Virus record (IMG/VR): IMGVR_UViG_3300010885_051426
Span: 1,613 to 65,612 of that record
Reading direction: 5' to 3' (one strand)
Origin: a virus
Lineage: Duplodnaviria; Caudoviricetes
Length of the DNA stretch: 64,000 nucleotides
Shown: piece after piece, positions 1 through 64,000 of the stretch
Layout: the number at the start of each line of letters is the position of its first letter
Position numbering within the stretch: the first letter of the stretch is position 1
Position numbers and translations under genes: made by a program
The notes under the pieces: generated by a model
The model's database searches: none
What the model saw: only the letters and a program-made list of their open reading frames with translations
Told to the model about the DNA's origin: nothing

Positions 1-343
1 CCACAAAGGCATTTTCCATGATGACGTTGTCAAAGCCCGCTCCATTGCCCCAGGTTGGTAGGCTACTGCGGCCAAACCAAGCTGTAAAATCATCTAATGC
101 CTGGGCAATACTTACATTGTCTTTTAACAGGGCCTGACGAGCTTCTTTGTTTTGTTGATTCCACCAGGCAACAGTTTCTGGATCTACATGTAGTCCAACT
201 GCCTTGCAGGTTCTAAGATCAACAGTACGATAAAACTTATCAATGATGCCTGTGCCGACTTCAAATTTAACTGCACCTATGCTGGCTATGGCTGCATTTG
301 ATCGCACACTCATGGTCTCCAGATCTAACATTACCTGTATCAT
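1..343 (-). CDS. dexA: DexA-like DEDD 3'-5' exonuclease (runs off window start)
   Basis: Not in ORF track. Manual translation from ATG at 343: MIQVMLDLETMSVRSNAAIASIGAVKF...VDPETVAWWNQQ...TWGNGAGFDNVIM; DLET and WGNG..FD motifs; ATG overlaps folE stop (ATGA). Confidence 0.8.
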   Translation of the reverse strand, partial: MIQVMLDLETMSVRSNAAIASIGAVKFEVGTGIIDKFYRTVDLRTCKAVGLHVDPETVAWWNQQNKEARQALLKDNVSIAQALDDFTAWFGRSSLPTWGNGAGFDNVIMENAFV

Positions 344-1035
344 CTGGGAGCAAACTCCTGCTGTAATTTAACATTCTCAAAAAATTCATTCTTGGTGCTC
401 TGATCTTCGATAAAGCGACCTTTTAGTACTGTGGTCTGAGTCAGACTACTATGCGCCATGATGCCTCGGTTCTCACAACAACCATGTGTGGCCTGGATAT
501 AAACTGCCACATCTTTGGCATTGGTTGCCGTCATGATCTCACGAGCAATATCATTGCATAGTTCTTCTTGCAAGGTGCCACGACGCGCACACCATTGAGC
601 AATTCGGGTATATTTACTTAGTCCAATGACTTTGCCATTGGGAATGATACCAATATAAGCGACACCGCTTACTGGTTGATGATGATGGCTACACATACTG
701 CGAAGTTCGCTACGAACCACCAGCATGCCTTTATAGGCTTCGTCGCCATCATTAGGAAATGCCGTGGCCGTTGGAACAGGTTCATAACGACCAGACATAA
801 TCTCATAGATGTACATCTTGGCCAGACGACGAGCAGTTCCTTTACTATTAGGATCATTTTCACGATCAATTACCAGACTATCCAGAACGCCTTCGAACTT
901 TTCAGTCAATTCGTCTACTAGTAGATCTTTGTCTTTGTCAGTAACATACTCGCTGATATTATCACCAGCCCAGTATCTTTTATTATTTCGTTTCAGATGC
1001 GAGCGAATTTCTTCGCTAACCGGAATATACTTCAT
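340..1035 (-). CDS. folE: GTP cyclohydrolase I (FolE)
   Basis: TARRLAKMY, CSHHHQP, VIGLSKYTRI, LQEEL, HGCCENRG Zn-binding/T-fold motifs. Confidence 0.95.
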   Translation of the reverse strand: MKYIPVSEEIRSHLKRNNKRYWAGDNISEYVTDKDKDLLVDELTEKFEGVLDSLVIDRENDPNSKGTARRLAKMYIYEIMSGRYEPVPTATAFPNDGDEAYKGMLVVRSELRSMCSHHHQPVSGVAYIGIIPNGKVIGLSKYTRIAQWCARRGTLQEELCNDIAREIMTATNAKDVAVYIQATHGCCENRGIMAHSSLTQTTVLKGRFIEDQSTKNEFFENVKLQQEFAPR

Positions 1036-1059
1036 ACTCGCCTTTCTATTTTATATAAC

Positions 1060-1088
1060 ATTATATAGTATAATTTATTTAGTGTCAA
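1060..1088 (-). promoter_or_regulatory. sigma70-type promoter for folE
   Basis: TTGACA-17 nt-TATAAT, exact consensus. Confidence 0.85.
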
Positions 1089-2009
1089 TTACTTTCCAAT
1101 GACATTACCGAATACATAACAATGATTACGAGTAGCTATGTTATAACCACGGCGCATACCTTCCATGCTGATATCAGCAACCGTTTTAGCTTCTTGCTGA
1201 TCTTTGGTGGCACCCACAGGCATGACCCAGACTTCAGGCATCCAACGAATCAATAATTCATTGTCGGCATCATGTTCAAAAATATGTTTATTGATACGGT
1301 CTAAATGATCTCTGAGTTCCATCCAACAGGCTTCGGTTCCAGATACTACAAATTTTAATATTGCAGAACTATTGGGCTGTAGATATTCAAAAATGATGTC
1401 AGGTTTAACTGCATCAACTTCACCGCTTACAGTATGCAACTTAGGACTCATGGCCCAGTGCCAGCGACCATTGAATCCATTGATAAATTCAGCTAATTCA
1501 GGTTTAAGCGGTTTAGTGGCATTGGTCTCCACTGTTACGGTCTGAACTGGATTGTCTCGGCGATCAAATTCGTCCATGATGGTCATCATGGCTTCCTGAT
1601 TGAGCATGGGCTCACCACCAGTAAAAGCCAACTGAGTATCCTGACCAGTAACTGGATGTCTGAACAGTCCAGTTGGGTTGGTGGGACTTTTCATTAGTTC
1701 AGTTAATTTGTCGCAGATAGTTTCAACTGTATCATCATGAACTAACTTTTTATATTTAGCACTCCAGCTATAACTGCTGTCACAGCCCTGATGCCAGACT
1801 GGAAGATCTTCCAGCCGTGTCACTGTACTAATGTCAAAATCTTTATAGGGTAGCACATGTGTTTCGGGTTGGGTTGGATGTTCTTGCCCAAAACCATTGC
1901 ATTCTAGATTACAGCCAAAGAAGCGAATCCAAACTGTTGGTTTACCAGCCATTTCGGCCTCACCCTGGAAACTGTAGAATATTTCGCTGTATCGAATTTT
2001 ATCTCTCAT
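1089..2009 (-). CDS. queE: QueE-like radical SAM 7-carboxy-7-deazaguanine synthase
   Basis: YSEIFYSFQGE, WIRFFGCNLEC...GCDS, FTGGEPML, VETN, SPKL motifs; adjacent to folE. Confidence 0.9.
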   Translation of the reverse strand: MRDKIRYSEIFYSFQGEAEMAGKPTVWIRFFGCNLECNGFGQEHPTQPETHVLPYKDFDISTVTRLEDLPVWHQGCDSSYSWSAKYKKLVHDDTVETICDKLTELMKSPTNPTGLFRHPVTGQDTQLAFTGGEPMLNQEAMMTIMDEFDRRDNPVQTVTVETNATKPLKPELAEFINGFNGRWHWAMSPKLHTVSGEVDAVKPDIIFEYLQPNSSAILKFVVSGTEACWMELRDHLDRINKHIFEHDADNELLIRWMPEVWVMPVGATKDQQEAKTVADISMEGMRRGYNIATRNHCYVFGNVIGK

Positions 2010-2035
2010 ATTTGCCTTTCTTCAGAATTACGTCT

Positions 2036-2064
2036 ATTATATTATTCTTCTGTGTCTGTGTCAA
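2036..2064 (-). promoter_or_regulatory. sigma70-type promoter for queE
   Basis: TTGACA-17 nt-TATAAT; the -35 box lies in the last codons of gp55. Confidence 0.85.
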
Positions 2065-2608
2065 TATCTGTATTTAATATAGTTTCGGTCTTTTTAGTAA
2101 TGGTACTGACTACTTTTTCATACTCGTACTGATCCATTTGAGTTTTTAGGAATTCCAGGAACTGGTTGGTGAATTCGCCGTTGTCGTGGTCCTGTGTGAC
2201 CAGATCATTGATGTCTAATTGATCAATGTAGCGAAATTTGGTTGCCATCTGCTTTTTTTCTTTCTGTATGCGTCGTACAAATGCAAAGAAAGTAATCTGC
2301 GTAAAATAGGCAAAGGGATTTTTACTTTTAGCCGGATCGAAATTATTAACAACTGCCAGACAATTTTCTATGGCGTCTGAAATCATTTCGTCCTTGTAGC
2401 TATAATTTATAAAGTTGGACTTGTAGCTCAGATGTCGAGCAATTTTAATAAAACAATCACCCAGATAATTGGTTACTGGTGGCATAGTGGTTTCATTAGC
2501 ACGAGCTATCTGAACCTTTTCTCTGTGTGCCAGCAATGCTGCCAGAAACTCAGCATTGTCAATGTAGTGGTTGGTTTTAGTTTTTGATGGTTTTATTGCT
2601 TTGGTCAT
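2042..2608 (-). CDS. gp55: late-transcription sigma factor gp55
   Basis: HYIDNAEFLAAL, NFINYSYKDEMISDAIENCL, NPFAYFTQI..FAFVRRIQKEKKQ. Confidence 0.95.
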   Translation of the reverse strand: MTKAIKPSKTKTNHYIDNAEFLAALLAHREKVQIARANETTMPPVTNYLGDCFIKIARHLSYKSNFINYSYKDEMISDAIENCLAVVNNFDPAKSKNPFAYFTQITFFAFVRRIQKEKKQMATKFRYIDQLDINDLVTQDHDNGEFTNQFLEFLKTQMDQYEYEKVVSTITKKTETILNTDIDTDTEE

Positions 2609-2617
2609 GATAATCCA

Positions 2618-2646
2618 ATTATATGTTAATTATTAAAAAATGTCAA
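2618..2646 (-). promoter_or_regulatory. sigma70-type promoter for gp55
   Basis: TTGACA-17 nt-TATAAT; the -35 box overlaps the TGA stop of the upstream gene. Confidence 0.8.
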
Positions 2647-3056
2647 TGTAATTTTGATACAGCAGCTTCTTCCAGTGCGTCCCAGATTTCTTCAGCCAGT
2701 GCTGGGTCTATGCGGTGAGATTGTTCAGGCTCGTCAAGTTTACCTGCCTGTTCTTTGTGCATCATATCCAAATAGCTGTCATATCGAATCTTTGCACCAG
2801 GCCTAAGATTACATACAGTTAATATGCTTTCGGTTGGAACCAAAATTTCATGATCACTTGTGCTGGGTATGAAAGGTGCCATGCTTATAGTTTCTACTAT
2901 TTGGCCCTGTTGATTTAAATATTTAAATGTACCAAACTCAACTGGATCCCGTATAATAATAAATTCATAATCATGCAGAGTTTCTGTGGTTAATTTATCA
3001 TCTACACCACAGGCTATGACATCACCATTTTTAAAACGTATGGTTTTTAATTGCAT
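2643..3056 (-). CDS. Sm-like fold protein conserved between uvsW and gp55
   Basis: TIRFKNGDVIAC...PFIPSTSDHEILVPTESIL pattern and conserved position in cyanophage-like T4 relatives. Confidence 0.6.
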   Translation of the reverse strand: MQLKTIRFKNGDVIACGVDDKLTTETLHDYEFIIIRDPVEFGTFKYLNQQGQIVETISMAPFIPSTSDHEILVPTESILTVCNLRPGAKIRYDSYLDMMHKEQAGKLDEPEQSHRIDPALAEEIWDALEEAAVSKLH

Positions 3057-4534
3057 TAGTTTAATTTAACCTTAACAAGTTTATAGTCAAAGTGTTCGTC
3101 ATTGTATATTTTTATGCGTTCTGCCAGATGCAACAGAGTAAAATTCTTTTTGGTTTTCCAGCTTAGATCGTCACCAATGTCAAATAATTTACAGCGATCT
3201 TTGCTTTCAGAAGTTCGTAATCCTCGTCCTATGCTCTGCAGGTTTCTAATTCTGCTTTTACTTGGACTAGCAAATATAATATTATGCAGGTTTCGTATAT
3301 TTATACCTGTACTAAATGTGCCATAGCTGGCAACTATAATGGCATCGGGTTGAGATTCAGTAATATGACGAACCTGTTCACGCTGATCTGTATCAGTTCC
3401 ACCATACACAAAAAATATTTTTCTGCCATCAGCTGCCCGTTCAGATATTAGCTGATGCAGATGTTTGCCATGTTTTTCCACGTACTGAAACAACACCAGT
3501 GTATTACCTGTCTGAGCCAGGGCCAGGTTGCGTATGAAACGGTTTCGAGGCTCGTGGCCTGTAAGAAAATCCATTTCTTCCTGATAGGTAAAAGCTCGGC
3601 TGGATTTGCGTTCTGCATCAGGATATTCCAGCGTCAATACCGTTATGTCTAAATCAGCCAATTGTTCATTTTTAATTAACTGGCGCGTAGTAGTTACTTT
3701 GTGTACAGCTCCAAAGATACCTTCTAGTATGAGCTTATGTGTCTGCAGACCATCCAGTGTGCCAGTGGTGCCAATTCTATAACCACATTCAGGCATTTTG
3801 TTCAATATACTGGTCAGACTTTTTGCCTTGAATAAGTGAGCCTCATCTCCGTAGACTACATTAAATCCTTCAAAGAAAGATTTTGGAAGTTTGTATAAAC
3901 TTTGCCAGGTTGAAATAACCACAGGCCAGGTATTACTCTTTTCATGGCCACCATAGATTCTGTGTACGTTTTCGCTGGTTCGCCAACCATTGGCGCTGGA
4001 ATAATCCTGAAAGTCAGCATATAATTGTTCTACCAGACTTGTTGTTGGCACCAGAATTAACTGGCGTCGTCCCTGATCTAAATGATGTCGCATTATGCCA
4101 TAGATAATTAAACTCTTACCACTTCCAGTAGGACTTAGCAACAAAGATCTTTCAGCAAATATGGCATGACGAACAGCATCAATCTGATAGTCTCGAATCT
4201 GTATGGGTTTGCCATGACCCATGAGCTTAAGGTCTTCCAGATACTGAGCTACATCTACATAGGGCTCTGGGCTGGTTGGTATGGTATTTTCAACCGTATA
4301 ATTATTCAGATCAGCAAATGCTTTAACATAGGGTATGAGCCCGGTATACAGCTCCTGTGTGAACATGCTGTATAAACGAACCTTGCCGTCCCAGAGTTTG
4401 GCTCTGTACTGAGGCATGAAACGTGCACCTGGCTGTTCAAAAGTAAAATAATCAGACAATTCTTGCATCATGCTGACATCAGCATCTACACGACAATGTA
4501 CTTGATTTTTCGGCTTGATGGTTATGTTGGCCAC
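3056..4534 (-). CDS. uvsW: UvsW SF2 DNA helicase (probable GTG start at 4534)
   Basis: WDGKVRLY, RDYQ, SPTGSGKS (Walker A), DEAH, QSIGRGLR. Confidence 0.95.
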   Translation of the reverse strand: MANITIKPKNQVHCRVDADVSMMQELSDYFTFEQPGARFMPQYRAKLWDGKVRLYSMFTQELYTGLIPYVKAFADLNNYTVENTIPTSPEPYVDVAQYLEDLKLMGHGKPIQIRDYQIDAVRHAIFAERSLLLSPTGSGKSLIIYGIMRHHLDQGRRQLILVPTTSLVEQLYADFQDYSSANGWRTSENVHRIYGGHEKSNTWPVVISTWQSLYKLPKSFFEGFNVVYGDEAHLFKAKSLTSILNKMPECGYRIGTTGTLDGLQTHKLILEGIFGAVHKVTTTRQLIKNEQLADLDITVLTLEYPDAERKSSRAFTYQEEMDFLTGHEPRNRFIRNLALAQTGNTLVLFQYVEKHGKHLHQLISERAADGRKIFFVYGGTDTDQREQVRHITESQPDAIIVASYGTFSTGINIRNLHNIIFASPSKSRIRNLQSIGRGLRTSESKDRCKLFDIGDDLSWKTKKNFTLLHLAERIKIYNDEHFDYKLVKVKLN

Positions 4535-4974
4535 TAGATCATTCCGTTGGTAAATTTGGTCCATTCAATGCTGTTTTTAATATCCCAGGTTCGACTGTGT
4601 ATGCTTTTTAATATGCCTTCCAGCATGCTTAATACGGTTCGATGATATTCTAGTTTATCCTGCAGGAGAATTAAATCCGTATCAGTAGCTATGAATTCAT
4701 CCATTTCATTCTTCAGGGGTTTGATACCCTGCCACTGAGGCCAGTTCATTTCGTCCAGTTCTATCTGAGTCATTTCGCCACGATAATATCGCCATTTAAG
4801 ACGACGCATGCGTAAATATTCTGATTCACTTCGACGAGTTGTTAGTTTGGTATTGACCAACAGATTGAGATATTTGGCGTGCAACTTGGGAATTTTAGCG
4901 CTTTCGGATCCCAGATTGGTTTCGTCTATGCGACTATCAGTTACCCACATTTCCTGTATTTCAGCAAGTTTCAT
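4534..4974 (-). CDS. uvsY: UvsY recombination mediator
   Basis: IPKLHAKYL, WRYYRGE, RTWDIKNSIEW; next to uvsW. Confidence 0.9.
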   Translation of the reverse strand: MKLAEIQEMWVTDSRIDETNLGSESAKIPKLHAKYLNLLVNTKLTTRRSESEYLRMRRLKWRYYRGEMTQIELDEMNWPQWQGIKPLKNEMDEFIATDTDLILLQDKLEYHRTVLSMLEGILKSIHSRTWDIKNSIEWTKFTNGMI

Positions 4975-5000
4975 AATTACTCCACGATTCAGATACTGCC

Positions 5001-5029
5001 ATTATATAATAAACTAACCTTTGTGTCAA
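5001..5029 (-). promoter_or_regulatory. sigma70-type promoter for uvsY-uvsW
   Basis: TTGACA-17 nt-TATAAT; the -35 box overlaps the gp3 TGA stop. Confidence 0.85.
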
Positions 5030-5601
5030 TACTGTTCTATGGTAAATAATCTATATCTGAAAGCGGCTATGCCTATGAAGTATTCCATGCCAGCTGTGGT
5101 TAGATCAAAATCCAATCCTTCGATGCTAACTGGAAATAAATCCTGGAAGTTTAATTTAACCACAGGATTGTTGTTGCTGTTCAATATGATCAAACTGGCA
5201 TCACTAAAGTTACTTTGATATTTTTCAGCACTAAATGAACTAGCTCGGTTACCTAAATACCCCCATTGTTCACCACGACTTGGAACACCCATGCTGACTA
5301 TCCAGTCATAGAGTTCTTTGTAGTTGCTCATGTCTTCGTTGATTAAAAACCGTATGGTAAAATCACCAAAGTTAATTTTATCGCCAGGATGTGGTATATC
5401 AACAAACGGGCTGGTCTGAATAGCAGCACCTAGTTGTAATGGTGGTAAATTAGCACTCTGACAAGTATAAGTGATATTGGGTAATTTTGCAATCTGAAAT
5501 CTAAAACTATTGGGTTTTAAATAATTTGTAACTGCACTCAGTCCCAGAGATGCACCAATGCTGGTAGTAGCTGTAAATCTTGTTGTAAATGAAGTAATCA
5601 T
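5026..5601 (-). CDS. gp3: tail completion / tube terminator gp3
   Basis: NYLKPNSFRF, PGDKINFGDFTIRFLINEDMSNYKELYDW, FPVSIEGLDF. Confidence 0.85.
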   Translation of the reverse strand: MITSFTTRFTATTSIGASLGLSAVTNYLKPNSFRFQIAKLPNITYTCQSANLPPLQLGAAIQTSPFVDIPHPGDKINFGDFTIRFLINEDMSNYKELYDWIVSMGVPSRGEQWGYLGNRASSFSAEKYQSNFSDASLIILNSNNNPVVKLNFQDLFPVSIEGLDFDLTTAGMEYFIGIAAFRYRLFTIEQY

Positions 5602-5695
5602 AAGGTCCTATTGACTTTCTATTGACACACCTATAGTATTAGCGTGTACCTGGGTTACGTGATCTATTAATACCTTTAACTATATTTATCAAGTA

Positions 5696-5720
5696 AAGAA
5701 AAGGGAGTCCGAAAACTCCC
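5696..5720 (-). terminator. intrinsic terminator after gp23
   Basis: GGGAGTT-TTCG-GACTCCC followed by TTTTCTT; UUCG tetraloop typical of T4-like phages. Confidence 0.85.
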
Positions 5721-5754
5721 TTGACTTGATTACTATGTTTCCTACCAATCCATA

Positions 5755-7029
5755 TTACATTAAGTTTGTTACTTTTACTCGTCTGTAGTATGTATTTGTA
5801 CCAGCTGTTAAGCTTGTGAACGGATTTGTTACTAGACCGTAACGTGTTTTGAATCCGATCTTAGGTTGGAATGTTGATGGATCAACTGCACGAACCATTT
5901 GTAATGGTACGTATGGGCAATAGAACATACCAGCGTCATATGGGCTTGTACCTTTGTAACCTACTACGTAGAACTGGTTAGCTGTGTTCAGGTTAGCTGA
6001 ATATGGATCAACATAAACTTTGATCTTACCGTTTAATACACCAGCAAATGTATTGCCTGTGTCGTCAACGTTCAATGTTGTTGAAAGTGCAGGTGTGTAA
6101 TCTAGGATACCAGCCATTGACAGAGCTGACGCTACGTCTGCTGATACGATTAACACATTACCTTTACCTCTACGTGTTGTTTGTGCAATACTGTTAGCAT
6201 CACGTTCGATTTGGAACAGTAAGCCTTTAAAGCGTTCTACTGACCAACGACCGTTTGCATCAGTGTCTAAGTCGAATGTACCGAAAGTAGTTGTCGCACC
6301 AGTTTGTGCACCAGGTTGTGCTGCATTGTAGATAGTACGGATAACTTCACGGTTGATTTCGAATAAGATTTCTTGGCTAAGAATGTTAGCTAATTCACCT
6401 TCTGCGTCAAGACCATGAACTGCTTTTAAGTCTTGTGCTAATTCAACTGTGTACTGAGCTTTTAAACCACGTGTCTTAGCAGATACGGTTGTTTTCTCAA
6501 TTGAAAAAGCCATTTCGCCAAAAGCATATGTGTCGCCTAATTGCTCTGCGTCACCAGTTGCAATACCAACACCTGTTGTGTATGGTGAGTTTACTGGATT
6601 TGAACCAGCGTGTGCAGTGATTGAAGAACCAGCGAAGTCTGTGTCAGCTTCGTTGAATAAAGCTTCTGTACCGCCTTGTGTTGAATAGTTTGACTTCATA
6701 GCGAAGATCAAACCGGTTGGGCCTGTCATTGGTTGTACACCGCAAACGTCGTATGCCATTAAGTTAGGCATTGCACGGCGAACTAAACTGATTAAGATTG
6801 GATCATAACCTGCTAAGTTAGCATTTGCTGGTGAGTTTACTTGACCTGAGAAACCAGCACCTGCAGCGTTAGCTGGAGTTGTTTCCCAAAGTGCTTGTTT
6901 TTCTTCGATTAGAGCTTTTTCTTGATTCTCTAAAAGAATGCTTGTTACATGACGTTTGTAGTCGTCTTTGATTTCTGGTAGGGCGTCATGGTTAATAACC
7001 GGTGCCCATTTTTCCATTAATGTTGCCAT
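5755..7029 (-). CDS. gp23: major capsid protein gp23
   Basis: LISLVRRAMPNLMAYDVCGVQPMTGPTGLIFAM, ELAQDLKAVHGLDAE, FYCPYVPLQM, FQPKIGFKTRYG. Confidence 0.98.
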   Translation of the reverse strand: MATLMEKWAPVINHDALPEIKDDYKRHVTSILLENQEKALIEEKQALWETTPANAAGAGFSGQVNSPANANLAGYDPILISLVRRAMPNLMAYDVCGVQPMTGPTGLIFAMKSNYSTQGGTEALFNEADTDFAGSSITAHAGSNPVNSPYTTGVGIATGDAEQLGDTYAFGEMAFSIEKTTVSAKTRGLKAQYTVELAQDLKAVHGLDAEGELANILSQEILFEINREVIRTIYNAAQPGAQTGATTTFGTFDLDTDANGRWSVERFKGLLFQIERDANSIAQTTRRGKGNVLIVSADVASALSMAGILDYTPALSTTLNVDDTGNTFAGVLNGKIKVYVDPYSANLNTANQFYVVGYKGTSPYDAGMFYCPYVPLQMVRAVDPSTFQPKIGFKTRYGLVTNPFTSLTAGTNTYYRRVKVTNLM

Positions 7030-7063
7030 TTTAGTGTTTCTCCTGAAGGAATTGTTGATTCAA

Positions 7064-8305
7064 TTATTTATTAAACTTGACTGTTCGGCCTAGGGCTTCA
7101 GTATACATTTTCATGTTAGCTGGAACAACCTGTTCGGTTATTTTTTCGCCTTCGTTTTGAACTTGTTCTTCAAGCGTTTTCTCTGGACTAACCGGAGTAT
7201 TGCCTGGGAAATAGTTCTCTTTAACAACCTTAACTTTTTCAATGAATAGTTTTTCGTTGTCAAATTCTACGCCTTCGAGCAGTTTAGACATTTTTTCCGC
7301 ATCTGTTGCTGTTAGGTCTTTGCAAGCTGATTCAATGATACGATCACGCTTGATAGCGTCTAACTCTGCCTTAAGAGCAATGTTAGTTTGGATTGTTTCA
7401 TCAAGTTTAGCACCTGCTTCGTCAACCTTGGCTGACATATCTTCCAATACGTCGACGCGGTCTTCTGGTACTTCAAAGTAATGTTCTTGGAAAAGATTCT
7501 TTAAACCAAGCATAAAGTCTTCGGCAACTTCTGTGCGTAAACCTTGTTCCACGCCAATCTCATTGTCTTTCATCCATTGTTCTATAACATAATTTAGATA
7601 TGAATCAACCTTTTCTACAAGACCTTCTTTGAGGATTTCAAATTCTGCAGCGTTTTGTTCGGTTAATTCCGTAGTAAGAGCTTCTACTTCGTTGTTAACG
7701 CGTGCAATAACAGCAGCTTCGAAAATTTTACTAGCTTGAGTTTTAAACTCTTCGCTAAGATTAGTGTCTGCAGCAAATACACTATCAATGTCTTTGCGCA
7801 AATCTTCTAAATTCATTTCGATTCTACGTGGCTCAACAACTACTGTTTCTTCAGCGTCTGTTGTTTCGTCATCGATATCTTCTTCGGTAATAATGTCTTC
7901 AGAATCTGTATCTACAGCTTCTTTTTTAACATTACCAACGCTTGATGCCTGATTTACCACACTGGCAGAATCTACACCAGCTTCGTAATTAGGTGCCTGG
8001 CCTGCGCCCTGACCCTTTTGAACTGATTGAGCTGTTGTAACTGCTTGTGCATTATGAGGATCTTGTTCTGTGTAGGATGCGGTTTCACTGGAGCCTTGTT
8101 TAGCCTGAGCTTCTGCTGCACCTTTCTTAACAGTGGTGTCTTCTGGATTTACAGCAGCACCTGTATGAGGATCAATTTCAGTATAAGTAGCTTTTTCACT
8201 ACTGCCTTGCTGCACTGCGCCTTCTTGGCCCAGAGCTTCATCTAATTGCTGAGCTTTGGATTTTTTAGCTTCCATGAGCTCGCGAATTTTTGTTTCTAAT
8301 GACAT
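7064..8305 (-). CDS. gp22: prohead core scaffold gp22
   Basis: LSEEFK..ASKIFEAAV, VDSYLNYVIEQWMKDN, KVVKENYF; acidic; lies between gp21 and gp23. Confidence 0.92.
   Translation of the reverse strand: MSLETKIRELMEAKKSKAQQLDEALGQEGAVQQGSSEKATYTEIDPHTGAAVNPEDTTVKKGAAEAQAKQGSSETASYTEQDPHNAQAVTTAQSVQKGQGAGQAPNYEAGVDSASVVNQASSVGNVKKEAVDTDSEDIITEEDIDDETTDAEETVVVEPRRIEMNLEDLRKDIDSVFAADTNLSEEFKTQASKIFEAAVIARVNNEVEALTTELTEQNAAEFEILKEGLVEKVDSYLNYVIEQWMKDNEIGVEQGLRTEVAEDFMLGLKNLFQEHYFEVPEDRVDVLEDMSAKVDEAGAKLDETIQTNIALKAELDAIKRDRIIESACKDLTATDAEKMSKLLEGVEFDNEKLFIEKVKVVKENYFPGNTPVSPEKTLEEQVQNEGEKITEQVVPANMKMYTEALGRTVKFNK
8052..8212 (-). repeat. two-copy internal repeat in gp22 N-terminus
   Basis: QQGSSEKATYTEIDPH and KQGSSETASYTEQDPH. 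Confidence 0.75.
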
Positions 8306-8334
8306 TTTAAGGTCTCCTAAAACGGGGTTTCTAT

Positions 8335-8342
8335 TATTTATA
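8335..8342 (-). promoter_or_regulatory. T4-type late promoter (gp22)
   Basis: TATAAATA upstream of gp22. Confidence 0.75.
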
Positions 8343-8349
8343 AGTTCTA

Positions 8350-9009
8350 TTATTTTGATATTTGTTTTAGATAAGTTTCAAATACCGCAATTTTTACTGC
8401 GTCAAGATCTTTACCTTTGGTCTGCTGAATTATATCTCGGACCTGGTCGTATTGTCTTTCTACAAATCGACCCTCAACCATCATCCATTCTTTGCCTTCC
8501 ATGATACCACGTACAAACGCGTCAGGGGCACTTGGATCAGCGACAATGTCAGCTGCGGTTGCTAGATAAAAGTCATCTTGAACTTCATTTACACCTTCTG
8601 AATTCACTTTTAAACTACCCATTCCACGAGAGCTAACACCTAACTGGGCACCTTCGTCAATGAGATTCTTGACTATGCGACCCATGGGTGTTTCGGTCAT
8701 GATCTTGGCACGACCCATGTAATTGTTGCCTTCGGCTTTGAGGCTGACAATCATATGGCTAACACGATCCAGATTGATGCTTGGACCATCAGGATGACCT
8801 AACTCGCCAAAAGCTCGTTTCGTGTTAACATATTCTTTGATGTATCTTTGGACTTCTTTGTCCATGGTTTCTTTACGATATACTCGACCATTGCGATTGG
8901 CAATTTCGGTCTGCAGGAAAGGACCTTCGATGAAGTAGCTTTTACCGCCCTCTTCTCGAGCTTCTTTGATGTATTGTATATCCTGTACGGTTTCTGTGAT
9001 TAGCTTCAT
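8350..9009 (-). CDS. gp21: prohead protease gp21
   Basis: MKLITE start, NRNGRVY, GELGHP, GVSSRGMGS, DIVADPSAPDAFV. Confidence 0.96.
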   Translation of the reverse strand: MKLITETVQDIQYIKEAREEGGKSYFIEGPFLQTEIANRNGRVYRKETMDKEVQRYIKEYVNTKRAFGELGHPDGPSINLDRVSHMIVSLKAEGNNYMGRAKIMTETPMGRIVKNLIDEGAQLGVSSRGMGSLKVNSEGVNEVQDDFYLATAADIVADPSAPDAFVRGIMEGKEWMMVEGRFVERQYDQVRDIIQQTKGKDLDAVKIAVFETYLKQISK

Positions 9010-9010
9010 G

Positions 9011-9418
9011 TTATACTCCAACGTTGGTGTTTGGACCAGCATACCCAGCTACTTTTCTAAGGTCCAGCATTAACATGCCGGATGCTCTGAACAATACAAA
9101 AATGCTGCTGGTGTTGTTGATATCCAAATTAGGCAATTGCTGACTGCCTGGATATTCCGTAAAGCCATGCAGATCTAATACAACTGTTCCTGAACTACCA
9201 CCACGGCGCACTGTGATGCTGCTATCAGTTACTGTAGGACCATTAGCATATGCACTAGAAACACTTATTGCTAATTCGCTGGTTGTTGAAGTAGCAATCT
9301 CATCTGCTCTGCGCAGACTTAACAGTGTAACTGTAGCACTATCACCAGGTGCACTGGCATAAAAATGCAATACTGCTCTTTGGCGATCGTTTTTAACTAC
9401 GGTATATTGTACGGCCAT
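9011..9418 (-). CDS. hypothetical head-cluster protein
   Basis: 135-aa ORF coupled to its neighbours; C-terminal LDLRKVAGY resembles small head-region proteins of T4-like phages. Confidence 0.55.
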   Translation of the reverse strand: MAVQYTVVKNDRQRAVLHFYASAPGDSATVTLLSLRRADEIATSTTSELAISVSSAYANGPTVTDSSITVRRGGSSGTVVLDLHGFTEYPGSQQLPNLDINNTSSIFVLFRASGMLMLDLRKVAGYAGPNTNVGV

Positions 9419-9846
9419 TATTTGTCTCCGGCTAGTTTATCTATGGCTTTTTGTATGTTGTCTTCGCGATTCCAAGCCTTTTCTTTATACTTTTTGGCAA
9501 TTTTAGCATATGCATCTTTTTTACCAGGTTTTCTAACTGCTTTGCTTCGTTGTTCAAAATCCGAGGCAATCTGACCATGTATGCGAGCTGACTTAGGCGC
9601 CTTGGCCAAATAGCTGCGTGTAGTTTGTGGACTCAGTTCGTTTAACTGTTCCTCTGTCATGTCCAGTATGTGATCAAAATTTTCGTTGGCTTTGATCTTT
9701 TTGGCAATTTCATGTGCCTTGGTGATGACACTTTTTGGTACATCAGCAGGTTCTGCAGTAATACCAGCTTTTTTCTTGGCTACTGCCATGCCTATGGCAT
9801 AGGGATTGTAGCGTGTAGCTTCTCTAATCTGCCTGAATTTGGCCAT
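9418..9846 (-). CDS. putative prohead core / internal head protein
   Basis: Basic 142 aa; N-terminus MAKFRQIRE and internal EEQLNELSPQTTRSYLAKA; between portal and protease. Confidence 0.55.
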   Translation of the reverse strand: MAKFRQIREATRYNPYAIGMAVAKKKAGITAEPADVPKSVITKAHEIAKKIKANENFDHILDMTEEQLNELSPQTTRSYLAKAPKSARIHGQIASDFEQRSKAVRKPGKKDAYAKIAKKYKEKAWNREDNIQKAIDKLAGDK

Positions 9847-9988
9847 GGTTAGCTCCGAGATTTTGTGCGACTTCTACCTTGCGTGCATCCAATGCCGCAG
9901 TAACTTTTGCACCCATGATGTCTGCAAAGTTTTGCATTGCATCGGCATTGTTGTCCTGTAAAATATTGTCAACTAATTCTGTTGTCAT
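9824..9988 (-). CDS. small prohead core protein (gp67-like), 54 aa
   Basis: Not in ORF track: MTTELVDNILQDNNADAMQNFADIMGAKVTAALDARKVEVAQNL...; directly after the portal gene. Confidence 0.7.
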   Translation of the reverse strand: MTTELVDNILQDNNADAMQNFADIMGAKVTAALDARKVEVAQNLGANHGQIQAD

Positions 9989-9990
9989 GT

Positions 9991-11691
9991 TCATAATTTA
10001 ACTCCGTGTTGTTTACTAAATATTCTTAAACGATCTATGTTTTCAACCTGAGGGTTACTGGGATTATAGGCTGCTGATTCAGCTGGCTGAGTTGCTGCAT
10101 CTCCGGTAACATTCCTACTAAAAGCCGCTGCCTGTTGAGATCCAGGACCAGCATTTTTTTGCATTTCCATTTGTTGCAATTGCCATGGTTGTTGTTGTTG
10201 CAATATTGTTTGCAGTTCTGTATCGTTCTGTATTTCTTTTTGCATTTTTTCACGATCTTCTTGAGTCAGCTGTAATATTTCTTCAAATACAAACTCGCGA
10301 CTAAAGTAAGTTCCCACATAGGGATTAACGGCATTTAATAAATCTATGCGGTTACGTTGTATTTCGGCCTGTTTGGCTTCGGATATGTAGGCATCTTGTG
10401 TATAGTTATAATAAATATCTTCTTTGATTTTATCCCAGTCTTCTGCACGCATTATGCCCTTGAGAATTAACTGAGTTCGTAATAAATCATCGAACAGTTC
10501 ACCAAACTTTTTACGTAAACGATTAACAAATTTACTAAATTTTAATTCGTCTCGGGTAATTTCTGCCTGACGACCAAAATTCATGCCTGTATCTGAGCGC
10601 ATGCGACTGAGAGGTACATTTAGACTCTGATACAGTTTGTTCTGGAAGTAGTTGATGTCCTGTATTTCCCCCAGATTGGCACCTCCATCCAGCGTGGTGA
10701 TTTCCGTTCCTTTACCGCCTTCACGGCGTGGCATCCAGAAGTCTTCCAACATGCTCATGGTTTTCTTTTCGTCACGAACTTCGCCAGTTGTAGCATCATA
10801 GGTTACCTTGTTACGATACTGATTCATGATGCCTTTTACATATTGTTCGGCCTTGGCCTTGGGTAAGTTACCCACATCAATGTAAAACACTCGACGCTCT
10901 GGTGCGCGAGTCATGCGATAAATTACCAGGCTGTCTTCAACCATTCTAAGCTGATTAACAACCTTGATGGCCTTGTGCAAATGACCCATGACAATGTTTT
11001 TGTCCAGATCCATGAGCCCAGATGTGCAATAGGCTATGGCATCAGGCGCAATCTTAACGCCTTGCATGGCATTGGGTGCTGTTGGGCCAACTGCCACCAG
11101 GCCTTTTTCATTGTAAATAAAAAATTCTTCCATGTTGGTGATGAACTCAACACCAGTAGTAGGATCTTTTTTACGTTCTAGTTTACGAACCTTTTTAATC
11201 TTGCGAGGATCTATGTAGCGTAATTCTAAGATGCCCTGTTTGGGTTTGCTAGTATCAACAATTTTGTGATACACAGTACGTCCATCAACATACCAGCGTT
11301 TAAAAATGTCATGACTCTTACTGTTAAAGTCCAACAGGTTGAGTATGTTGTTGAATTCTTCTTCAACAGATTTTTTAATGTTGGCGCTGAGCTCAACCTT
11401 TTCCAGGTCAATCTGTACTATGGCTTCGTCATCTTCGGCTGCTACAGCATCGTTGACAATGTCTTCGATGGCGCTGTCGCAGTCTGGATACAGGGCTATG
11501 TCACGATATCGATTGATTAGATCAACTTCGTTTTTAGCGCTTGCATCTATGTCATAGTAAGTGCCGAAGAAGCCAGCGGCATTGACTGCCATGGCTCCGT
11601 CGTCGTTCTGAGGCTGGACAAAACTCTGAGCATTTTCAGGCTCAGGTCGGTCTCGAGTCAATTTATATCCAAATAACGAAATGTCTGCCAT
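9991..11691 (-). CDS. gp20: portal protein gp20
   Basis: WYVDGR, LRYIDPRKIKKVR, IYRMTRAPERRVFYIDVGNLP, EDFWMPRREGGKGTEITTL. Confidence 0.97.
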   Translation of the reverse strand: MADISLFGYKLTRDRPEPENAQSFVQPQNDDGAMAVNAAGFFGTYYDIDASAKNEVDLINRYRDIALYPDCDSAIEDIVNDAVAAEDDEAIVQIDLEKVELSANIKKSVEEEFNNILNLLDFNSKSHDIFKRWYVDGRTVYHKIVDTSKPKQGILELRYIDPRKIKKVRKLERKKDPTTGVEFITNMEEFFIYNEKGLVAVGPTAPNAMQGVKIAPDAIAYCTSGLMDLDKNIVMGHLHKAIKVVNQLRMVEDSLVIYRMTRAPERRVFYIDVGNLPKAKAEQYVKGIMNQYRNKVTYDATTGEVRDEKKTMSMLEDFWMPRREGGKGTEITTLDGGANLGEIQDINYFQNKLYQSLNVPLSRMRSDTGMNFGRQAEITRDELKFSKFVNRLRKKFGELFDDLLRTQLILKGIMRAEDWDKIKEDIYYNYTQDAYISEAKQAEIQRNRIDLLNAVNPYVGTYFSREFVFEEILQLTQEDREKMQKEIQNDTELQTILQQQQPWQLQQMEMQKNAGPGSQQAAAFSRNVTGDAATQPAESAAYNPSNPQVENIDRLRIFSKQHGVKL

Positions 11692-11719
11692 TATATTTTC
11701 CTAGTAAGGAGTTAAGGTA

Positions 11720-12328
11720 TTAAAGACCTAATATACCAGTTCCAGATCCAATGGTGTTATTAACAACATTAGCAGCACTAAGAAGTGTATCAAAAGTAGT
11801 TTCATAGTGTTGATATTGGAACTCTACAGTATATGTTTCAATTGTATCATTGTCACCGTAGTTTAAAACTATATCACTGAGGTTTGTTGGAAATGCACTA
11901 AACAGTGTATAAACCTTCAGTGGGTTATTGTTGCGATCTAGCTGAGTAACTGAAATGTTAGCCTGATAGTCTGTTGGGTTAGTACGACCATTGTTATTTT
12001 TAAGGTCGTTCATGCCAGCCATCCATTTTTCTAACTGGTTACGTATGTTAAAACTAACGTCGTTGAGAACCTGCATGCTCCAAGGAGCAAATATACGTTC
12101 ACCTGCAAGTTTAACTTCGCGACCACGATATGGAACAATGGTTGGATTAACTACACTACCTGGTAAAGCAGCAGCATTAACTAAAAATGCTGCCTGAGCA
12201 CTGGCTACACTGCCCAGAGTTACGTACGTTGGGAAACTCAGCGCCACAAAGAATTGGTTAGCACGAGCGCCACCACCAACTAATGCGGCTTTAAACTGAT
12301 CAACGTTAAATATTGATCTTTCTGCCAT
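11720..12328 (-). CDS. gp19: tail tube protein gp19
   Basis: GGARANQF, YRGREVKLAGERIFAPW, QLDRN, AFPTNLSDIVL. Confidence 0.93.
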   Translation of the reverse strand: MAERSIFNVDQFKAALVGGGARANQFFVALSFPTYVTLGSVASAQAAFLVNAAALPGSVVNPTIVPYRGREVKLAGERIFAPWSMQVLNDVSFNIRNQLEKWMAGMNDLKNNNGRTNPTDYQANISVTQLDRNNNPLKVYTLFSAFPTNLSDIVLNYGDNDTIETYTVEFQYQHYETTFDTLLSAANVVNNTIGSGTGILGL

Positions 12329-12347
12329 TTTCTTTCTCCTTTATTCC

Positions 12348-14273
12348 TTAAGCGCCAATTTCTTCAAAAGCAATACCTGTGCGGGTAGCCACGAAGTTCA
12401 GGGTAATGTAATTGATGCTCTTAGCTGGTTTGATGTAAATGTCAGCAATAAATTCATTGCGATCAATTACCTCACCTGTGTTGTTGGTGTCATCGCACAC
12501 TACTCTAAAATCAATGATACCACGGCGGCCTTGTACATCTCGTAGGAATGGTTCTACCAGACTTGTAAATTGACTACGTGTAAATGCATCATTAAACTCA
12601 AATAATTGAAATTTAGCTGCAGTAGCAATGGCTTTTTCTAGGACAATGAATAAACGACGTACGTTGATTCTGTCAAAAGCACTGGGTTTCTGTGTCAGAG
12701 TCTTGTCACCAAATAATACTGTACCTAATCCAGGCTGTGTTACTACTGGATTAACCTGATATCTATATAGGATATCTCGTTCAGTTTTTGTGGGTGTCCA
12801 GTTTAATTTAACCAGATTTTTAATCTGACCGCGGTTGTAACCACCTGGGCTATACCATGGATCAGCTACAAAGTCTGTGCGAACACATAAGCCAGCTATG
12901 TCGCCTGCTAGTGGAACCCAACGATAAACATCGTTGTAACGGTCGTATTGATATTTCCAACCTGAGTCCATGACAGCATATGAACTGTCCTTGTTGAAGT
13001 TTGCATTTCTGTCAGCTGTAACACTTTCTGCGGTTGTTAATACGCTGCTGGTTGGGCTGGCAAATACCACACAGTCTCTGCGAACATCTGCAACATTGTC
13101 TACAACACTGCGAGCTGTTTGATTGTCAAAGTTTACACCAACTACTGGAATTAAACTAACGTCAAATAACTCAGCATTGGCTAATTTAGCATACTGTGTT
13201 TGCAATAATGCATCAGTCGGTGTAACATCTACACCACCAGCAAGACTCTTGGCCACGACTTGATTCATGACATTAAAACCAGTTGCACCAGTTGCTGGGC
13301 TTACTGCACCCCAGGCCAGACTGTTACCAGCTGAGCTGGTTGTGCTGGCAGTATGACTACCCCAGTAAACCCACTGACTGTTTTGATTTAAATAAGTTTT
13401 GTAATAGTTACTTAGACCGTCTGAACTAACTGCATCTGCAGCCTTGCTCAGTCCTTGAAATTTTTCTAACACTGTACCAGCTGTACCACTTATGGCACCG
13501 TCTTCGTCTACAACAAATACATGCAGTTCGTCATAGATGGTTGCACTAGAACTAGCATTGGCTTTGCTTAAAACATAGCGACTGTTGCTAGGACGACTTT
13601 CTACCTGATTCCAGAATTCCCACAACAGTGTTGCTGTGCTGGTTGTACCAGTTGACAAACCACTGGAATTTGTAAATGTCAGTGTAGTTGCGCTCTGTGC
13701 AGCTGCAGCTGTAGTTTGAAATCTTTGTACTGAACTATCAAGGGTAACTTCAACCCAGCTACCTGCTGGAACTGGTCTGGTTAAGCTAACAACTGCTGCA
13801 CCAGTGGTATACACTGCTGTAACTGTTGCTGCAAAAGCATAACTGCTGTAGTCACATACACTGACTTTTAGGTTATTACCTAATGTGCCTGGATATTTTG
13901 CTACATATTCTGTTGATGTTAAAGTTGGTGCTGTATAACCTAAACTGCCATTATAGTTGTCTTCATTTTTAATCAGCGGTGCTGTACCACCAGCGCTGGC
14001 ATTGCGGCTTGCGCTGTCAGCAACACGATTGATCTGGAGATTATTACCATAGCTAAGGAAGTTAGCTGCGGTCAACCAGTATTTAAAATTATTATCATCG
14101 GGTTTACCGAAAATATTATACAGTGTTTTTTCACTATCGATTGTAACGAATTGTTCGGCTGGACCCCAATTAAAGTTACCTACAAAAGCACCAGCTGTTG
14201 TAGAAACCTGAGGTACAAACAAGCTAACGTCACGCTCCTGGACTAATACATTGGGCGAAACTTGGAAAGCCAT
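12348..14273 (-). CDS. gp18: tail sheath protein gp18
   Basis: MAFQVSPNV, FNWGP, DSGWKYQYDRYND, SAFDRINVRRLF, YIKPAKSINYITLNFVA. Confidence 0.97.
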   Translation of the reverse strand: MAFQVSPNVLVQERDVSLFVPQVSTTAGAFVGNFNWGPAEQFVTIDSEKTLYNIFGKPDDNNFKYWLTAANFLSYGNNLQINRVADSASRNASAGGTAPLIKNEDNYNGSLGYTAPTLTSTEYVAKYPGTLGNNLKVSVCDYSSYAFAATVTAVYTTGAAVVSLTRPVPAGSWVEVTLDSSVQRFQTTAAAAQSATTLTFTNSSGLSTGTTSTATLLWEFWNQVESRPSNSRYVLSKANASSSATIYDELHVFVVDEDGAISGTAGTVLEKFQGLSKAADAVSSDGLSNYYKTYLNQNSQWVYWGSHTASTTSSAGNSLAWGAVSPATGATGFNVMNQVVAKSLAGGVDVTPTDALLQTQYAKLANAELFDVSLIPVVGVNFDNQTARSVVDNVADVRRDCVVFASPTSSVLTTAESVTADRNANFNKDSSYAVMDSGWKYQYDRYNDVYRWVPLAGDIAGLCVRTDFVADPWYSPGGYNRGQIKNLVKLNWTPTKTERDILYRYQVNPVVTQPGLGTVLFGDKTLTQKPSAFDRINVRRLFIVLEKAIATAAKFQLFEFNDAFTRSQFTSLVEPFLRDVQGRRGIIDFRVVCDDTNNTGEVIDRNEFIADIYIKPAKSINYITLNFVATRTGIAFEEIGA

Positions 14274-14331
14274 TTTTTTATCTCCTTATTTTAGATCATT
14301 CACGATGCAGATACGAATCTTAATTATACGC

Positions 14332-14339
14332 TATTTATA
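14332..14339 (-). promoter_or_regulatory. late promoter (gp18)
   Basis: TATAAATA upstream of gp18. Confidence 0.75.
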
Positions 14340-14343
14340 TAAT

Positions 14344-16035
14344 CTAAGAATTTAACCAATTTGAGCCGTCTTTTTGCACAGTCCAAAGATCTCCGTCGTG
14401 TACATATTGTTCGGGTTCGATGTTTTCTCTACCATCTTCTATGAATCCAAACGGTGTTAATTCTTCTTCGATGCGATTAATCTGAGTTTCAAATATGGTT
14501 TCTCTCAGATTCACATCAGTTAATTCTTTAAAGTACGGATTGGTTGTTAGCCAACCAAACAGCACCAGAGGCATGACCAAATCATCATGATAGCCCTCGT
14601 CGGCAGCATAACTGCCCTTGCTTTCTATAAAAGTACTAAATTCACTAATGATGTCGCGATCAAATATCAGCATACGCTGAGTTTCTATCAGTGTTTTAAG
14701 CTGACTACAGCCCACACGTTTAATTCGTTTATCGGTGCGAACACCGTTGGCACTGCTGCCACCACCAAAACCACCACTTACTACCTGACCATTTTTACCA
14801 CGATTTACATATAAAATTTGTTCGTATTCCAGCTCATGATGCAGTATGTCGGCTATTTGCTGACCATTGTCATTGATTTCCACCAGTGTCCAGGCATTGT
14901 TGTACATCTTGGCAACATTGTAGATCATGGTGGGATACAGCAGGGGTGCCATTTTGTTGTCTCTGAACTTGGCCACCACCTGATAGGGATTGGCCGTGAT
15001 GTCTATGACTACAAAAGCACTATAATCGCCTTCAACTCCACGACTGGTGTCTACAACTATGCTGTAGACATGGCCAGGCTGAGTAATCTTACCAGCATCA
15101 TCCTTGATGGCTCGTATGGGTTCTTCCAGCACGTCCAGACCGTCTTTGCTCCAGACAAACGATCGCGGACTCATTTTGCTCAGTGTGTCGGCATCCAATA
15201 GGGTATAGCTGGAACCCAGGAAGCTGCATAAAACTTCTTGACTAAACTTTACGTCACCCAGCACACCTTTTTGTTCAGCTGCCCAGCGTGCATCTCGACC
15301 TGGTATTTCAGTATAGGGTATGAACAGATTTACAAAGTCATTGATGCCCTGTTCGCTGTCATTCCAAAACTTCCAAAAATGGTTATACCCCAGAGGTGTT
15401 GAACTCAAAAGTACCTTGGTAGTTTCACCAGCCATGATGGTTGGATATGTACTAGTAAAGAACTCTTCGGCTACATTGTTGGGTATGATGGCTGCTTCGT
15501 CAATGTACAACCAGTTAACTGACTTACCACGAATACCTGACGCTGCTGTGGCTGCGGTAAATACCTTGCTGCCATTTTCCAGCTCTATGCTGCCCTTGTT
15601 CCATTCTCTGACGCCCTGCTGAATCCATACAGGTAAATTTTCATACATGCCCTGATATCGACTCATGACCTCTCGAGCCGCTGCGGCCTTGTTGGCCAGT
15701 ATGGCCACGGTCTTGTTGTCAGAAAATAATGTATACCAAAGTATGCACGCCGCACTGGTAATGGTCTTACCCTGTTGTCGACCTTCCATGAGTATGACCT
15801 TGCGGTTATCCAGTATGGTTCTTACCTTGCGTTTCTGGCATTCATATAATTTAAATGGAACCAGTCCATGATCCAGGCTAACAATCTTGCAATAATTTTC
15901 TATGAAGTAAATGGCATCAGTTGCACATCGTTGCAATTCTAAAATCTGCTCAGGTGTATAGTCAATCCTATAACCAATCTGTTTTAGCTGACTATTGCCT
16001 AGGTAACTACTCTTGAGTCTTTGTAGGATCTGCAT
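14344..16035 (-). CDS. gp17: terminase large subunit gp17
   Basis: RQQGKT (Walker A), YIDEAA (Walker B), SSTPLG, VDTSRG, HDDLVM. Confidence 0.97.
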   Translation of the reverse strand: MQILQRLKSSYLGNSQLKQIGYRIDYTPEQILELQRCATDAIYFIENYCKIVSLDHGLVPFKLYECQKRKVRTILDNRKVILMEGRQQGKTITSAACILWYTLFSDNKTVAILANKAAAAREVMSRYQGMYENLPVWIQQGVREWNKGSIELENGSKVFTAATAASGIRGKSVNWLYIDEAAIIPNNVAEEFFTSTYPTIMAGETTKVLLSSTPLGYNHFWKFWNDSEQGINDFVNLFIPYTEIPGRDARWAAEQKGVLGDVKFSQEVLCSFLGSSYTLLDADTLSKMSPRSFVWSKDGLDVLEEPIRAIKDDAGKITQPGHVYSIVVDTSRGVEGDYSAFVVIDITANPYQVVAKFRDNKMAPLLYPTMIYNVAKMYNNAWTLVEINDNGQQIADILHHELEYEQILYVNRGKNGQVVSGGFGGGSSANGVRTDKRIKRVGCSQLKTLIETQRMLIFDRDIISEFSTFIESKGSYAADEGYHDDLVMPLVLFGWLTTNPYFKELTDVNLRETIFETQINRIEEELTPFGFIEDGRENIEPEQYVHDGDLWTVQKDGSNWLNS

Positions 16036-16474
16036 CAATTACCTTCTCATTTTGATTCTTCAGCATTTTTAATAGGTCATTGGTGCTGCCCGAAAACACT
16101 ATGTTGTTCTGTGTGCCTATTTGTTTGGGTGCTTCACCGGCTTCGGGACGGCTTAGTTCTTTTTTCTGTTTTTGCAGTGCCAAAAGATCCTTGGCTGTTT
16201 CAGCAACTGTTTTAATTAACTGACCAGTTACTTCAAAAGCTCTGGGATGATCGCTCTGACGAGCTATGCCCATGATGTCGTCCACGGCCGTCTGTCCCTT
16301 TTTAATCATGTCTTTGAGAGCCAGACGTGCCTGATCAAAATCGTCGTCTACGGTTTTTTCTTCAGATGCAGGAATAACCCGAACAGGCGCCTGTTGGATC
16401 TGGGCTTCAACCACGGGCGTAGCCACTGTATTGAATTTTTGATCCAGAGCACCATAGACATTTTTATCGAGCAA
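16007..16474 (-). CDS. gp16: terminase small subunit gp16 (TTG start)
   Basis: DDFDQAR, SDHPRAFEV.GQLIK, NNIVFSGST.DLLKML; AGGA 7 nt before TTG. Confidence 0.88.
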   Translation of the reverse strand: MLDKNVYGALDQKFNTVATPVVEAQIQQAPVRVIPASEEKTVDDDFDQARLALKDMIKKGQTAVDDIMGIARQSDHPRAFEVTGQLIKTVAETAKDLLALQKQKKELSRPEAGEAPKQIGTQNNIVFSGSTNDLLKMLKNQNEKVIDADPTKTQE

Positions 16475-18293
16475 GGCGGAATCCTGTGGTTGTAATCTGC
16501 ATTAATGTACTGGTTATTGGGGTCTTGGTTCCTTCGTTGTTGGCATTTTGCATGATCCAACGAAGTTTTAGACCAGTGCTGGTCGTTATGGCTAATAAAC
16601 CGGCACCACCATAGGTTCCATCAGGTATGTAACAACCATCGGGAATCATGGGCACCTGTATGTTGTGCAGACAGGTAACACCAGTTGTGGTACTGCGGAA
16701 TGTTTCAAACGGTGGAAATAATGCACTAATTGAACTGTTAACTGTCCAGCTATCACCATACATGAATACCTCGGGCAATGTACTGTTTGCAGCTGTTAAA
16801 TGTCGCACTGTTAAATGTGCTGTTATGCCAGGTATGGGTGGTACTGTAGTCAACACTGCACTGTTGTAGTCCTGCAATGTAAATGCTGCACTGCTGCCAA
16901 CAATTTTAAGACTGCTGGCTGTATTTACTGTAAGTGTATAACTGGTATCGCCAGCTGCATTAGGTTGCAGTCCCCAGTAATATTCAAACCCACCATGGTC
17001 AATACGTTTGACATTGAATGGAATTATACCTGTACCAGTTGCATTAGATTTAACTGGACCCAGTCTGCGTACTGTTTGCCAGACACCACCATAGCCAGCT
17101 GCTGCGAGCTGGGCATCAACAGACGCAATGTCTCGGTTACTGGAAACTATGACGTTGCTGGAACCTGGATAAAATTCATTTCCAACTCCAGTACCAAAAC
17201 TACTGGTATAGACCAAACAGCCCAGATAGTACAGATAATACCAGGTATTGGCATTAATTGAAGCGTCTATGACGGCTGGTGTGGTTCCTGCTGGATTATA
17301 TTGTGGAGTCCATCCTGCTGTAAATGTACGAATAATAGGGTTATAACTGGCTACAACAGCTATGGCAGTTGTTGGTATGATACCTGCTACACCAGATGTA
17401 TTATAACTCCAGTGACAGGCAGCACCAGTCACCAGGGTGATTTTATTGTCTATGGTGTTGTAGTTATAGATCAGGCCTTCAACATGTTTAGGATGATAAA
17501 CTCCGTCAATGACTATGGTTGAGCTGCTGGCTAAACTGCCTGGACCCCAGGTGCCTATAATGCCTCGTTGTCCACGAATGACTGTTGAACTCAGAGGATA
17601 TTGCGCCAGATTAATTTTAACAAAGCCCGTATGTGCTATGGCTGTGCTGCTGTCAGACCCAGTTCTAACAGCACTGTTAAGACTGTTTAGGTCTAAACTT
17701 GGTGTTTGGTATAGTGTTATACCAGTACTGGTGCCAGGACTGGCAATAAGAGGTGTATAAACTGCTGTGTCTTCGGCACTGGCCTTGTAGACTTCCAGTC
17801 CATTAAAACCACGTACAACTACAGATGTTGTATATATGCTGAGACTGGTAACATTGGCATTGCCCAGACTAAATTCAAAACTACCGCGTGTAGTTGCAGT
17901 GCTGGTGTTGCGCATGGCTCGTAGCAGGAACATGTTACGACCGTCAAGTTTACTGACCAGGGTGTTGGCAATGCTGGTTAGGCTGGTATCGGCGCCACCG
18001 CTGATGCCTGAGTTATTTGTAATGAACAGGCTGTTTTCACTAACCGCACCAGGGGTTCTGATGCTGTCGGGTCTGACGCCAACATATTGTTGTTCGAATG
18101 AACTCCAGCCCAGCACAGTGCTGGTAACTGCGCCTACGCCACCGGCTACGTCAATTTTTAAAGCAGCACTGCTGGATCCAGCTAGACCAACATAGAGCTC
18201 TGTAAAATTATCATTGATCTTGGATCCACCAGCATACAACGAATCACCATCGTTATTATTTGGAGTTCCTAGGTTGATTGGTTGATATGTCAT
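16464..18293 (-). CDS. fibre/spike-like virion protein with gp9/gp10-type N-terminal anchor
   Basis: N-terminus QPINLGTPNNNDGDSLYAGGSKINDNFTELY; C-half NTWYYLYYLG...RRLG fibre-type domain. Confidence 0.65.
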   Translation of the reverse strand: MTYQPINLGTPNNNDGDSLYAGGSKINDNFTELYVGLAGSSSAALKIDVAGGVGAVTSTVLGWSSFEQQYVGVRPDSIRTPGAVSENSLFITNNSGISGGADTSLTSIANTLVSKLDGRNMFLLRAMRNTSTATTRGSFEFSLGNANVTSLSIYTTSVVVRGFNGLEVYKASAEDTAVYTPLIASPGTSTGITLYQTPSLDLNSLNSAVRTGSDSSTAIAHTGFVKINLAQYPLSSTVIRGQRGIIGTWGPGSLASSSTIVIDGVYHPKHVEGLIYNYNTIDNKITLVTGAACHWSYNTSGVAGIIPTTAIAVVASYNPIIRTFTAGWTPQYNPAGTTPAVIDASINANTWYYLYYLGCLVYTSSFGTGVGNEFYPGSSNVIVSSNRDIASVDAQLAAAGYGGVWQTVRRLGPVKSNATGTGIIPFNVKRIDHGGFEYYWGLQPNAAGDTSYTLTVNTASSLKIVGSSAAFTLQDYNSAVLTTVPPIPGITAHLTVRHLTAANSTLPEVFMYGDSWTVNSSISALFPPFETFRSTTTGVTCLHNIQVPMIPDGCYIPDGTYGGAGLLAITTSTGLKLRWIMQNANNEGTKTPITSTLMQITTTGFRLAR

Positions 18294-18304
18294 GGTATTT
18301 TTTC

Positions 18305-19069
18305 CTAACTAAAAATTGGGCCTTCGTCAAAAGTTTCTAAAAACTTATAAGTATCTGACGATGTGGCATCGTTTGGATCTGTGGTTACTGTATATTTATT
18401 TATGCGGGCTTCGAAGTTTTCGTCATTAAATGTATTAACAATGGCAGTACGAATAATTTCCTGAGTCTGTACTGGACCATAATAATAGAGTTTCATGGTA
18501 AATGTATAGGTCCAGATGATCATTCTGTGATCGGCCAGATTGCCTTCGTACTGATCGTCATAGGTTACTGAATTTAAAATTATGGGTAAATCGTGTTTGA
18601 TGCCCAGCTCAGGTATGTAATTTACAGTAACGTTGAAATCTGGATTAAATGATGGTGCTATTTGTTCAAAAATCTGCAGTCCATCATCCTGATTTTTAGC
18701 ATAGGCATAGAGATTTACGGTCAGATTATACGGGACAGGTCCATATACTCGTTTACTCTGAGTTTGATTTATGACCGAAGTAACCTGATTGTTCAGGTTA
18801 ATTTTACGAGCGCCATCGTATTCAAAGGCTATGACTTCAAAACTCAGGCGAGGCAGCACGGTTTCGACCTGAGGATTTTCTGGTGTTGGTAGTCTGTTGA
18901 TTCTGCTCAGCATTTTGTTCTTGGCCGCATAGGCCAGCGGAACTCGTATGGTCTGTTCAATACCACCGCCGGCATTGCGACGACGTATGTTGATGTTGTT
19001 GAACATTACACCAAAGGCAACTATGGCTTTGCGAGTTATGCTATGATACCAGACCGTGTTCTCAAACAT
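18305..19069 (-). CDS. gp15: tail sheath stabiliser/terminator gp15
   Basis: RKAIVAFGVMFNNI, VPLAYA, LPRLSFE, PVPYNL, QIFEQIAPSFNP. Confidence 0.93.
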   Translation of the reverse strand: MFENTVWYHSITRKAIVAFGVMFNNINIRRRNAGGGIEQTIRVPLAYAAKNKMLSRINRLPTPENPQVETVLPRLSFEVIAFEYDGARKINLNNQVTSVINQTQSKRVYGPVPYNLTVNLYAYAKNQDDGLQIFEQIAPSFNPDFNVTVNYIPELGIKHDLPIILNSVTYDDQYEGNLADHRMIIWTYTFTMKLYYYGPVQTQEIIRTAIVNTFNDENFEARINKYTVTTDPNDATSSDTYKFLETFDEGPIFS

Positions 19070-19838
19070 TATTTCGTATAACCTCACCAAAAGGATTAAT
19101 TTCTGTAAAGTCCAGTATGTCCAGAGCTTCGTTGTTAAGATCTATGTTGTCTGCACCAGCATCCTGTGCGTTGATGTTCCAGCCTTCCCAGAGTAAATAT
19201 CCTGAGTCAGAGGCTGTATAATCATTGCTGTCCAGTATGAGTTTGGTATTATCTTCCAGTAATAGTTGATAATCACTGATGCTCATGCTGCGTGTAGCTT
19301 CTAGACTATCTATCTCGGCTACACCAGTGTCAATGTTTTCTGAACTGTATTGCCAGAGTTCACACTGCAGTTTGTATACATGCAGTTTGCCCAGCTGATA
19401 GAATGGATTGGTGGCATCAACGCGTTTAATTTCAAAATAGCTCTTGGTCAAAGGCATGTACAGCAAATCGCCTTCGCTTGGACGATTGGGTAACTGTAAA
19501 AAGTTTAAACGACCAGCGCCAACTACATCATCCCAGCGTCCTCGGCTGATGACAAAACTGGCAGTGTCTCGTATTTCTATGCCAAACTTGCTCATGAGCT
19601 CACCGTCGCCACCGAAACCATCGACATTTTCCAAGTAGGCTTCAACTGGTATGGCCATGTCATAGCTGGCCAGAACATCATCGTCAAATAAATGATCGGT
19701 ATTTACTTGGGTGCGGGGCAGGTAGTACAGATCAAAACCATAGATTTTTATGCTTTCTACAATTAGGTCTTCGATGACACGTTGTTCCCCAACTCTACCA
19801 CCTGGAACACCGTTTTGAAAATAAAAGTTGGTGGCCAT
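19062..19838 (-). CDS. gp14: neck protein gp14
   Basis: ESIKIYGFDLYYLPR, SKFGIEIRD, RPSEGDLLY, FYQLGK. Confidence 0.93.
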   Translation of the reverse strand: MATNFYFQNGVPGGRVGEQRVIEDLIVESIKIYGFDLYYLPRTQVNTDHLFDDDVLASYDMAIPVEAYLENVDGFGGDGELMSKFGIEIRDTASFVISRGRWDDVVGAGRLNFLQLPNRPSEGDLLYMPLTKSYFEIKRVDATNPFYQLGKLHVYKLQCELWQYSSENIDTGVAEIDSLEATRSMSISDYQLLLEDNTKLILDSNDYTASDSGYLLWEGWNINAQDAGADNIDLNNEALDILDFTEINPFGEVIRNNV

Positions 19839-19841
19839 GTA

Positions 19842-20807
19842 TTAGCCTACCATGAAGTCTGGGGGTTCTACGTAGGTGCTCTGAGCTTCGTTTTCTAGAT
19901 ATTCAATTTCAGCCACGGCTTCATCGTATATTTCTTTGCCGTTGAGAGTTACTCCGCCGGGCATCTGTATGCCAGCGAATTTTTTAAGATTGTTGCCCCA
20001 TTGTTTTTTAATCAGGGCGGTGGCATAGCGTTTTAAGAAACGATCGTTGTAGACATCAGTCCAGGTATTAGGATCTAAAATCTTGTAACATTCCACAATG
20101 ACATATTCGCCCACGCTGACATCAGTATTCCAGCTCATGTCCAAAAATAGTCGGTTCTGATGACGCTGAAATCTAAAACTCTTGCTGCCTACCAGCAACT
20201 GATCTATCAGAGCCAGGTGTGATTTGACCTGTTCATAGTAGATGATGCTGGTGCTTAATAAATCAAACATGTCGTTGAGTCGCATCTGGTAACGTATGTC
20301 CCACATGTAGCTCTGACCAGTGTTTACAGCACTAAAAGGCAGCACTCGGCGCACGCCTATGATACTGTCGTCTAGTTCAAAGTATTGTTTGTCTACGTTG
20401 CCCAGGCTGACTGATGCCACAGTTGAAGTAGTGCCATTGGCACCGACTATGGTTTCACCAGTGGTCCAGGTTCCAGTAGAACCACGGACCAACAGTGTTG
20501 TGCCGTTGCTGGTGGTATTTAATTCTGAACAAACTGTGGCATAAGCACCTGAACTGCTGCCAGTAACTGTGATGCCCAGAGCAAAGTTACTGGCATTGCT
20601 GGTGCCCAGTGTGATGCGCGTGGCTGTTACCTGTTGTTTGAGATATAAACGTTCCACACCGTCATAGTGATAGTCCTGATAGTACTGCAAAGCAGCGTCG
20701 ATGCGATCAGAAACCTGATCGTCATCGACATTTATCTCTATGACTGGGTGGCCTAATTCTCTGAGGCAATAGTCTATAAGTTGTTGTCTGGTAGCAGGCG
20801 CGGCCAT
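19842..20807 (-). CDS. gp13: neck protein gp13 with internal beta-rich insertion
   Basis: LIDYCLRELGHPVIEINVDDDQ, KKQWGNNLKKF.GIQMPGGVTLNG. Confidence 0.93.
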   Translation of the reverse strand: MAAPATRQQLIDYCLRELGHPVIEINVDDDQVSDRIDAALQYYQDYHYDGVERLYLKQQVTATRITLGTSNASNFALGITVTGSSSGAYATVCSELNTTSNGTTLLVRGSTGTWTTGETIVGANGTTSTVASVSLGNVDKQYFELDDSIIGVRRVLPFSAVNTGQSYMWDIRYQMRLNDMFDLLSTSIIYYEQVKSHLALIDQLLVGSKSFRFQRHQNRLFLDMSWNTDVSVGEYVIVECYKILDPNTWTDVYNDRFLKRYATALIKKQWGNNLKKFAGIQMPGGVTLNGKEIYDEAVAEIEYLENEAQSTYVEPPDFMVG

Positions 20808-20816
20808 GCTGTCTCC

Positions 20817-23723
20817 TTAAGCCTGAGCTTCGGTCCAGCTTAGTCGAGCTCCTTCTACACGGGTTGCACTAGAAGAAATATTATTGGCAACAATGACTAA
20901 AACGTCTGGACCAACCGGGAAGCCAGGTGTGGCATTACTTCCATCACCACCCAGGATACTGCTGCCCAGCTCTCGAACTTCGTTTAGAGCATAGGTATCG
21001 GCACCTGAGTCAGCAAAGAAGCTGAATATCTGTTCGCCGCCTATGCAGGTCTGTGTGGTACTGGTAAAGTCACAGTATTGTGCCAGACTGCCTGAACCAG
21101 TCAGGGTTGAAATTGAAGTCACAGCCCATTGTCCTGGCATGTTGCTGGCCGTTATGGTCTTGGGATTTAAAATACCAGTGATCAGCACAGGTCCTCGGCT
21201 AATAACACCCAAGCTCAAAGGTTTTAATTGCATTTTGTTTAGTATGTCGCGTTGTCCCAATGCTCCAATAATGCTGTTGTCCACACTGGGTGCCAGACGT
21301 ATGGATAATAGGTTAGTACTAGTACCTGCATTGATGTTCTTACTACCGCCACTGAAACGAGCAGTACTTACACTGAACACAATGCTTCGATCTTCTTTAT
21401 AACCACCGTCCATGATCACGCTTGAGCCCCAGTGACTGACTATGGGAGCACAGGTACAATCAACAAAGTTAATGGTGGCCTGACTACTACCAGTACCACC
21501 TTGCCAGGCTGAGGGTGTAAATGTTACATTGCTGGTTGAACCACCAGGTTGTCTACGAGACACACCAGTAAGATTCCAGGCACTCAGTGTGGAGTTATAG
21601 GTTTTGTTTGTATACGTCATGACTTCGGATTTATTATCCTGCTGTACTATAACTGTACCTGAGCTGGGCCAGTATGTAGAATAAGTATCTTTGACCACCA
21701 GTGTGGTTGCACTTGATACCAGAGCCACACCGGCTGTGCTGGTGCTGCCACTGTACAGTGCTGTGACTGGGCCAATGTTGTTGACTTCGTAACGAGCAGG
21801 AAGGTTACCTGAACGCATGTAGGCCTGGTTGTTCACGTTGTTGTTAACAACGTTGTGTACATACTGTATGGATCCATCAGTCACTCTAAAACCAAATTTA
21901 ACACGACCCGCGCCATACCAGCTATAGTCTATGTAGAACATCTGCATTTTACGGGTGTCAATGTTGAATCCGCTTGGGCCAGTACCATCACATTTGTCCA
22001 GATTCCAATGAGACGCAGTGGTTCTTGTATCTTCGGTTAGGTTGGCACGGACATTGCTGATGCTGATACCTTTGTAGGTTGGAGCAATTTGCAGGCTGGT
22101 ATCAGAGGCTATGGACAGAACCAAATAAGTCTGACCGCGTATGACTATGTAATCACCAGCAACTAGTTGTTTACTAAATTGTGTATTTGTACCAGTAACT
22201 GTGCTTGAACCTCGTACAACAGTTACTCGACCCATGATTTCTTTGGTGCTGCGGCGTACCACCACATAAAAATATTCACCATCGTATTCAAAAAAGAATC
22301 CGTTTTGACTGTCAAACAAACCTATGCGGCATACACTGCCTTTCCAGTTTGTACAGGTCATCTGTGGTTGCCCACCAGGTGATAGATCTGTTGGTGTTTC
22401 AGCTACATTAAATCGTACAGTGTTGCTTGAGTATATGACATCAGTTACAGTAAATGTACCATTGTAGGGATTGTTGGTAGCAGTAGCCTTGCATTCAATA
22501 CCTTCGATACGTATGGTTGCACCTGAAGTTATGCTTAAACGCTGATCTGTGGTTACAGTAACGCTGGTTCCAACTGCAGTTATGGTGTCCAGGTCCCAGG
22601 TTGGTGTAACCTTGGTGCCCGTGCTAAACTGTATGCCCTTGCCTGACTGGTAACGGAAATATTTACGAGTCTGACGTATGGCCTGCACACCTTCTTGAGG
22701 TCGTCCTGTGCTAATCAACACACCACCATCACTGGGGCGGTGATTGAAGTTTGCTTCTGGTCTGGGTATGATGTTGCCAGTGGCGCCAATGACTGGCGTA
22801 CTTGTACCAGTTTTAATGGAAGCTGTTTGATATCTAAAACTCTGTGGTGTTGGAACATCATACACAGTCCAGTTACCATTGATGTTTGTGGTTGTCATGC
22901 TTCGAACCATGATGGGGCTGTTGGGCAACAGTCCATGATTACCAGTGGTTGAAACTGTAATGGTGCTGCCAGTTATGTCATCGCTGGTCAGGCTGCTGAC
23001 TGCAATGCACTGCAGTATGTTGTCGTTGTCGAATACACCACCGGCCTGTATGATTATGCTGCTGTTGTATGGAGCAGATGCCACTACTGCGTTTGCAGTA
23101 TAAGTAAACTGTCTGGGTCCGGCTGCTGCGCTTACTATGAAGACGCCGTCGGCATTGAAGTCGCTGGAGTAAATGACATTGACTACTTCACCTGCACTTA
23201 GATTTGTGTCTTCGGCACTGTTGACCGTGATGGTACTGTAAGGAGATGCACCGTTAGTAGTAACACTGGTTACGTTCAGGCTGTTACCACCGCTTTTAAA
23301 ATAATAGCTGGGTATGTTGTTTACCAATGGGACACTTTCCCATTTAATTGGTTGTAGACCATATTCAAAGTCAGTATCGATCAAACTTTCTGGCTGCGAC
23401 GTACGCAGTTTGTTTACGGCATCCTGTACAGTTTCACCAAAATCTATGTTGGTGTTTGGAATATCTTCCATGATCAGTATGGGATCACTGCTGCTCATGG
23501 CAGTTGTATTATACCCCAGTGTGAATCTTGTACCATACGAACTATATGGACACACATAGTTAGTAGTACCCAGATCTGGATCGCTGAAGTTAAATATTAC
23601 AGTGTTGCTGGTAGCATTGGTTACCAACAACAGATTTTGCTGAGGTATGATCTTATTGGGTATGGTGATGGTTCTGGTGGCTGGGTCAAATTCATAAAAT
23701 TCAACCACAATTCGTTTTGCCAT
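20817..23723 (-). CDS. large virion structural protein (968 aa)
   Basis: YEFDPATRTITI, LIDTDFEYGLQP.KWE, RQTRKYFRYQSGKG, YIDYSWYGAG motifs typical of cyanophage-like structural proteins; own late promoter. Confidence 0.65.
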   Translation of the reverse strand: MAKRIVVEFYEFDPATRTITIPNKIIPQQNLLLVTNATSNTVIFNFSDPDLGTTNYVCPYSSYGTRFTLGYNTTAMSSSDPILIMEDIPNTNIDFGETVQDAVNKLRTSQPESLIDTDFEYGLQPIKWESVPLVNNIPSYYFKSGGNSLNVTSVTTNGASPYSTITVNSAEDTNLSAGEVVNVIYSSDFNADGVFIVSAAAGPRQFTYTANAVVASAPYNSSIIIQAGGVFDNDNILQCIAVSSLTSDDITGSTITVSTTGNHGLLPNSPIMVRSMTTTNINGNWTVYDVPTPQSFRYQTASIKTGTSTPVIGATGNIIPRPEANFNHRPSDGGVLISTGRPQEGVQAIRQTRKYFRYQSGKGIQFSTGTKVTPTWDLDTITAVGTSVTVTTDQRLSITSGATIRIEGIECKATATNNPYNGTFTVTDVIYSSNTVRFNVAETPTDLSPGGQPQMTCTNWKGSVCRIGLFDSQNGFFFEYDGEYFYVVVRRSTKEIMGRVTVVRGSSTVTGTNTQFSKQLVAGDYIVIRGQTYLVLSIASDTSLQIAPTYKGISISNVRANLTEDTRTTASHWNLDKCDGTGPSGFNIDTRKMQMFYIDYSWYGAGRVKFGFRVTDGSIQYVHNVVNNNVNNQAYMRSGNLPARYEVNNIGPVTALYSGSTSTAGVALVSSATTLVVKDTYSTYWPSSGTVIVQQDNKSEVMTYTNKTYNSTLSAWNLTGVSRRQPGGSTSNVTFTPSAWQGGTGSSQATINFVDCTCAPIVSHWGSSVIMDGGYKEDRSIVFSVSTARFSGGSKNINAGTSTNLLSIRLAPSVDNSIIGALGQRDILNKMQLKPLSLGVISRGPVLITGILNPKTITASNMPGQWAVTSISTLTGSGSLAQYCDFTSTTQTCIGGEQIFSFFADSGADTYALNEVRELGSSILGGDGSNATPGFPVGPDVLVIVANNISSSATRVEGARLSWTEAQA

Positions 23724-23752
23724 GGTGTTCTCCGACTCTGTTAATTATATAA

Positions 23753-23760
23753 TATTTATA
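23753..23760 (-). promoter_or_regulatory. late promoter
   Basis: TATAAATA upstream of the 968-aa gene. Confidence 0.75.
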
Positions 23761-23765
23761 TGATT

Positions 23766-23792
23766 TGAAAGAGGGTCATTTGCATAACCCCC
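23766..23792 (-). terminator. intrinsic terminator
   Basis: GGGGGTTAT-GCAA-ATGACCCTC followed by TTTC; GNRA loop. Confidence 0.7.
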
Positions 23793-23813
23793 TGACAATT
23801 CAATTTAGTAAGA

Positions 23814-24347
23814 TTAACTTACTGTGATAGACCAGGTAATTTGAAGTGTATCGTCGTTACCCTTGTTAACAGCTGCGAATGTAGTACGGCAAAGCATTGT
23901 ACCACCCAGAGCTGCGGTTGAGCTATTGAAAATACCAGCTTCAGTAATGGCTGTTGTATTACTTGTATTTGTACGTTGTGGATTATTTGTACCAAATACT
24001 GCTACATAGGTAACAACACCTGTACTTTGTGTGGTACTGGCTATGGTTGCTCGTGTATAAGCAGCAATATCGCCAGCTACAGTAACTTCTGAACTTAACG
24101 CTGTGTCAGTTACCAGAGCTGTTGTTGTACTTGTACCCAGTGCCATGTGTGTCATGCAGCTGGTTGTTGAATTAGTTGTTGCTACTGCGGTTGCATTGCT
24201 TGTACCAATCATGCGTGTTGCAATGTAGTTTTTACCTGCTTGTACCACCAAGTTTGGAATGAATCTATCTTCTTTTAGGCTACCGTCTGGACCCCAAACC
24301 TTGATGTCAACACTGCCACGAAGTTTTAAGAATTCGTCAGTTAACAT
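23814..24347 (-). CDS. conserved tail-fibre-associated virion protein (177 aa)
   Basis: NLVVQAGKNYIA, THMALGT, AITEAGIFN, MLCRTTFAAVNKG..DTLQITW; strong RBS, own promoter and terminator. Confidence 0.65.
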   Translation of the reverse strand: MLTDEFLKLRGSVDIKVWGPDGSLKEDRFIPNLVVQAGKNYIATRMIGTSNATAVATTNSTTSCMTHMALGTSTTTALVTDTALSSEVTVAGDIAAYTRATIASTTQSTGVVTYVAVFGTNNPQRTNTSNTTAITEAGIFNSSTAALGGTMLCRTTFAAVNKGNDDTLQITWSITVS

Positions 24348-24437
24348 TTATTATACTCCTTGATTTAGTTAGTTATAATTTTCGCACATCACTGCTGATG
24401 AAATAATTATCTGCAGAAATTTATCAATTTCTATGTA

Positions 24438-24445
24438 TATTTATA
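24438..24445 (-). promoter_or_regulatory. late promoter
   Basis: TATAAATA about 90 nt upstream of the 177-aa gene. Confidence 0.7.
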
Positions 24446-24462
24446 AGATATACGTATTTGAA

Positions 24463-25539
24463 CTAGGGTGTTTTTACTACTGTAATACTTTCCGTAACTA
24501 ATATTATATCAGTATTTTCTGGGCCAATATCTAAGGGGTTTAAACCACTACTTGTTATATTAGTGATATTGCCTGTAGTTGTTCTATTATTACCCGAATC
24601 ATCTCTTAGGAAGTTGGCATCATTGCTGGTATTCAACAATAAATCTGTGCCAGGGATAGCAGTCAATGGCGGTGTTGGTGGTGTAAAATTACCTGTATAA
24701 ACTGCAGTTCCTCTAACATAACGGAAGTTACTAATATTTCCATTAAGGCGGTCACCGTCATCATCTGTACCCAGTGCAAATTGTGTGGCGGTAAGTCCTG
24801 TTTTTGCAAATGTTCCAATACTAGAACCATTTAGATAAACAGTACAGGCTGAAGTGCCGTTTCTAACCAGGGCAATATGATTCCAAGTGTTTACTAATAC
24901 AGTACCTACACCTGTTGTTAATCCCCCCAGCAAGGTGGTGAAGGCACCCGTTAAAACATTAATACTGCCATATGATCCAGCTCCTTTAATACTAACATCT
25001 ATACCATCAGTACTATTGAATAATCCCAGGCGAGTACATAGCATACCTTGAGTGTATCCCACGGCTGCAGAAGTAACGTTGTGCCTAAACCACCATTCAT
25101 AGGTTATACTAGCTGTACCAGGCGCAGTAACCCCAGCTGTCGTCGCGCTGGAGCTTCCGTTAAAATTAATGCTACCTTGTGCACTAGCACCTCCAGCACG
25201 TTTGGCTCGTTTAACATAGTTAAATACTGTATGTTCCAGGGGTTTGTCTGTGCCAGTACCAGTCTGCAGCCTGGTTGGGCTGCCAACACCACCTATGGTA
25301 ACAGTATCAATGCGATCATCATAGCCATATCTGATGCTGGCCAGGTCTCCGGCTGAGCCCAGACTACGTATGTATCTGTAGCTGCCAGCAAATGCTCCCT
25401 GAGCTCGGTCAGCAACTTCACTGCCTAATTCAAATACTGCGCCCCAGAGCCGCAGATTGCTGGTGCCATTGCCCTGATACTGAATATCACCTGCAGAGTT
25501 TTGAAATCTTATGCTTAATGTTAAGCCGCTCTGTGCCAT
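24463..25539 (-). CDS. LamG/concanavalin-A-like virion protein; N-terminus continues the repeat domain of 29776..33123
   Basis: GSINFNG, TYEWWF, NTWNHIALVRNG...VYLNG, GNISNFRYVRGTAVYTGNFTPPTPPL. Confidence 0.75.
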   Translation of the reverse strand: MAQSGLTLSIRFQNSAGDIQYQGNGTSNLRLWGAVFELGSEVADRAQGAFAGSYRYIRSLGSAGDLASIRYGYDDRIDTVTIGGVGSPTRLQTGTGTDKPLEHTVFNYVKRAKRAGGASAQGSINFNGSSSATTAGVTAPGTASITYEWWFRHNVTSAAVGYTQGMLCTRLGLFNSTDGIDVSIKGAGSYGSINVLTGAFTTLLGGLTTGVGTVLVNTWNHIALVRNGTSACTVYLNGSSIGTFAKTGLTATQFALGTDDDGDRLNGNISNFRYVRGTAVYTGNFTPPTPPLTAIPGTDLLLNTSNDANFLRDDSGNNRTTTGNITNITSSGLNPLDIGPENTDIILVTESITVVKTP

Positions 25540-26108
25540 TATACTGTTGCTCCTGGTAAGTATGAATTGACCCAGGCAGAATCAGCCCACCATTCTGCAC
25601 TCAGAGTTGATGAATTAAATCGAATCTGTCCCTTGGGTGCCACTGCTGTGCCTCTGAGATCCCACATGTACATGGCACTGTTGTCATCAAAAGTATAACT
25701 GCCAGCTGTATAATCTCTGTAGTATACATGTGTATTAGATCCATCTATGCCATAGGACTTGAAGGTTTCATACAGTGTCCAGCCAGTGGTGCTGACAGCA
25801 GTCCAAGTAAGACTTCTTAACATGTAGACCCGGCAGTCATGACTGATTGTAAAAGTGCCGGCATCAGTGGTGTTGACATAACTGGTGCAGACCAGACCAG
25901 TTAAATATACTGGTAAATTGGCGTACGCAGACCATTTGGTCTGATTTGGGCTAACACCTATGTATAATTGCAGATTGTTGGCTGAAATACGCAACGGATT
26001 GGTAGTACCTGTGATGGTGACTGTTGGCGTAGTAGCACGCTGTGCAGTGGTTCCCACTGGCAATTTAAAATTCTGCGTGGCTGGCGTGGTATTTGTTAGA
26101 TTGGCCAT
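25539..26108 (-). CDS. small fibre/adhesin protein (adaptor motif plus insert)
   Basis: FKLPVGTTAQRA ... KGQIRFNSSTLSAEWWADSAW. Confidence 0.6.
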   Translation of the reverse strand: MANLTNTTPATQNFKLPVGTTAQRATTPTVTITGTTNPLRISANNLQLYIGVSPNQTKWSAYANLPVYLTGLVCTSYVNTTDAGTFTISHDCRVYMLRSLTWTAVSTTGWTLYETFKSYGIDGSNTHVYYRDYTAGSYTFDDNSAMYMWDLRGTAVAPKGQIRFNSSTLSAEWWADSAWVNSYLPGATV

Positions 26109-26114
26109 GTTGAT

Positions 26115-26849
26115 TTAATTGTACAGATATAACTGTACATGAGTTAGGTACATGGCTTCGTCAGCCTGTGCTTGATCGGCACCCAGATAGTGTCTGGCAC
26201 TGAATGAATCAGCCGTGTGTTCATATTGGCCAGAATCAAGGATATAATATCCATCTTGAGCTGAACCACTACCCCAGGGCAGATATGAATAACTTTTTTT
26301 ACCACTCCAGGTTGCACTGGCCCCGGCTTTGCTAAAACTCAGAGCAGGAGCAGCCGACAGTGACTTGGTCCAGGTAAAAAATCGATCATAGGTGCCGGCA
26401 GAATTTGTTAGATCCAGATAGTTGGTTTCGTTGTCTGGGCTGTCCACCATGTGCCAGAGTACTCGGTATCTGAGGCTGGTATGATAGGGTAAACTGGACC
26501 GGGTAAATATATATTCTGCAGGTCCGCTGGTCCAGCCATGTGCGGTACAGCGACCCAGCTCACCAAAGTTGTCCATGGTAAATGTAGTGGCATTGTTCCA
26601 GTACGTGGTGGTTGCTGTTGATCCTTCGTTGTAGTACAGACCGTGAGTGTTTTGACTCCTCAGAATATTGACCCAGGAAACCGCAGGCGCATTATAAAAA
26701 TATATGTATTGACCAGTTCCAACTGCGGCAACTGAGGTGTCATAGTAAATGCTGCCATTTACTGGAGAAAGCGGACGACCAGCTGTGCTTGTTGCTGGTA
26801 GTTGTATAAATCCACCATCAGTGATGCTTGTATTTTTTAAACTGGCCAT
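26115..26849 (-). CDS. fibre/adhesin protein (adaptor motif plus C-terminal domain)
   Basis: MASLKNTSITDGGFIQLPATSTAGRP.SPVNGSIYYDT. Confidence 0.6.
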   Translation of the reverse strand: MASLKNTSITDGGFIQLPATSTAGRPLSPVNGSIYYDTSVAAVGTGQYIYFYNAPAVSWVNILRSQNTHGLYYNEGSTATTTYWNNATTFTMDNFGELGRCTAHGWTSGPAEYIFTRSSLPYHTSLRYRVLWHMVDSPDNETNYLDLTNSAGTYDRFFTWTKSLSAAPALSFSKAGASATWSGKKSYSYLPWGSGSAQDGYYILDSGQYEHTADSFSARHYLGADQAQADEAMYLTHVQLYLYN

Positions 26850-26867
26850 GTTTGATGTTCCTGCTGT

Positions 26868-28637
26868 TTACCTGACATAGATTTCTACCCGTGCTGATCT
26901 GTTGATACCAGTGCTGTCCTGACAACAGTTAATTTGATCGCCAGCACTGTAATTACCAAAACCACTATCCATGCCTATGCCACCAGATACGTCATTGCTA
27001 CCAGCTGCACCGCTGCTTTCCATTGTGGTGTAGTTAACATAATCGCCTTCGCCGTTTTCGTTCCAGCCAAACCCCCAGCGCACATAGGCACGTGTGCCAT
27101 AATCTTGCATGTTTTTATAATTAAATCCATAGAAATTAATGGCATCCTGACTGGAAAATATACCCGATCCCCAGTTAGCCGAACTCTTGGCCAGGCCTTT
27201 GAAATACCCACCATAATTACTGCCTGTGCCAGGATTGCCAGTATTGTAATATCCTGCTGTGTTGAAAAAATTAACCAGTGTCATGGGCAGACCTTCATAA
27301 AAATTATTTTGTAACCAGCTCCAGCAATTATAGGGATTTGAACCCAGGCCGCCACCGTTGGTGCCTATGTCTGGCCACAATGCCATGATGTCTCGGGCAT
27401 TATAATAATTAAATACATTAAACTTGGCATCACCATCGTTGCGGTTGGCATTGCCAGTGTTCAGCGTGTTGATGGCAGTCCAATAGGCCGAGCTGTAATT
27501 AAAAGTAGTTCCTCTGGTGGCCTTCATGGCCAGCATCCAACCGCCACCATTGGCACTGGAATTCATTAGACAATACACCTGAGTAGCTCCCACTGTGGGT
27601 AAATTAATCCAGTATAAACCATCGGTATTTGTGCCTGTGGTTGCCTTGATGTATTCAGCCGAGGGTGCAGCTCTTTCTGCGGTCGAACCATCATAGACAT
27701 TTTTTATAGATTTCCATGCTGTTCCAGTAAAATATTCAGGAACATTGCTTGAGTTATTGTATCTGAACTGACCGGCTTTGGGTGATATCACTGGCAGAGT
27801 GTATGATAATATGACTATGCCATGTCCACCGCGCGCACCTGTTATGCTGTCAAAGGTTACTGGAGAGGGCATCTGACTGGCGCCGCCGCCGCCACCGCCG
27901 CCCAGTCCATCAGTGCCTTGCGTTGGAGCACGTGATGCAGGTAAAGCTCCATTGCCACCTCCACCACTGCCAGTACCTGCACTGCTGTCAGCACCACCAC
28001 CGCCACCGCCAGCATAGATTACTGAACTTCCAGTTATGGTGGATGACGATCCACCGCCACCGTTGCCTGAGGGTGAACCACCTACTGCACCTGCACCACC
28101 ACCGCCACCGCCTTGATATGGGCTGATAGGATTTCCAGCTCCGCCGTTGTTACCCTGTCCAACTGTGCCAGTTCCTGCGGTCCTTGGAACTGCTGGCCCA
28201 CCACCTCCGCCTGAAGCACCATTGCCACCCACTGACGCAGGACTTCGTCCGCCGCCCGCACCGCCACCCTGAGCAACAAAGGAAAAACCAGCCGTGGCTG
28301 AAAATTGTGAAAATCCACCTGAGTTGTCTGGTGCACCACCGGCTCCAACTACAACAGTATATTGAGTTCCTGCAGTGACCGCAACTGTACCAGTTAAAAA
28401 TCCACCACCACCGCCGCCGCCACCGTTGTTGGTACTGGCTGCTCCGCTACCACCACCGCCTCCGCCACCCACCACCAGATATGTTACCGAAGTAACTCCA
28501 GTGGGGCAGATCCAGTAAGTGGTGCCCAGACTGCTAAAACTATCAATGCCAGTGCCACCAGGGCGCGATCCAGATCCACCCAGGGGCAAGGTTAAAAACC
28601 CAGTGTCGTCGACAGTAAAATCTTGTACATTAGCCAT
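26868..28637 (-). CDS. glycine-rich adhesin with fibrinogen-like C-terminal domain
   Basis: YLVVGGGGGGG...GGHGIVILSY Gly-rich domain; DGLYWINLP...QVYCLM...GGGWML fibrinogen-like N-motif. Confidence 0.7.
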   Translation of the reverse strand: MANVQDFTVDDTGFLTLPLGGSGSRPGGTGIDSFSSLGTTYWICPTGVTSVTYLVVGGGGGGGSGAASTNNGGGGGGGGFLTGTVAVTAGTQYTVVVGAGGAPDNSGGFSQFSATAGFSFVAQGGGAGGGRSPASVGGNGASGGGGGPAVPRTAGTGTVGQGNNGGAGNPISPYQGGGGGGAGAVGGSPSGNGGGGSSSTITGSSVIYAGGGGGGADSSAGTGSGGGGNGALPASRAPTQGTDGLGGGGGGGASQMPSPVTFDSITGARGGHGIVILSYTLPVISPKAGQFRYNNSSNVPEYFTGTAWKSIKNVYDGSTAERAAPSAEYIKATTGTNTDGLYWINLPTVGATQVYCLMNSSANGGGWMLAMKATRGTTFNYSSAYWTAINTLNTGNANRNDGDAKFNVFNYYNARDIMALWPDIGTNGGGLGSNPYNCWSWLQNNFYEGLPMTLVNFFNTAGYYNTGNPGTGSNYGGYFKGLAKSSANWGSGIFSSQDAINFYGFNYKNMQDYGTRAYVRWGFGWNENGEGDYVNYTTMESSGAAGSNDVSGGIGMDSGFGNYSAGDQINCCQDSTGINRSARVEIYVR

Positions 28638-29626
28638 TATTTATTTTTTAAAGCATCTATTTCGGATTTTAAAGATTTAACAGCCTCGATCAGATACGCA
28701 GTAAGTTTGGTATACTGTATGCCAGCAGTATGACCATGTTCATCCAGGCTGACTATGTTGGGTAAAATTTTATTAACTTCCTGGGCAATTAATCCAGCTT
28801 CATTTTTTCTGCTGCCATCGCGTCGATCATAGGTCACACCAGTGAGCTGCAGTATGGAATTCAGAGCATCAGTTATGGGCAGAATGTTTTCTTTGTATTC
28901 TGCTGCAGATAATTCAGTTATGGTTCCACCCACAAATAAACTACCAGCTATACCTGCACCACCATTGCAGACAATGGCTCCGCTGGTGACTGAAGTTGAA
29001 CTTGTTGTTGCTATCACTGTCAATGAACTCAGCACCACATTGTTGTTCACACTGATGATGCCAGCATTAATTACTATGCTGGTGTTGTTGGGGCGCGATA
29101 TACCTGCAGATGTAGTATTGGCAGTACTAATGGTGGCCTGACCAATGCTGATTACACCACTGGTGACCAATATGCTGGTGCCGTCTGGTCTGAGTATGCC
29201 AGCCAATGAGCTAGATCCTACGCTGATGTTGGCACTGATCACTCCAGATGTAACTAATATGCTGGTTCCATCAGGTCTTAGTATACCTGCAGTTGAGCTA
29301 GATCCAAGTCTGGCAGCAATGACACCAGACGTAACTAATATGCTGGTGCCATCAGGGCGTACCACACCTATGACCACAGTAGTAGCAGTATTTACATAGG
29401 TGCTGATGTTGGAACTTAGGGTATTTAGATTGGAACTTAATGTACTCAGAGCCGAACTAACAGCTGTTACTGAGGTTTCTGTAGCCAAGGCCACCCCGCC
29501 CTGCAGTATACCGTCCATGACCACCAAGGTGACCTTGCTGGTATCTACAAAAAGCTCACCAGCTGCACCAGTTATACCAGATACCTGGGCTGTGGTTCCT
29601 CTGCGATGTTGTACTATTTTTGGCAT
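28637..29626 (-). CDS. tail fibre with Mtd-N-like head and C-terminal intramolecular chaperone (peptidase S74-like)
   Basis: VQHRRGTTAQ...GAAGELFVDT...VVMDG...GG; C-terminus LSAAEYKENI...GLIAQEV...YTKLTAYLIEAVK. Confidence 0.8.
   Translation of the reverse strand: MPKIVQHRRGTTAQVSGITGAAGELFVDTSKVTLVVMDGILQGGVALATETSVTAVSSALSTLSSNLNTLSSNISTYVNTATTVVIGVVRPDGTSILVTSGVIAARLGSSSTAGILRPDGTSILVTSGVISANISVGSSSLAGILRPDGTSILVTSGVISIGQATISTANTTSAGISRPNNTSIVINAGIISVNNNVVLSSLTVIATTSSTSVTSGAIVCNGGAGIAGSLFVGGTITELSAAEYKENILPITDALNSILQLTGVTYDRRDGSRKNEAGLIAQEVNKILPNIVSLDEHGHTAGIQYTKLTAYLIEAVKSLKSEIDALKNK
29050..29362 (-). repeat. tandem fibre-shaft repeats
   Basis: RPDGTSILVTSGVI three times plus a degenerate RPNNTSIVINAGII. 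Confidence 0.85.
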
Positions 29627-29652
29627 TTTATTTTATTCCTAGAATTCTATAA

Positions 29653-29660
29653 TATTTATA
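29653..29660 (-). promoter_or_regulatory. late promoter for the fibre cassette
   Basis: TATAAATA upstream of the ATG at 29626. Confidence 0.75.
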
Positions 29661-29679
29661 TGTTGTAGTTATCATAAAG

Positions 29680-29763
29680 TTAAATAATTGTAAAGGTTCC
29701 ATCACCTGTGATGCCTGCGACCTGGGCAGTGGTTCCTCTGCGATGTTGTACTATTTTTGGCAT
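29680..29763 (-). pseudogene. 27-aa truncated duplicate of the Mtd-N fibre gene start
   Basis: MPKIVQHRRGTTAQVAGITGDGTFTII*; leader near-identical and first 11 codons identical to 29594-29642. Confidence 0.8.
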
Positions 29764-29775
29764 TTTATTTCATTC

Positions 29776-32700
29776 CTAATTATACTCATCTGCACCACTG
29801 AGAATCTGATAGTCTTCGTTGCTATCTAATAGTTCAAAATCCTGAACCAGACCAGATATAAAATTGTCCTGCGCCTGCAATGGGGTTTCTTTAAACACCC
29901 GATTAAACTCAACCAACCGAATAACATTAGTACTGGTGGTAAACACCACAGCAGCATCTGTAAAATCCTGACTGCTAAAGGTCTGAGTAATTCTCGCAGC
30001 TGGTCCAACTATTCTGCACAGATACACCTGATTGCTGCTGTCTATGGTCTGTATGTTACTGTAAAATATATTTGTGCTGCTGCTGACAACACTGACTGAG
30101 CTCAGATTAAAGTCTGCAAACTGGTTATTGTTGACCTGCATTCTGAATTTATATACACCACCCACAGGGCTGGCATACACACTATAACCAAACACATTTT
30201 TGGTTACATCGTCGTCATAAATTATGGTCTGCACCAGATGTTCACCAAACAGGGGCTGTTCATATACATCACAGACCACATTGCTGGTATAGTCTGGCAG
30301 ATTGCTCAGGGGTGTCATTTCATACCAGCGATTGATGTAATAGGTATTGGGCCTTGGAACATCAAACAGCTCCATGAGTTGGCTGGCATCATCATAGGTG
30401 CTTCTATAAGGCAGGTTACCCGAGGTTAATAACAGACTTCGGAATGATATGGTGCGAACCTTGGTCCAGCTGGGTCGGCGGAAGTCTTCACTGTTGGTTA
30501 TGTAATTGGTTCTGGTCCAGCGTTCGGCTACTGTAGGGTCAGCATTGTAGCCTCGTTTACCTGTCTTGATCATGTAACGTTTTACATTTTCTAGATTATC
30601 GGTTGTACCATTATCGCCAGTCTGGCGACCCATAAACACAAAGTCACTGCCTGTACCTGCAGCCACTGTTGTACCACTAAATTGTATTTGCTGATCTAGT
30701 TTTGCAGTAAACACCTGAATTCGATTTTTTATAAATTCATCTGAGGCCTGTAAAACGTCTAATTTTTGCTGACCAATTAAGAAATCAACGCGTTCGTTTT
30801 CGTCATTATGTAGTCTGGTAGGCCAGATGCTGCGTTGACGGTGTAATGAACCTGTGAACACACGGTCTGTGTCCTGTGGCATGATGTTGAACCCATACTT
30901 ACTGGCCTGTCCACCCACAGTTTTTATATAGGTTAGACTGTTTTTTTCCTGTTCAACCTGATCACCAGTTTCTAATTGCGCACCCCAGGCATAGAATGCA
31001 CCAGTTCCAGAGCCTAGATAAACTTCTGCCAGACTAGAATTCTGCAGTGCAGATATGCGTACAATTTTTTGTCGTGTACTGGGCAATAGGCTCCAGCGTC
31101 TAAGACTTCGTGGATTGTCAGGAGCATTTAACAGCACATCCAGTACAAACATTTCTTCTGGGTTGTCTGTTTCATAGGGCGATAGTCTGGCTGTTAAAGA
31201 ACACAATAACCAACCATCAGTGCTGGCTCGACCTATCTGGGCACTGTCAGCATTGGTGCCTACTACAACACCAGTTTGCAGATCAAAAACAGCATAATAT
31301 TCGTCTGTAACATCGATGCGAACAAACCGTCTGTTTGCTGGTTTTAAATGTATGGCAAAGGCAAATTTTTCCAGATCTGGTAGATCTGCTTCCACAATGG
31401 CTTCTATATAATGTCGACCTACTGTGGTGTCTTCTATAATTAAATCAGCTGCACTTACAGCCTGAGTCTGACTGGTTAATTTGGCTTCTCTGAACCAAGA
31501 GGCTCGACCGGCCGGATTTCTGTACTGGTATCCTTCAAAAATTTCCATGAGGTTGGCAGCTTCATAGGTTGGATCATATACAGTTGTACTGGGGTTGGCA
31601 TAAACCAGATCAGGGAAAGGATAGCTATCACTTTCTACGTCGGTGTTGAATTTTTCCCAATAGTTAGCACCAAATTGTTCACTAAAATAAATTAAATTAG
31701 TTCTCAACAATGGAACGTTGCGATAGGCACCTGAGCCTACACCAATGCCCAGATCTGAACGTAAAGCATCGGGTTCTGTTACAGCATGTGCAAATCCCTG
31801 TACAGGTACTCGAAAAAAGGTGGCTGTTCTGGCCAGGTATTCAGACACTTGTGCAGTGTCTGTTGGTCGTTTAATAAAATAAAAACGATCAACACCCAGC
31901 GTTTTTCTATTGTCAGCACCAACTGTATCAGATACCAGTAATCCCCGAGTAAAGGCTCTTAGAGTCAGGTCTGCAAGTGTAACTGTATCTGCAAAATTAG
32001 TTGGTCTAAATATTTGAAATAATTCTGGTGTATTAACAGCATCAACCAGTAATTTATTTAAATAATAATTCTCAGCACTGCCCATGCTAACAGATAAATT
32101 TGGTGCTTTATTAAACCATAGTATCTCATTATCAGGTGGTGTAATAAAGTCTGTGTTGGCTGTTTTACCCTGATAAAATGTTATTCGATCAAATTGTTCA
32201 AAGGCATCGTCCAGATCTTTGATGGCATTATACAACAACTGATCGCCCAGATCCAGGTTGTCTATCATGCTGGCCGTATCAGCCAGAGATTTCAGTACTG
32301 TAAATAGTAGTTTTTCAAACCCAGCTTCAAATCTATCAGTAACTGCTTTGTTTAAACGCGTGGTTGTGGTGTCTGCATTGACCAATGCATCAGTGAATGG
32401 TTTGGTGGTCCTGAGCTGATCAACTTCGGTTACCACCACTGGTGGGTCTGTTAGTTGTTTTGATGCAAGTTTTGCAATCCTGTCAATATTAGTAGTAGAA
32501 TCTCTTAGTAATTTTGTGCTTAAAAAGCTAATATTTTCCGCAGCATTGTTGCTGACTCTGCCAGGTATGTTTGAACCTATGGTTAAAAATTCACGTATGC
32601 CCTTGTTCAGTGTATAGGTGCTGCCATCTATGAGCGTAAAGTTGTCTATCATGCCAACGTTATCAGCAAATACTCTGAAGGCGCTGAATCTACGGCTCAG

Positions 32701-33123
32701 GCTATCAGCCAAGGTAACTGTATCTTCTGGTTTTCTAGCCAGAATTCTATCCAGTCTTATGGACTCAATGATTGATATCAGATCCTGTTTGATACCAGGT
32801 ACTTGTAATAAGAATGGTCGTTCAGCTATGCTGACAGTATCGTTTACAGCTCTGAGAACCGCAGTTACAAATGATACAATGCTGACATCGGTCAGTGTTA
32901 CTGAGTCGGCAAATCCGCGTCTTGAAATTAAACGCAGTACAATGTCATCCAGACTGCTGTAGGAATCCCTGAGGCCTTTGAGTTGTATTACACTAGGACT
33001 ATCAGAAATAACAACACGTTCCAGTAAGAACCTGTTGTTGGGGATACCAAACGGATCATAAAGAATATGATCTACGAGTTTGGATATGGTTACTCGAACT
33101 TTGGGGATGCGTAAATAACTCAT
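29776..33123 (-). CDS. large repeat-rich virion fibre/spike protein (1115 aa), probably the N-terminal part of a split gene
   Basis: ~20-aa D-x-V-x-x-x-D/E repeats; two RTN(L/Y)I..SE.F...W.K beta-sandwich domains, the second incomplete. Confidence 0.65.
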   Translation of the reverse strand: MSYLRIPKVRVTISKLVDHILYDPFGIPNNRFLLERVVISDSPSVIQLKGLRDSYSSLDDIVLRLISRRGFADSVTLTDVSIVSFVTAVLRAVNDTVSIAERPFLLQVPGIKQDLISIIESIRLDRILARKPEDTVTLADSLSRRFSAFRVFADNVGMIDNFTLIDGSTYTLNKGIREFLTIGSNIPGRVSNNAAENISFLSTKLLRDSTTNIDRIAKLASKQLTDPPVVVTEVDQLRTTKPFTDALVNADTTTTRLNKAVTDRFEAGFEKLLFTVLKSLADTASMIDNLDLGDQLLYNAIKDLDDAFEQFDRITFYQGKTANTDFITPPDNEILWFNKAPNLSVSMGSAENYYLNKLLVDAVNTPELFQIFRPTNFADTVTLADLTLRAFTRGLLVSDTVGADNRKTLGVDRFYFIKRPTDTAQVSEYLARTATFFRVPVQGFAHAVTEPDALRSDLGIGVGSGAYRNVPLLRTNLIYFSEQFGANYWEKFNTDVESDSYPFPDLVYANPSTTVYDPTYEAANLMEIFEGYQYRNPAGRASWFREAKLTSQTQAVSAADLIIEDTTVGRHYIEAIVEADLPDLEKFAFAIHLKPANRRFVRIDVTDEYYAVFDLQTGVVVGTNADSAQIGRASTDGWLLCSLTARLSPYETDNPEEMFVLDVLLNAPDNPRSLRRWSLLPSTRQKIVRISALQNSSLAEVYLGSGTGAFYAWGAQLETGDQVEQEKNSLTYIKTVGGQASKYGFNIMPQDTDRVFTGSLHRQRSIWPTRLHNDENERVDFLIGQQKLDVLQASDEFIKNRIQVFTAKLDQQIQFSGTTVAAGTGSDFVFMGRQTGDNGTTDNLENVKRYMIKTGKRGYNADPTVAERWTRTNYITNSEDFRRPSWTKVRTISFRSLLLTSGNLPYRSTYDDASQLMELFDVPRPNTYYINRWYEMTPLSNLPDYTSNVVCDVYEQPLFGEHLVQTIIYDDDVTKNVFGYSVYASPVGGVYKFRMQVNNNQFADFNLSSVSVVSSSTNIFYSNIQTIDSSNQVYLCRIVGPAARITQTFSSQDFTDAAVVFTTSTNVIRLVEFNRVFKETPLQAQDNFISGLVQDFELLDSNEDYQILSGADEYN

Positions 33124-33129
33124 GGTTAC

Positions 33130-33468
33130 CTACCTGGTAACACGCGGAGTTACTGTTATAATACCCTCTACAGCACGAGTTTTGGTGCCCGTGGTGCCAT
33201 TGGTTAAAACGACATCATACAGATATCTACCATATTTTATGGCAGTACTGCTGGCTGCTGCCAGTGCCAGCACAACCTCACCATTGGTGGGTATGGGTAT
33301 GCTAACTGATAAAACAGCTGTTGAACTAACACTGTCATAGCTACGGCGCATCTGAGCCTGGCCAGTATAACCGGTTAAATCCAATGGGCTAACTATGTCA
33401 GCATAGAGTTTAACCGTAGCCTGAAAATCTGTTCCCTGCTCTAGTACGATGTTTTGTTGAATGGCCAT
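33130..33468 (-). CDS. conserved virion protein
   Basis: NIVLEQGTDF, LDLTGYTGQAQMRRSY, GRYLYDV, RAVEGIITVTPRVT. Confidence 0.65.
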   Translation of the reverse strand: MAIQQNIVLEQGTDFQATVKLYADIVSPLDLTGYTGQAQMRRSYDSVSSTAVLSVSIPIPTNGEVVLALAAASSTAIKYGRYLYDVVLTNGTTGTKTRAVEGIITVTPRVTR

Positions 33469-33692
33469 TACTTATCCAGCAGTTGTTGAAGGAGTTGTCT
33501 GATATCTACAAGAAGGTTCTCATGGTTATTTATACGTTCCTCTAACTGTGATATTTTCTGTTGATGCTGTATACGCGATTGTTTTTGTTCAGTATACTTG
33601 CTAAATGCCTCTGTATCAACATCAACGATGGCATTAGAAATGCAGTCGCGAACCAGGTTGGGATGATCCGCGACTTTTATTCTGTTATGCAT
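33468..33692 (-). CDS. conserved small coiled-coil protein
   Basis: IKVADHPNLVRD..SNAIV followed by a coiled coil; usual neighbour of the VrlC-like gene. Confidence 0.6.
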   Translation of the reverse strand: MHNRIKVADHPNLVRDCISNAIVDVDTEAFSKYTEQKQSRIQHQQKISQLEERINNHENLLVDIRQLLQQLLDK

Positions 33693-36600
33693 GTGCTACA
33701 ACTCTCAGTGTTTTAAACTGAGGAATTCTAGCACCATTGCTGCTGCGCATTACTATTTTAATTTGGAATGCTGTAAACGGTGTTAAATCTACAGGATTTT
33801 CTGTGCTGTCAAGATCGCTGATATTAAATTCAATATCAGTGTACCTGCCCCGTACATCAGATTTAACTATGCTTACATAACTGCTGGTTGCCCCTATGGT
33901 TGTTTGTCGAGGAGCCACAAATTTTTCCCAGACCAGTTTGTTAAAGTCTGTGCTAACGCTACCTGTTTTATAATAAACGTCAAAGTCTGCTGCACTAGGA
34001 ATACAACTCTCAGCAATGATTCTAAGTGCTGTAGCTGGATTTTCTAAATTAATTTTACGTATAATGTATTTACTTTCACCAGATGCATTAATGGTGGTGG
34101 TTTCTTCAGTATAATCATCATACTGGTAAATGGTTATGCCTGGTCCAGAAACCGCTGAGGTTAAAACTGCACTGACATAAACTGTCTGTGCATCTTCACT
34201 AACCCTGGTTACTAAAACCGGTGAACTAGTAAATGTATTAGTACTTTCTGTGCTACCCCTGATGTTTAAATAACGACCTGGAACAACGGCTTCAAAGCCA
34301 CGAATGTCTGTGGTGGTAATAGCCTGTTGATTTCCATCAAAAGCTATGGTTGTACTACTATTGGCAACAGTGGTCATTAAAATAATATTGCTGGTACTGC
34401 CTATGGCTGGTAATGGAACTGGTAATCTGCGGGTTACTGCAGGATTATCAATTCTATGTGTCATAAGATCCAGATACAGAGTAGACAGGTCTATGACCGG
34501 ACTAACGTGATCTGTAGTTGTGCTTAGATTAATAACACCAATAAAGCTGTCAGACCAGTTATTGTTTACACCACCGCTGGTTATGCTCAGAGGATTTACA
34601 CGATCATATTCATTGGTTGCGGTTAAAATTACACAACTGGTGTCTAAAATATTATTGGTGTTGAATTCTAAACTCTTGGTTAAATGTGTATATGGAGTAA
34701 TTGGATCTGCTCCATCATAGGTAAAACTGCGTAATATTTTACCAGTAATGCCCATGTTGGTGGGTTGGAATGACATTATTCTAGCACTAGGTTTAACAAT
34801 ATGATACAACACATTGGCATGACCAATTACGTCTTCACCACCAGATATCAGAGCAGTAACTCCTGTAACAGCAGTTGCACCTAGATTAGCCACACTGCTT
34901 ACTGTAACTTCAAAGGTGTCCATGGTTACACGGCTGGCAGTTAGTTTAAGGTCAATGTCCAGACTTTGGAATTCTGTAAGTGTAGAGCTGATATATTTAC
35001 CAAAAAGTTCACCAACCGGAATATTGGCAATACGAGCATCGTTGTTCAGAGCATATTGACCAGCCCAGTATTTACTAAACAATTTAGTAGTATCACCTGA
35101 ACTAAATCCATGATTTGGTTGTGTAACACGAACTTTGTTACTGCCATGTATGAATGTCAGTGGATTAATTGGTAACTGTTCGGTATCAATGTCTTTGTTG
35201 ACAACATGAACCTGAGCTGGATTTGTGCTGAATACTGCTCGATTGATGTTGAATTTCATGTCACTGAACTGATCTTCAGTCCATAAAGTACCATCCTGAG
35301 ATTTAAAGAAACTACCCAGAGTTGCCTGTGTTGTATAACTGCTGGTAGGAGTATTTACGTCATTCTGTCCCAGTGTGGCAATCCAGATCTTATAGTTCTT
35401 GCTGTCGGTTTTTAATACCACAGCATAATTTTTCTCTGGCATTAAATATACAGGAGTTTTAAATGTAAATTTAGTTGGCGTTTGTGCACGAGTTGCATCT
35501 ACATTTACCTGTTCAGGATACTTAAGTACATCAGAACCTGGAACAATTTCTGTTCCACTGGGTCTGCCTGTGCTGTCGCATGTACGAATTTCTAACTGTA
35601 CAGGCGCCTGTTCGAATACAGGTTTTTGCGCAAAGAAAACATCAACGTCTGTGATAAACGCACCATTTTCAAATTGGCTAGGCAACTTGAAGCTCTGTGC
35701 TACAGGATCATAGGGTCTGGCAGTAAATGTCTTGGTGCTTAGATAATTGGTTGTAACTGTTACTGTGAATCCTTCAACTGTGTATAGGGCATCAGCCTTG
35801 CTGGTCCAATTATCTGGATGATTTTCTGGATCATCGGTCATGACCACGGGTTTCTTACCTGTGATGAATTTCAGGGTGTCGGTGTCTGGTAAATCTAGCA
35901 GACCTACTACTACACCCTTGGCATCTGAATACAGGTTACCATTGGCATCACTGGTGCAGACCTGAGCGGCTGTATAAACTGCTCGTACAAATTTAGGTTC
36001 TTTCTGATCCACGCTTAGGTAGAATGTACCAGCACTATAATCATAGTTGGTTACACTACGAAGGAATTTATCGCTTAATTTTCCGCGACCATTGACTATG
36101 TACAGTGTATTACCATCCTGATATACAGCAACACCAGTACCAACAATGCGATTAACACCGCCAGTTCTTTCGTAGTACCAGACACTGCTGCCCGACGACA
36201 AGGCTGTTCTAAATGCATCGCGATTGGCTGCACTTGGTATGTTTAAATCATTGTCGCGAGGATTTAATGATCTGCGTATCCAACCATTTTCGTCTACCCA
36301 TTGATTGCCTACATTGACTCGAACAGTTCCACGTACATCCACTGTTTCATATGAGCTTCTGTAACGAGGTAATTCATCCTTGAGTGTTCCATTGACTCTG
36401 TTTTGTGTAAATTCTAAAACTGGTAATGAGTCAAAAGTAAATTTAACTGCACCAGTAATGTAATTATCAATTGGTGTGTCATCGAAGAATGTAAAAAATT
36501 TGCCCCGTGGTTTCATGCCTTCGGCAATTAATAATATGCTCTGAGCTCGACAAAATGGAATTAATTCTGTGGTTGAGTTTTGACTCTGCAGGGTCACAGT

Positions 36601-39600
36601 TTCACTCACGTCCAGCTGATATGGTCGCCAGTCTCTGGTTGCTCTATATGCGGCCACGGCCTGTTCAGCTGATGTACCTACTGTTTGTGTTACAATTTTA
36701 TTTTCAATTACATTTTGATAAATGTCCTGATCAGGTATAACTCGCAATTTGCCCAAGAATGTTGCTGTTAGGAATGGTGCCACTGCAATACTAGTTGTAG
36801 CCAGTACCTGTTTGAGTACATTGCTGGTTGTGTAGTATACTGTTAATAAATCGCCAGAAATTTTATAATTGTCTGTGAATCGACCCAGGCGTACTGGATC
36901 TAATTCTGTTGCTGTTGTATTGGCAACTGTATAGTTTAATTTTTCCACCAATGGGAAACTATAGTAATCAACATTGGGATTCATGGTTTGATTTTGGAAA
37001 TCAATGCTGTAACGAGCATCGCCACCATTTTCACCATTGTTGGCATCGGCAAAATTATCAACAAAGAATCCGGTCTTGTAACGTTCTAAAGTGCTGTCCA
37101 GGTTGTCTCGAATTTGCAAACTCTTGGTGGCAGTCTCTAATAGATTTAATGCAGATACTTCTTCAAGTTGCTGAACTCTGCGATTAATACGACCTATGTC
37201 TCGCATGGTATAGCGTTTATTATCATAATTTTTAATTAATACATCAGGATATTCTGATGTTTTAGTATAGGGTTTTAACTCAATATCATATAAATTAATG
37301 CTGTTGTTGTTCTGAGCAACCTTTGGAAATTCTGGTGCCTCTTCACTGACACCACTGACGTTGTAAAATTCTGAGTTTCGATCCAGATAGATTTTTTCTT
37401 TACGACCCAGATAAAAACTAATATCTGCTGTATAATTAGTACCAAAACGAGGAGGTGCTAAACTATCTAAATTACCAGAAGCAACATTAATTTTACTTCT
37501 AAAATCTAAAACATCACCAAGATTGTAGTTATTGTAAACTGGAATGGTTTCGTAAGGAACAACTAATTCATCATAGCTGCTACGAGCAAAAAAGTCACCA
37601 GAACCATGATCAAAATAATCATAAAATACCTTAATACTGCCCGTGGGTGTTGGGAATCCTGGTTGTAAAATAGCCCTACCAACATCATAATAGATGTCTC
37701 GTTGACCATTGTCCAGATAATATCGAGCTGATACATCAGTTGCGTTTGCCTGTGTGGCTGCACTCCAGCTGGCAACAAAACTGCTGGCCATGTAAATTTT
37801 AACAATGCGATAAACATCGCTGCGGGTAAAATTCAGGGTGGCTTTGATGGCTGCACTAGAACTCAGGTATTCATCACTGGCAGAAAATGTCAGTGTTTTG
37901 CTTCGTACATGACCCAGACTGTTGGCACTGTCTGCGCTTCTTTGTACTGGGAAATTAACACGAGCACTGTTGCTGCTAAATGTACTGTTGATGCTTAGAA
38001 TAACTGTTGTACCGCTCAATGTAACATTATTAACTGTTATTGGCGGACTAAGTGAAGCCGCAGTATCTTGTGCAACATAAAAAGCATTGACATCAGTTGT
38101 GGCTAAACTTTCAACTGCAGCATTTAACGAAGGATTGGCAGCTGCTAAATTTACTGATATGCTGCTGCTACCACTGACACCGCTAACAGATTGTGTTTTG
38201 TATATGGTATATACGTTGTCCACGATATTCTGAGTTGCGTTTTTTACAGGGTATATTAATTGAGATGATTTAGTATCAACCAGATTATTGTTTAGTCTAA
38301 ATCCTGGATATATAGTTGAACCACCTAAACCAGTATTAGTAACATCGACATCCAAACACACACCATAGGCAACAGAATTGCTGCTGACCTTGGTTATGAA
38401 TATTCTATTGTTGTTAAGATTAATTAAATCATTGGTGCGAAGTTCAGTTAACATCCTGGCGTCATTTGTGCCTTGAATAATTAATCCACGATGTACGCCA
38501 GCACCAATGGCAAATTGTGCACTGAATGAACCAGTTAATTTACGAGCATTGATACCATACTGATAGCTGTCAAAAACATCACCAACAAAACTGGCAACTG
38601 GGCCTGTATAGTATATGCCTATGGCTGTGGAAGCTGTAATAGTTGATAATGCACTACTGACCAGTACACGTCGATCTCCATTGAAACCTAAAACTGTTCC
38701 TGTTGCACCTATGGTGGCATTTCCCAGATATAAACGATCACCAATACGTAATTCCGAAGTAAATAATGTAGTATTACCAGTTCCCAGACCTATAACTGTT
38801 TGTGCAGGCACTCTTACCAGAACCGCTGTACTGGCTGCCCCAGCCAATGGTTTACCACTTAGATACATGACTGTGTTGCTGCTAATGCCAACAACTGTCC
38901 AGCTGCTGGTTGCGCTATGACCTGCAACACCCAGTGTTATAGTATCCCCAACTCTAAATTCATTGGTAAACGCAGTCAGTGTACCAGTTACACCCATGTA
39001 GGTGGAACCCTGTGAACTTGTGCCTATGGTTCCACTTAAGGTTAAAAATGCACTGGTTGAGTTACCAGCATATCGAACCAAACCAGATAAACTATAACTG
39101 GTGGTTGCTGTACTGGTTGTAGAGTCTGCAACCAACACACAATTGGCATCCTGATCAAAACTGCGATTAGGTTCCATGACAATGTCGCTCAGACCCAGAC
39201 GAATACTACCACGTGCATCGGGCTCAGCCCAGTTTATGCGAGCAACACCAACCTGTTGACCATGACCAAATTTTTGTGTTTCGGCAGTTCTATAACCAAC
39301 TGTACGATCGAATAAAAGCACCTTGCTGCCCTGGCTTAGATTTGGTGTACCCCAGCTATAACGTTTGTCCACATAGATATAGTTGCCCTGTGGAGTCTGT
39401 ATGTTAGCATTGTTCTGACTGCGTATATCTCTGGCTTTGCTAATGGTAACATTGCTGTTAATGGATTTTTGAATTTCATAACCACCAACATAGGCTTTGC
39501 CCAGACCAAAAGTAGCTGTTAAATTACTAGAACTTCCGTTTAAAATATATCCGCCATTGTTGCGGGGATTACCAATGTAGCGCCATTTTGTGCTGCCATC

Positions 39601-40692
39601 GGTAATTACTACGCTTTCATCACTGGTGCTAACGTCAAAATTTGATGGTTCTGTACTGGCTGAACTACCAGACTGTATACAGGTAAAATATTTGCCACCG
39701 GTGCTTTTTACATAGTCACCGACTTTAAAGGCCCCCTGGGACCAATTACCACGATTGTTGGTACGATTTTCTCTGATATCAAAAATAAAGTTATCAACAA
39801 CGTAGTTTCCACTTTCGTCAAAGGTTCTGCGTGCTAAAGTTTCTTCAAGTATATTATACTGACTGGCATTGATAATGCTCTGTAGTACACCTTCTTCAAC
39901 TCGTAATAATTCAAAAAATTGTTCTGGATCTTCATCCAGGCCGCACTGAAAAAATACTACATCAATTTTAAATCTATGTGCTCCGGGTGCAGCATAGTTT
40001 GGACTGCCAGCAGCATTGTCTAATAAACTACTATCTTCATCTGAGGTAACCACGGATTCAGTATATTTAATACCAACTCGAACATTAATATCAGTAAGAG
40101 TATCAGCATATTTTTTAACACTGATAACCTGGCTGCTAACTGAAACAAAATGATCTGCCAGATAATAAACACCATTCTGTATGCCAGCTGCAACGCTTCG
40201 ACCAGATATGTCAGAACCTGCAGCCACAGTTAATGTTTTGGTGTTGTCTTCTACAACATACAGGGTTGAGCTGGCAGCAAAAGTAGATCCTGTATTTGTG
40301 CCGTCTTCATTACCGGCTGTGTATAACAGTACCAATGTAATAGGATCAGTTGTTGTAGCTGCTATGGCATTGACAATTAATGCTGTGATACCAGTACCAT
40401 CAGAAAACTGACTGATGGTTTTATCTTGCAAATAACTTAAACTTTCGGTTCCTAAACTAGTACCACTAATTTTAAGATATTTTAATTTGTCATTATAGTT
40501 AACCTGTCCAGGTATAACCATGCTGCCTTCACGGAAAATGTGATCACCTAATTTTGTAATCTGATTTTGAAGTATGCCCTGTAGTTGATTTACTTCTCTG
40601 GTCTGTACAGCTACGCCAGGACGAAATAAAACTTTGTAGAACTTTTTTTGTTCATCAAAATCGTCAAAGTACGGTGTTTGGTTAAAATTCAT
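33685..40692 (-). CDS. VrlC-like giant virion/baseplate protein (2335 aa)
   Basis: PYFDDFD..KKFYKVLFRPG.AVQ.RE..QLQ, APGAHR, LARRTFDESGNYVV, KTGFFVDNF, DPVAQSF, GSFFKSQDG..W, FQIKIVM. Confidence 0.8.
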   Translation of the reverse strand: MNFNQTPYFDDFDEQKKFYKVLFRPGVAVQTREVNQLQGILQNQITKLGDHIFREGSMVIPGQVNYNDKLKYLKISGTSLGTESLSYLQDKTISQFSDGTGITALIVNAIAATTTDPITLVLLYTAGNEDGTNTGSTFAASSTLYVVEDNTKTLTVAAGSDISGRSVAAGIQNGVYYLADHFVSVSSQVISVKKYADTLTDINVRVGIKYTESVVTSDEDSSLLDNAAGSPNYAAPGAHRFKIDVVFFQCGLDEDPEQFFELLRVEEGVLQSIINASQYNILEETLARRTFDESGNYVVDNFIFDIRENRTNNRGNWSQGAFKVGDYVKSTGGKYFTCIQSGSSASTEPSNFDVSTSDESVVITDGSTKWRYIGNPRNNGGYILNGSSSNLTATFGLGKAYVGGYEIQKSINSNVTISKARDIRSQNNANIQTPQGNYIYVDKRYSWGTPNLSQGSKVLLFDRTVGYRTAETQKFGHGQQVGVARINWAEPDARGSIRLGLSDIVMEPNRSFDQDANCVLVADSTTSTATTSYSLSGLVRYAGNSTSAFLTLSGTIGTSSQGSTYMGVTGTLTAFTNEFRVGDTITLGVAGHSATSSWTVVGISSNTVMYLSGKPLAGAASTAVLVRVPAQTVIGLGTGNTTLFTSELRIGDRLYLGNATIGATGTVLGFNGDRRVLVSSALSTITASTAIGIYYTGPVASFVGDVFDSYQYGINARKLTGSFSAQFAIGAGVHRGLIIQGTNDARMLTELRTNDLINLNNNRIFITKVSSNSVAYGVCLDVDVTNTGLGGSTIYPGFRLNNNLVDTKSSQLIYPVKNATQNIVDNVYTIYKTQSVSGVSGSSSISVNLAAANPSLNAAVESLATTDVNAFYVAQDTAASLSPPITVNNVTLSGTTVILSINSTFSSNSARVNFPVQRSADSANSLGHVRSKTLTFSASDEYLSSSAAIKATLNFTRSDVYRIVKIYMASSFVASWSAATQANATDVSARYYLDNGQRDIYYDVGRAILQPGFPTPTGSIKVFYDYFDHGSGDFFARSSYDELVVPYETIPVYNNYNLGDVLDFRSKINVASGNLDSLAPPRFGTNYTADISFYLGRKEKIYLDRNSEFYNVSGVSEEAPEFPKVAQNNNSINLYDIELKPYTKTSEYPDVLIKNYDNKRYTMRDIGRINRRVQQLEEVSALNLLETATKSLQIRDNLDSTLERYKTGFFVDNFADANNGENGGDARYSIDFQNQTMNPNVDYYSFPLVEKLNYTVANTTATELDPVRLGRFTDNYKISGDLLTVYYTTSNVLKQVLATTSIAVAPFLTATFLGKLRVIPDQDIYQNVIENKIVTQTVGTSAEQAVAAYRATRDWRPYQLDVSETVTLQSQNSTTELIPFCRAQSILLIAEGMKPRGKFFTFFDDTPIDNYITGAVKFTFDSLPVLEFTQNRVNGTLKDELPRYRSSYETVDVRGTVRVNVGNQWVDENGWIRRSLNPRDNDLNIPSAANRDAFRTALSSGSSVWYYERTGGVNRIVGTGVAVYQDGNTLYIVNGRGKLSDKFLRSVTNYDYSAGTFYLSVDQKEPKFVRAVYTAAQVCTSDANGNLYSDAKGVVVGLLDLPDTDTLKFITGKKPVVMTDDPENHPDNWTSKADALYTVEGFTVTVTTNYLSTKTFTARPYDPVAQSFKLPSQFENGAFITDVDVFFAQKPVFEQAPVQLEIRTCDSTGRPSGTEIVPGSDVLKYPEQVNVDATRAQTPTKFTFKTPVYLMPEKNYAVVLKTDSKNYKIWIATLGQNDVNTPTSSYTTQATLGSFFKSQDGTLWTEDQFSDMKFNINRAVFSTNPAQVHVVNKDIDTEQLPINPLTFIHGSNKVRVTQPNHGFSSGDTTKLFSKYWAGQYALNNDARIANIPVGELFGKYISSTLTEFQSLDIDLKLTASRVTMDTFEVTVSSVANLGATAVTGVTALISGGEDVIGHANVLYHIVKPSARIMSFQPTNMGITGKILRSFTYDGADPITPYTHLTKSLEFNTNNILDTSCVILTATNEYDRVNPLSITSGGVNNNWSDSFIGVINLSTTTDHVSPVIDLSTLYLDLMTHRIDNPAVTRRLPVPLPAIGSTSNIILMTTVANSSTTIAFDGNQQAITTTDIRGFEAVVPGRYLNIRGSTESTNTFTSSPVLVTRVSEDAQTVYVSAVLTSAVSGPGITIYQYDDYTEETTTINASGESKYIIRKINLENPATALRIIAESCIPSAADFDVYYKTGSVSTDFNKLVWEKFVAPRQTTIGATSSYVSIVKSDVRGRYTDIEFNISDLDSTENPVDLTPFTAFQIKIVMRSSNGARIPQFKTLRVVAHA

Positions 40693-40706
40693 GGTTTACC
40701 CTTGAT

Positions 40707-42164
40707 TTAGAAATTTATAACTATGTTTATTTTTTCATTCTGGCCAGCACTACGTGTTACTGGACTACGATAGTCCAAATACAGAATCTGACCTGTGTAT
40801 GGTTGTATTTCTGGTACTACGCCAGTTATACCAGTACTGCTGTTGATTAGTTTGCTATAACCATTTTGAGCTGTTATGGTGTCACTGGTATTAAAGTCAT
40901 AGAGTTTAAAACTGGTAACTGTATTGATGCGTGTTAGATCTATGCTTTCTGGAGCATCAGAATTAATTGGAACAATGTATTCCAGACGCGTTGTACCAGA
41001 ACTTTGGAATACAAATATCCCAGATGCCAGACTGTTACTGCCTGTTATAACTTCATCTGGACCTGGTTGTGTTGAACCATCAGTCATGTTTAAAGTTCGA
41101 AGAATTCTACCAGAACTGCTGGTAAACAATGTACCTGTATTACTGCTGACTCGCCAACCTATGCTGGTTGAATATGCACGGGGATTTTTAACCAGTGCAA
41201 TGGTTCTGAAGTCCTGATTAACAGGAAAATCGCCCTGTTCATAACCACTAACGGTGGTAGAAATCATGAGATTGTGAGCATGTGTTTCATACATAAGATC
41301 ACTGCCATGACCGCCCATGGGGGCCAGGATGGCTATGGCATTGGCTGTTGTTGGTGTGCCACCACCGGTTAATGTAATCTTTGCCCAGGTATAACCAGAT
41401 CCAGCGTTGGTTACGTTAATGGCTGTAATTTTACCTGTGCTGGTGTTGGCAACCGCAGTTGCAGCTGCACCAGTTCCATCACCATAGATTACAACGCCTG
41501 GTGTACCTGTATATCCAGAACCTGCGCCTTCGACTGTAATTACATCTATGCCATTGATGCTGCTGATACTGCTGGAATTTATGTTTACAGGTATGTAGTT
41601 GGCCGTGACAAAATCTGCATCAGCTGCTGTGATAGTATACAAATATTTCCAGATATAACCATCAGCTGTCTGTTGAGGAGCAGTGCCTGTGGTTGATGGC
41701 TGTACAGTACTTACTGTTCCTGTGGTGGCCAAGGCACTGCGATTGTTGTACAAACACTTGTACACACAACCAGTGCTGGTTACATACACAATAAAATTGC
41801 TGTTGCTTAGATCAAAATTACTATTTTCAGTTGGACTACCTGCACTAACATTGTGTCGATACATGTCATATCGATTACCAGAACTCCAATTATATCGGTC
41901 AATACAAAGTTTAACATTGCTTGGATTAATTTTAACTGCAGCCATGGCATCTCGCCATAATGAAGTTTCATTAAGTACATTGTCTGCAGGATTAGGTACG
42001 TTTATGTCTGAAACTGTACCTGATGCCTGAATACTAAACCTGGTGCTCAGAGCATTGGCCCAGCTCTGTGGGCGAGCCAGTATCAAATAGATGTTATCAG
42101 TGCTAAATGTGCTGGCAAACCCGCTGGTTGCGCTGACTCTAAATTTATGTGTTAAAATGGCCAT
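40707..42164 (-). CDS. gp8: baseplate wedge gp8
   Basis: RYNWSSG.RYDMY, VYKCLYN, DGYIWKYLYTI, GGHGSD, DFRTIAL, GQILYLDYR. Confidence 0.88.
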   Translation of the reverse strand: MAILTHKFRVSATSGFASTFSTDNIYLILARPQSWANALSTRFSIQASGTVSDINVPNPADNVLNETSLWRDAMAAVKINPSNVKLCIDRYNWSSGNRYDMYRHNVSAGSPTENSNFDLSNSNFIVYVTSTGCVYKCLYNNRSALATTGTVSTVQPSTTGTAPQQTADGYIWKYLYTITAADADFVTANYIPVNINSSSISSINGIDVITVEGAGSGYTGTPGVVIYGDGTGAAATAVANTSTGKITAINVTNAGSGYTWAKITLTGGGTPTTANAIAILAPMGGHGSDLMYETHAHNLMISTTVSGYEQGDFPVNQDFRTIALVKNPRAYSTSIGWRVSSNTGTLFTSSSGRILRTLNMTDGSTQPGPDEVITGSNSLASGIFVFQSSGTTRLEYIVPINSDAPESIDLTRINTVTSFKLYDFNTSDTITAQNGYSKLINSSTGITGVVPEIQPYTGQILYLDYRSPVTRSAGQNEKINIVINF

Positions 42165-42189
42165 GCTTGTTGTTCCTTAATTAATCTTA

Positions 42190-42197
42190 TATTTATA
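42190..42197 (-). promoter_or_regulatory. late promoter (gp8)
   Basis: TATAAATA overlapping the upstream stop codon. Confidence 0.7.
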
Positions 42198-45100
42198 TGG
42201 TTCCGATGGTGGTTATGTCAAGATAATCATCATCGGCTAAGTATAGGTTTGTCCCACTACTAACACTAACACATATGTTTACAACACCAGTTGAATCCTG
42301 GTATCTAAATGCGTCGAATCTAATGTTGTTTATGGCATAGGTATTTTCTGTACTAGATCCCGTAGATGATCTAAGAATTCTAACCGTAATACTGGTTTCG
42401 GGACCTGGTCCATATACTGTTAAACTTGTGGTCTGAAACTGAGCTGCAGCTGGCAATACTCTAAAGAATGGAACACCGCTGATCTGTAAATAACTACTAA
42501 CACTGGCACCAGTGCTGGTTACCCTCACAGCTGTTAAACCAGAGCTAGTATATAAAACTGGCATATTTACTGTGATGCTGGTATTTGAATTAATATTTAC
42601 AATGGTATAACTGGTATTGTCTGCTGTGGCAGCATTGAGTTTTATCACACTACCCGTGGTTAATTGTGATGTAAATGTTGTTAATGTACCCACAATGCTT
42701 GTCGATGCTGATGTAGTATTAACAGTTCCTGACAATGTCAGCACACTGCTGATATAACTAAACGGTAATTGAGGTGATATATCAATTTCAGTATCATTGA
42801 CAATGTTAATTACAGTATAGGCTGTGGTTGTGGACGATCCAATACTGATTAAACTATCTCGAGTAAGACCAGTAAATACAGTACCTGCGCCTAGTAATCG
42901 GCTGATACTGCTTCCAAATGTATTATCTGGACCCCAGGTTCGACCAACTATGGCCACGCTGCTTCGTAATGCCTGTGTGGTTGTTGGCGTAACAGATATT
43001 TCATTGTTGTTGATTATGGAAGTTATGGTATAGGCTGTTGTATTAGAACTATTTTGAAAATATAATCGATCACCAATGGCAAAATTAGTAGCAAAGTTTG
43101 TGCCAATACCATATACAGTATTATTAAATACACTGGTGATAATCTGCCCAGTTAAACTGGTAGTACCATAGGTCCAAACATTGCTGCTACCACCCAACCA
43201 AATATTAGCTGCTGTAAAATAACTAAGTCCATTGTTGTTACTGAATTGCAATGCAAGATTTTGTCCAGCACCTGGTACATTGCCACCATTGCTGACATCA
43301 CCAACCAGGAAATCAATGCTAAGATCTAACTGACCACATTCTACAAAACTAGTAGTTAAAACAAAAGGTGTTATTGTGCCAATACTAGAACAATTTAATA
43401 TAAATGCATTGGTGGCAAAAGTAAATGCTGTAGCAGGAGTACTAGTACCACTAAAATTATTAGTGCTGACACTAACAGGCACTGCGCTCCAGCTAGCCAC
43501 GAGACCAGTACTGGTAATGTTATAACTATCAAAAGTTTCTGACATGCTGGTGGTGTATTGTTTTTCCTGATCAATTTCAATGCGCATGGCAAATCTATCA
43601 TAGCTAGAACCGCGCTGACCATTATAGGGTTTAAATCTAAATATACCCTGACTACCAGGCACATAGGTTGTTGAGCTAACTGGAGCTCCACTGGCTCGAG
43701 CATGATAAACTATGCTGCTGGTATAACTACTGACTGGTCTGGGCGCCACCAGCATGCTGGTATTGCTGTATAGATCAAATATGGTATAAATGGTATCATA
43801 GTTGTTCAGACAAATTCTGTCGCCTACTCTAAAAGTAGATACAAACGTTGTGCCTGTTCCTACCAAAATGCCAGTACTGCTGCTGGCTGTTACATAACCC
43901 GGTGTTGGTACTGTAAACTGTATGCTGTTTGAACTGTGAAAATAAATTGATTGACTAAGTCCAAGTGAATTGTTTAGGGCTATGTCCTTGTAATTTCGCT
44001 GAGTTTCATTATCAAAATAGGGAACAAATGAAGCCGTGGAGCTCACGGTTATGTTGATGATGTTATCTTCTTCGCCTGCAAGATTACCTCGACTATTTTT
44101 ACCATAGGTTATGAGCATGATCATGCTGCCAACGCTGGTGTTTGTAATGTTGGCTTCGGGAATTTTGTAGGTTAACAATCCACTGGTTATATTCACCAGC
44201 ACAGTTTGACCAGAGGTAACGCTGTTGGAGTTTACGTATCTGGTTACAGTCAGTCCGGAGTTAGTATCATATGGCCAGGCTATGAGTTGTTCGGTTAAAT
44301 CTATGGTTTGTCCAAACTTGTCCCAGCTGGGACCTTCAAATCTGGTTCGTTCGCGTAGATTATTGCCAGTAAAAGTATCAGTCAATGTTTGTAGTGCAAA
44401 TGTTATGTGTTCACCTGGATAGTCATAGAGTGTACTATAGCTAATATTACCTATGCCAGCATAGGTCTGCGTTGAAAATCCAGTGGTTGTAGCCACCTGT
44501 GTGGTACTAGTACCAGTTTGTAGATCCGCAGTGCGGTCAAAGGTAAATGTTGGCGCAACCAGAAAGTCCAGGCTTGTGGGGAATGAAACAGTTGTATCAA
44601 TAACAACGCTGGTTCCAAAGTCAACATTGATGTTGTTTGGATTGGTACGAGCAGAAAATTCATTAAACATGGCTGTACCAGTTGGGTGCAGCTGTTTTAG
44701 TATGTGATCAGCCCAGCGTTCGCGATCCAAACCACTTTTGATGACATAGCTAAAGTCCTGATAGTATGTACTGTCCTGCAACACCTGATTGTAGCTAAGC
44801 TGACTGTTGCTGTTTCTGTATATGCCGTTCTGGGTAGTCATGGTACTCATGGAACTTACGGTGACTAAACTGGTGGTGGATTCGGCAAAGTTATACACGA
44901 TGCCTCGTATACTTTCACCACTGGTAAATGTACCACGAACTGCACCAGTCTGAAACACCAGATCATATACACTGATGCCATTTTGACCTACTACTTTGAT
45001 GACATCATTGACCACGGCATGGGCTGTACTGGTCAGACCCGTAACCCAGCTATGTTTTAGATCTTCAGGGTTACCAGTTGTACTGCGTACACGCAGACTG

Positions 45101-45510
45101 CGTTCAACATACCAAAGACCATCGCTGGTTTTGAACATAACTTCACGCGGATAGTTTATCTGTATGTCATCATTGAAAAATGCTTTAAAAAAGAATCTAA
45201 AACTTTTTTCGTTGCCTTTGTTTTTAAAACATTCTTTAAAATACTTTACCAGTATGCTTCGATCCACAGCACTAGAACTGGGTAAATTAGGCACATAGGT
45301 ATTTAAAAATTGTATGGCTAGATTATCAGCAGTGGTATCTATGTCTCGATTGAGCTGTATGTTTTGTATGCTGTGCTGTACGCCAGTACTGCTGTTGTCC
45401 AGGTATTCAAAATACTTGGTCATGAAGATCACATACAGTGGATAATAATCACTGACGTAATCTGGGATCTGCTGATCCAGTATGTGGGTTAATTTACGAT
45501 TTTGTTCCAT
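42193..45510 (-). CDS. gp7: baseplate wedge initiator gp7-like
   Basis: QIPDYV...FMTKYFEYL, KGNEKSFRFFF, LQDSTYYQDFSYVIKS, LHPTG; between gp6 and gp8. Confidence 0.75.
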   Translation of the reverse strand: MEQNRKLTHILDQQIPDYVSDYYPLYVIFMTKYFEYLDNSSTGVQHSIQNIQLNRDIDTTADNLAIQFLNTYVPNLPSSSAVDRSILVKYFKECFKNKGNEKSFRFFFKAFFNDDIQINYPREVMFKTSDGLWYVERSLRVRSTTGNPEDLKHSWVTGLTSTAHAVVNDVIKVVGQNGISVYDLVFQTGAVRGTFTSGESIRGIVYNFAESTTSLVTVSSMSTMTTQNGIYRNSNSQLSYNQVLQDSTYYQDFSYVIKSGLDRERWADHILKQLHPTGTAMFNEFSARTNPNNINVDFGTSVVIDTTVSFPTSLDFLVAPTFTFDRTADLQTGTSTTQVATTTGFSTQTYAGIGNISYSTLYDYPGEHITFALQTLTDTFTGNNLRERTRFEGPSWDKFGQTIDLTEQLIAWPYDTNSGLTVTRYVNSNSVTSGQTVLVNITSGLLTYKIPEANITNTSVGSMIMLITYGKNSRGNLAGEEDNIINITVSSTASFVPYFDNETQRNYKDIALNNSLGLSQSIYFHSSNSIQFTVPTPGYVTASSSTGILVGTGTTFVSTFRVGDRICLNNYDTIYTIFDLYSNTSMLVAPRPVSSYTSSIVYHARASGAPVSSTTYVPGSQGIFRFKPYNGQRGSSYDRFAMRIEIDQEKQYTTSMSETFDSYNITSTGLVASWSAVPVSVSTNNFSGTSTPATAFTFATNAFILNCSSIGTITPFVLTTSFVECGQLDLSIDFLVGDVSNGGNVPGAGQNLALQFSNNNGLSYFTAANIWLGGSSNVWTYGTTSLTGQIITSVFNNTVYGIGTNFATNFAIGDRLYFQNSSNTTAYTITSIINNNEISVTPTTTQALRSSVAIVGRTWGPDNTFGSSISRLLGAGTVFTGLTRDSLISIGSSTTTAYTVINIVNDTEIDISPQLPFSYISSVLTLSGTVNTTSASTSIVGTLTTFTSQLTTGSVIKLNAATADNTSYTIVNINSNTSITVNMPVLYTSSGLTAVRVTSTGASVSSYLQISGVPFFRVLPAAAQFQTTSLTVYGPGPETSITVRILRSSTGSSTENTYAINNIRFDAFRYQDSTGVVNICVSVSSGTNLYLADDDYLDITTIGTI

Positions 45511-47372
45511 TAATTATTTACCGCTAACACGCTGATGTTGATGCCATTTTCAACGTTGCATATGGTTTCAGCCAGGGCATCGTCCAGAGTTATGAATTCA
45601 TTATAGCTGGGGAATACTGCACTGACACTGCCCTGTACGCCGGCATAGACATAAAGTTCATTCACAGTACCCAGGTATCCAGCAACGGTTAATACGCTGT
45701 TAGAATTGATTGTAATTGTCCCAGTAGCATAGTCTACTGTACCTAAATTATCATTCATGATTGCGCCGTTGTCCAGATTATAGGTTTTTAAAGTTCCTGT
45801 ACCTTCGTAATTTGGTGGTGATTCGTTTGGCACATCGCGAATCTGAGCCGGCACTATGCTGCCGCTGTTGTTAAAATAAAAATAACTGCTGCGAATTTCA
45901 GCTGGATGTAATTTAGTTGGAAACTGAATGGTCTGAGCACCAGTAAATCGAACATTGGGAATCAACCCAAATCTTCGAAGTAATTTAAATTCAATGTTAA
46001 CATTCAGTATAGCATTGTCTATGTCCATGATCTGTTCTTCAAGCTGACTGCGATAAAAGTTAGCATTAAATTGATTTAAATTGGTATTCATGAATGATAC
46101 AACAGTATCATTGACCAGTGTCTGAATCTGAGCCGCAGTCTTGGCAGTCTGCGCGCTGCTGTATCTAACATTAATATCAAAATTCAAATAGGTCAGTGTT
46201 GGATCAACAAATTCGTGTACGGCTGTTATAATACTACGAGGTTTTAATACCTGATTGACAATGTATTCTTTTTCAGCGGTTGTTAATACATAACCAGTTT
46301 TAGGTTTCACACTGATGAATGTCTTGCCATACTGCGGAGGATTGTTTTCTTCGCCACCCCAGATGTTTACGCTTTGTATTCCAGGCAAATAATTGCTGAT
46401 CAAAGTAGAATAATCTGTTTTAGTAACGGCTCGGCCCTGAGCCGTATAATTGTTGAGGCTGCGGAATCTGATGCTGTCTATGGTTTCTTTTTCTGATCCA
46501 CTGGCAGGTTTGCTTACTGTTGTTATGGTGCGATCATTGGCACCTTCGCCGGCTATGCTGTTTAAACTCCAACTCAGTGCAACGTTTGTACTGACATTGG
46601 CTGCATCACCGTCGCTGATCAGATAACGAACTTTTACAATGTCGCCCTGATTAAGTTTTTGCCCTAGTACATCGTCGCCAAAATAAATTTCATACAATCC
46701 GCGTGTATTTTCCTGCACATAATAAACTGTACTGTCTGAATCAACTGCGGTTATGTCTGTAACCGGAGTATACAGAGTATCAAACTGGCCAACACCATTG
46801 CGTTGAATTAAAACCTGCATGGTCTGGGTGTCGACATTGGCATTGTTGATTTCGTAACGATCGTTTGGACTGCTGTTTGCACCCACGGTAAAATACTGTT
46901 CAATAATACGACCCTGATAGACTAAAACATCCGTAAAGGTATAGGTGCTGTTGATTGGTGTTGCACTATAACTACTGATGTTGTAAAAGGTATAGGCTGT
47001 GCCATCTATGATGGTGGTAAACTGTGTATAGGGTTCCAGAGTCAGGAAGTTTGGTGTGCTGGGAACATTTGAAACTGCCAGTGTTAGATTGGCTGTTGCA
47101 CTGCGACGACTCTGTGGTGTATAGTTGATCTGCTTGGCCAGGCTTACCACACTGGATCTTTTTAAGGCTGTATCCAGGAACATTTCGTTGCTGACCATGT
47201 TGGCCAACACTGCGTTATAATGTGTATTATAGGCCAGGATATCCAGCAGCACACTTAGGTTACTGGCATCAAAATCATAGTCTGTAAACTGACTTTGATT
47301 TTTTAAATAGGTTTTTAAATTGTCTTTGATGGTATCAAAGTCAAGTTCGGTTACGCGGACGTTGTTGGCCAT
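45510..47372 (-). CDS. gp6: baseplate wedge gp6
   Basis: LDFDTIKDNLK, FTDYDF, LAYNTHYN, FGDDVLG, QGRAVTKTDY, WGGEENNPPQYG. Confidence 0.93.
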   Translation of the reverse strand: MANNVRVTELDFDTIKDNLKTYLKNQSQFTDYDFDASNLSVLLDILAYNTHYNAVLANMVSNEMFLDTALKRSSVVSLAKQINYTPQSRRSATANLTLAVSNVPSTPNFLTLEPYTQFTTIIDGTAYTFYNISSYSATPINSTYTFTDVLVYQGRIIEQYFTVGANSSPNDRYEINNANVDTQTMQVLIQRNGVGQFDTLYTPVTDITAVDSDSTVYYVQENTRGLYEIYFGDDVLGQKLNQGDIVKVRYLISDGDAANVSTNVALSWSLNSIAGEGANDRTITTVSKPASGSEKETIDSIRFRSLNNYTAQGRAVTKTDYSTLISNYLPGIQSVNIWGGEENNPPQYGKTFISVKPKTGYVLTTAEKEYIVNQVLKPRSIITAVHEFVDPTLTYLNFDINVRYSSAQTAKTAAQIQTLVNDTVVSFMNTNLNQFNANFYRSQLEEQIMDIDNAILNVNIEFKLLRRFGLIPNVRFTGAQTIQFPTKLHPAEIRSSYFYFNNSGSIVPAQIRDVPNESPPNYEGTGTLKTYNLDNGAIMNDNLGTVDYATGTITINSNSVLTVAGYLGTVNELYVYAGVQGSVSAVFPSYNEFITLDDALAETICNVENGINISVLAVNN

Positions 47373-47767
47373 TATCGTACTCTGGTAAAGGTTGTTGTAA
47401 ACTCAGATATATTCTGAGTATTTTTATTTTTATATACTATGCTAATATAGACTTCGTTGTTGTCTTTGTCACTGGGTGCTATTTCTACGCTCAGAACATC
47501 AACACGGGGTTCATACTTGGTTATGGTATTGTACAGCACTCGCTGAGCCACACTGAGAGTAAAATCGTCCAGCTGTTCAAACAATAAATTAGTCAATTGA
47601 CAACCAAAGTCTGGTTCAAATGGTTTGTCATAGTTTTTGCTCATGATCAGATTGCGCAATGCACCACGTATGGCGTTGTCGTCGCTTTTACTAGCTACGT
47701 CGCGAGTTCGGACATTATAGGTAAATGCCGCGTCTAGATCTATGAATTGTCGGGTTGCTCTGGCCAT
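47372..47767 (-). CDS. gp25: baseplate wedge gp25
   Basis: DLDAAF, AIRGALRNLI, KPFEPDFG..L..LLFE, YEPRV. Confidence 0.92.
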   Translation of the reverse strand: MARATRQFIDLDAAFTYNVRTRDVASKSDDNAIRGALRNLIMSKNYDKPFEPDFGCQLTNLLFEQLDDFTLSVAQRVLYNTITKYEPRVDVLSVEIAPSDKDNNEVYISIVYKNKNTQNISEFTTTFTRVR

Positions 47768-47772
47768 GTTAT

Positions 47773-47780
47773 TATTTATA
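47773..47780 (-). promoter_or_regulatory. late promoter (gp25)
   Basis: TATAAATA 5 nt before the ATG. Confidence 0.65.
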
Positions 47781-47785
47781 CCGTT

Positions 47786-48070
47786 TTATCCAAAAAATAC
47801 TCTGGGACTGCCTTCTGCACTAACACTACCACAACTAACAGCATCGCCTATGCGAACCGCAGGCAACCCATTTACAAACACTGTGGGACTTCCTGTGGCT
47901 GCTGCACCATCATGGCAATCGCCATCACAACAGTGTACAACCCAATGATCGCCCAGTCTATGCACACCTAACCCATTGACAAAAACATCTTCACTGGCAC
48001 TGTCATTGGGACGCGGTGGATAACAGCCATGTCCACTACAATAATCACCTAGTCTGGTCACAGCTGCCAT
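47786..48070 (-). CDS. PAAR spike-tip protein (gp5.4-like)
   Basis: RLGD.C.GH, VFVNG..VHRLGD, PAVRIGD..SCG. Confidence 0.93.
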   Translation of the reverse strand: MAAVTRLGDYCSGHGCYPPRPNDSASEDVFVNGLGVHRLGDHWVVHCCDGDCHDGAAATGSPTVFVNGLPAVRIGDAVSCGSVSAEGSPRVFFG

Positions 48071-48071
48071 G

Positions 48072-48437
48072 CTAGTCCTTGGGGTATCTGGTTTTTACAG
48101 CCAGACAATCTGCTATGTATTTGTTTATCTGTTCCTGATCATTTTTTACTATGCCGTCTAAGTATTCATATAAACTAGGATACGCAGCCGCTCTTAAATC
48201 AGCATAGGTAGGTACAACTGGTTCAGGTTCGGGTTCTGCGGCCGCAACAATGACATCTTTATACACCCATTGTTGATTTTCAAAGTATAGTTCCTTGCCT
48301 TCGATGTTTGCGGGTGGCGCATCCAGAGTAGCATGAGCAGGAATTAAAAAAATTCCAGGTTCTAACGGACTTTCGTCAGCCAGACTGGAACCTATGTATT
48401 TAAATGTGTCTTTGTCGTAATTATAAATTTGTGTCAT
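48072..48437 (-). CDS. tail fibre assembly-like protein
   Basis: IYNYD..T..Y, ESPLEPGIFLIPAHATLDAPP; C-terminal RAAAYP...VKTRYPK. Confidence 0.7.
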   Translation of the reverse strand: MTQIYNYDKDTFKYIGSSLADESPLEPGIFLIPAHATLDAPPANIEGKELYFENQQWVYKDVIVAAAEPEPEPVVPTYADLRAAAYPSLYEYLDGIVKNDQEQINKYIADCLAVKTRYPKD

Positions 48438-48438
48438 G

Positions 48439-49158
48439 TTAGAATTTAATACAAGCTAATAAAGAAATATTTCTAGGACGAGTTTCTGCTGCAGTGTTTA
48501 CTACACGACTGGCATCAAATGTAAAATCTATAGTGGACGCACCACCAGCATTGGAGTCACCAGAGCTTATCCCCACAGTACCTTGAATCGCTCCAGATGC
48601 AGTAAAATCTTGATTCAACCTGACACGAATCCGACCAAACGCACCCGTAATATTTTGCAAAGCATGTGCCTGGGCTGAGGCAAAACTGCGTCCACTATCT
48701 ACACCTCGACCATCATCCCAGCTTCGAAGAAATTCGCCTCTGAGATCTGGAACATTAAATGTAGTGGATCCATCACCTGAGCCAAAGGTTATTCCTATGC
48801 TGGTGAATAAACTAGCATAGGTTGTTCTGGACAATGCAGCACCATTGGCTTTGACCCAGCCAGAGGGAGCAGTACTGGCAGAGAACATCATAACAGTACC
48901 AGCTGTTATAGGATTAAACACTGCCAATGACGAACTTACTGTACTAATCTGTGTAGAAAGACTGCTGATCTGTGCTGTTATGCTGCTAACAGAAGCAATC
49001 AATGTTGTAAATGACGATGATGCTCCACCACTTAGTAGATCAATAGAACCTGATATAGTATTAATCTGCGCAACAACACTGCTAAAATTTTCATCTAACA
49101 GAGCCAGTCTGGCTGTGTCTTGACGTGTTCTAAACTGATTGGGTATTACATAGGTCAT
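48439..49158 (-). CDS. short tail fibre with tail-collar domain
   Basis: AGTVMMF..STAPSGWVKANG..LSRTTYASLF..IG..FG.GDGSTTFNVPDLRGEFLR; ETRPRN. Confidence 0.88.
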   Translation of the reverse strand: MTYVIPNQFRTRQDTARLALLDENFSSVVAQINTISGSIDLLSGGASSSFTTLIASVSSITAQISSLSTQISTVSSSLAVFNPITAGTVMMFSASTAPSGWVKANGAALSRTTYASLFTSIGITFGSGDGSTTFNVPDLRGEFLRSWDDGRGVDSGRSFASAQAHALQNITGAFGRIRVRLNQDFTASGAIQGTVGISSGDSNAGGASTIDFTFDASRVVNTAAETRPRNISLLACIKF

Positions 49159-49718
49159 GGTCCGGATATCCAGGTTATACTTGAATTTTCTATGTTATCA
49201 TTAAGCCAGATAACTTGTTCTGCATCTATATTTATCCAACGAACTTGAGTGACTTTAGGCACAAAAACTCTGCGAGTTAAATCTGTATAGTATAATAAAT
49301 TAGCCTTGCCCGTGTCCCAGTTGTTTAAAACTACTATGTTGTATATTTGTGTTTCACCACCAGCACTGGCTGTATAATAATAGGTTTTACTGATGGTGGG
49401 ATCAGGACTCCATTTATAAATTTCTAATATGCTGCTAAATGTATCTGCTGCATTAACTTTGTCTTCTATGGCCAGCCAGCTGCTGGTGGTAACATTAGTT
49501 CGGTCTTTGCTTAGATATACTATGGTATTAGAAGTAAATACTTCACTGTAATAGTTGTATATGGTGTTGCTGGTAACCGTAACACTGGTATTGAACATAT
49601 CAGTAGTTATGGTCACAGGAAAACTTGTACCAAAACTATTGGTGTAGCTAATACTATAGAAAAAATTTTCTAGTTCTAAATGAGTTCCTAAATTTGCATT
49701 ACTAGGTATAAATGGCAT
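49155..49718 (-). CDS. hypothetical baseplate-region protein
   Basis: 187-aa ORF coupled between gp5 and the collar fibre gene. Confidence 0.55.
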   Translation of the reverse strand: MPFIPSNANLGTHLELENFFYSISYTNSFGTSFPVTITTDMFNTSVTVTSNTIYNYYSEVFTSNTIVYLSKDRTNVTTSSWLAIEDKVNAADTFSSILEIYKWSPDPTISKTYYYTASAGGETQIYNIVVLNNWDTGKANLLYYTDLTRRVFVPKVTQVRWINIDAEQVIWLNDNIENSSITWISGP

Positions 49719-49719
49719 G

Positions 49720-52617
49720 TTAGGCGCTGGTCATGTCGACCAAATAGTTAGCAACCACCTGCCCATTTACCACAGTTACAACTTTGTCCGTGGCATCAAC
49801 GTCCCGATTACCTTCCTGTTTGTTTACAACCGTGATCCAAGGAGTTCCTGACCCCAGGGTAGTATATTCTAGTTTGATCTGATCATAGGCTACGTTGTCT
49901 CTGGCCCATTGAGCTATATTATAATATTCACCAGCATCTACACCCTTGAACTGAATATTAGCAGCCTGACCCAGATTAAATGGTGTTGCTGTATTAAGTT
50001 CTCGTTCTACTGCAGTTAAAACCCCAGGTCCTAATGATGCTGTTATACCTGTAAATAGTTTACCCAGAGGGCTGTCTGGATCCGAATTAATTAATTCACC
50101 AGCTACTGGTTTGAATGCATCACTTATGATCATGTTGGGATACTGTTCTTTGAGTGGATCCAGAACATTTACTGCCAGAGATTTTAGATTGGTTGCAATT
50201 TCGCCTATGCCCAGATTGCCCTGAGGACTCAGGAAGTTTTGCAGACCTACTTCCTGTACTCGACTACTTAGGTCACCAACATTGAAATATTTGCTCAGCT
50301 GCGCAACTGCAGGTATGTCAGTCCAGCTGGAAAATTCATTGACTACAGGTATGTTGCCCAGTAATTGTCTGGGCAGGCTCTTGTCAAAATTGGTAATATT
50401 GCCTGCTACAAATGAGTTGATTAGGTTGTTGCCCTGGTCTAGTAAATTACCAGGTAATAAATCACTGAGACTGCCACCAGTACCAAAAAGATTACCCAGT
50501 CCAGTTCCTGTGGCAGTCAGGCCTGAGGCTGAACCACCCAGTAATACTGCACCACCACCCAGACTATTTTCTGCTGAACTAGGCAGCTTGCTCAGCAGAC
50601 CTAACAAACCACCAGAACTACTGCCACTGCCCAGAATACCACTCAGCCCCTTGCCTATGGCATTTTGTGGATTGGCAATGTTTGTGGGTAATGGATTTAG
50701 ACCAGTTTGTGTAAAGGCATTGGTGGTTGAACCATAGATGTCGCTTAGGGCACCATTGCCCAAGCCTGTGTCTGCAGCTGATTGAGAATTGGCCGTGCCT
50801 GAATTTATGTTGACCGTGGCTGCATCCAGATCAAAGTCACCCTGTATTTCATGTTCTTCGTCGCCACTGACAGCATAGTTTAAATCTCCGCCTACGCGTG
50901 CATTTAAATAGTTGCCCGTGACTATGTTTAAATCCTGCTGAGCTTCAATGTTGATGTTTTTAGCCTTGATGTTAAAGGTTCCAGACACATTTAGGTCTGC
51001 ATCATTTTTAATATTAATGGTTGTCTTGCCCAGCACTTCAACATCCAGTGCATTTTTAACCAATAAAGTTTTAGCACCATCCACGGTTATGTCGTGATTT
51101 CCCATGACATACATGCGATTGTTGCGATTGTATATCTCGTAGTTTTCGCCTTTGACTTTATAAGAAACTGAACCTTCACGGTCTATTTCAACATAGGTTC
51201 CGGTTCTGTGATAAATGTGTATGCGTTCAGCATTGGGAGTATCATCCAGTTCTATGATGTGACCGCTTTCAGTTTCGCTTACATGATTGTAGGGATACTT
51301 GGCATTGAAAGCACTCTGTGGTTCGTTCCAGTTACCACCACTGGCATTGTTGGCAGTTGGTATGTTTTCACTGCGATTACGATCTTTTTCAGCCAACAAT
51401 GTAGTAGTCAATCCAGTATTATTTGTGGCTAGTTTGTTGGTATCGGCTCGGCCTGTATAATCACATGTTGGATACACACTGTTAGGATCACTGAATGCCG
51501 GTGGTTGGCCTAGTTTTACACTGTTTAATGAACCAGCCCAGTCTATTAGATTATTAAAAATATTTTTATTGCTTTTAACAGATGCAGCAACTACATTGTC
51601 AGCACTGGGTAATGTTGCATTGGAATTAATGGATCTGGCACCAACTTCCCACCAGGTTGAGGCCTGAGTGCCTACACCATCTGCAGTATTTTTACCCTGT
51701 TTTAAATCTCGAGCACCAGTCCAACCTGTGAGATGTGCTGCACCCAGGTAGCCTGCAACCTGATCTGCTGGCATTTCGGCTTCTATGACGCCCTTGCTGC
51801 GCAATATACTGTAATTACTAACAGTATTTTCATACATGGCTCGTTCTTGTGCATTGTTTTTATTCTGTTTAAAATCTTCTAGACTATATACACCACTTTT
51901 ACCAGTCCAATTTGCAGCATTGTTCATTTCAGCATTGGTTAAACTGCGAGCCGGAACTGGTGTTTTTAAATAGCCTATGGTTTGCAGTGCTTCGGCACCC
52001 ACCTGATATTTTCCAACATAACCAAAGCTGTTCACAGTACCATAATTTTGTGTGGTGCCAGTACTGGAACTTTCTTTAAACCCTATGGAATTCATATAGG
52101 ACTGTATGTTATCCTGAGACAATGGCGGCAGGGTCAAACTAATAGCATTGCTGCTGGTTGAGGTTGCATCCACGGGTTGGGGATTGTTGGGCAGGGCAAC
52201 ACCATTGGGATTCAGCACAACTCTATTGTTGGTGTCTCGTTGTGAATTAGTAGCATTGGATTCGGCCAGTGCCTGGGCCACACAGGCATTGCTGGTATTG
52301 GGTATACCACCAAAAGTACCTAAAATCAAGGGCTGCTGACAATCTGCTCCATCTGCAAAGAATCCAACTACCCAGGTGCCTTCCAGTGGCCCCAGAGGAG
52401 CATGACCTTTACCAGATATGGCAGCACTTAGTATGGGCTGCATGGGCAGAGCCCAGGGCAAATCATTGGTGGGCAATACTGCTTTGTTATCGTTATGATA
52501 ACCAGTTATGCGAACTCGTACGCGACCCAGTTTGAGTGGATCCATGCGATCTTCGACCACACCCACCCACCACCAAAATCCATCGCGGGCAAATAAATTA
52601 TCTATGCTGCTGCTCAT
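49720..52617 (-). CDS. gp5: baseplate hub spike gp5 (OB domain, lysozyme-fold domain, beta-helix, C-terminal M15A-like domain)
   Basis: WWVGVVEDRMDPLKLGRVRVR, YPYNHV.ETESGH.IELDDTP.AERIHIYHRTGT. Confidence 0.92.
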   Translation of the reverse strand: MSSSIDNLFARDGFWWWVGVVEDRMDPLKLGRVRVRITGYHNDNKAVLPTNDLPWALPMQPILSAAISGKGHAPLGPLEGTWVVGFFADGADCQQPLILGTFGGIPNTSNACVAQALAESNATNSQRDTNNRVVLNPNGVALPNNPQPVDATSTSSNAISLTLPPLSQDNIQSYMNSIGFKESSSTGTTQNYGTVNSFGYVGKYQVGAEALQTIGYLKTPVPARSLTNAEMNNAANWTGKSGVYSLEDFKQNKNNAQERAMYENTVSNYSILRSKGVIEAEMPADQVAGYLGAAHLTGWTGARDLKQGKNTADGVGTQASTWWEVGARSINSNATLPSADNVVAASVKSNKNIFNNLIDWAGSLNSVKLGQPPAFSDPNSVYPTCDYTGRADTNKLATNNTGLTTTLLAEKDRNRSENIPTANNASGGNWNEPQSAFNAKYPYNHVSETESGHIIELDDTPNAERIHIYHRTGTYVEIDREGSVSYKVKGENYEIYNRNNRMYVMGNHDITVDGAKTLLVKNALDVEVLGKTTINIKNDADLNVSGTFNIKAKNINIEAQQDLNIVTGNYLNARVGGDLNYAVSGDEEHEIQGDFDLDAATVNINSGTANSQSAADTGLGNGALSDIYGSTTNAFTQTGLNPLPTNIANPQNAIGKGLSGILGSGSSSGGLLGLLSKLPSSAENSLGGGAVLLGGSASGLTATGTGLGNLFGTGGSLSDLLPGNLLDQGNNLINSFVAGNITNFDKSLPRQLLGNIPVVNEFSSWTDIPAVAQLSKYFNVGDLSSRVQEVGLQNFLSPQGNLGIGEIATNLKSLAVNVLDPLKEQYPNMIISDAFKPVAGELINSDPDSPLGKLFTGITASLGPGVLTAVERELNTATPFNLGQAANIQFKGVDAGEYYNIAQWARDNVAYDQIKLEYTTLGSGTPWITVVNKQEGNRDVDATDKVVTVVNGQVVANYLVDMTSA

Positions 52618-53951
52618 TGTGTTTGATTCCCATTAAAACTATCCTTGACTAATTCTAAAACCATCATGTGTCTGGCCAGGTCCACCTTGTGTCTGATAGC
52701 TGTTACCAAATAAGTACCTGTAAAAATTTTATCATAATTAGGTTTATTTTTATCAGTGGCATCCAGAGGAGCTGATATAGGATAAACAAATCTTACCATG
52801 CTGCCAACTTCCATGTCTGTGCGACCTGGAACTGTAATTTCAATTTTAAAGTTGTTTAATTCATTCAAAGTGCTGGTTCGGCGTGGAACAATGTCAGGTG
52901 CTCGATCAGCTACATTGTCGCGGAATCCTGTGTATAAATCAAAATGCTGCAAAGCAATTTGTTGATGACCAGCTGGTGCTTTCAGAACATCATCGCGAAA
53001 TGGTGCCACTGGTGTTGATTCCATGTGTTCATATCCAGACCAATTGACTACGTGATCATAGTCATAAATTTCGTATTTTTTAGATATCACATCCAGTGTG
53101 AACAGACGGTTGGCCAGATATCCATTTAGACTATTTTTAAGTAGGTTAATGTTTTCTATGATTTTAAAATCACTGACAGTCTTGTACTGACGATCAACCT
53201 CACTGGTAAAAAAGGATTCATCATTTATGGTATGTCCTAGAGGAGCATAGACATAGGTCTGGGCCACTTTTTGAATGTCATGATAGGTTTTATAAATCTG
53301 TTCGGCATTGATAAAATAAAAATTTTTATTACTTTCAAAAAATAAATATCCAGGATTGTTAAATCCATCGCCTATGGCCTTGCTGGCCAACCAGTTTAGG
53401 CATTTAAGTGGACGCCAACCTGGACTGGTAAATTTAACCTGATTGGTAGTCTGTCCCAGTATGACTAATTTAGTATATTCAGAGTCGCCATTTCGACTGA
53501 CTGCAACATATTCTTCAAATATTTTTTTAACTACAGCATCTACCTTACCACTAAAAGTTTTGTAAATAGGACTCAGAGCATCTATCATGATTTCTGGACT
53601 GACAAAATGCATGATATAACTTTGTTTGGCTGTATCATTGGTGAGTATTTTGTCAGTAATGCTGTATACCTTGAAGGTTTTATAAATGACAGTATTTTCC
53701 ATGCTGGGTGTATAAAATTTAATGCGTACATATTCATCACCAATGATGCCATGCTGTTGTGCCAGATTGGCATTGTCAATGATTAATATGTTGCCGGCCA
53801 GACCGGTTCTAAACATGTCTTCGTAGAGGTTTAACTCACTAACAAACAGTCTAATGTCAATTTCTTCACCAGAGTTTGTAATCAAGGTAACTTCGTCTAG
53901 CTGTACATCACCGGCTGCATTAACGCCAGTGGTTAAATCAGTCTGAAGCAT
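52614..53951 (-). CDS. baseplate hub protein (gp27-like)
   Basis: LNLYEDMF...G.I.I.D, YLFFES, VPGRTDMEVGSMV, GTYLVTAIRH; immediately upstream of gp5. Confidence 0.75.
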   Translation of the reverse strand: MLQTDLTTGVNAAGDVQLDEVTLITNSGEEIDIRLFVSELNLYEDMFRTGLAGNILIIDNANLAQQHGIIGDEYVRIKFYTPSMENTVIYKTFKVYSITDKILTNDTAKQSYIMHFVSPEIMIDALSPIYKTFSGKVDAVVKKIFEEYVAVSRNGDSEYTKLVILGQTTNQVKFTSPGWRPLKCLNWLASKAIGDGFNNPGYLFFESNKNFYFINAEQIYKTYHDIQKVAQTYVYAPLGHTINDESFFTSEVDRQYKTVSDFKIIENINLLKNSLNGYLANRLFTLDVISKKYEIYDYDHVVNWSGYEHMESTPVAPFRDDVLKAPAGHQQIALQHFDLYTGFRDNVADRAPDIVPRRTSTLNELNNFKIEITVPGRTDMEVGSMVRFVYPISAPLDATDKNKPNYDKIFTGTYLVTAIRHKVDLARHMMVLELVKDSFNGNQTQ

Positions 53952-54684
53952 TGTTTAATATTCCTATGAAGCTTTCAATAAAACGAGGTACATACTGTGG
54001 TTTAACAACTTTAATGGTTCTGCGAGCTTCGTTGATGGCTTCTTCGTACTCGGTGTTGGTGATACGAGTAACTGTTGAACTATAACTATAATTATCTATC
54101 ATAACCTGACCAACCACAGGTGTAACTATGGGTAATCCTGCTATTGTTAGACTGGTATTAGAATTTACTGCTAATACTGAATAACTACTTGTAGTAGTTC
54201 CAAATCTAACACCAAAAGATGTACTTAGTACTTCAGTAGTAAATAATGTGTTAGTACCAATAACAGCAATGCTGGTAAAACTAGTACCAGCAGCTATGTT
54301 CACAGTACCAGTAAATACCTTGTAGTATACAGTATCGCCAGAACTATTTTCGTAATGATGCGCAGCATTAACTTTGTCTGCGCCATATTTGTCCTTGATA
54401 TATGCAGTTAATGCTGTTTTGGTCTGTACCCATTCAAATCTGGGATCCAGAGTTTCATTGGTAATTAATATGACCCAATGCAGATTAGAATCGCCATAGA
54501 GTTTATGAGCCACAATTTCTGGAGTTTCACCATCGGTCAGCTCATATTCATAATAGGCACTGCTGCCCAATATGCTGTTGACATCGGCTTTGACTCTGCG
54601 AAAAAAGTCAGTCATGGCAAAACTACTGACTCCCTGGTCCAGACTGTATTCAATCACAGGAAAATTTTCAAAATATTTACTCAT
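53938..54684 (-). CDS. gp53: baseplate wedge gp53 with inserted beta-module
   Basis: YFENFP.IEY, GETPEIVAHKLYGDSNLHWVIL, HHYE, EYEEAINEARRTI. Confidence 0.9.
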   Translation of the reverse strand: MSKYFENFPVIEYSLDQGVSSFAMTDFFRRVKADVNSILGSSAYYEYELTDGETPEIVAHKLYGDSNLHWVILITNETLDPRFEWVQTKTALTAYIKDKYGADKVNAAHHYENSSGDTVYYKVFTGTVNIAAGTSFTSIAVIGTNTLFTTEVLSTSFGVRFGTTTSSYSVLAVNSNTSLTIAGLPIVTPVVGQVMIDNYSYSSTVTRITNTEYEEAINEARRTIKVVKPQYVPRFIESFIGILNNASD

Positions 54685-54686
54685 GG

Positions 54687-55952
54687 TTAGAATCCTTCTT
54701 GGTCTATGCGTTCTTTAGTCAGGCGTTCTAGTTCTCTGAATTCAAGACTTAGATTAATTTCTGTTGGCATACCATCAGCAAAGGTATTCCAGGCCTGACC
54801 ACCATAGTCTACACTCATGCGTTCCAGCACACAGGTGCTGATTCTGTGCAGATTTTTATTTTCTCGACCATTGAAATAATAGGCTATATCAAAGGTGCTG
54901 GGATACACATAGAATAACTGACCTGCACTTACTTCAGGATGCATGTGTAGTTTAAATCTCTTGACGATGTTTTTTATAGCCTCGGCTTCGTTTGGGCTAC
55001 GCGGAAACAATTTATAATCAAAACGGAATGTACGATTTTCTACGTTGCGGAAAATTTGTTCTCTGAAAGGATTTGGTGCTAGTCCAGATCCAAACTGTAG
55101 TGCATCTGCCAGTGCAAAATCTGCACCCAGTACATTGGCTATGCCCTGAGGTAACTTGGCTGCAGTAAGAGCTAAAATTCTGGTTAAATCATTGCGGCGT
55201 TCGCCCTGTAATTGATCACTAAAACTACCTGTGCTCAGGGCACCTATGAATGTTCCCAGATCCTTACCATCATAATCAACACCATATTTAACACTGGGTT
55301 TTTCATTCACGGCCAGCATTATGGCATCACTGATGCGAAATGAACGATTAGGTGTAAACAAACCCAGGCTGGTATTTAACCAATCACCTACGTTGTAGCC
55401 TGCAACACCACCAACAGCGCCACCTGTTAGTTGTGAACCTATCTGTATGACCTTGCCAGTTAAACTACTTTGCCCTAGATTTTTTGTTACAATACCGGCA
55501 CCAGCAACACCAACAGCGGCACCCAGGCCAGCACCAAAGATCTTAACGGCTGAACCAGCAACATCTCTGCCACTTAAACTAGTGCCTACAGATTTAACTG
55601 CTACTTTATTTCCAGTGCCCTTGAATTTGCTTTTTTCTCGTACATTGATAAAAAACACCATGTAGTGAGGTAGGTCCGGAGCCGAGGCTGTTTTTTCAGG
55701 ATAGCGATGCAGACTTACGTTATAACGTAAACCGCCAGCTGAACCTGTATCTGGGCCAAAATATTCAGGCTGCAGATCGCGTGGTGATTTCTGATCAACT
55801 GTTCCTGTAGGTGTGCCTTTGAAATAGGACGTAGATCCAGGAACATTGGCTGTTGTTAATCCTGGTGTAGTACCGAATTTAACAGCATCCTGAGGTGATA
55901 CCATGCCACCATTAAAAAATGGATTGTTAGAGGGGGTGTCTGTTAAAGCCAT
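54687..55952 (-). CDS. gp48: baseplate tail tube cap gp48
   Basis: NPFREQIF.NV..RTFRFDYKLFPRS..EA, YPSTFDI, CVLERMSVDY, LEFRELE. Confidence 0.85.
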   Translation of the reverse strand: MALTDTPSNNPFFNGGMVSPQDAVKFGTTPGLTTANVPGSTSYFKGTPTGTVDQKSPRDLQPEYFGPDTGSAGGLRYNVSLHRYPEKTASAPDLPHYMVFFINVREKSKFKGTGNKVAVKSVGTSLSGRDVAGSAVKIFGAGLGAAVGVAGAGIVTKNLGQSSLTGKVIQIGSQLTGGAVGGVAGYNVGDWLNTSLGLFTPNRSFRISDAIMLAVNEKPSVKYGVDYDGKDLGTFIGALSTGSFSDQLQGERRNDLTRILALTAAKLPQGIANVLGADFALADALQFGSGLAPNPFREQIFRNVENRTFRFDYKLFPRSPNEAEAIKNIVKRFKLHMHPEVSAGQLFYVYPSTFDIAYYFNGRENKNLHRISTCVLERMSVDYGGQAWNTFADGMPTEINLSLEFRELERLTKERIDQEGF

Positions 55953-55962
55953 GTGCTGGTCC

Positions 55963-55996
55963 TATAAATAAGTAATACTATTAAGAATTATTTATC
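55963..55996. promoter_or_regulatory. paired late promoters for the divergent gp48 and gp4 transcripts
   Basis: TATAAATA on + (55963-55970) and GATAAATA on - (55989-55996). Confidence 0.65.
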
Positions 55997-56449
55997 ATGT
56001 ATTCTAATAATGTTTATAAAGGTCGTTACCGTGTTATTAATTATAAAAAATACACTGGTAATCCTAACAATGTAATTTATCGCAGTTTCTGGGAATTTAA
56101 ATTCATGAAATACTGTGATAACAATCCCAATGTGTTAGAATGGGGCAGCGAGGAAATCGTCATACCTTATTTATCACCGGTGGATGGTAAAGCACACAGA
56201 TACTTTGTAGATTTTTATATGAAAGTACAGGACAGTGCAGGTAAAGTATCTAGGTATCTTATAGAAATTAAACCAGCTAAATTTACACGACCACCCGAAA
56301 TACCCAAACGACGCACCCGACAGTTCGTGCAGGAAGTATTTCAGTATGGAGTTAATCAGGCCAAATGGAAGAGTGCACGAGAGTTTTGTGAGAATCGTGG
56401 CTGGAAATTTGAGATAATCACCGAAAAAGAACTAGGACTGGATAAATAA
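55997..56449 (+). CDS. gp4: head completion nuclease gp4
   Basis: KYTGNP..VIYRSFWE, WGSEE..IPY, HRYFVDF, IEIKP, VNQAKW. Confidence 0.93.
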   Translation: MYSNNVYKGRYRVINYKKYTGNPNNVIYRSFWEFKFMKYCDNNPNVLEWGSEEIVIPYLSPVDGKAHRYFVDFYMKVQDSAGKVSRYLIEIKPAKFTRPPEIPKRRTRQFVQEVFQYGVNQAKWKSAREFCENRGWKFEIITEKELGLDK

Positions 56450-56451
56450 AC

Positions 56452-57009
56452 ATGGCCACACCGTTCGAAGCACTCAGAGTTGATGCTGCCAGTACTCGTC
56501 GCAGTCAGCAATGGTATCAACAGCAGATAAAAAATCTCAAGGACGTGCAATCACGAACCAGTGCAGCCATTAGACAGGGCGATCAGAACATTGTTCCGGG
56601 TAATTTGTATCTGTTCAGATATGATCCCAAACACAAGGATACATTGCCTTATTATGATACCATGCCACTGGTGTTGCCCTTTGCCTGGGCTCAGGGTGGA
56701 TTTTTAGGTATCAATCTGCATTATTTGCCCTATGGGCTAAGATTTAAGCTCATGGGAGCTTTGCTGGAACTGGTAACAGATATTTCAGATCCCAAGAGCA
56801 GAGCCAGAGTAAGCTGGGCCATATTAAACAATACGGCTCGTTTCCCTGGAGTTGCACCCTGTGTTAAACATTATTTGGGTGCGCAGATTCGCAGTAAATT
56901 TTTAAACATACCCAACGATCAATGGGTGGCAGCAAGCATGATGCCACTGGAGCAGTTCAAGGGTGCTACAAAAGAGCGCGTGTTTACAGACAGTAGGAGA
57001 ATGGCCTAA
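56452..57009 (+). CDS. gp2: DNA end protector gp2
   Basis: YLFRYDPKHKDTLPYYDTMPLV, GINLHYLP, CVKHYL. Confidence 0.92.
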   Translation: MATPFEALRVDAASTRRSQQWYQQQIKNLKDVQSRTSAAIRQGDQNIVPGNLYLFRYDPKHKDTLPYYDTMPLVLPFAWAQGGFLGINLHYLPYGLRFKLMGALLELVTDISDPKSRARVSWAILNNTARFPGVAPCVKHYLGAQIRSKFLNIPNDQWVAASMMPLEQFKGATKERVFTDSRRMA

Positions 57010-57836
57010 TGGCTAGATTACCAGTAACACAAGTAACTGTTAAAACCACTAAAGTAAGTGGTGCAGCTAATTTTACTTTAAAAAACTTTTTAGCTGAAGT
57101 TCGTCGAGCTGGGCTGGCCAGACCAAACCGCTTTGAAATTCTTGTACAGCCACCTGGTGTGTTGTCTGGTACTGAAAGTCAGTTGGTTAGCCTCATGGCT
57201 GACGCTACATTGTTGCCTGGTAAACGAGTGTTAACTAGTCGTCAGCAACTATTTGGACCACCTGAATTTTTTCCTGTGGGGGTGGATTATGGTGGTGACT
57301 CTTTAAACATACAATTCATAGTAGATCGTGAACTACGAACAAAATTATTTTTTGATTCCTGGATGGAACAAGTAATATCACCTACACAGAGTAATAATCG
57401 TACCTGGCACGCTACCAGATACAGATCTGACTACATAGGTCGTATTGTGATTAATCAGTTAGACGAAAGTGATTCTGTAATGTACAGTGTTACTGTGTAT
57501 GATGTGTTTCCTGTGGCTATCAACCCCATGCAAATGGACAATAATATCACAGGAGCCGTACACAAGCTCAACGTATCATTTAACTATAGATACTGGGATA
57601 CCAATCAGATAGCACCCAATACACGAGCCAATAGTTCTATCTGGAATGATATATTTGGCATATTTGGATCTAAATCAATTAACAATCCTGGGTTGCCTAC
57701 ATTGCCTGTTGTAGATACCAATACCAATCAGAGTCAATTTATTTTAACGCCGCAGCAGCAGGCTCAGAATGTATTACAACCAGGATCTAATCCAGGCACG
57801 GGTTCACAGGGTGGTGAGTTCTTTTTAATTAAATAG
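57009..57836 (+). CDS. tail tube initiator (gp54-like, tube fold)
   Basis: GLARPNRFEI, FFDSWM, INQLD, VFPVAINP, VSFNYRYW. Confidence 0.75.
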   Translation: MARLPVTQVTVKTTKVSGAANFTLKNFLAEVRRAGLARPNRFEILVQPPGVLSGTESQLVSLMADATLLPGKRVLTSRQQLFGPPEFFPVGVDYGGDSLNIQFIVDRELRTKLFFDSWMEQVISPTQSNNRTWHATRYRSDYIGRIVINQLDESDSVMYSVTVYDVFPVAINPMQMDNNITGAVHKLNVSFNYRYWDTNQIAPNTRANSSIWNDIFGIFGSKSINNPGLPTLPVVDTNTNQSQFILTPQQQAQNVLQPGSNPGTGSQGGEFFLIK

Positions 57837-57848
57837 CAGGAGTAAATT

Positions 57849-58550
57849 ATGTCTTTGCCTCGCATTGATGTGCCGTCATATACCTGTATGCTACCCAGCA
57901 CGGGTCAGCAATTACAGTTTAGACCATTTTTGGTCAAAGAACAAAAGCAGTTACTCATTGCCATGGGCGGTGATGAACTAGAAAGATTTAACACAGTTAA
58001 AGCAGTTGTATCAGTATGTTTTGAAAATAATAAACTGGATGTTGATGCTCTGAGCTCAGCTGATTTAGAATTTTTGTTTTTACAGCTTAGAATACGCAGC
58101 GTTGGTGAATCCGTGGATTTAATTTTAACCTGTGCTGAATGTGGTAACAAACAGGATTCAGTACTGGATTTATTAAATGTGGTTGTTACAACGCCAGCTG
58201 GTCATGTTAGAGACATTGAACTGGAACCAGGTCTGAGCATTAGTCTCAGAGACCCAGACATGGCACAGGTTGCTGCAATCAAACAGGCCACCACTGTAGA
58301 TGAAATCATAGCTGTTATAGCTGGTTGCATAACAGGTATCTGGAAAGATGATGAATTTTTTGCTGCACAGGACTATAGTCACACACAACTGGTGGAATTC
58401 ATAGAAAATCTAAGTCCTCAGCATCTGGAACATTTTAATGAATTTTTTAAAACATTACCTACACTGACTCATACATTAAATTACAAATGTAAAGAGTGTG
58501 GTGCAGATAATGCCGCAGTCCTGGAGGGACTGCAGAGTTTTTTCGTCTGA
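57849..58550 (+). CDS. gp26: baseplate hub assembly protein gp26
   Basis: LP.I..P.Y...LPSTG..L.FRPFLVKEQK.LL, FLQLRIRSVGE, two CxxC pairs, LEGLQSFF. Confidence 0.88.
   Translation: MSLPRIDVPSYTCMLPSTGQQLQFRPFLVKEQKQLLIAMGGDELERFNTVKAVVSVCFENNKLDVDALSSADLEFLFLQLRIRSVGESVDLILTCAECGNKQDSVLDLLNVVVTTPAGHVRDIELEPGLSISLRDPDMAQVAAIKQATTVDEIIAVIAGCITGIWKDDEFFAAQDYSHTQLVEFIENLSPQHLEHFNEFFKTLPTLTHTLNYKCKECGADNAAVLEGLQSFFV
58538..58544 (+). other. candidate -1 ribosomal frameshift heptamer T TTT TTC
   Basis: X XXY YYZ pattern in gp26 phase; the -1 frame is open and in frame with 58571..58738. Confidence 0.6.
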
Positions 58551-58570
58551 TTCTTTCACACGAGACACTC

Positions 58571-58738
58571 ATGAACTATTATCAGACCAATTTTAGTCTC
58601 ATGCAGTTTCATCAATATAGTCTAACCGAACTAGACAATATGTTGCCGTGGGAAAGAGAAATTTATGTGATGATGTTGGTCAATTATTTAAAAGAAGAAA
58701 ATTTAAAACTTCAACAACAGAAAGCACAGGGAAATTAA
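58571..58738 (+). CDS. gp51-like hub/tail assembly chaperone, 55 aa
   Basis: Not in ORF track: MNYYQTNFSLMQFHQYSLTELDNMLPWEREIYVMMLVNYLKEEN... Confidence 0.8.
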   Translation: MNYYQTNFSLMQFHQYSLTELDNMLPWEREIYVMMLVNYLKEENLKLQQQKAQGN

Positions 58739-58739
58739 C

Positions 58740-59087
58740 ATGGCAAAAGAATACATGGCTGAACACATCAAGCAGGACAAAGAAGACTGGATGACTAAAA
58801 AATGGCGTCCCATGATGGCAATAACCTACATGGCCATCAATATTTTTGATTTTATTCTAGGACCAATATTGTTTAATCTATTACAATTTTGGAATCCAGG
58901 CCAGGCCATAGGTATGTGGCAACCGCTTACTCTGCAGGGTGGTGGTTTGATTCACATCAGCTTTGGTGCTATTCTGGGTGTAGCTGCCTGGACACGAGGT
59001 CAGGAAAAAGTAGAAGCAATTAAAAATCCTCCACCAGCACCAGCAGCTGAACCAGAGCCAGCACCCAACAGTAGATATGCTGAATAA
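58740..59087 (+). CDS. putative holin (GTA 3TM-holin-like)
   Basis: WRPMMAITYM..NIFDFILGP and HISFGAILGVAAWTRGQEK; hydrophobic segments. Confidence 0.6.
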   Translation: MAKEYMAEHIKQDKEDWMTKKWRPMMAITYMAINIFDFILGPILFNLLQFWNPGQAIGMWQPLTLQGGGLIHISFGAILGVAAWTRGQEKVEAIKNPPPAPAAEPEPAPNSRYAE

Positions 59088-60544
59088 TGACACAGGATCC
59101 TAATCAAAAGAATTTTGAGGACCTAACCAGTACTCGTATCAAGTCCAATAAAGTTGGGCTTGGTACAGTACATAAAGATCTACAGGACATACGACAAGAA
59201 CTACGTGGTGATGCTTCTCTAAGTTCCAGTCCAGTAAATCCTTTGATTAGTCTTGTTCCAACCAAGAAGGAACAGAATAAAGACACTGGTGCACCCAGTC
59301 TGTTGGATCAACTCAAGATCAGTGCCATCATGGGTATCAAACAGGCCCTGGGAGTTGATACTGATCAGGATGCTGTTCCCACTACAACACCAGCAACCGG
59401 CAATCAACGCATCTATGATGAATTCATACAGCAGGTAAAACAGCAGCAGGATTTATTATTAGATGCCACCAAAGAACAGACTGACATATTTAAACAACTG
59501 GAAGCTTCGGTAGAAAAATTAAAAACAGCCAATCATGAAGACAGCAGCAAATTATTAGCCAGCATAGATAAGTTGGCCAAACAGCTCCAGAGTACGCCAG
59601 ATACCAAGGCCAAAAGTAACATTGAAAAAATGATGCCTTTGCAACAGGCTCGAGCTCAGGCTACTGCGGCACGTACCAGTTCCATAATTGCTAACCCTGC
59701 CCCAGCTCCTCGCAGTGCAGCCATACCGGCTTTGTTACAATCAACACCAGCTGCTGCCTTATACGAAGATGCTGGATTGATCAGCAGTGAGAGCGAAGGT
59801 GATAAAGTACAGACTGGTGAACGAGAAGCCGACATGGCCTCCATATTGGGATTTCTGGGTAACATGATGTCTGGTGGCGGTGGCGGTGGCGGTGGTGTTG
59901 TTCCCATAATACCCAGGTCAGGTCCGCGCAAAACACCACCAGCATTACCAAAAACAAAACCAACTACCAGACCTACTCCGCCACGCATTCCTGGTAATAA
60001 AGTTAAAACTCCTTCAGTCATGGACCGCGTCAAGAGTCCTGGTGCACGTTCAGTATTAAGCAAGGTTCCTTTTTTAGGTCCCTTGGTTACTGGCGGCTTC
60101 ATGGGCGCTGATGAATATGAAAAATCCGGTAATCTAGGCAAAGCCTTGGCAGTTGGTACGGGGTCTGCAGTAACTGGCGAAATTGGTGCATTGTTTGGTG
60201 CAGGCGCTGGATCATTGTTGGGCCCAGTAGGCACCTTTGGAGGTAGCATAGCAGGAGGTATAGCCGGAGCAACTGTAGGGGCAAATTCGGCCGGCAAGTT
60301 ATATGATAAATTTACAGGCACACAACCAGATACCGTAAAACCCAATACTCAGGTTTTACAACAGACTCTGGAAAATAAACAATTGGCTACTGAAGTTCAA
60401 CAACAACCAGCTGCACCAGTGATCATCAACAATCAACAGACCGCGAGTAGCAATACACCACCAGCCTATATAGCACCTAGTTTAGAAACTCGTCCCAAGG
60501 AAAGTGCTCTGGATCGCTACATCAATCGCCAGACAGTATACTAA
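59087..60544 (+). CDS. putative tape measure / hub protein (gp29-like)
   Basis: Helical Q/A-rich N-half, glycine-zipper hydrophobic segment, PVIINN C-terminal motif; follows gp26/gp51-like genes. Confidence 0.5.
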   Translation: MTQDPNQKNFEDLTSTRIKSNKVGLGTVHKDLQDIRQELRGDASLSSSPVNPLISLVPTKKEQNKDTGAPSLLDQLKISAIMGIKQALGVDTDQDAVPTTTPATGNQRIYDEFIQQVKQQQDLLLDATKEQTDIFKQLEASVEKLKTANHEDSSKLLASIDKLAKQLQSTPDTKAKSNIEKMMPLQQARAQATAARTSSIIANPAPAPRSAAIPALLQSTPAAALYEDAGLISSESEGDKVQTGEREADMASILGFLGNMMSGGGGGGGGVVPIIPRSGPRKTPPALPKTKPTTRPTPPRIPGNKVKTPSVMDRVKSPGARSVLSKVPFLGPLVTGGFMGADEYEKSGNLGKALAVGTGSAVTGEIGALFGAGAGSLLGPVGTFGGSIAGGIAGATVGANSAGKLYDKFTGTQPDTVKPNTQVLQQTLENKQLATEVQQQPAAPVIINNQQTASSNTPPAYIAPSLETRPKESALDRYINRQTVY

Positions 60545-60545
60545 A

Positions 60546-60573
60546 CAAAAAAAGAGGAGCGTTCAGCTCCTCT
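60546..60573 (-). terminator. intrinsic terminator (copy 1)
   Basis: AGAGGAGC-TGAAC-GCTCCTCT followed by a T run on the minus strand. Confidence 0.85.
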
Positions 60574-60599
60574 GTGATTCTATTACAACTAGTTACCTA

Positions 60600-60917
60600 T
60601 TATCCAGCGATGAAACGATATTCATTCATGGCAGATACTGAGGCTTTACGGCATACATCTTCCTTTTGTTTTACAGCCGCTCCTACTAGATCATCACCTT
60701 TGGTGTGAACTTTAACCAGAGCATCAACCACTTGTGATTGTGCTTTACAAGCTAGATCGTAATCGCCTTTTTGCACTGCTGTGACACTTAGGTCAGACAA
60801 GCGTGTAGCACGTTCGAGTTCTGCTTGTTTAAAATTAGATGTTAGATATGTTGCTGATGCTGTTGCGATTGAAACGGCTGCAACAGCCAGAGATATTAAT
60901 ACTACTGATTTCTTCAT
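60600..60917 (-). CDS. small exported protein with signal peptide
   Basis: MKKSVVLISLAVAAVSIATASA signal-like N-terminus; two Cys; AAGGA RBS. Confidence 0.65.
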   Translation of the reverse strand: MKKSVVLISLAVAAVSIATASATYLTSNFKQAELERATRLSDLSVTAVQKGDYDLACKAQSQVVDALVKVHTKGDDLVGAAVKQKEDVCRKASVSAMNEYRFIAG

Positions 60918-60969
60918 TTGTTTTTCCTTGTGGGTAAATTTATCATTGTAAACTTTTGGTCTACCATGG

Positions 60970-60977
60970 TATTTATA
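60970..60977 (-). promoter_or_regulatory. late promoter for the exported protein
   Basis: TATAAATA just downstream of the gp32 terminator. Confidence 0.7.
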
Positions 60978-60983
60978 GTATAA

Positions 60984-61013
60984 TAAAAAAAGAGGAGCTG
61001 TTTAGGCTCCTCT
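60984..61013 (-). terminator. intrinsic terminator after gp32 (copy 2)
   Basis: AGAGGAGC-CTAAACA-GCTCCTCT followed by a T run. Confidence 0.85.
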
Positions 61014-61039
61014 CAAAATCTCCTTCTTTAAGGGAGTTT

Positions 61040-61945
61040 TTAGTCTTCTGCTGCCAAATTAGCAAAGTAGCTGATTGAATCATCATCGGCTGCACCTAGA
61101 TCTGGATCTGCCATTGCTGGAGATGAGATCGCTGCTGCTTTAGCTACTACTGGAGTACCTAAATCAACATGTTCGGCCTGAGCTACAGCTCGACCTGCAC
61201 CACTTAATACGCTGGTTAATTTGTTCTTCAACTCGTCATATGATTTAAAATGACGGGCATCTAAAAAGTCAACCAGGCTCTGTTGCTGAGTCCAAATGGC
61301 TTCAATTTTTGTGTCGTCATCCGCTAAAGGACTAGAAGCTTCAAATTCTGATTTGTCATAGTTGCGGTATCCCTCAACGTTGCGAATCTTTAATTTAAAG
61401 TTAGCTCCCTTCCAAAAATCAAACGGATTAACTGGCTCTTCACCTGGAAATTCAGGTTGCATGCTATCCTTGATCTTATCAAAGATCTTTTTACCAAATT
61501 TGAATAATTTTACCTTACCCTCGTTGGCTGGATTGCTTGGGTCCTGGATCACCAGAATATTAACAATGTAGCTAAGGCGGCGTTTTTGTTCACGAGCAAT
61601 GTTCTTATTGGCTTCAGTACCACTGTCCCAGAGCTCTGAATTCATCTCTGATACTGGGTCTGGCTTACCGATAGTGGTTAATGAATTCTCAATGTACCAT
61701 TTACCTGTTGGGCCTTTGAAACCATGAGTCCAAACTCGTACCCAAGGCATTTCTTCGCCTTTAGGTGCGGCTAGGAATCGGATTACTGCGTAACCATTAC
61801 CTGCTTTATCTACGGTGGGCTGCCAGAAACGATCATCATCACGACTGTCCTGTCCTTGAGGATTGGCAATCTTTTCGACCTCTTTCATAAGGTTTTCAAA
61901 ATTACCGCGACTGTTTCTTAGATCTGATAAACTTGTTATAGACAT
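61040..61945 (-). CDS. gp32: single-stranded DNA-binding protein gp32
   Basis: DDRFWQP..DKAGNGYAVIRFL, WYIENSLTT, FGKKIFDKI, FDFWKGANFKLKI, acidic tail SYFANLAAED. Confidence 0.97.
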   Translation of the reverse strand: MSITSLSDLRNSRGNFENLMKEVEKIANPQGQDSRDDDRFWQPTVDKAGNGYAVIRFLAAPKGEEMPWVRVWTHGFKGPTGKWYIENSLTTIGKPDPVSEMNSELWDSGTEANKNIAREQKRRLSYIVNILVIQDPSNPANEGKVKLFKFGKKIFDKIKDSMQPEFPGEEPVNPFDFWKGANFKLKIRNVEGYRNYDKSEFEASSPLADDDTKIEAIWTQQQSLVDFLDARHFKSYDELKNKLTSVLSGAGRAVAQAEHVDLGTPVVAKAAAISSPAMADPDLGAADDDSISYFANLAAED

Positions 61946-62022
61946 TATATCTCCTAGTGTATGCGTTGTATGAATTGTATGTTGTTTTGTGTTACCATAA
62001 TATAATATTGCTCATCATGTAC

Positions 62023-62051
62023 ATTATATAATAATTGTATTTATTCGTCAA
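62023..62051 (-). promoter_or_regulatory. sigma70-type promoter for gp32
   Basis: TTGACG-17 nt-TATAAT. Confidence 0.75.
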
Positions 62052-62283
62052 TAGGTTTAGGTGGTGGACGTCGTTGTTTTACAGAATCTACTTTGATAAA
62101 TGGCCAGGTAGAAACTCGTTCAGCCAGCTGCTGCTGATTGGTGGCTATTTTTATGATCATTTGCTGCATGTCTCGCATTAGCTGACGCTGATGCTGTATT
62201 TCAGCACTTAGATCCAGAACAGCATCTTCAAGCTGGGTTATGCGTTCTTTTACTATGCCATCTTCAAGTTCTGATGCAGCCAT
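62041..62283 (-). CDS. hypothetical coiled-coil protein
   Basis: 80-aa heptad-rich ORF between gp59 and gp32. Confidence 0.55.
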   Translation of the reverse strand: MAASELEDGIVKERITQLEDAVLDLSAEIQHQRQLMRDMQQMIIKIATNQQQLAERVSTWPFIKVDSVKQRRPPPKPIDE

Positions 62284-62857
62284 GATATATCTCAGTAAAT
62301 TTGTCTAGATTAATTTTTAAAAAAGGTCTGTATTTGCGTATAAGTCGTTTGATGCCAGGCCATACCGGATCAGAGTCTGGTATGTTAAACTGATCTGCAA
62401 ATCCTGTTATGCGATCCAGGATGACCAGAGTTTCTGGTCCAATGCTATTGCGCATAAATGCTTTTAGTATAAAAGGATGAGTGCCAGAATCATGTTTAAA
62501 AATATCAGTAACTCCATCTTCAGTTGCCTCAGTATATAATTTAATTAATTCTTGCTCAAACACATAGCCCAGACTCTGATTACGTCTTTGCCAGGTCATG
62601 TATTCCTTGGCTGCTTGAACATCGAAAACACCACCCCAGTGATTGCCCCGTATGAAGTTAGCCACCATGAAGTTACAGACTGCATCTTCGGTATCATAGA
62701 TCTTTATGAGTCTGCGAAATGCAAACTCTTTACCCAGCCCATCAAAGCTCTTGCGACTGGCTCGGATACGCCCTCGCATTTTAACTACATCATATTCATC
62801 AGTCTGGAAGTGAGCTTTGAGGGCCAGATACATTTTATAGGCCTGGAACTCTGTCAC
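62264..62857 (-). CDS. gp59: helicase loader gp59
   Basis: FQAYKMYLALKAHF...YD..K..G, ETLVILD, KYRPFL. Confidence 0.9.
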   Translation of the reverse strand: MTEFQAYKMYLALKAHFQTDEYDVVKMRGRIRASRKSFDGLGKEFAFRRLIKIYDTEDAVCNFMVANFIRGNHWGGVFDVQAAKEYMTWQRRNQSLGYVFEQELIKLYTEATEDGVTDIFKHDSGTHPFILKAFMRNSIGPETLVILDRITGFADQFNIPDSDPVWPGIKRLIRKYRPFLKINLDKFTEIYHGCIRT

Positions 62858-63216
62858 TATATGGGTAATCTTCCTGTGGGTTTCATCAAACGAGCGTCTT
62901 GCGCCTCAATGCGAATTCGCTCTTTTAGTACTTTGTTTATGAGTGGAGCAACAGCTTCGATGTCTATGTCTCGACTCTGACAATAATCAATGATTATGTC
63001 CATGCGTGGTATGCCAGTTAACTGATATTGTTTTTCAATCCAGATGCTAAAATCATTGCTGCTGGTAAACTGTCGAGTGATCATGAATTCATTGGTCAGA
63101 GTAACTTCACCTTCGTCACTGACTAGTTTATGATCCTTGATTTCGCCATCTGGCCCCGTAAGTTTAATACCCAGGACGTCCTGGCCGGCCGCAATACGAT
63201 CTTTTATGCCTGACAT
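62857..63216 (-). CDS. gp33: late transcription coactivator gp33
   Basis: FSIWIE, MDIIIDYC....IDIE.VAPLINKVLKERI..EA, C-terminal RLPI. Confidence 0.88.
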   Translation of the reverse strand: MSGIKDRIAAGQDVLGIKLTGPDGEIKDHKLVSDEGEVTLTNEFMITRQFTSSNDFSIWIEKQYQLTGIPRMDIIIDYCQSRDIDIEAVAPLINKVLKERIRIEAQDARLMKPTGRLPI

Positions 63217-64000
63217 TAAGCCACCTGCACTGGTGTAATTTCAGTCTGAGCAGTTGGCTGAGCAGGTTGATGATCCGCCATTTGTTGTGTATAGGTAGCA
63301 ATGGCTGCTAGATCACAAACATATTCATAAGTACCAACGTGAACAGTACGAGTCCATGGTGCTAGGAATACCTGACCACCAATTTGTCTCCAACGCTTAC
63401 AGAAAGTAAAATCTTCACTGGTATAAGCCTTGCTCACAGGATCGATGCTTACATCAAAATAAGCATGTGCTTTGCGATGTGGATCTGTTACTCGTGTCAT
63501 GGTTTTAGGATCCATGGTTTCTGATCCACCAGAAACAATTTCAATTTCAGGTAATTCTGCTGCCATCTTTGTAAATACTTCACGACGAATCAACATCATG
63601 CCAGTGGCAATACTTTCTACTTCGACTGGTTCATCTAATTTAAAGCTGATCTGATCACCCATGGGTCTAAAAGTACTTTCAGCTATGACAGCGTTAATGG
63701 CATGAGGTGGTATGTTTGGTACTCCCTGACATACGCGTTTAACTACATCCCAGTTAATTTTCTTTTTAGCATACTGTCCGCCTATGAGGTCCTTGTCGGC
63801 CTGAATCATGCGAATTACATCGTCTGGATCAAAGCCCAGATCGGCATCTAAAAACAACATGTGTGTTGCATCGCTTTTTAAGAAGCCTTCGACCAGGATA
63901 TTACGAGCCTTGGTAATCAAACTCTCATTGGCTGCAATCTCAAACATGCTGTGAATACCATGTTGGCCTAGCTTGGTCAATAAATTAATTAGGCTGATCA
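63216..64000 (-). CDS. GT-A fold glycosyltransferase (5' end beyond window)
   Basis: NESLITKARN, THMLFLDAD (DxD), TGMMLIRR, SEDFTFC, HVG; the frame stays open to the window end. Confidence 0.8.
   Translation of the reverse strand, partial: ISLINLLTKLGQHGIHSMFEIAANESLITKARNILVEGFLKSDATHMLFLDADLGFDPDDVIRMIQADKDLIGGQYAKKKINWDVVKRVCQGVPNIPPHAINAVIAESTFRPMGDQISFKLDEPVEVESIATGMMLIRREVFTKMAAELPEIEIVSGGSETMDPKTMTRVTDPHRKAHAYFDVSIDPVSKAYTSEDFTFCKRWRQIGGQVFLAPWTRTVHVGTYEYVCDLAAIATYTQQMADHQPAQPTAQTEITPVQVA

Follow-up and report, generated by a model that had tools for sequence, protein, structure and literature searches.

The phage locus described here raises a question: why should a large structural protein stop short of the last strands of its second beta-sandwich domain, and why should sequences resembling those strands open another gene some 4.2 kb farther along? 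The window analyzed, 64,000 nt in all, comes from a T4-like freshwater myophage and covers only part of its genome. Flanking the locus are gp6/7/8-like genes of the baseplate wedge on one side and gp13/14/15-like neck genes on the other, the latter followed by terminase, sheath, and portal. An ORF of 1115 aa (29776-33123, minus strand) and one of 358 aa (24463-25539, minus) are separated by four intact ORFs of 329, 589, 244, and 189 aa. The 1115-aa protein has no PHROG or Pfam family match, and the likeness to the T4 gp9-gp12/wac gene slot is one of position only.

Two beta-sandwich copies can be recognized in the 1115-aa protein, the second without detectable last strands, as a first-pass annotation made from the letters of the window had proposed. 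Copy 1 consists of an N-part at residues 470-649 (31177-31716, minus; HMM jr1N, E 6e-105) and a set of final strands plus linker at residues 688-858 (30550-31062, minus). Copy 2 has a corresponding N-part, here called the socket, at residues 868-1040 (30004-30522, minus). The two are similar by BLAST (E 5e-5) and by profile-profile alignment with hhalign (probability 97.6%, E 2.8e-12, residues 870-1017 against 473-625), and both have the N-terminal strand motif TNL..SE.F..W and the core strands; to judge by these alignments, the copies are true paralogues. They differ at their ends: the final three strands follow shortly after the core in copy 1 (E 4.7e-7), where AF2 places strands at 687-693 and 710-719 (pLDDT 55-74), but not in copy 2, in which a search with the plug profile (see below) gave a best E of 0.38 over 9 columns.

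The missing strands are found instead at the beginning of the 358-aa ORF, again as first proposed. Its N-terminal module, here called the plug (residues 1-118; 25186-25539, minus), has the end of copy 1 as its in-chain counterpart, with the three missing strands in residues 1-45. BLAST matches the start of this ORF to the end of copy 1 at E 6e-4 and 2e-4, and by profile, plug residues 7-65 match residues 687-741 of the 1115-aa protein (E 4.7e-7). The gene has start signals of its own, an AGGAG at 25550-25554 and an overlapping TAATG start, both already read correctly from the sequence. Next in the protein is a ConA-like lectin/glucanase domain (residues 128-273; 24721-25158, minus), recognized as Pfam Laminin_G_3 (PF13385) at E 4.7e-9 and above threshold (37 bits, for a gathering cutoff of 27.6); tblastn matches this domain to phage structural proteins, those of cyanophages among them. 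The protein closes with a conserved peptide (...ITVVKTP; 24466-24525, minus) that also closes a single-ORF relative, P0018 (...DNITVVKTP; BLAST E 0.001). It had been suggested that this end is one more repeat of the sandwich family, an idea that has to be given up: the sole C-terminal match to the 1115-aa ORF is nine residues long, at E 15.

Between the socket and its stop codon, the 1115-aa protein has a 75-aa acidic tail (residues 1041-1115; 29779-30003, minus) with an EDYQ-type motif, lying outside the sandwich and conserved among homologues (HMM jr2tail, E 2e-25 to 4e-41). The tail is not the missing strands, since it also terminates proteins that have no socket (P0039, and a 430-aa protein of locus L007). 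It shows no strands and a pLDDT below 50 in both AF2 runs, although the quality of these monomer models was low (mean pLDDT 39.8 and 42.5), too low to show either a disordered tail or an open copy 2.

An exhaustive profile search yielded 507 matches at E ≤ 1e-3. In the phage collection, nucleotide and protein searches with the region and the 1115-aa protein gave no match, and the 358-aa protein gave matches through its lectin domain only; a scan of IMG/VR with a single protein found nothing, and a metagenome scan found one truncated locus (L008). In an HMM scan of 169 proteins, 41 plug hits extended over at least 65 profile positions, 24 of them beginning at or before residue 10. Plug-first proteins are thereby represented by at least 24 cluster representatives, varied in length and with conserved N-termini, and 7 of the 24 carry both a plug and an incomplete domain. 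P0040 has as its first residue a Met from within the plug, and is perhaps incomplete. Four further loci (L011-L014) considered as sources of plug-first genes were rejected, their matches being internal ordinary domains.

Elsewhere the same module is found within longer chains. Among proteins P0030-P0169, 127 of 274 plug-HMM hits lie no more than 30 residues downstream of a recognized N-part and cover the same ~40 residues; because so many trail an N-part so closely, the plug can be taken as the normal end of this domain. Fused homologues also exist. In P0025, a single chain, a copy-2-type N-part (1557-1724, E 1e-33) is separated by five residues from a full plug (1730-1837, E 1e-20), which thus directly continues it, with the acidic tail absent; from residue 1724 on, P0025 runs colinear with the plug-first protein P0027. 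In P0018 and P0019, a stretch corresponding to residues 1 to ~781-795 of the 1115-aa type (67-70% identity) is joined to the C-terminal end of the plug protein.

Gene order is conserved along with the proteins: socket protein, fibre gene(s), plug protein, and a 177-aa gene follow one another in the window, in L003/L005, and in L007/L010, and fibre genes of varying number occupy the socket-plug interval in all three of the lineages readable. Sockets and plugs are equal in number (1:1 in the window, 1:1 in L003, and 3:3 in L007 and L010 together), counts that come from three lineages only and could change, since none of the three records is whole (36%, 29%, and 8% complete). In the window, the interval had been described as four fibre genes and a mini-ORF. 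There are indeed four intact ORFs and a mini-ORF of 27 codons (29680-29763) repeating the start of the fibre gene, but family searches identify only the 329-aa ORF as fibre (28637-29626, minus; Pfam Mtd_N, E 1.8e-9, and Peptidase_S74, E 6.9e-12); it matches 28 PHROG families, mostly annotated as tail or tail fibre proteins. The 589-aa ORF (26868-28637, minus) encodes a glycine-rich protein (Pfam Gly_rich_2, E 1.3e-21; phrog_2295, phrog_1325), and the 244- and 189-aa ORFs (25539-26849, minus) are ORF calls for which Pfam and PHROG searches gave no Pfam family and one sub-threshold PHROG match. Judged by eye, an N-terminal motif is common to the 244-, 189-, and 589-aa ORFs.

When residues 861-1115 of the larger protein were co-folded with plug residues 1-120, the score was 0.82 (runs 0.80, 0.89, and 0.82) and that of the best of three controls 0.00, in keeping with the expectation that the parts would model as a single sheet. 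Among solved complexes, 58 of 80 attain the co-fold mark, as do 2 of 110 mismatched pairs; the analysis used alignments of its own, so that these counts are approximate. The runs share at least 51% of contacts, with a partner pLDDT of at least 58. The confident interface comprises residues 869-1047 of the 1115-aa protein and 3-64 of the plug, the rest of the acidic tail lying outside it, and the tightest pairs (plug 9-13 with 992-996, plug 36-38 with 978-980) are, in the model, insertions of plug strands into the sheet. Because the model knows intact beta-sandwich folds, the two halves of a split domain will often succeed in such a test, and the argument for binding comes from this one co-fold, within a body of evidence that is computational throughout.

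The reading favored here, and a probable one, is that of a conserved split domain, completed in trans, serving as an anchor for accessory proteins around a slot in which the fibre genes vary. The 1115-aa protein would act as the scaffold, its second sandwich encoded without the last three strands (the socket) and followed by the acidic tail; the 358-aa protein would contribute three strands and a linker (the plug) and carry the lectin domain. At assembly, the plug strands would enter the open sheet of copy 2, presumably their chosen partner, completing the domain in trans and so fastening the lectin-bearing protein to the scaffold, probably within the virion. The split itself is old and conserved, and fibre genes are gained, lost, and swapped in the interval between socket and plug.

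The first-pass annotation had likewise proposed a split protein re-associating in trans, a view supported by the one-chain homologues, the co-fold, the bridged junctions (see below), and the fibre genes of varying number between the halves, but it had a 4.2-kb cassette as the cause of the split, and this part does not stand. As a recent disruption, the event would have cut an intact gene, leaving the 1115-aa ORF as a remnant and the 358-aa ORF as a fortuitously expressed 3' piece. The fibre leader is in fact duplicated as a 76-nt direct repeat (29566-29641 and 29703-29778, minus; 89% identity) whose upstream copy holds the TAG stop of the 1115-aa ORF, as had been noted, and the start of the mini-ORF; the window and P0003 proteins are also 3-5 residues shorter than the other 10 full-length homologues. 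However, the C-terminus falls at the same place, within 5 residues, in all 12 full-length homologues (43-88% identity), conserved N-termini of the plug-first kind are found in 24 or more cluster representatives, the same break is seen in relatives that have just one fibre gene between the two halves, and a fresh truncation would not bear a conserved 75-aa tail. The split therefore predates the 4.2-kb cassette, and a recent disruption, already largely refuted, is very improbable. The upstream leader copy, 58 nt of which are missing from a related contig, is a recombination scar, and the duplication is the trace of a later exchange of fibres, in which the 1115-aa protein lost just its last 3-5 residues. 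The 8-mer AGTATAAT, present at both junctions, occurs 8 times in the window where 3.6 are expected, and 2 of 100 shuffles reach 8; with its abundance near chance, it was rejected as an insertion signature, and since both junction copies lie within coding sequence it is no junction signal. Hardly credible, finally, is a joining of the halves after transcription or translation, by RNA splicing, protein trans-splicing, or ribosome bypass, or an artefact of assembly; nothing was found in favor of either. The gap is occupied by four intact genes, and start and stop codons are present in both halves, with a separate RBS for the 358-aa ORF; a Pfam search of both ORFs found no intein (Hint) halves at the break, and no family in either other than Laminin_G_3 in the 358-aa ORF. 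As for assembly, contigs from two other runs bridge both junctions, which are thus real (X3 spans the 1115-aa stop and fibre start, X2 the 189-aa/358-aa junction), these being contigs with no bearing on transcripts or depth; P0003, from a separate contig, has the same terminal residues as the window's 1115-aa protein; and the layout recurs in the independent assemblies L003, L005, and L007.

An unlikely alternative of another kind is that copy 2 is self-sufficient and diverged, its sheet closed by its own tail or by nothing, while the plug, a partial paralogue in its own right, binds at some other site, be it on itself or on, say, a different baseplate protein whose gene lies beyond the fragment. 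The distance from RTN to the end of copy 2 is about that from RTN to WGAQLE in copy 1, and a greedy profile alignment can overlay the 75-aa tail on the last strands of copy 1, albeit without confidence; but copy 2 gives no final-strand sequence signal (E 0.38), and the tail is found on socket-less proteins as well. Internal copy-2-type domains, non-terminal and with no plug following, are present in L007 and P0025, and these may be stable without the strands, or have strands of their own that have diverged past detection; in P0025, on the other hand, a plug directly extends a copy-2-type N-part where no tail is found. The co-fold could mirror a memory of the intact fold, and the records are fragments, but the score was 0.82 against 0.00 for the best of three controls, and sockets and plugs match at 1:1, 1:1, and 3:3.

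Relatives of the domain can be found among characterized phage proteins. Copy 1 matches the RcGTA head spike fibre Rcc01080 (chain sequence of 6tb9) at E 3.7e-9, including the N-strand motif, core, and WGAQLE strands, and the plug profile matches the last strands of Rcc01080 at E 0.004. According to the RcGTA study, its maps resolve the fibre at residues 2-10 only (PMC7296036), so that 6tb9 gives no experimental fold for the domain. There is also a match (E 0.0095) to the triplex subunit gp45 of Pseudomonas phage E217 (8env/8eon), reported as the baseplate subunit that bears that phage's fibre. Both proteins are of the same sequence family, marked by the N-strand TNL..SE.F..W and a final WGAQLE.G strand, but have the whole domain in one chain.

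A similar way of working is familiar from chaperone-usher pili, in which each subunit's N-terminal extension fills out the incomplete beta-sandwich of the one before it (donor-strand complementation and exchange). Pilins have an Ig-like fold short of one strand, and require a periplasmic chaperone. The likeness is not one of membership: here three strands and a linker are missing, the setting is a virion and not a pilus, and no chaperone or usher is among the families in the parts of the window scanned. As with pilins, a protein with both plug and socket could form chains.

A closer precedent is the split nozzle of Pseudomonas podophage A1002, made up of nozzle-base gp42 and nozzle-rope gp39 (PLoS Biol 2026, PMC13730344). 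As described there, a tail protein is encoded as two ORFs, domains of one lacking beta-strands whose place is taken by the other protein, as seen by cryo-EM, and fibre subunits also dock via sheet augmentation (PMC13730344). By that account, a split phage tail protein as such is already known. The locus described here is like A1002 in that a single domain is divided between two ORFs, both intact and separate, and here relatives with one chain exist. It is unlike A1002 as described in having recurrent plug-first and socket-ending families, one-chain variants, and fibre genes in the gap; moreover, the A1002 domains are the beta-propeller and platform of a podophage nozzle, whereas the domain here is a beta-sandwich, probably of the baseplate periphery, in a T4-like myophage, and completion is modelled by co-fold only. 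A literature search, covering main texts outside subscription journals, found nothing specific on the present split besides the A1002 paper.

How exchangeable host-recognition modules are fastened to a conserved baseplate is central to host-range evolution and to phage engineering. If the favored reading is right, a domain split at the gene level, fibre genes in the gap, and refolding by strand insertion would make up a simple portable coupling device, the rules of which short constructs could put to the test. Three observations would also be accounted for: that many metagenomic phage ORFs begin mid-domain, that large "truncated-looking" structural proteins are conserved, and that domain models built on single ORFs fail, as for the 1115-aa protein. 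A bolder extension, possible but on balance doubtful, is that this is a general assembly grammar of this group of T4-like freshwater phages, in which any open-sandwich end accepts any plug-first protein and proteins carrying both build chains or branches. The relative with three sockets and three plugs interleaved with fibre genes would then be one such array, and recombination between paralogous strand-plus-linker modules would expand or collapse it, P0018/P0019 being collapsed and P0025 fused forms. Whole receptor-binding modules could in that case be exchanged as gene cassettes with no fold ever broken.

The remainder of the 1115-aa protein, its N-terminal region (residues 1-460; 31744-33123, minus), has a repeated MIDN..LGD motif and is kept in 12 homologues. 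Its HMM ("nterm") finds no match in the 358-aa ORF at E ≤ 1e-3, and parts of the region recur within longer relatives. At the nucleotide level, a 27-nt direct repeat (32257-32283 and 32641-32667) underlies the MIDN..LGD motif.

The layout of ORFs at the locus is as the first-pass annotation described it, with a 1115-aa ORF (29776-33123, minus strand) separated by 4.2 kb from a 358-aa ORF (24463-25539, minus strand). In the 1115-aa protein, copy 2 of the beta-sandwich domain (residues 870-1017) shows clear homology to copy 1 (473-625; BLAST E 5e-5; profile-profile probability 97.6%, E 2.8e-12). Profile A2, which was made with the N-terminal 120 residues of the 358-aa protein and two relatives, hits the last part of copy 1 (687-741; E 4.7e-7), while against copy 2 nothing was found (best E 0.38 over 9 columns). 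The core observation of that annotation is thus real: copy 2 is a “socket” without detectable final strands, and those strands open the 358-aa protein as a “plug” (residues 1-118). After the plug comes a lectin domain of the ConA-like type (Laminin_G_3, E 4.7e-9). The 358-aa ORF does have the RBS and the TAATG start claimed for it; the repeat of the same family said to end its product was undetected by BLAST and HMM comparison with the 1115-aa ORF.

An exhaustive search with profile A2 gave 507 proteins at E ≤ 1e-3; HMMs of the separate parts were run on a set of 169 proteins. Of the 274 plug-HMM hits in the fibre-like, multi-domain members P0030-P0169, 127 fall no more than 30 residues behind a detected N-part hit, and the plug stretch is therefore the ordinary end of the beta-sandwich domain. 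A profile of the 1115-aa family (A1, 13 rows), searched against PDB chain sequences, matches the RcGTA head spike fibre (E 3.7e-9), whose last strands the plug profile hits too (E 0.004), and gives a weak match to E217 gp45 (E 0.0095); in both, unlike here, the whole domain lies within one chain. In the accessible part of PMC7296036, only residues 2-10 of the RcGTA fibre are described as resolved, so its PDB entry gives no experimental fold of the domain.

Forty-one plug hits in the HMM scan of the 169 proteins span at least 65 profile positions, and 24 of them start at residue 10 or earlier. These plug-first proteins range from 129 to 1731 aa, with conserved N-termini; seven carry a copy-2-type N-part further along, mostly near the C-terminus. 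Eleven of the 17 other long hits are in-chain copy 1 strands of the 1115-aa family, and the remaining six are internal (proteins named: P0025, P0030, P0043, P0049, P0051, P0074, P0089).

The two parts are also found in one chain. P0025 (2664 aa) holds a copy-2-type N-part (1557-1724, E 1e-33) and, five residues further on, a complete plug module (1730-1837, E 1e-20); by HMM scan the acidic 75-aa tail that follows the socket in the 1115-aa protein is absent at this boundary. P0027 (763 aa), with a plug at its start and a socket at its end, aligns colinearly with P0025 beginning at residue 1724 (identity 44% over 1-294 and 61% over 312-698); one protein therefore occurs both split and unsplit here. 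P0040 corresponds to P0025 residues 1738-2664 at 79% identity and begins at an internal Met; it may be a fragment.

Was the split caused by the 4.2-kb cassette, as first proposed? The window protein and its homologue P0003 do end exactly at the start of a duplicated leader, 3-5 residues short of their relatives. A homologue search with the 1115-aa protein yielded 17 proteins out of 7999 scored candidates. The 12 full-length ones were aligned, leaving out P0004, P0012 and P0015, which are cut at the N-terminus, and the short P0018 and P0019. At 43-88% identity, all 12 C-termini fall within 5 residues of one position. The break is ancient and common to the protein family, and a cassette origin is not upheld. 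In loci L003/L005 (55-59% identity), the order is a 1130-aa protein, one 189-aa fibre, a 148-aa plug-only protein, and the 177-aa gene. L007/L010 (32% identity) encode a 2165-aa protein that has two copy-2-type domains, then fibre and glycine-rich genes amid three plug-first ORFs (430, 758, and 137 aa, the 758-aa one also bearing a socket), with the 177-aa homologue directly after the last of these, as elsewhere. Sockets and plugs stand at 1:1 in the window, 1:1 in L003, and 3:3 in L007/L010, all three records being fragments.

The two short homologues are joined differently. P0019 (830 aa) tracks the 1115-aa protein as far as residue 781 (67% identical where compared) and then carries the C-terminal ~45 residues of plug-only proteins. 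P0018 (814 aa) has the same join, and ends ...DNITVVKTP like the 358-aa protein. In both, the N-terminal ~781-795 residues of the 1115-aa type meet the C-terminal end of plug proteins, without copy 2, tail, fibre genes, or plug strands between them. The P0019 contig is 40.6 kb, so that truncation by a contig end is unlikely. These proteins are either the product expected from recombination between paralogous strand-plus-linker modules or an unexpanded ancestral form.

AF2 models of residues 460-1115 (18 rows, mean pLDDT 39.8) and 861-1115 (20 rows, 42.5) were too poor to weigh either way, with only core strands above 50 and no strands in the tail. Co-folded with plug residues 1-120, scaffold residues 861-1115 gave a score of 0.82 (runs 0.80, 0.89, 0.82), against 0.00 for the best of three controls. 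Among solved complexes 58 of 80 reach the mark used, and among mismatched pairs 2 of 110, counts that are rough because own alignments were used. At least 51% of contacts agree between runs, partner pLDDT is at least 58, and the confident interface covers scaffold residues 869-1047 and plug residues 3-64, pairing plug 9-13 with 992-996 and 36-38 with 978-980. The predicted complex shows socket and plug to be compatible with one domain, a result that halves can also reach through the model's knowledge of intact folds.

A naturally split protein completed in trans, as originally suggested, is the best-supported reading and probably the correct one. Chaperone-usher pili offer a parallel, a strand being donated by the next subunit. 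Split tail proteins are already known: in the podophage A1002 nozzle, as far as the accessible part of PMC13730344 describes it, missing strands come from a second protein, as seen by cryo-EM, whereas the evidence here is all computational. The socket/plug split of a beta-sandwich differs as a further form of the same principle. A search of literature outside subscription journals and supplements turned up no account of such a split domain, plug-first proteins, or fibre genes inside such a break.

The tail (29779-30003) is conserved, and also ends the socket-less P0039 and the 430-aa protein of L007; it is therefore a separate C-terminal module. A fibre gene with an Mtd_N-type start (Pfam-confirmed for the window's fibre, judged by eye for the others) directly follows every readable tail-bearing protein, at five junctions in three lineages (window, 29779-30003; L003, 8073-8123; L010, 2999-3233, 8669-8698, and 12262-12276). 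The tail may be a docking site for the adjoining fibre, a non-exclusive link, as such fibres also follow other genes.

The reported duplicated leader proved to be a 76-nt direct repeat, 89% identical (within 29566-29778), which doubles the fibre RBS region and first ~20 codons; its upstream copy holds the stop codon of the 1115-aa ORF. A mini-ORF of 27 codons is left behind at 29680-29763; its residues VAGITG are closer to the fibre allele of L003/L005 than to the resident fibre. Leader and mini-ORF look like the scar of a fibre swap, so the fibre beside the 1115-aa gene would have been replaced at least once. Contigs from other metagenome runs bridge both junctions: one of 3327 nt from X3, a related contig that lacks 58 nt of the scar, matches 29373-29686 and 29745-32664, across the 1115-aa stop and fibre start, and one of 424 nt from X2 spans the 189-aa/358-aa junction (25271-25694). 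The 8-mer AGTATAAT, earlier singled out at the junctions, is not significantly enriched (8 in the window vs. 3.6 expected; 8 reached by 2 of 100 shuffles). A third minus-strand copy lies at 24350-24357, directly before the 177-aa start codon; three of the eight copies are thus at consecutive gene boundaries of the locus, in a total near chance.

The source virus record is linear, 65.6 kb (64 kb of it in the window), and estimated to be 36% complete; words near-identical to the window are present in freshwater and lake metagenome runs. Nucleotide and protein searches of the phage collection gave no record resembling the 1115-aa protein. By family searches of the window, minus-strand structural genes are in T4-type order: baseplate hub, wedge subunits (40.7-52.6 kb), then 2335-aa, 112-aa, and 1115-aa genes, the four ORFs, 358-aa, 177-aa, and a 968-aa virion protein, followed by neck, sheath-stabiliser, terminase, sheath, and portal genes. 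The split locus therefore occupies the slot of the T4 peripheral baseplate and short-fibre genes.

The 2335-aa ORF (33685-40692), directly upstream of the locus and among the fragment's largest genes, is kept in L003 and L007. The motif MIDN(F/L)xL(I/G)D...Y occurs twice in the N-terminal part of the 1115-aa protein (32257-32283, 32641-32667), with several further copies in the longer relatives L007, P0025, and P0027; these could be repeated docking sites. By eye, the 589-, 244-, and 189-aa ORFs (25539-28637) start with Met-Ala and share the motif ..F..LP.G.T..RP behind it, so that three otherwise unrelated proteins may have an attachment module in common. In the 589-aa gene, the glycine-rich stretch (27600-28500) draws numerous unrelated contigs from metagenomes and shows many apparent joints; these are repeat artefacts rather than variants of the phage.
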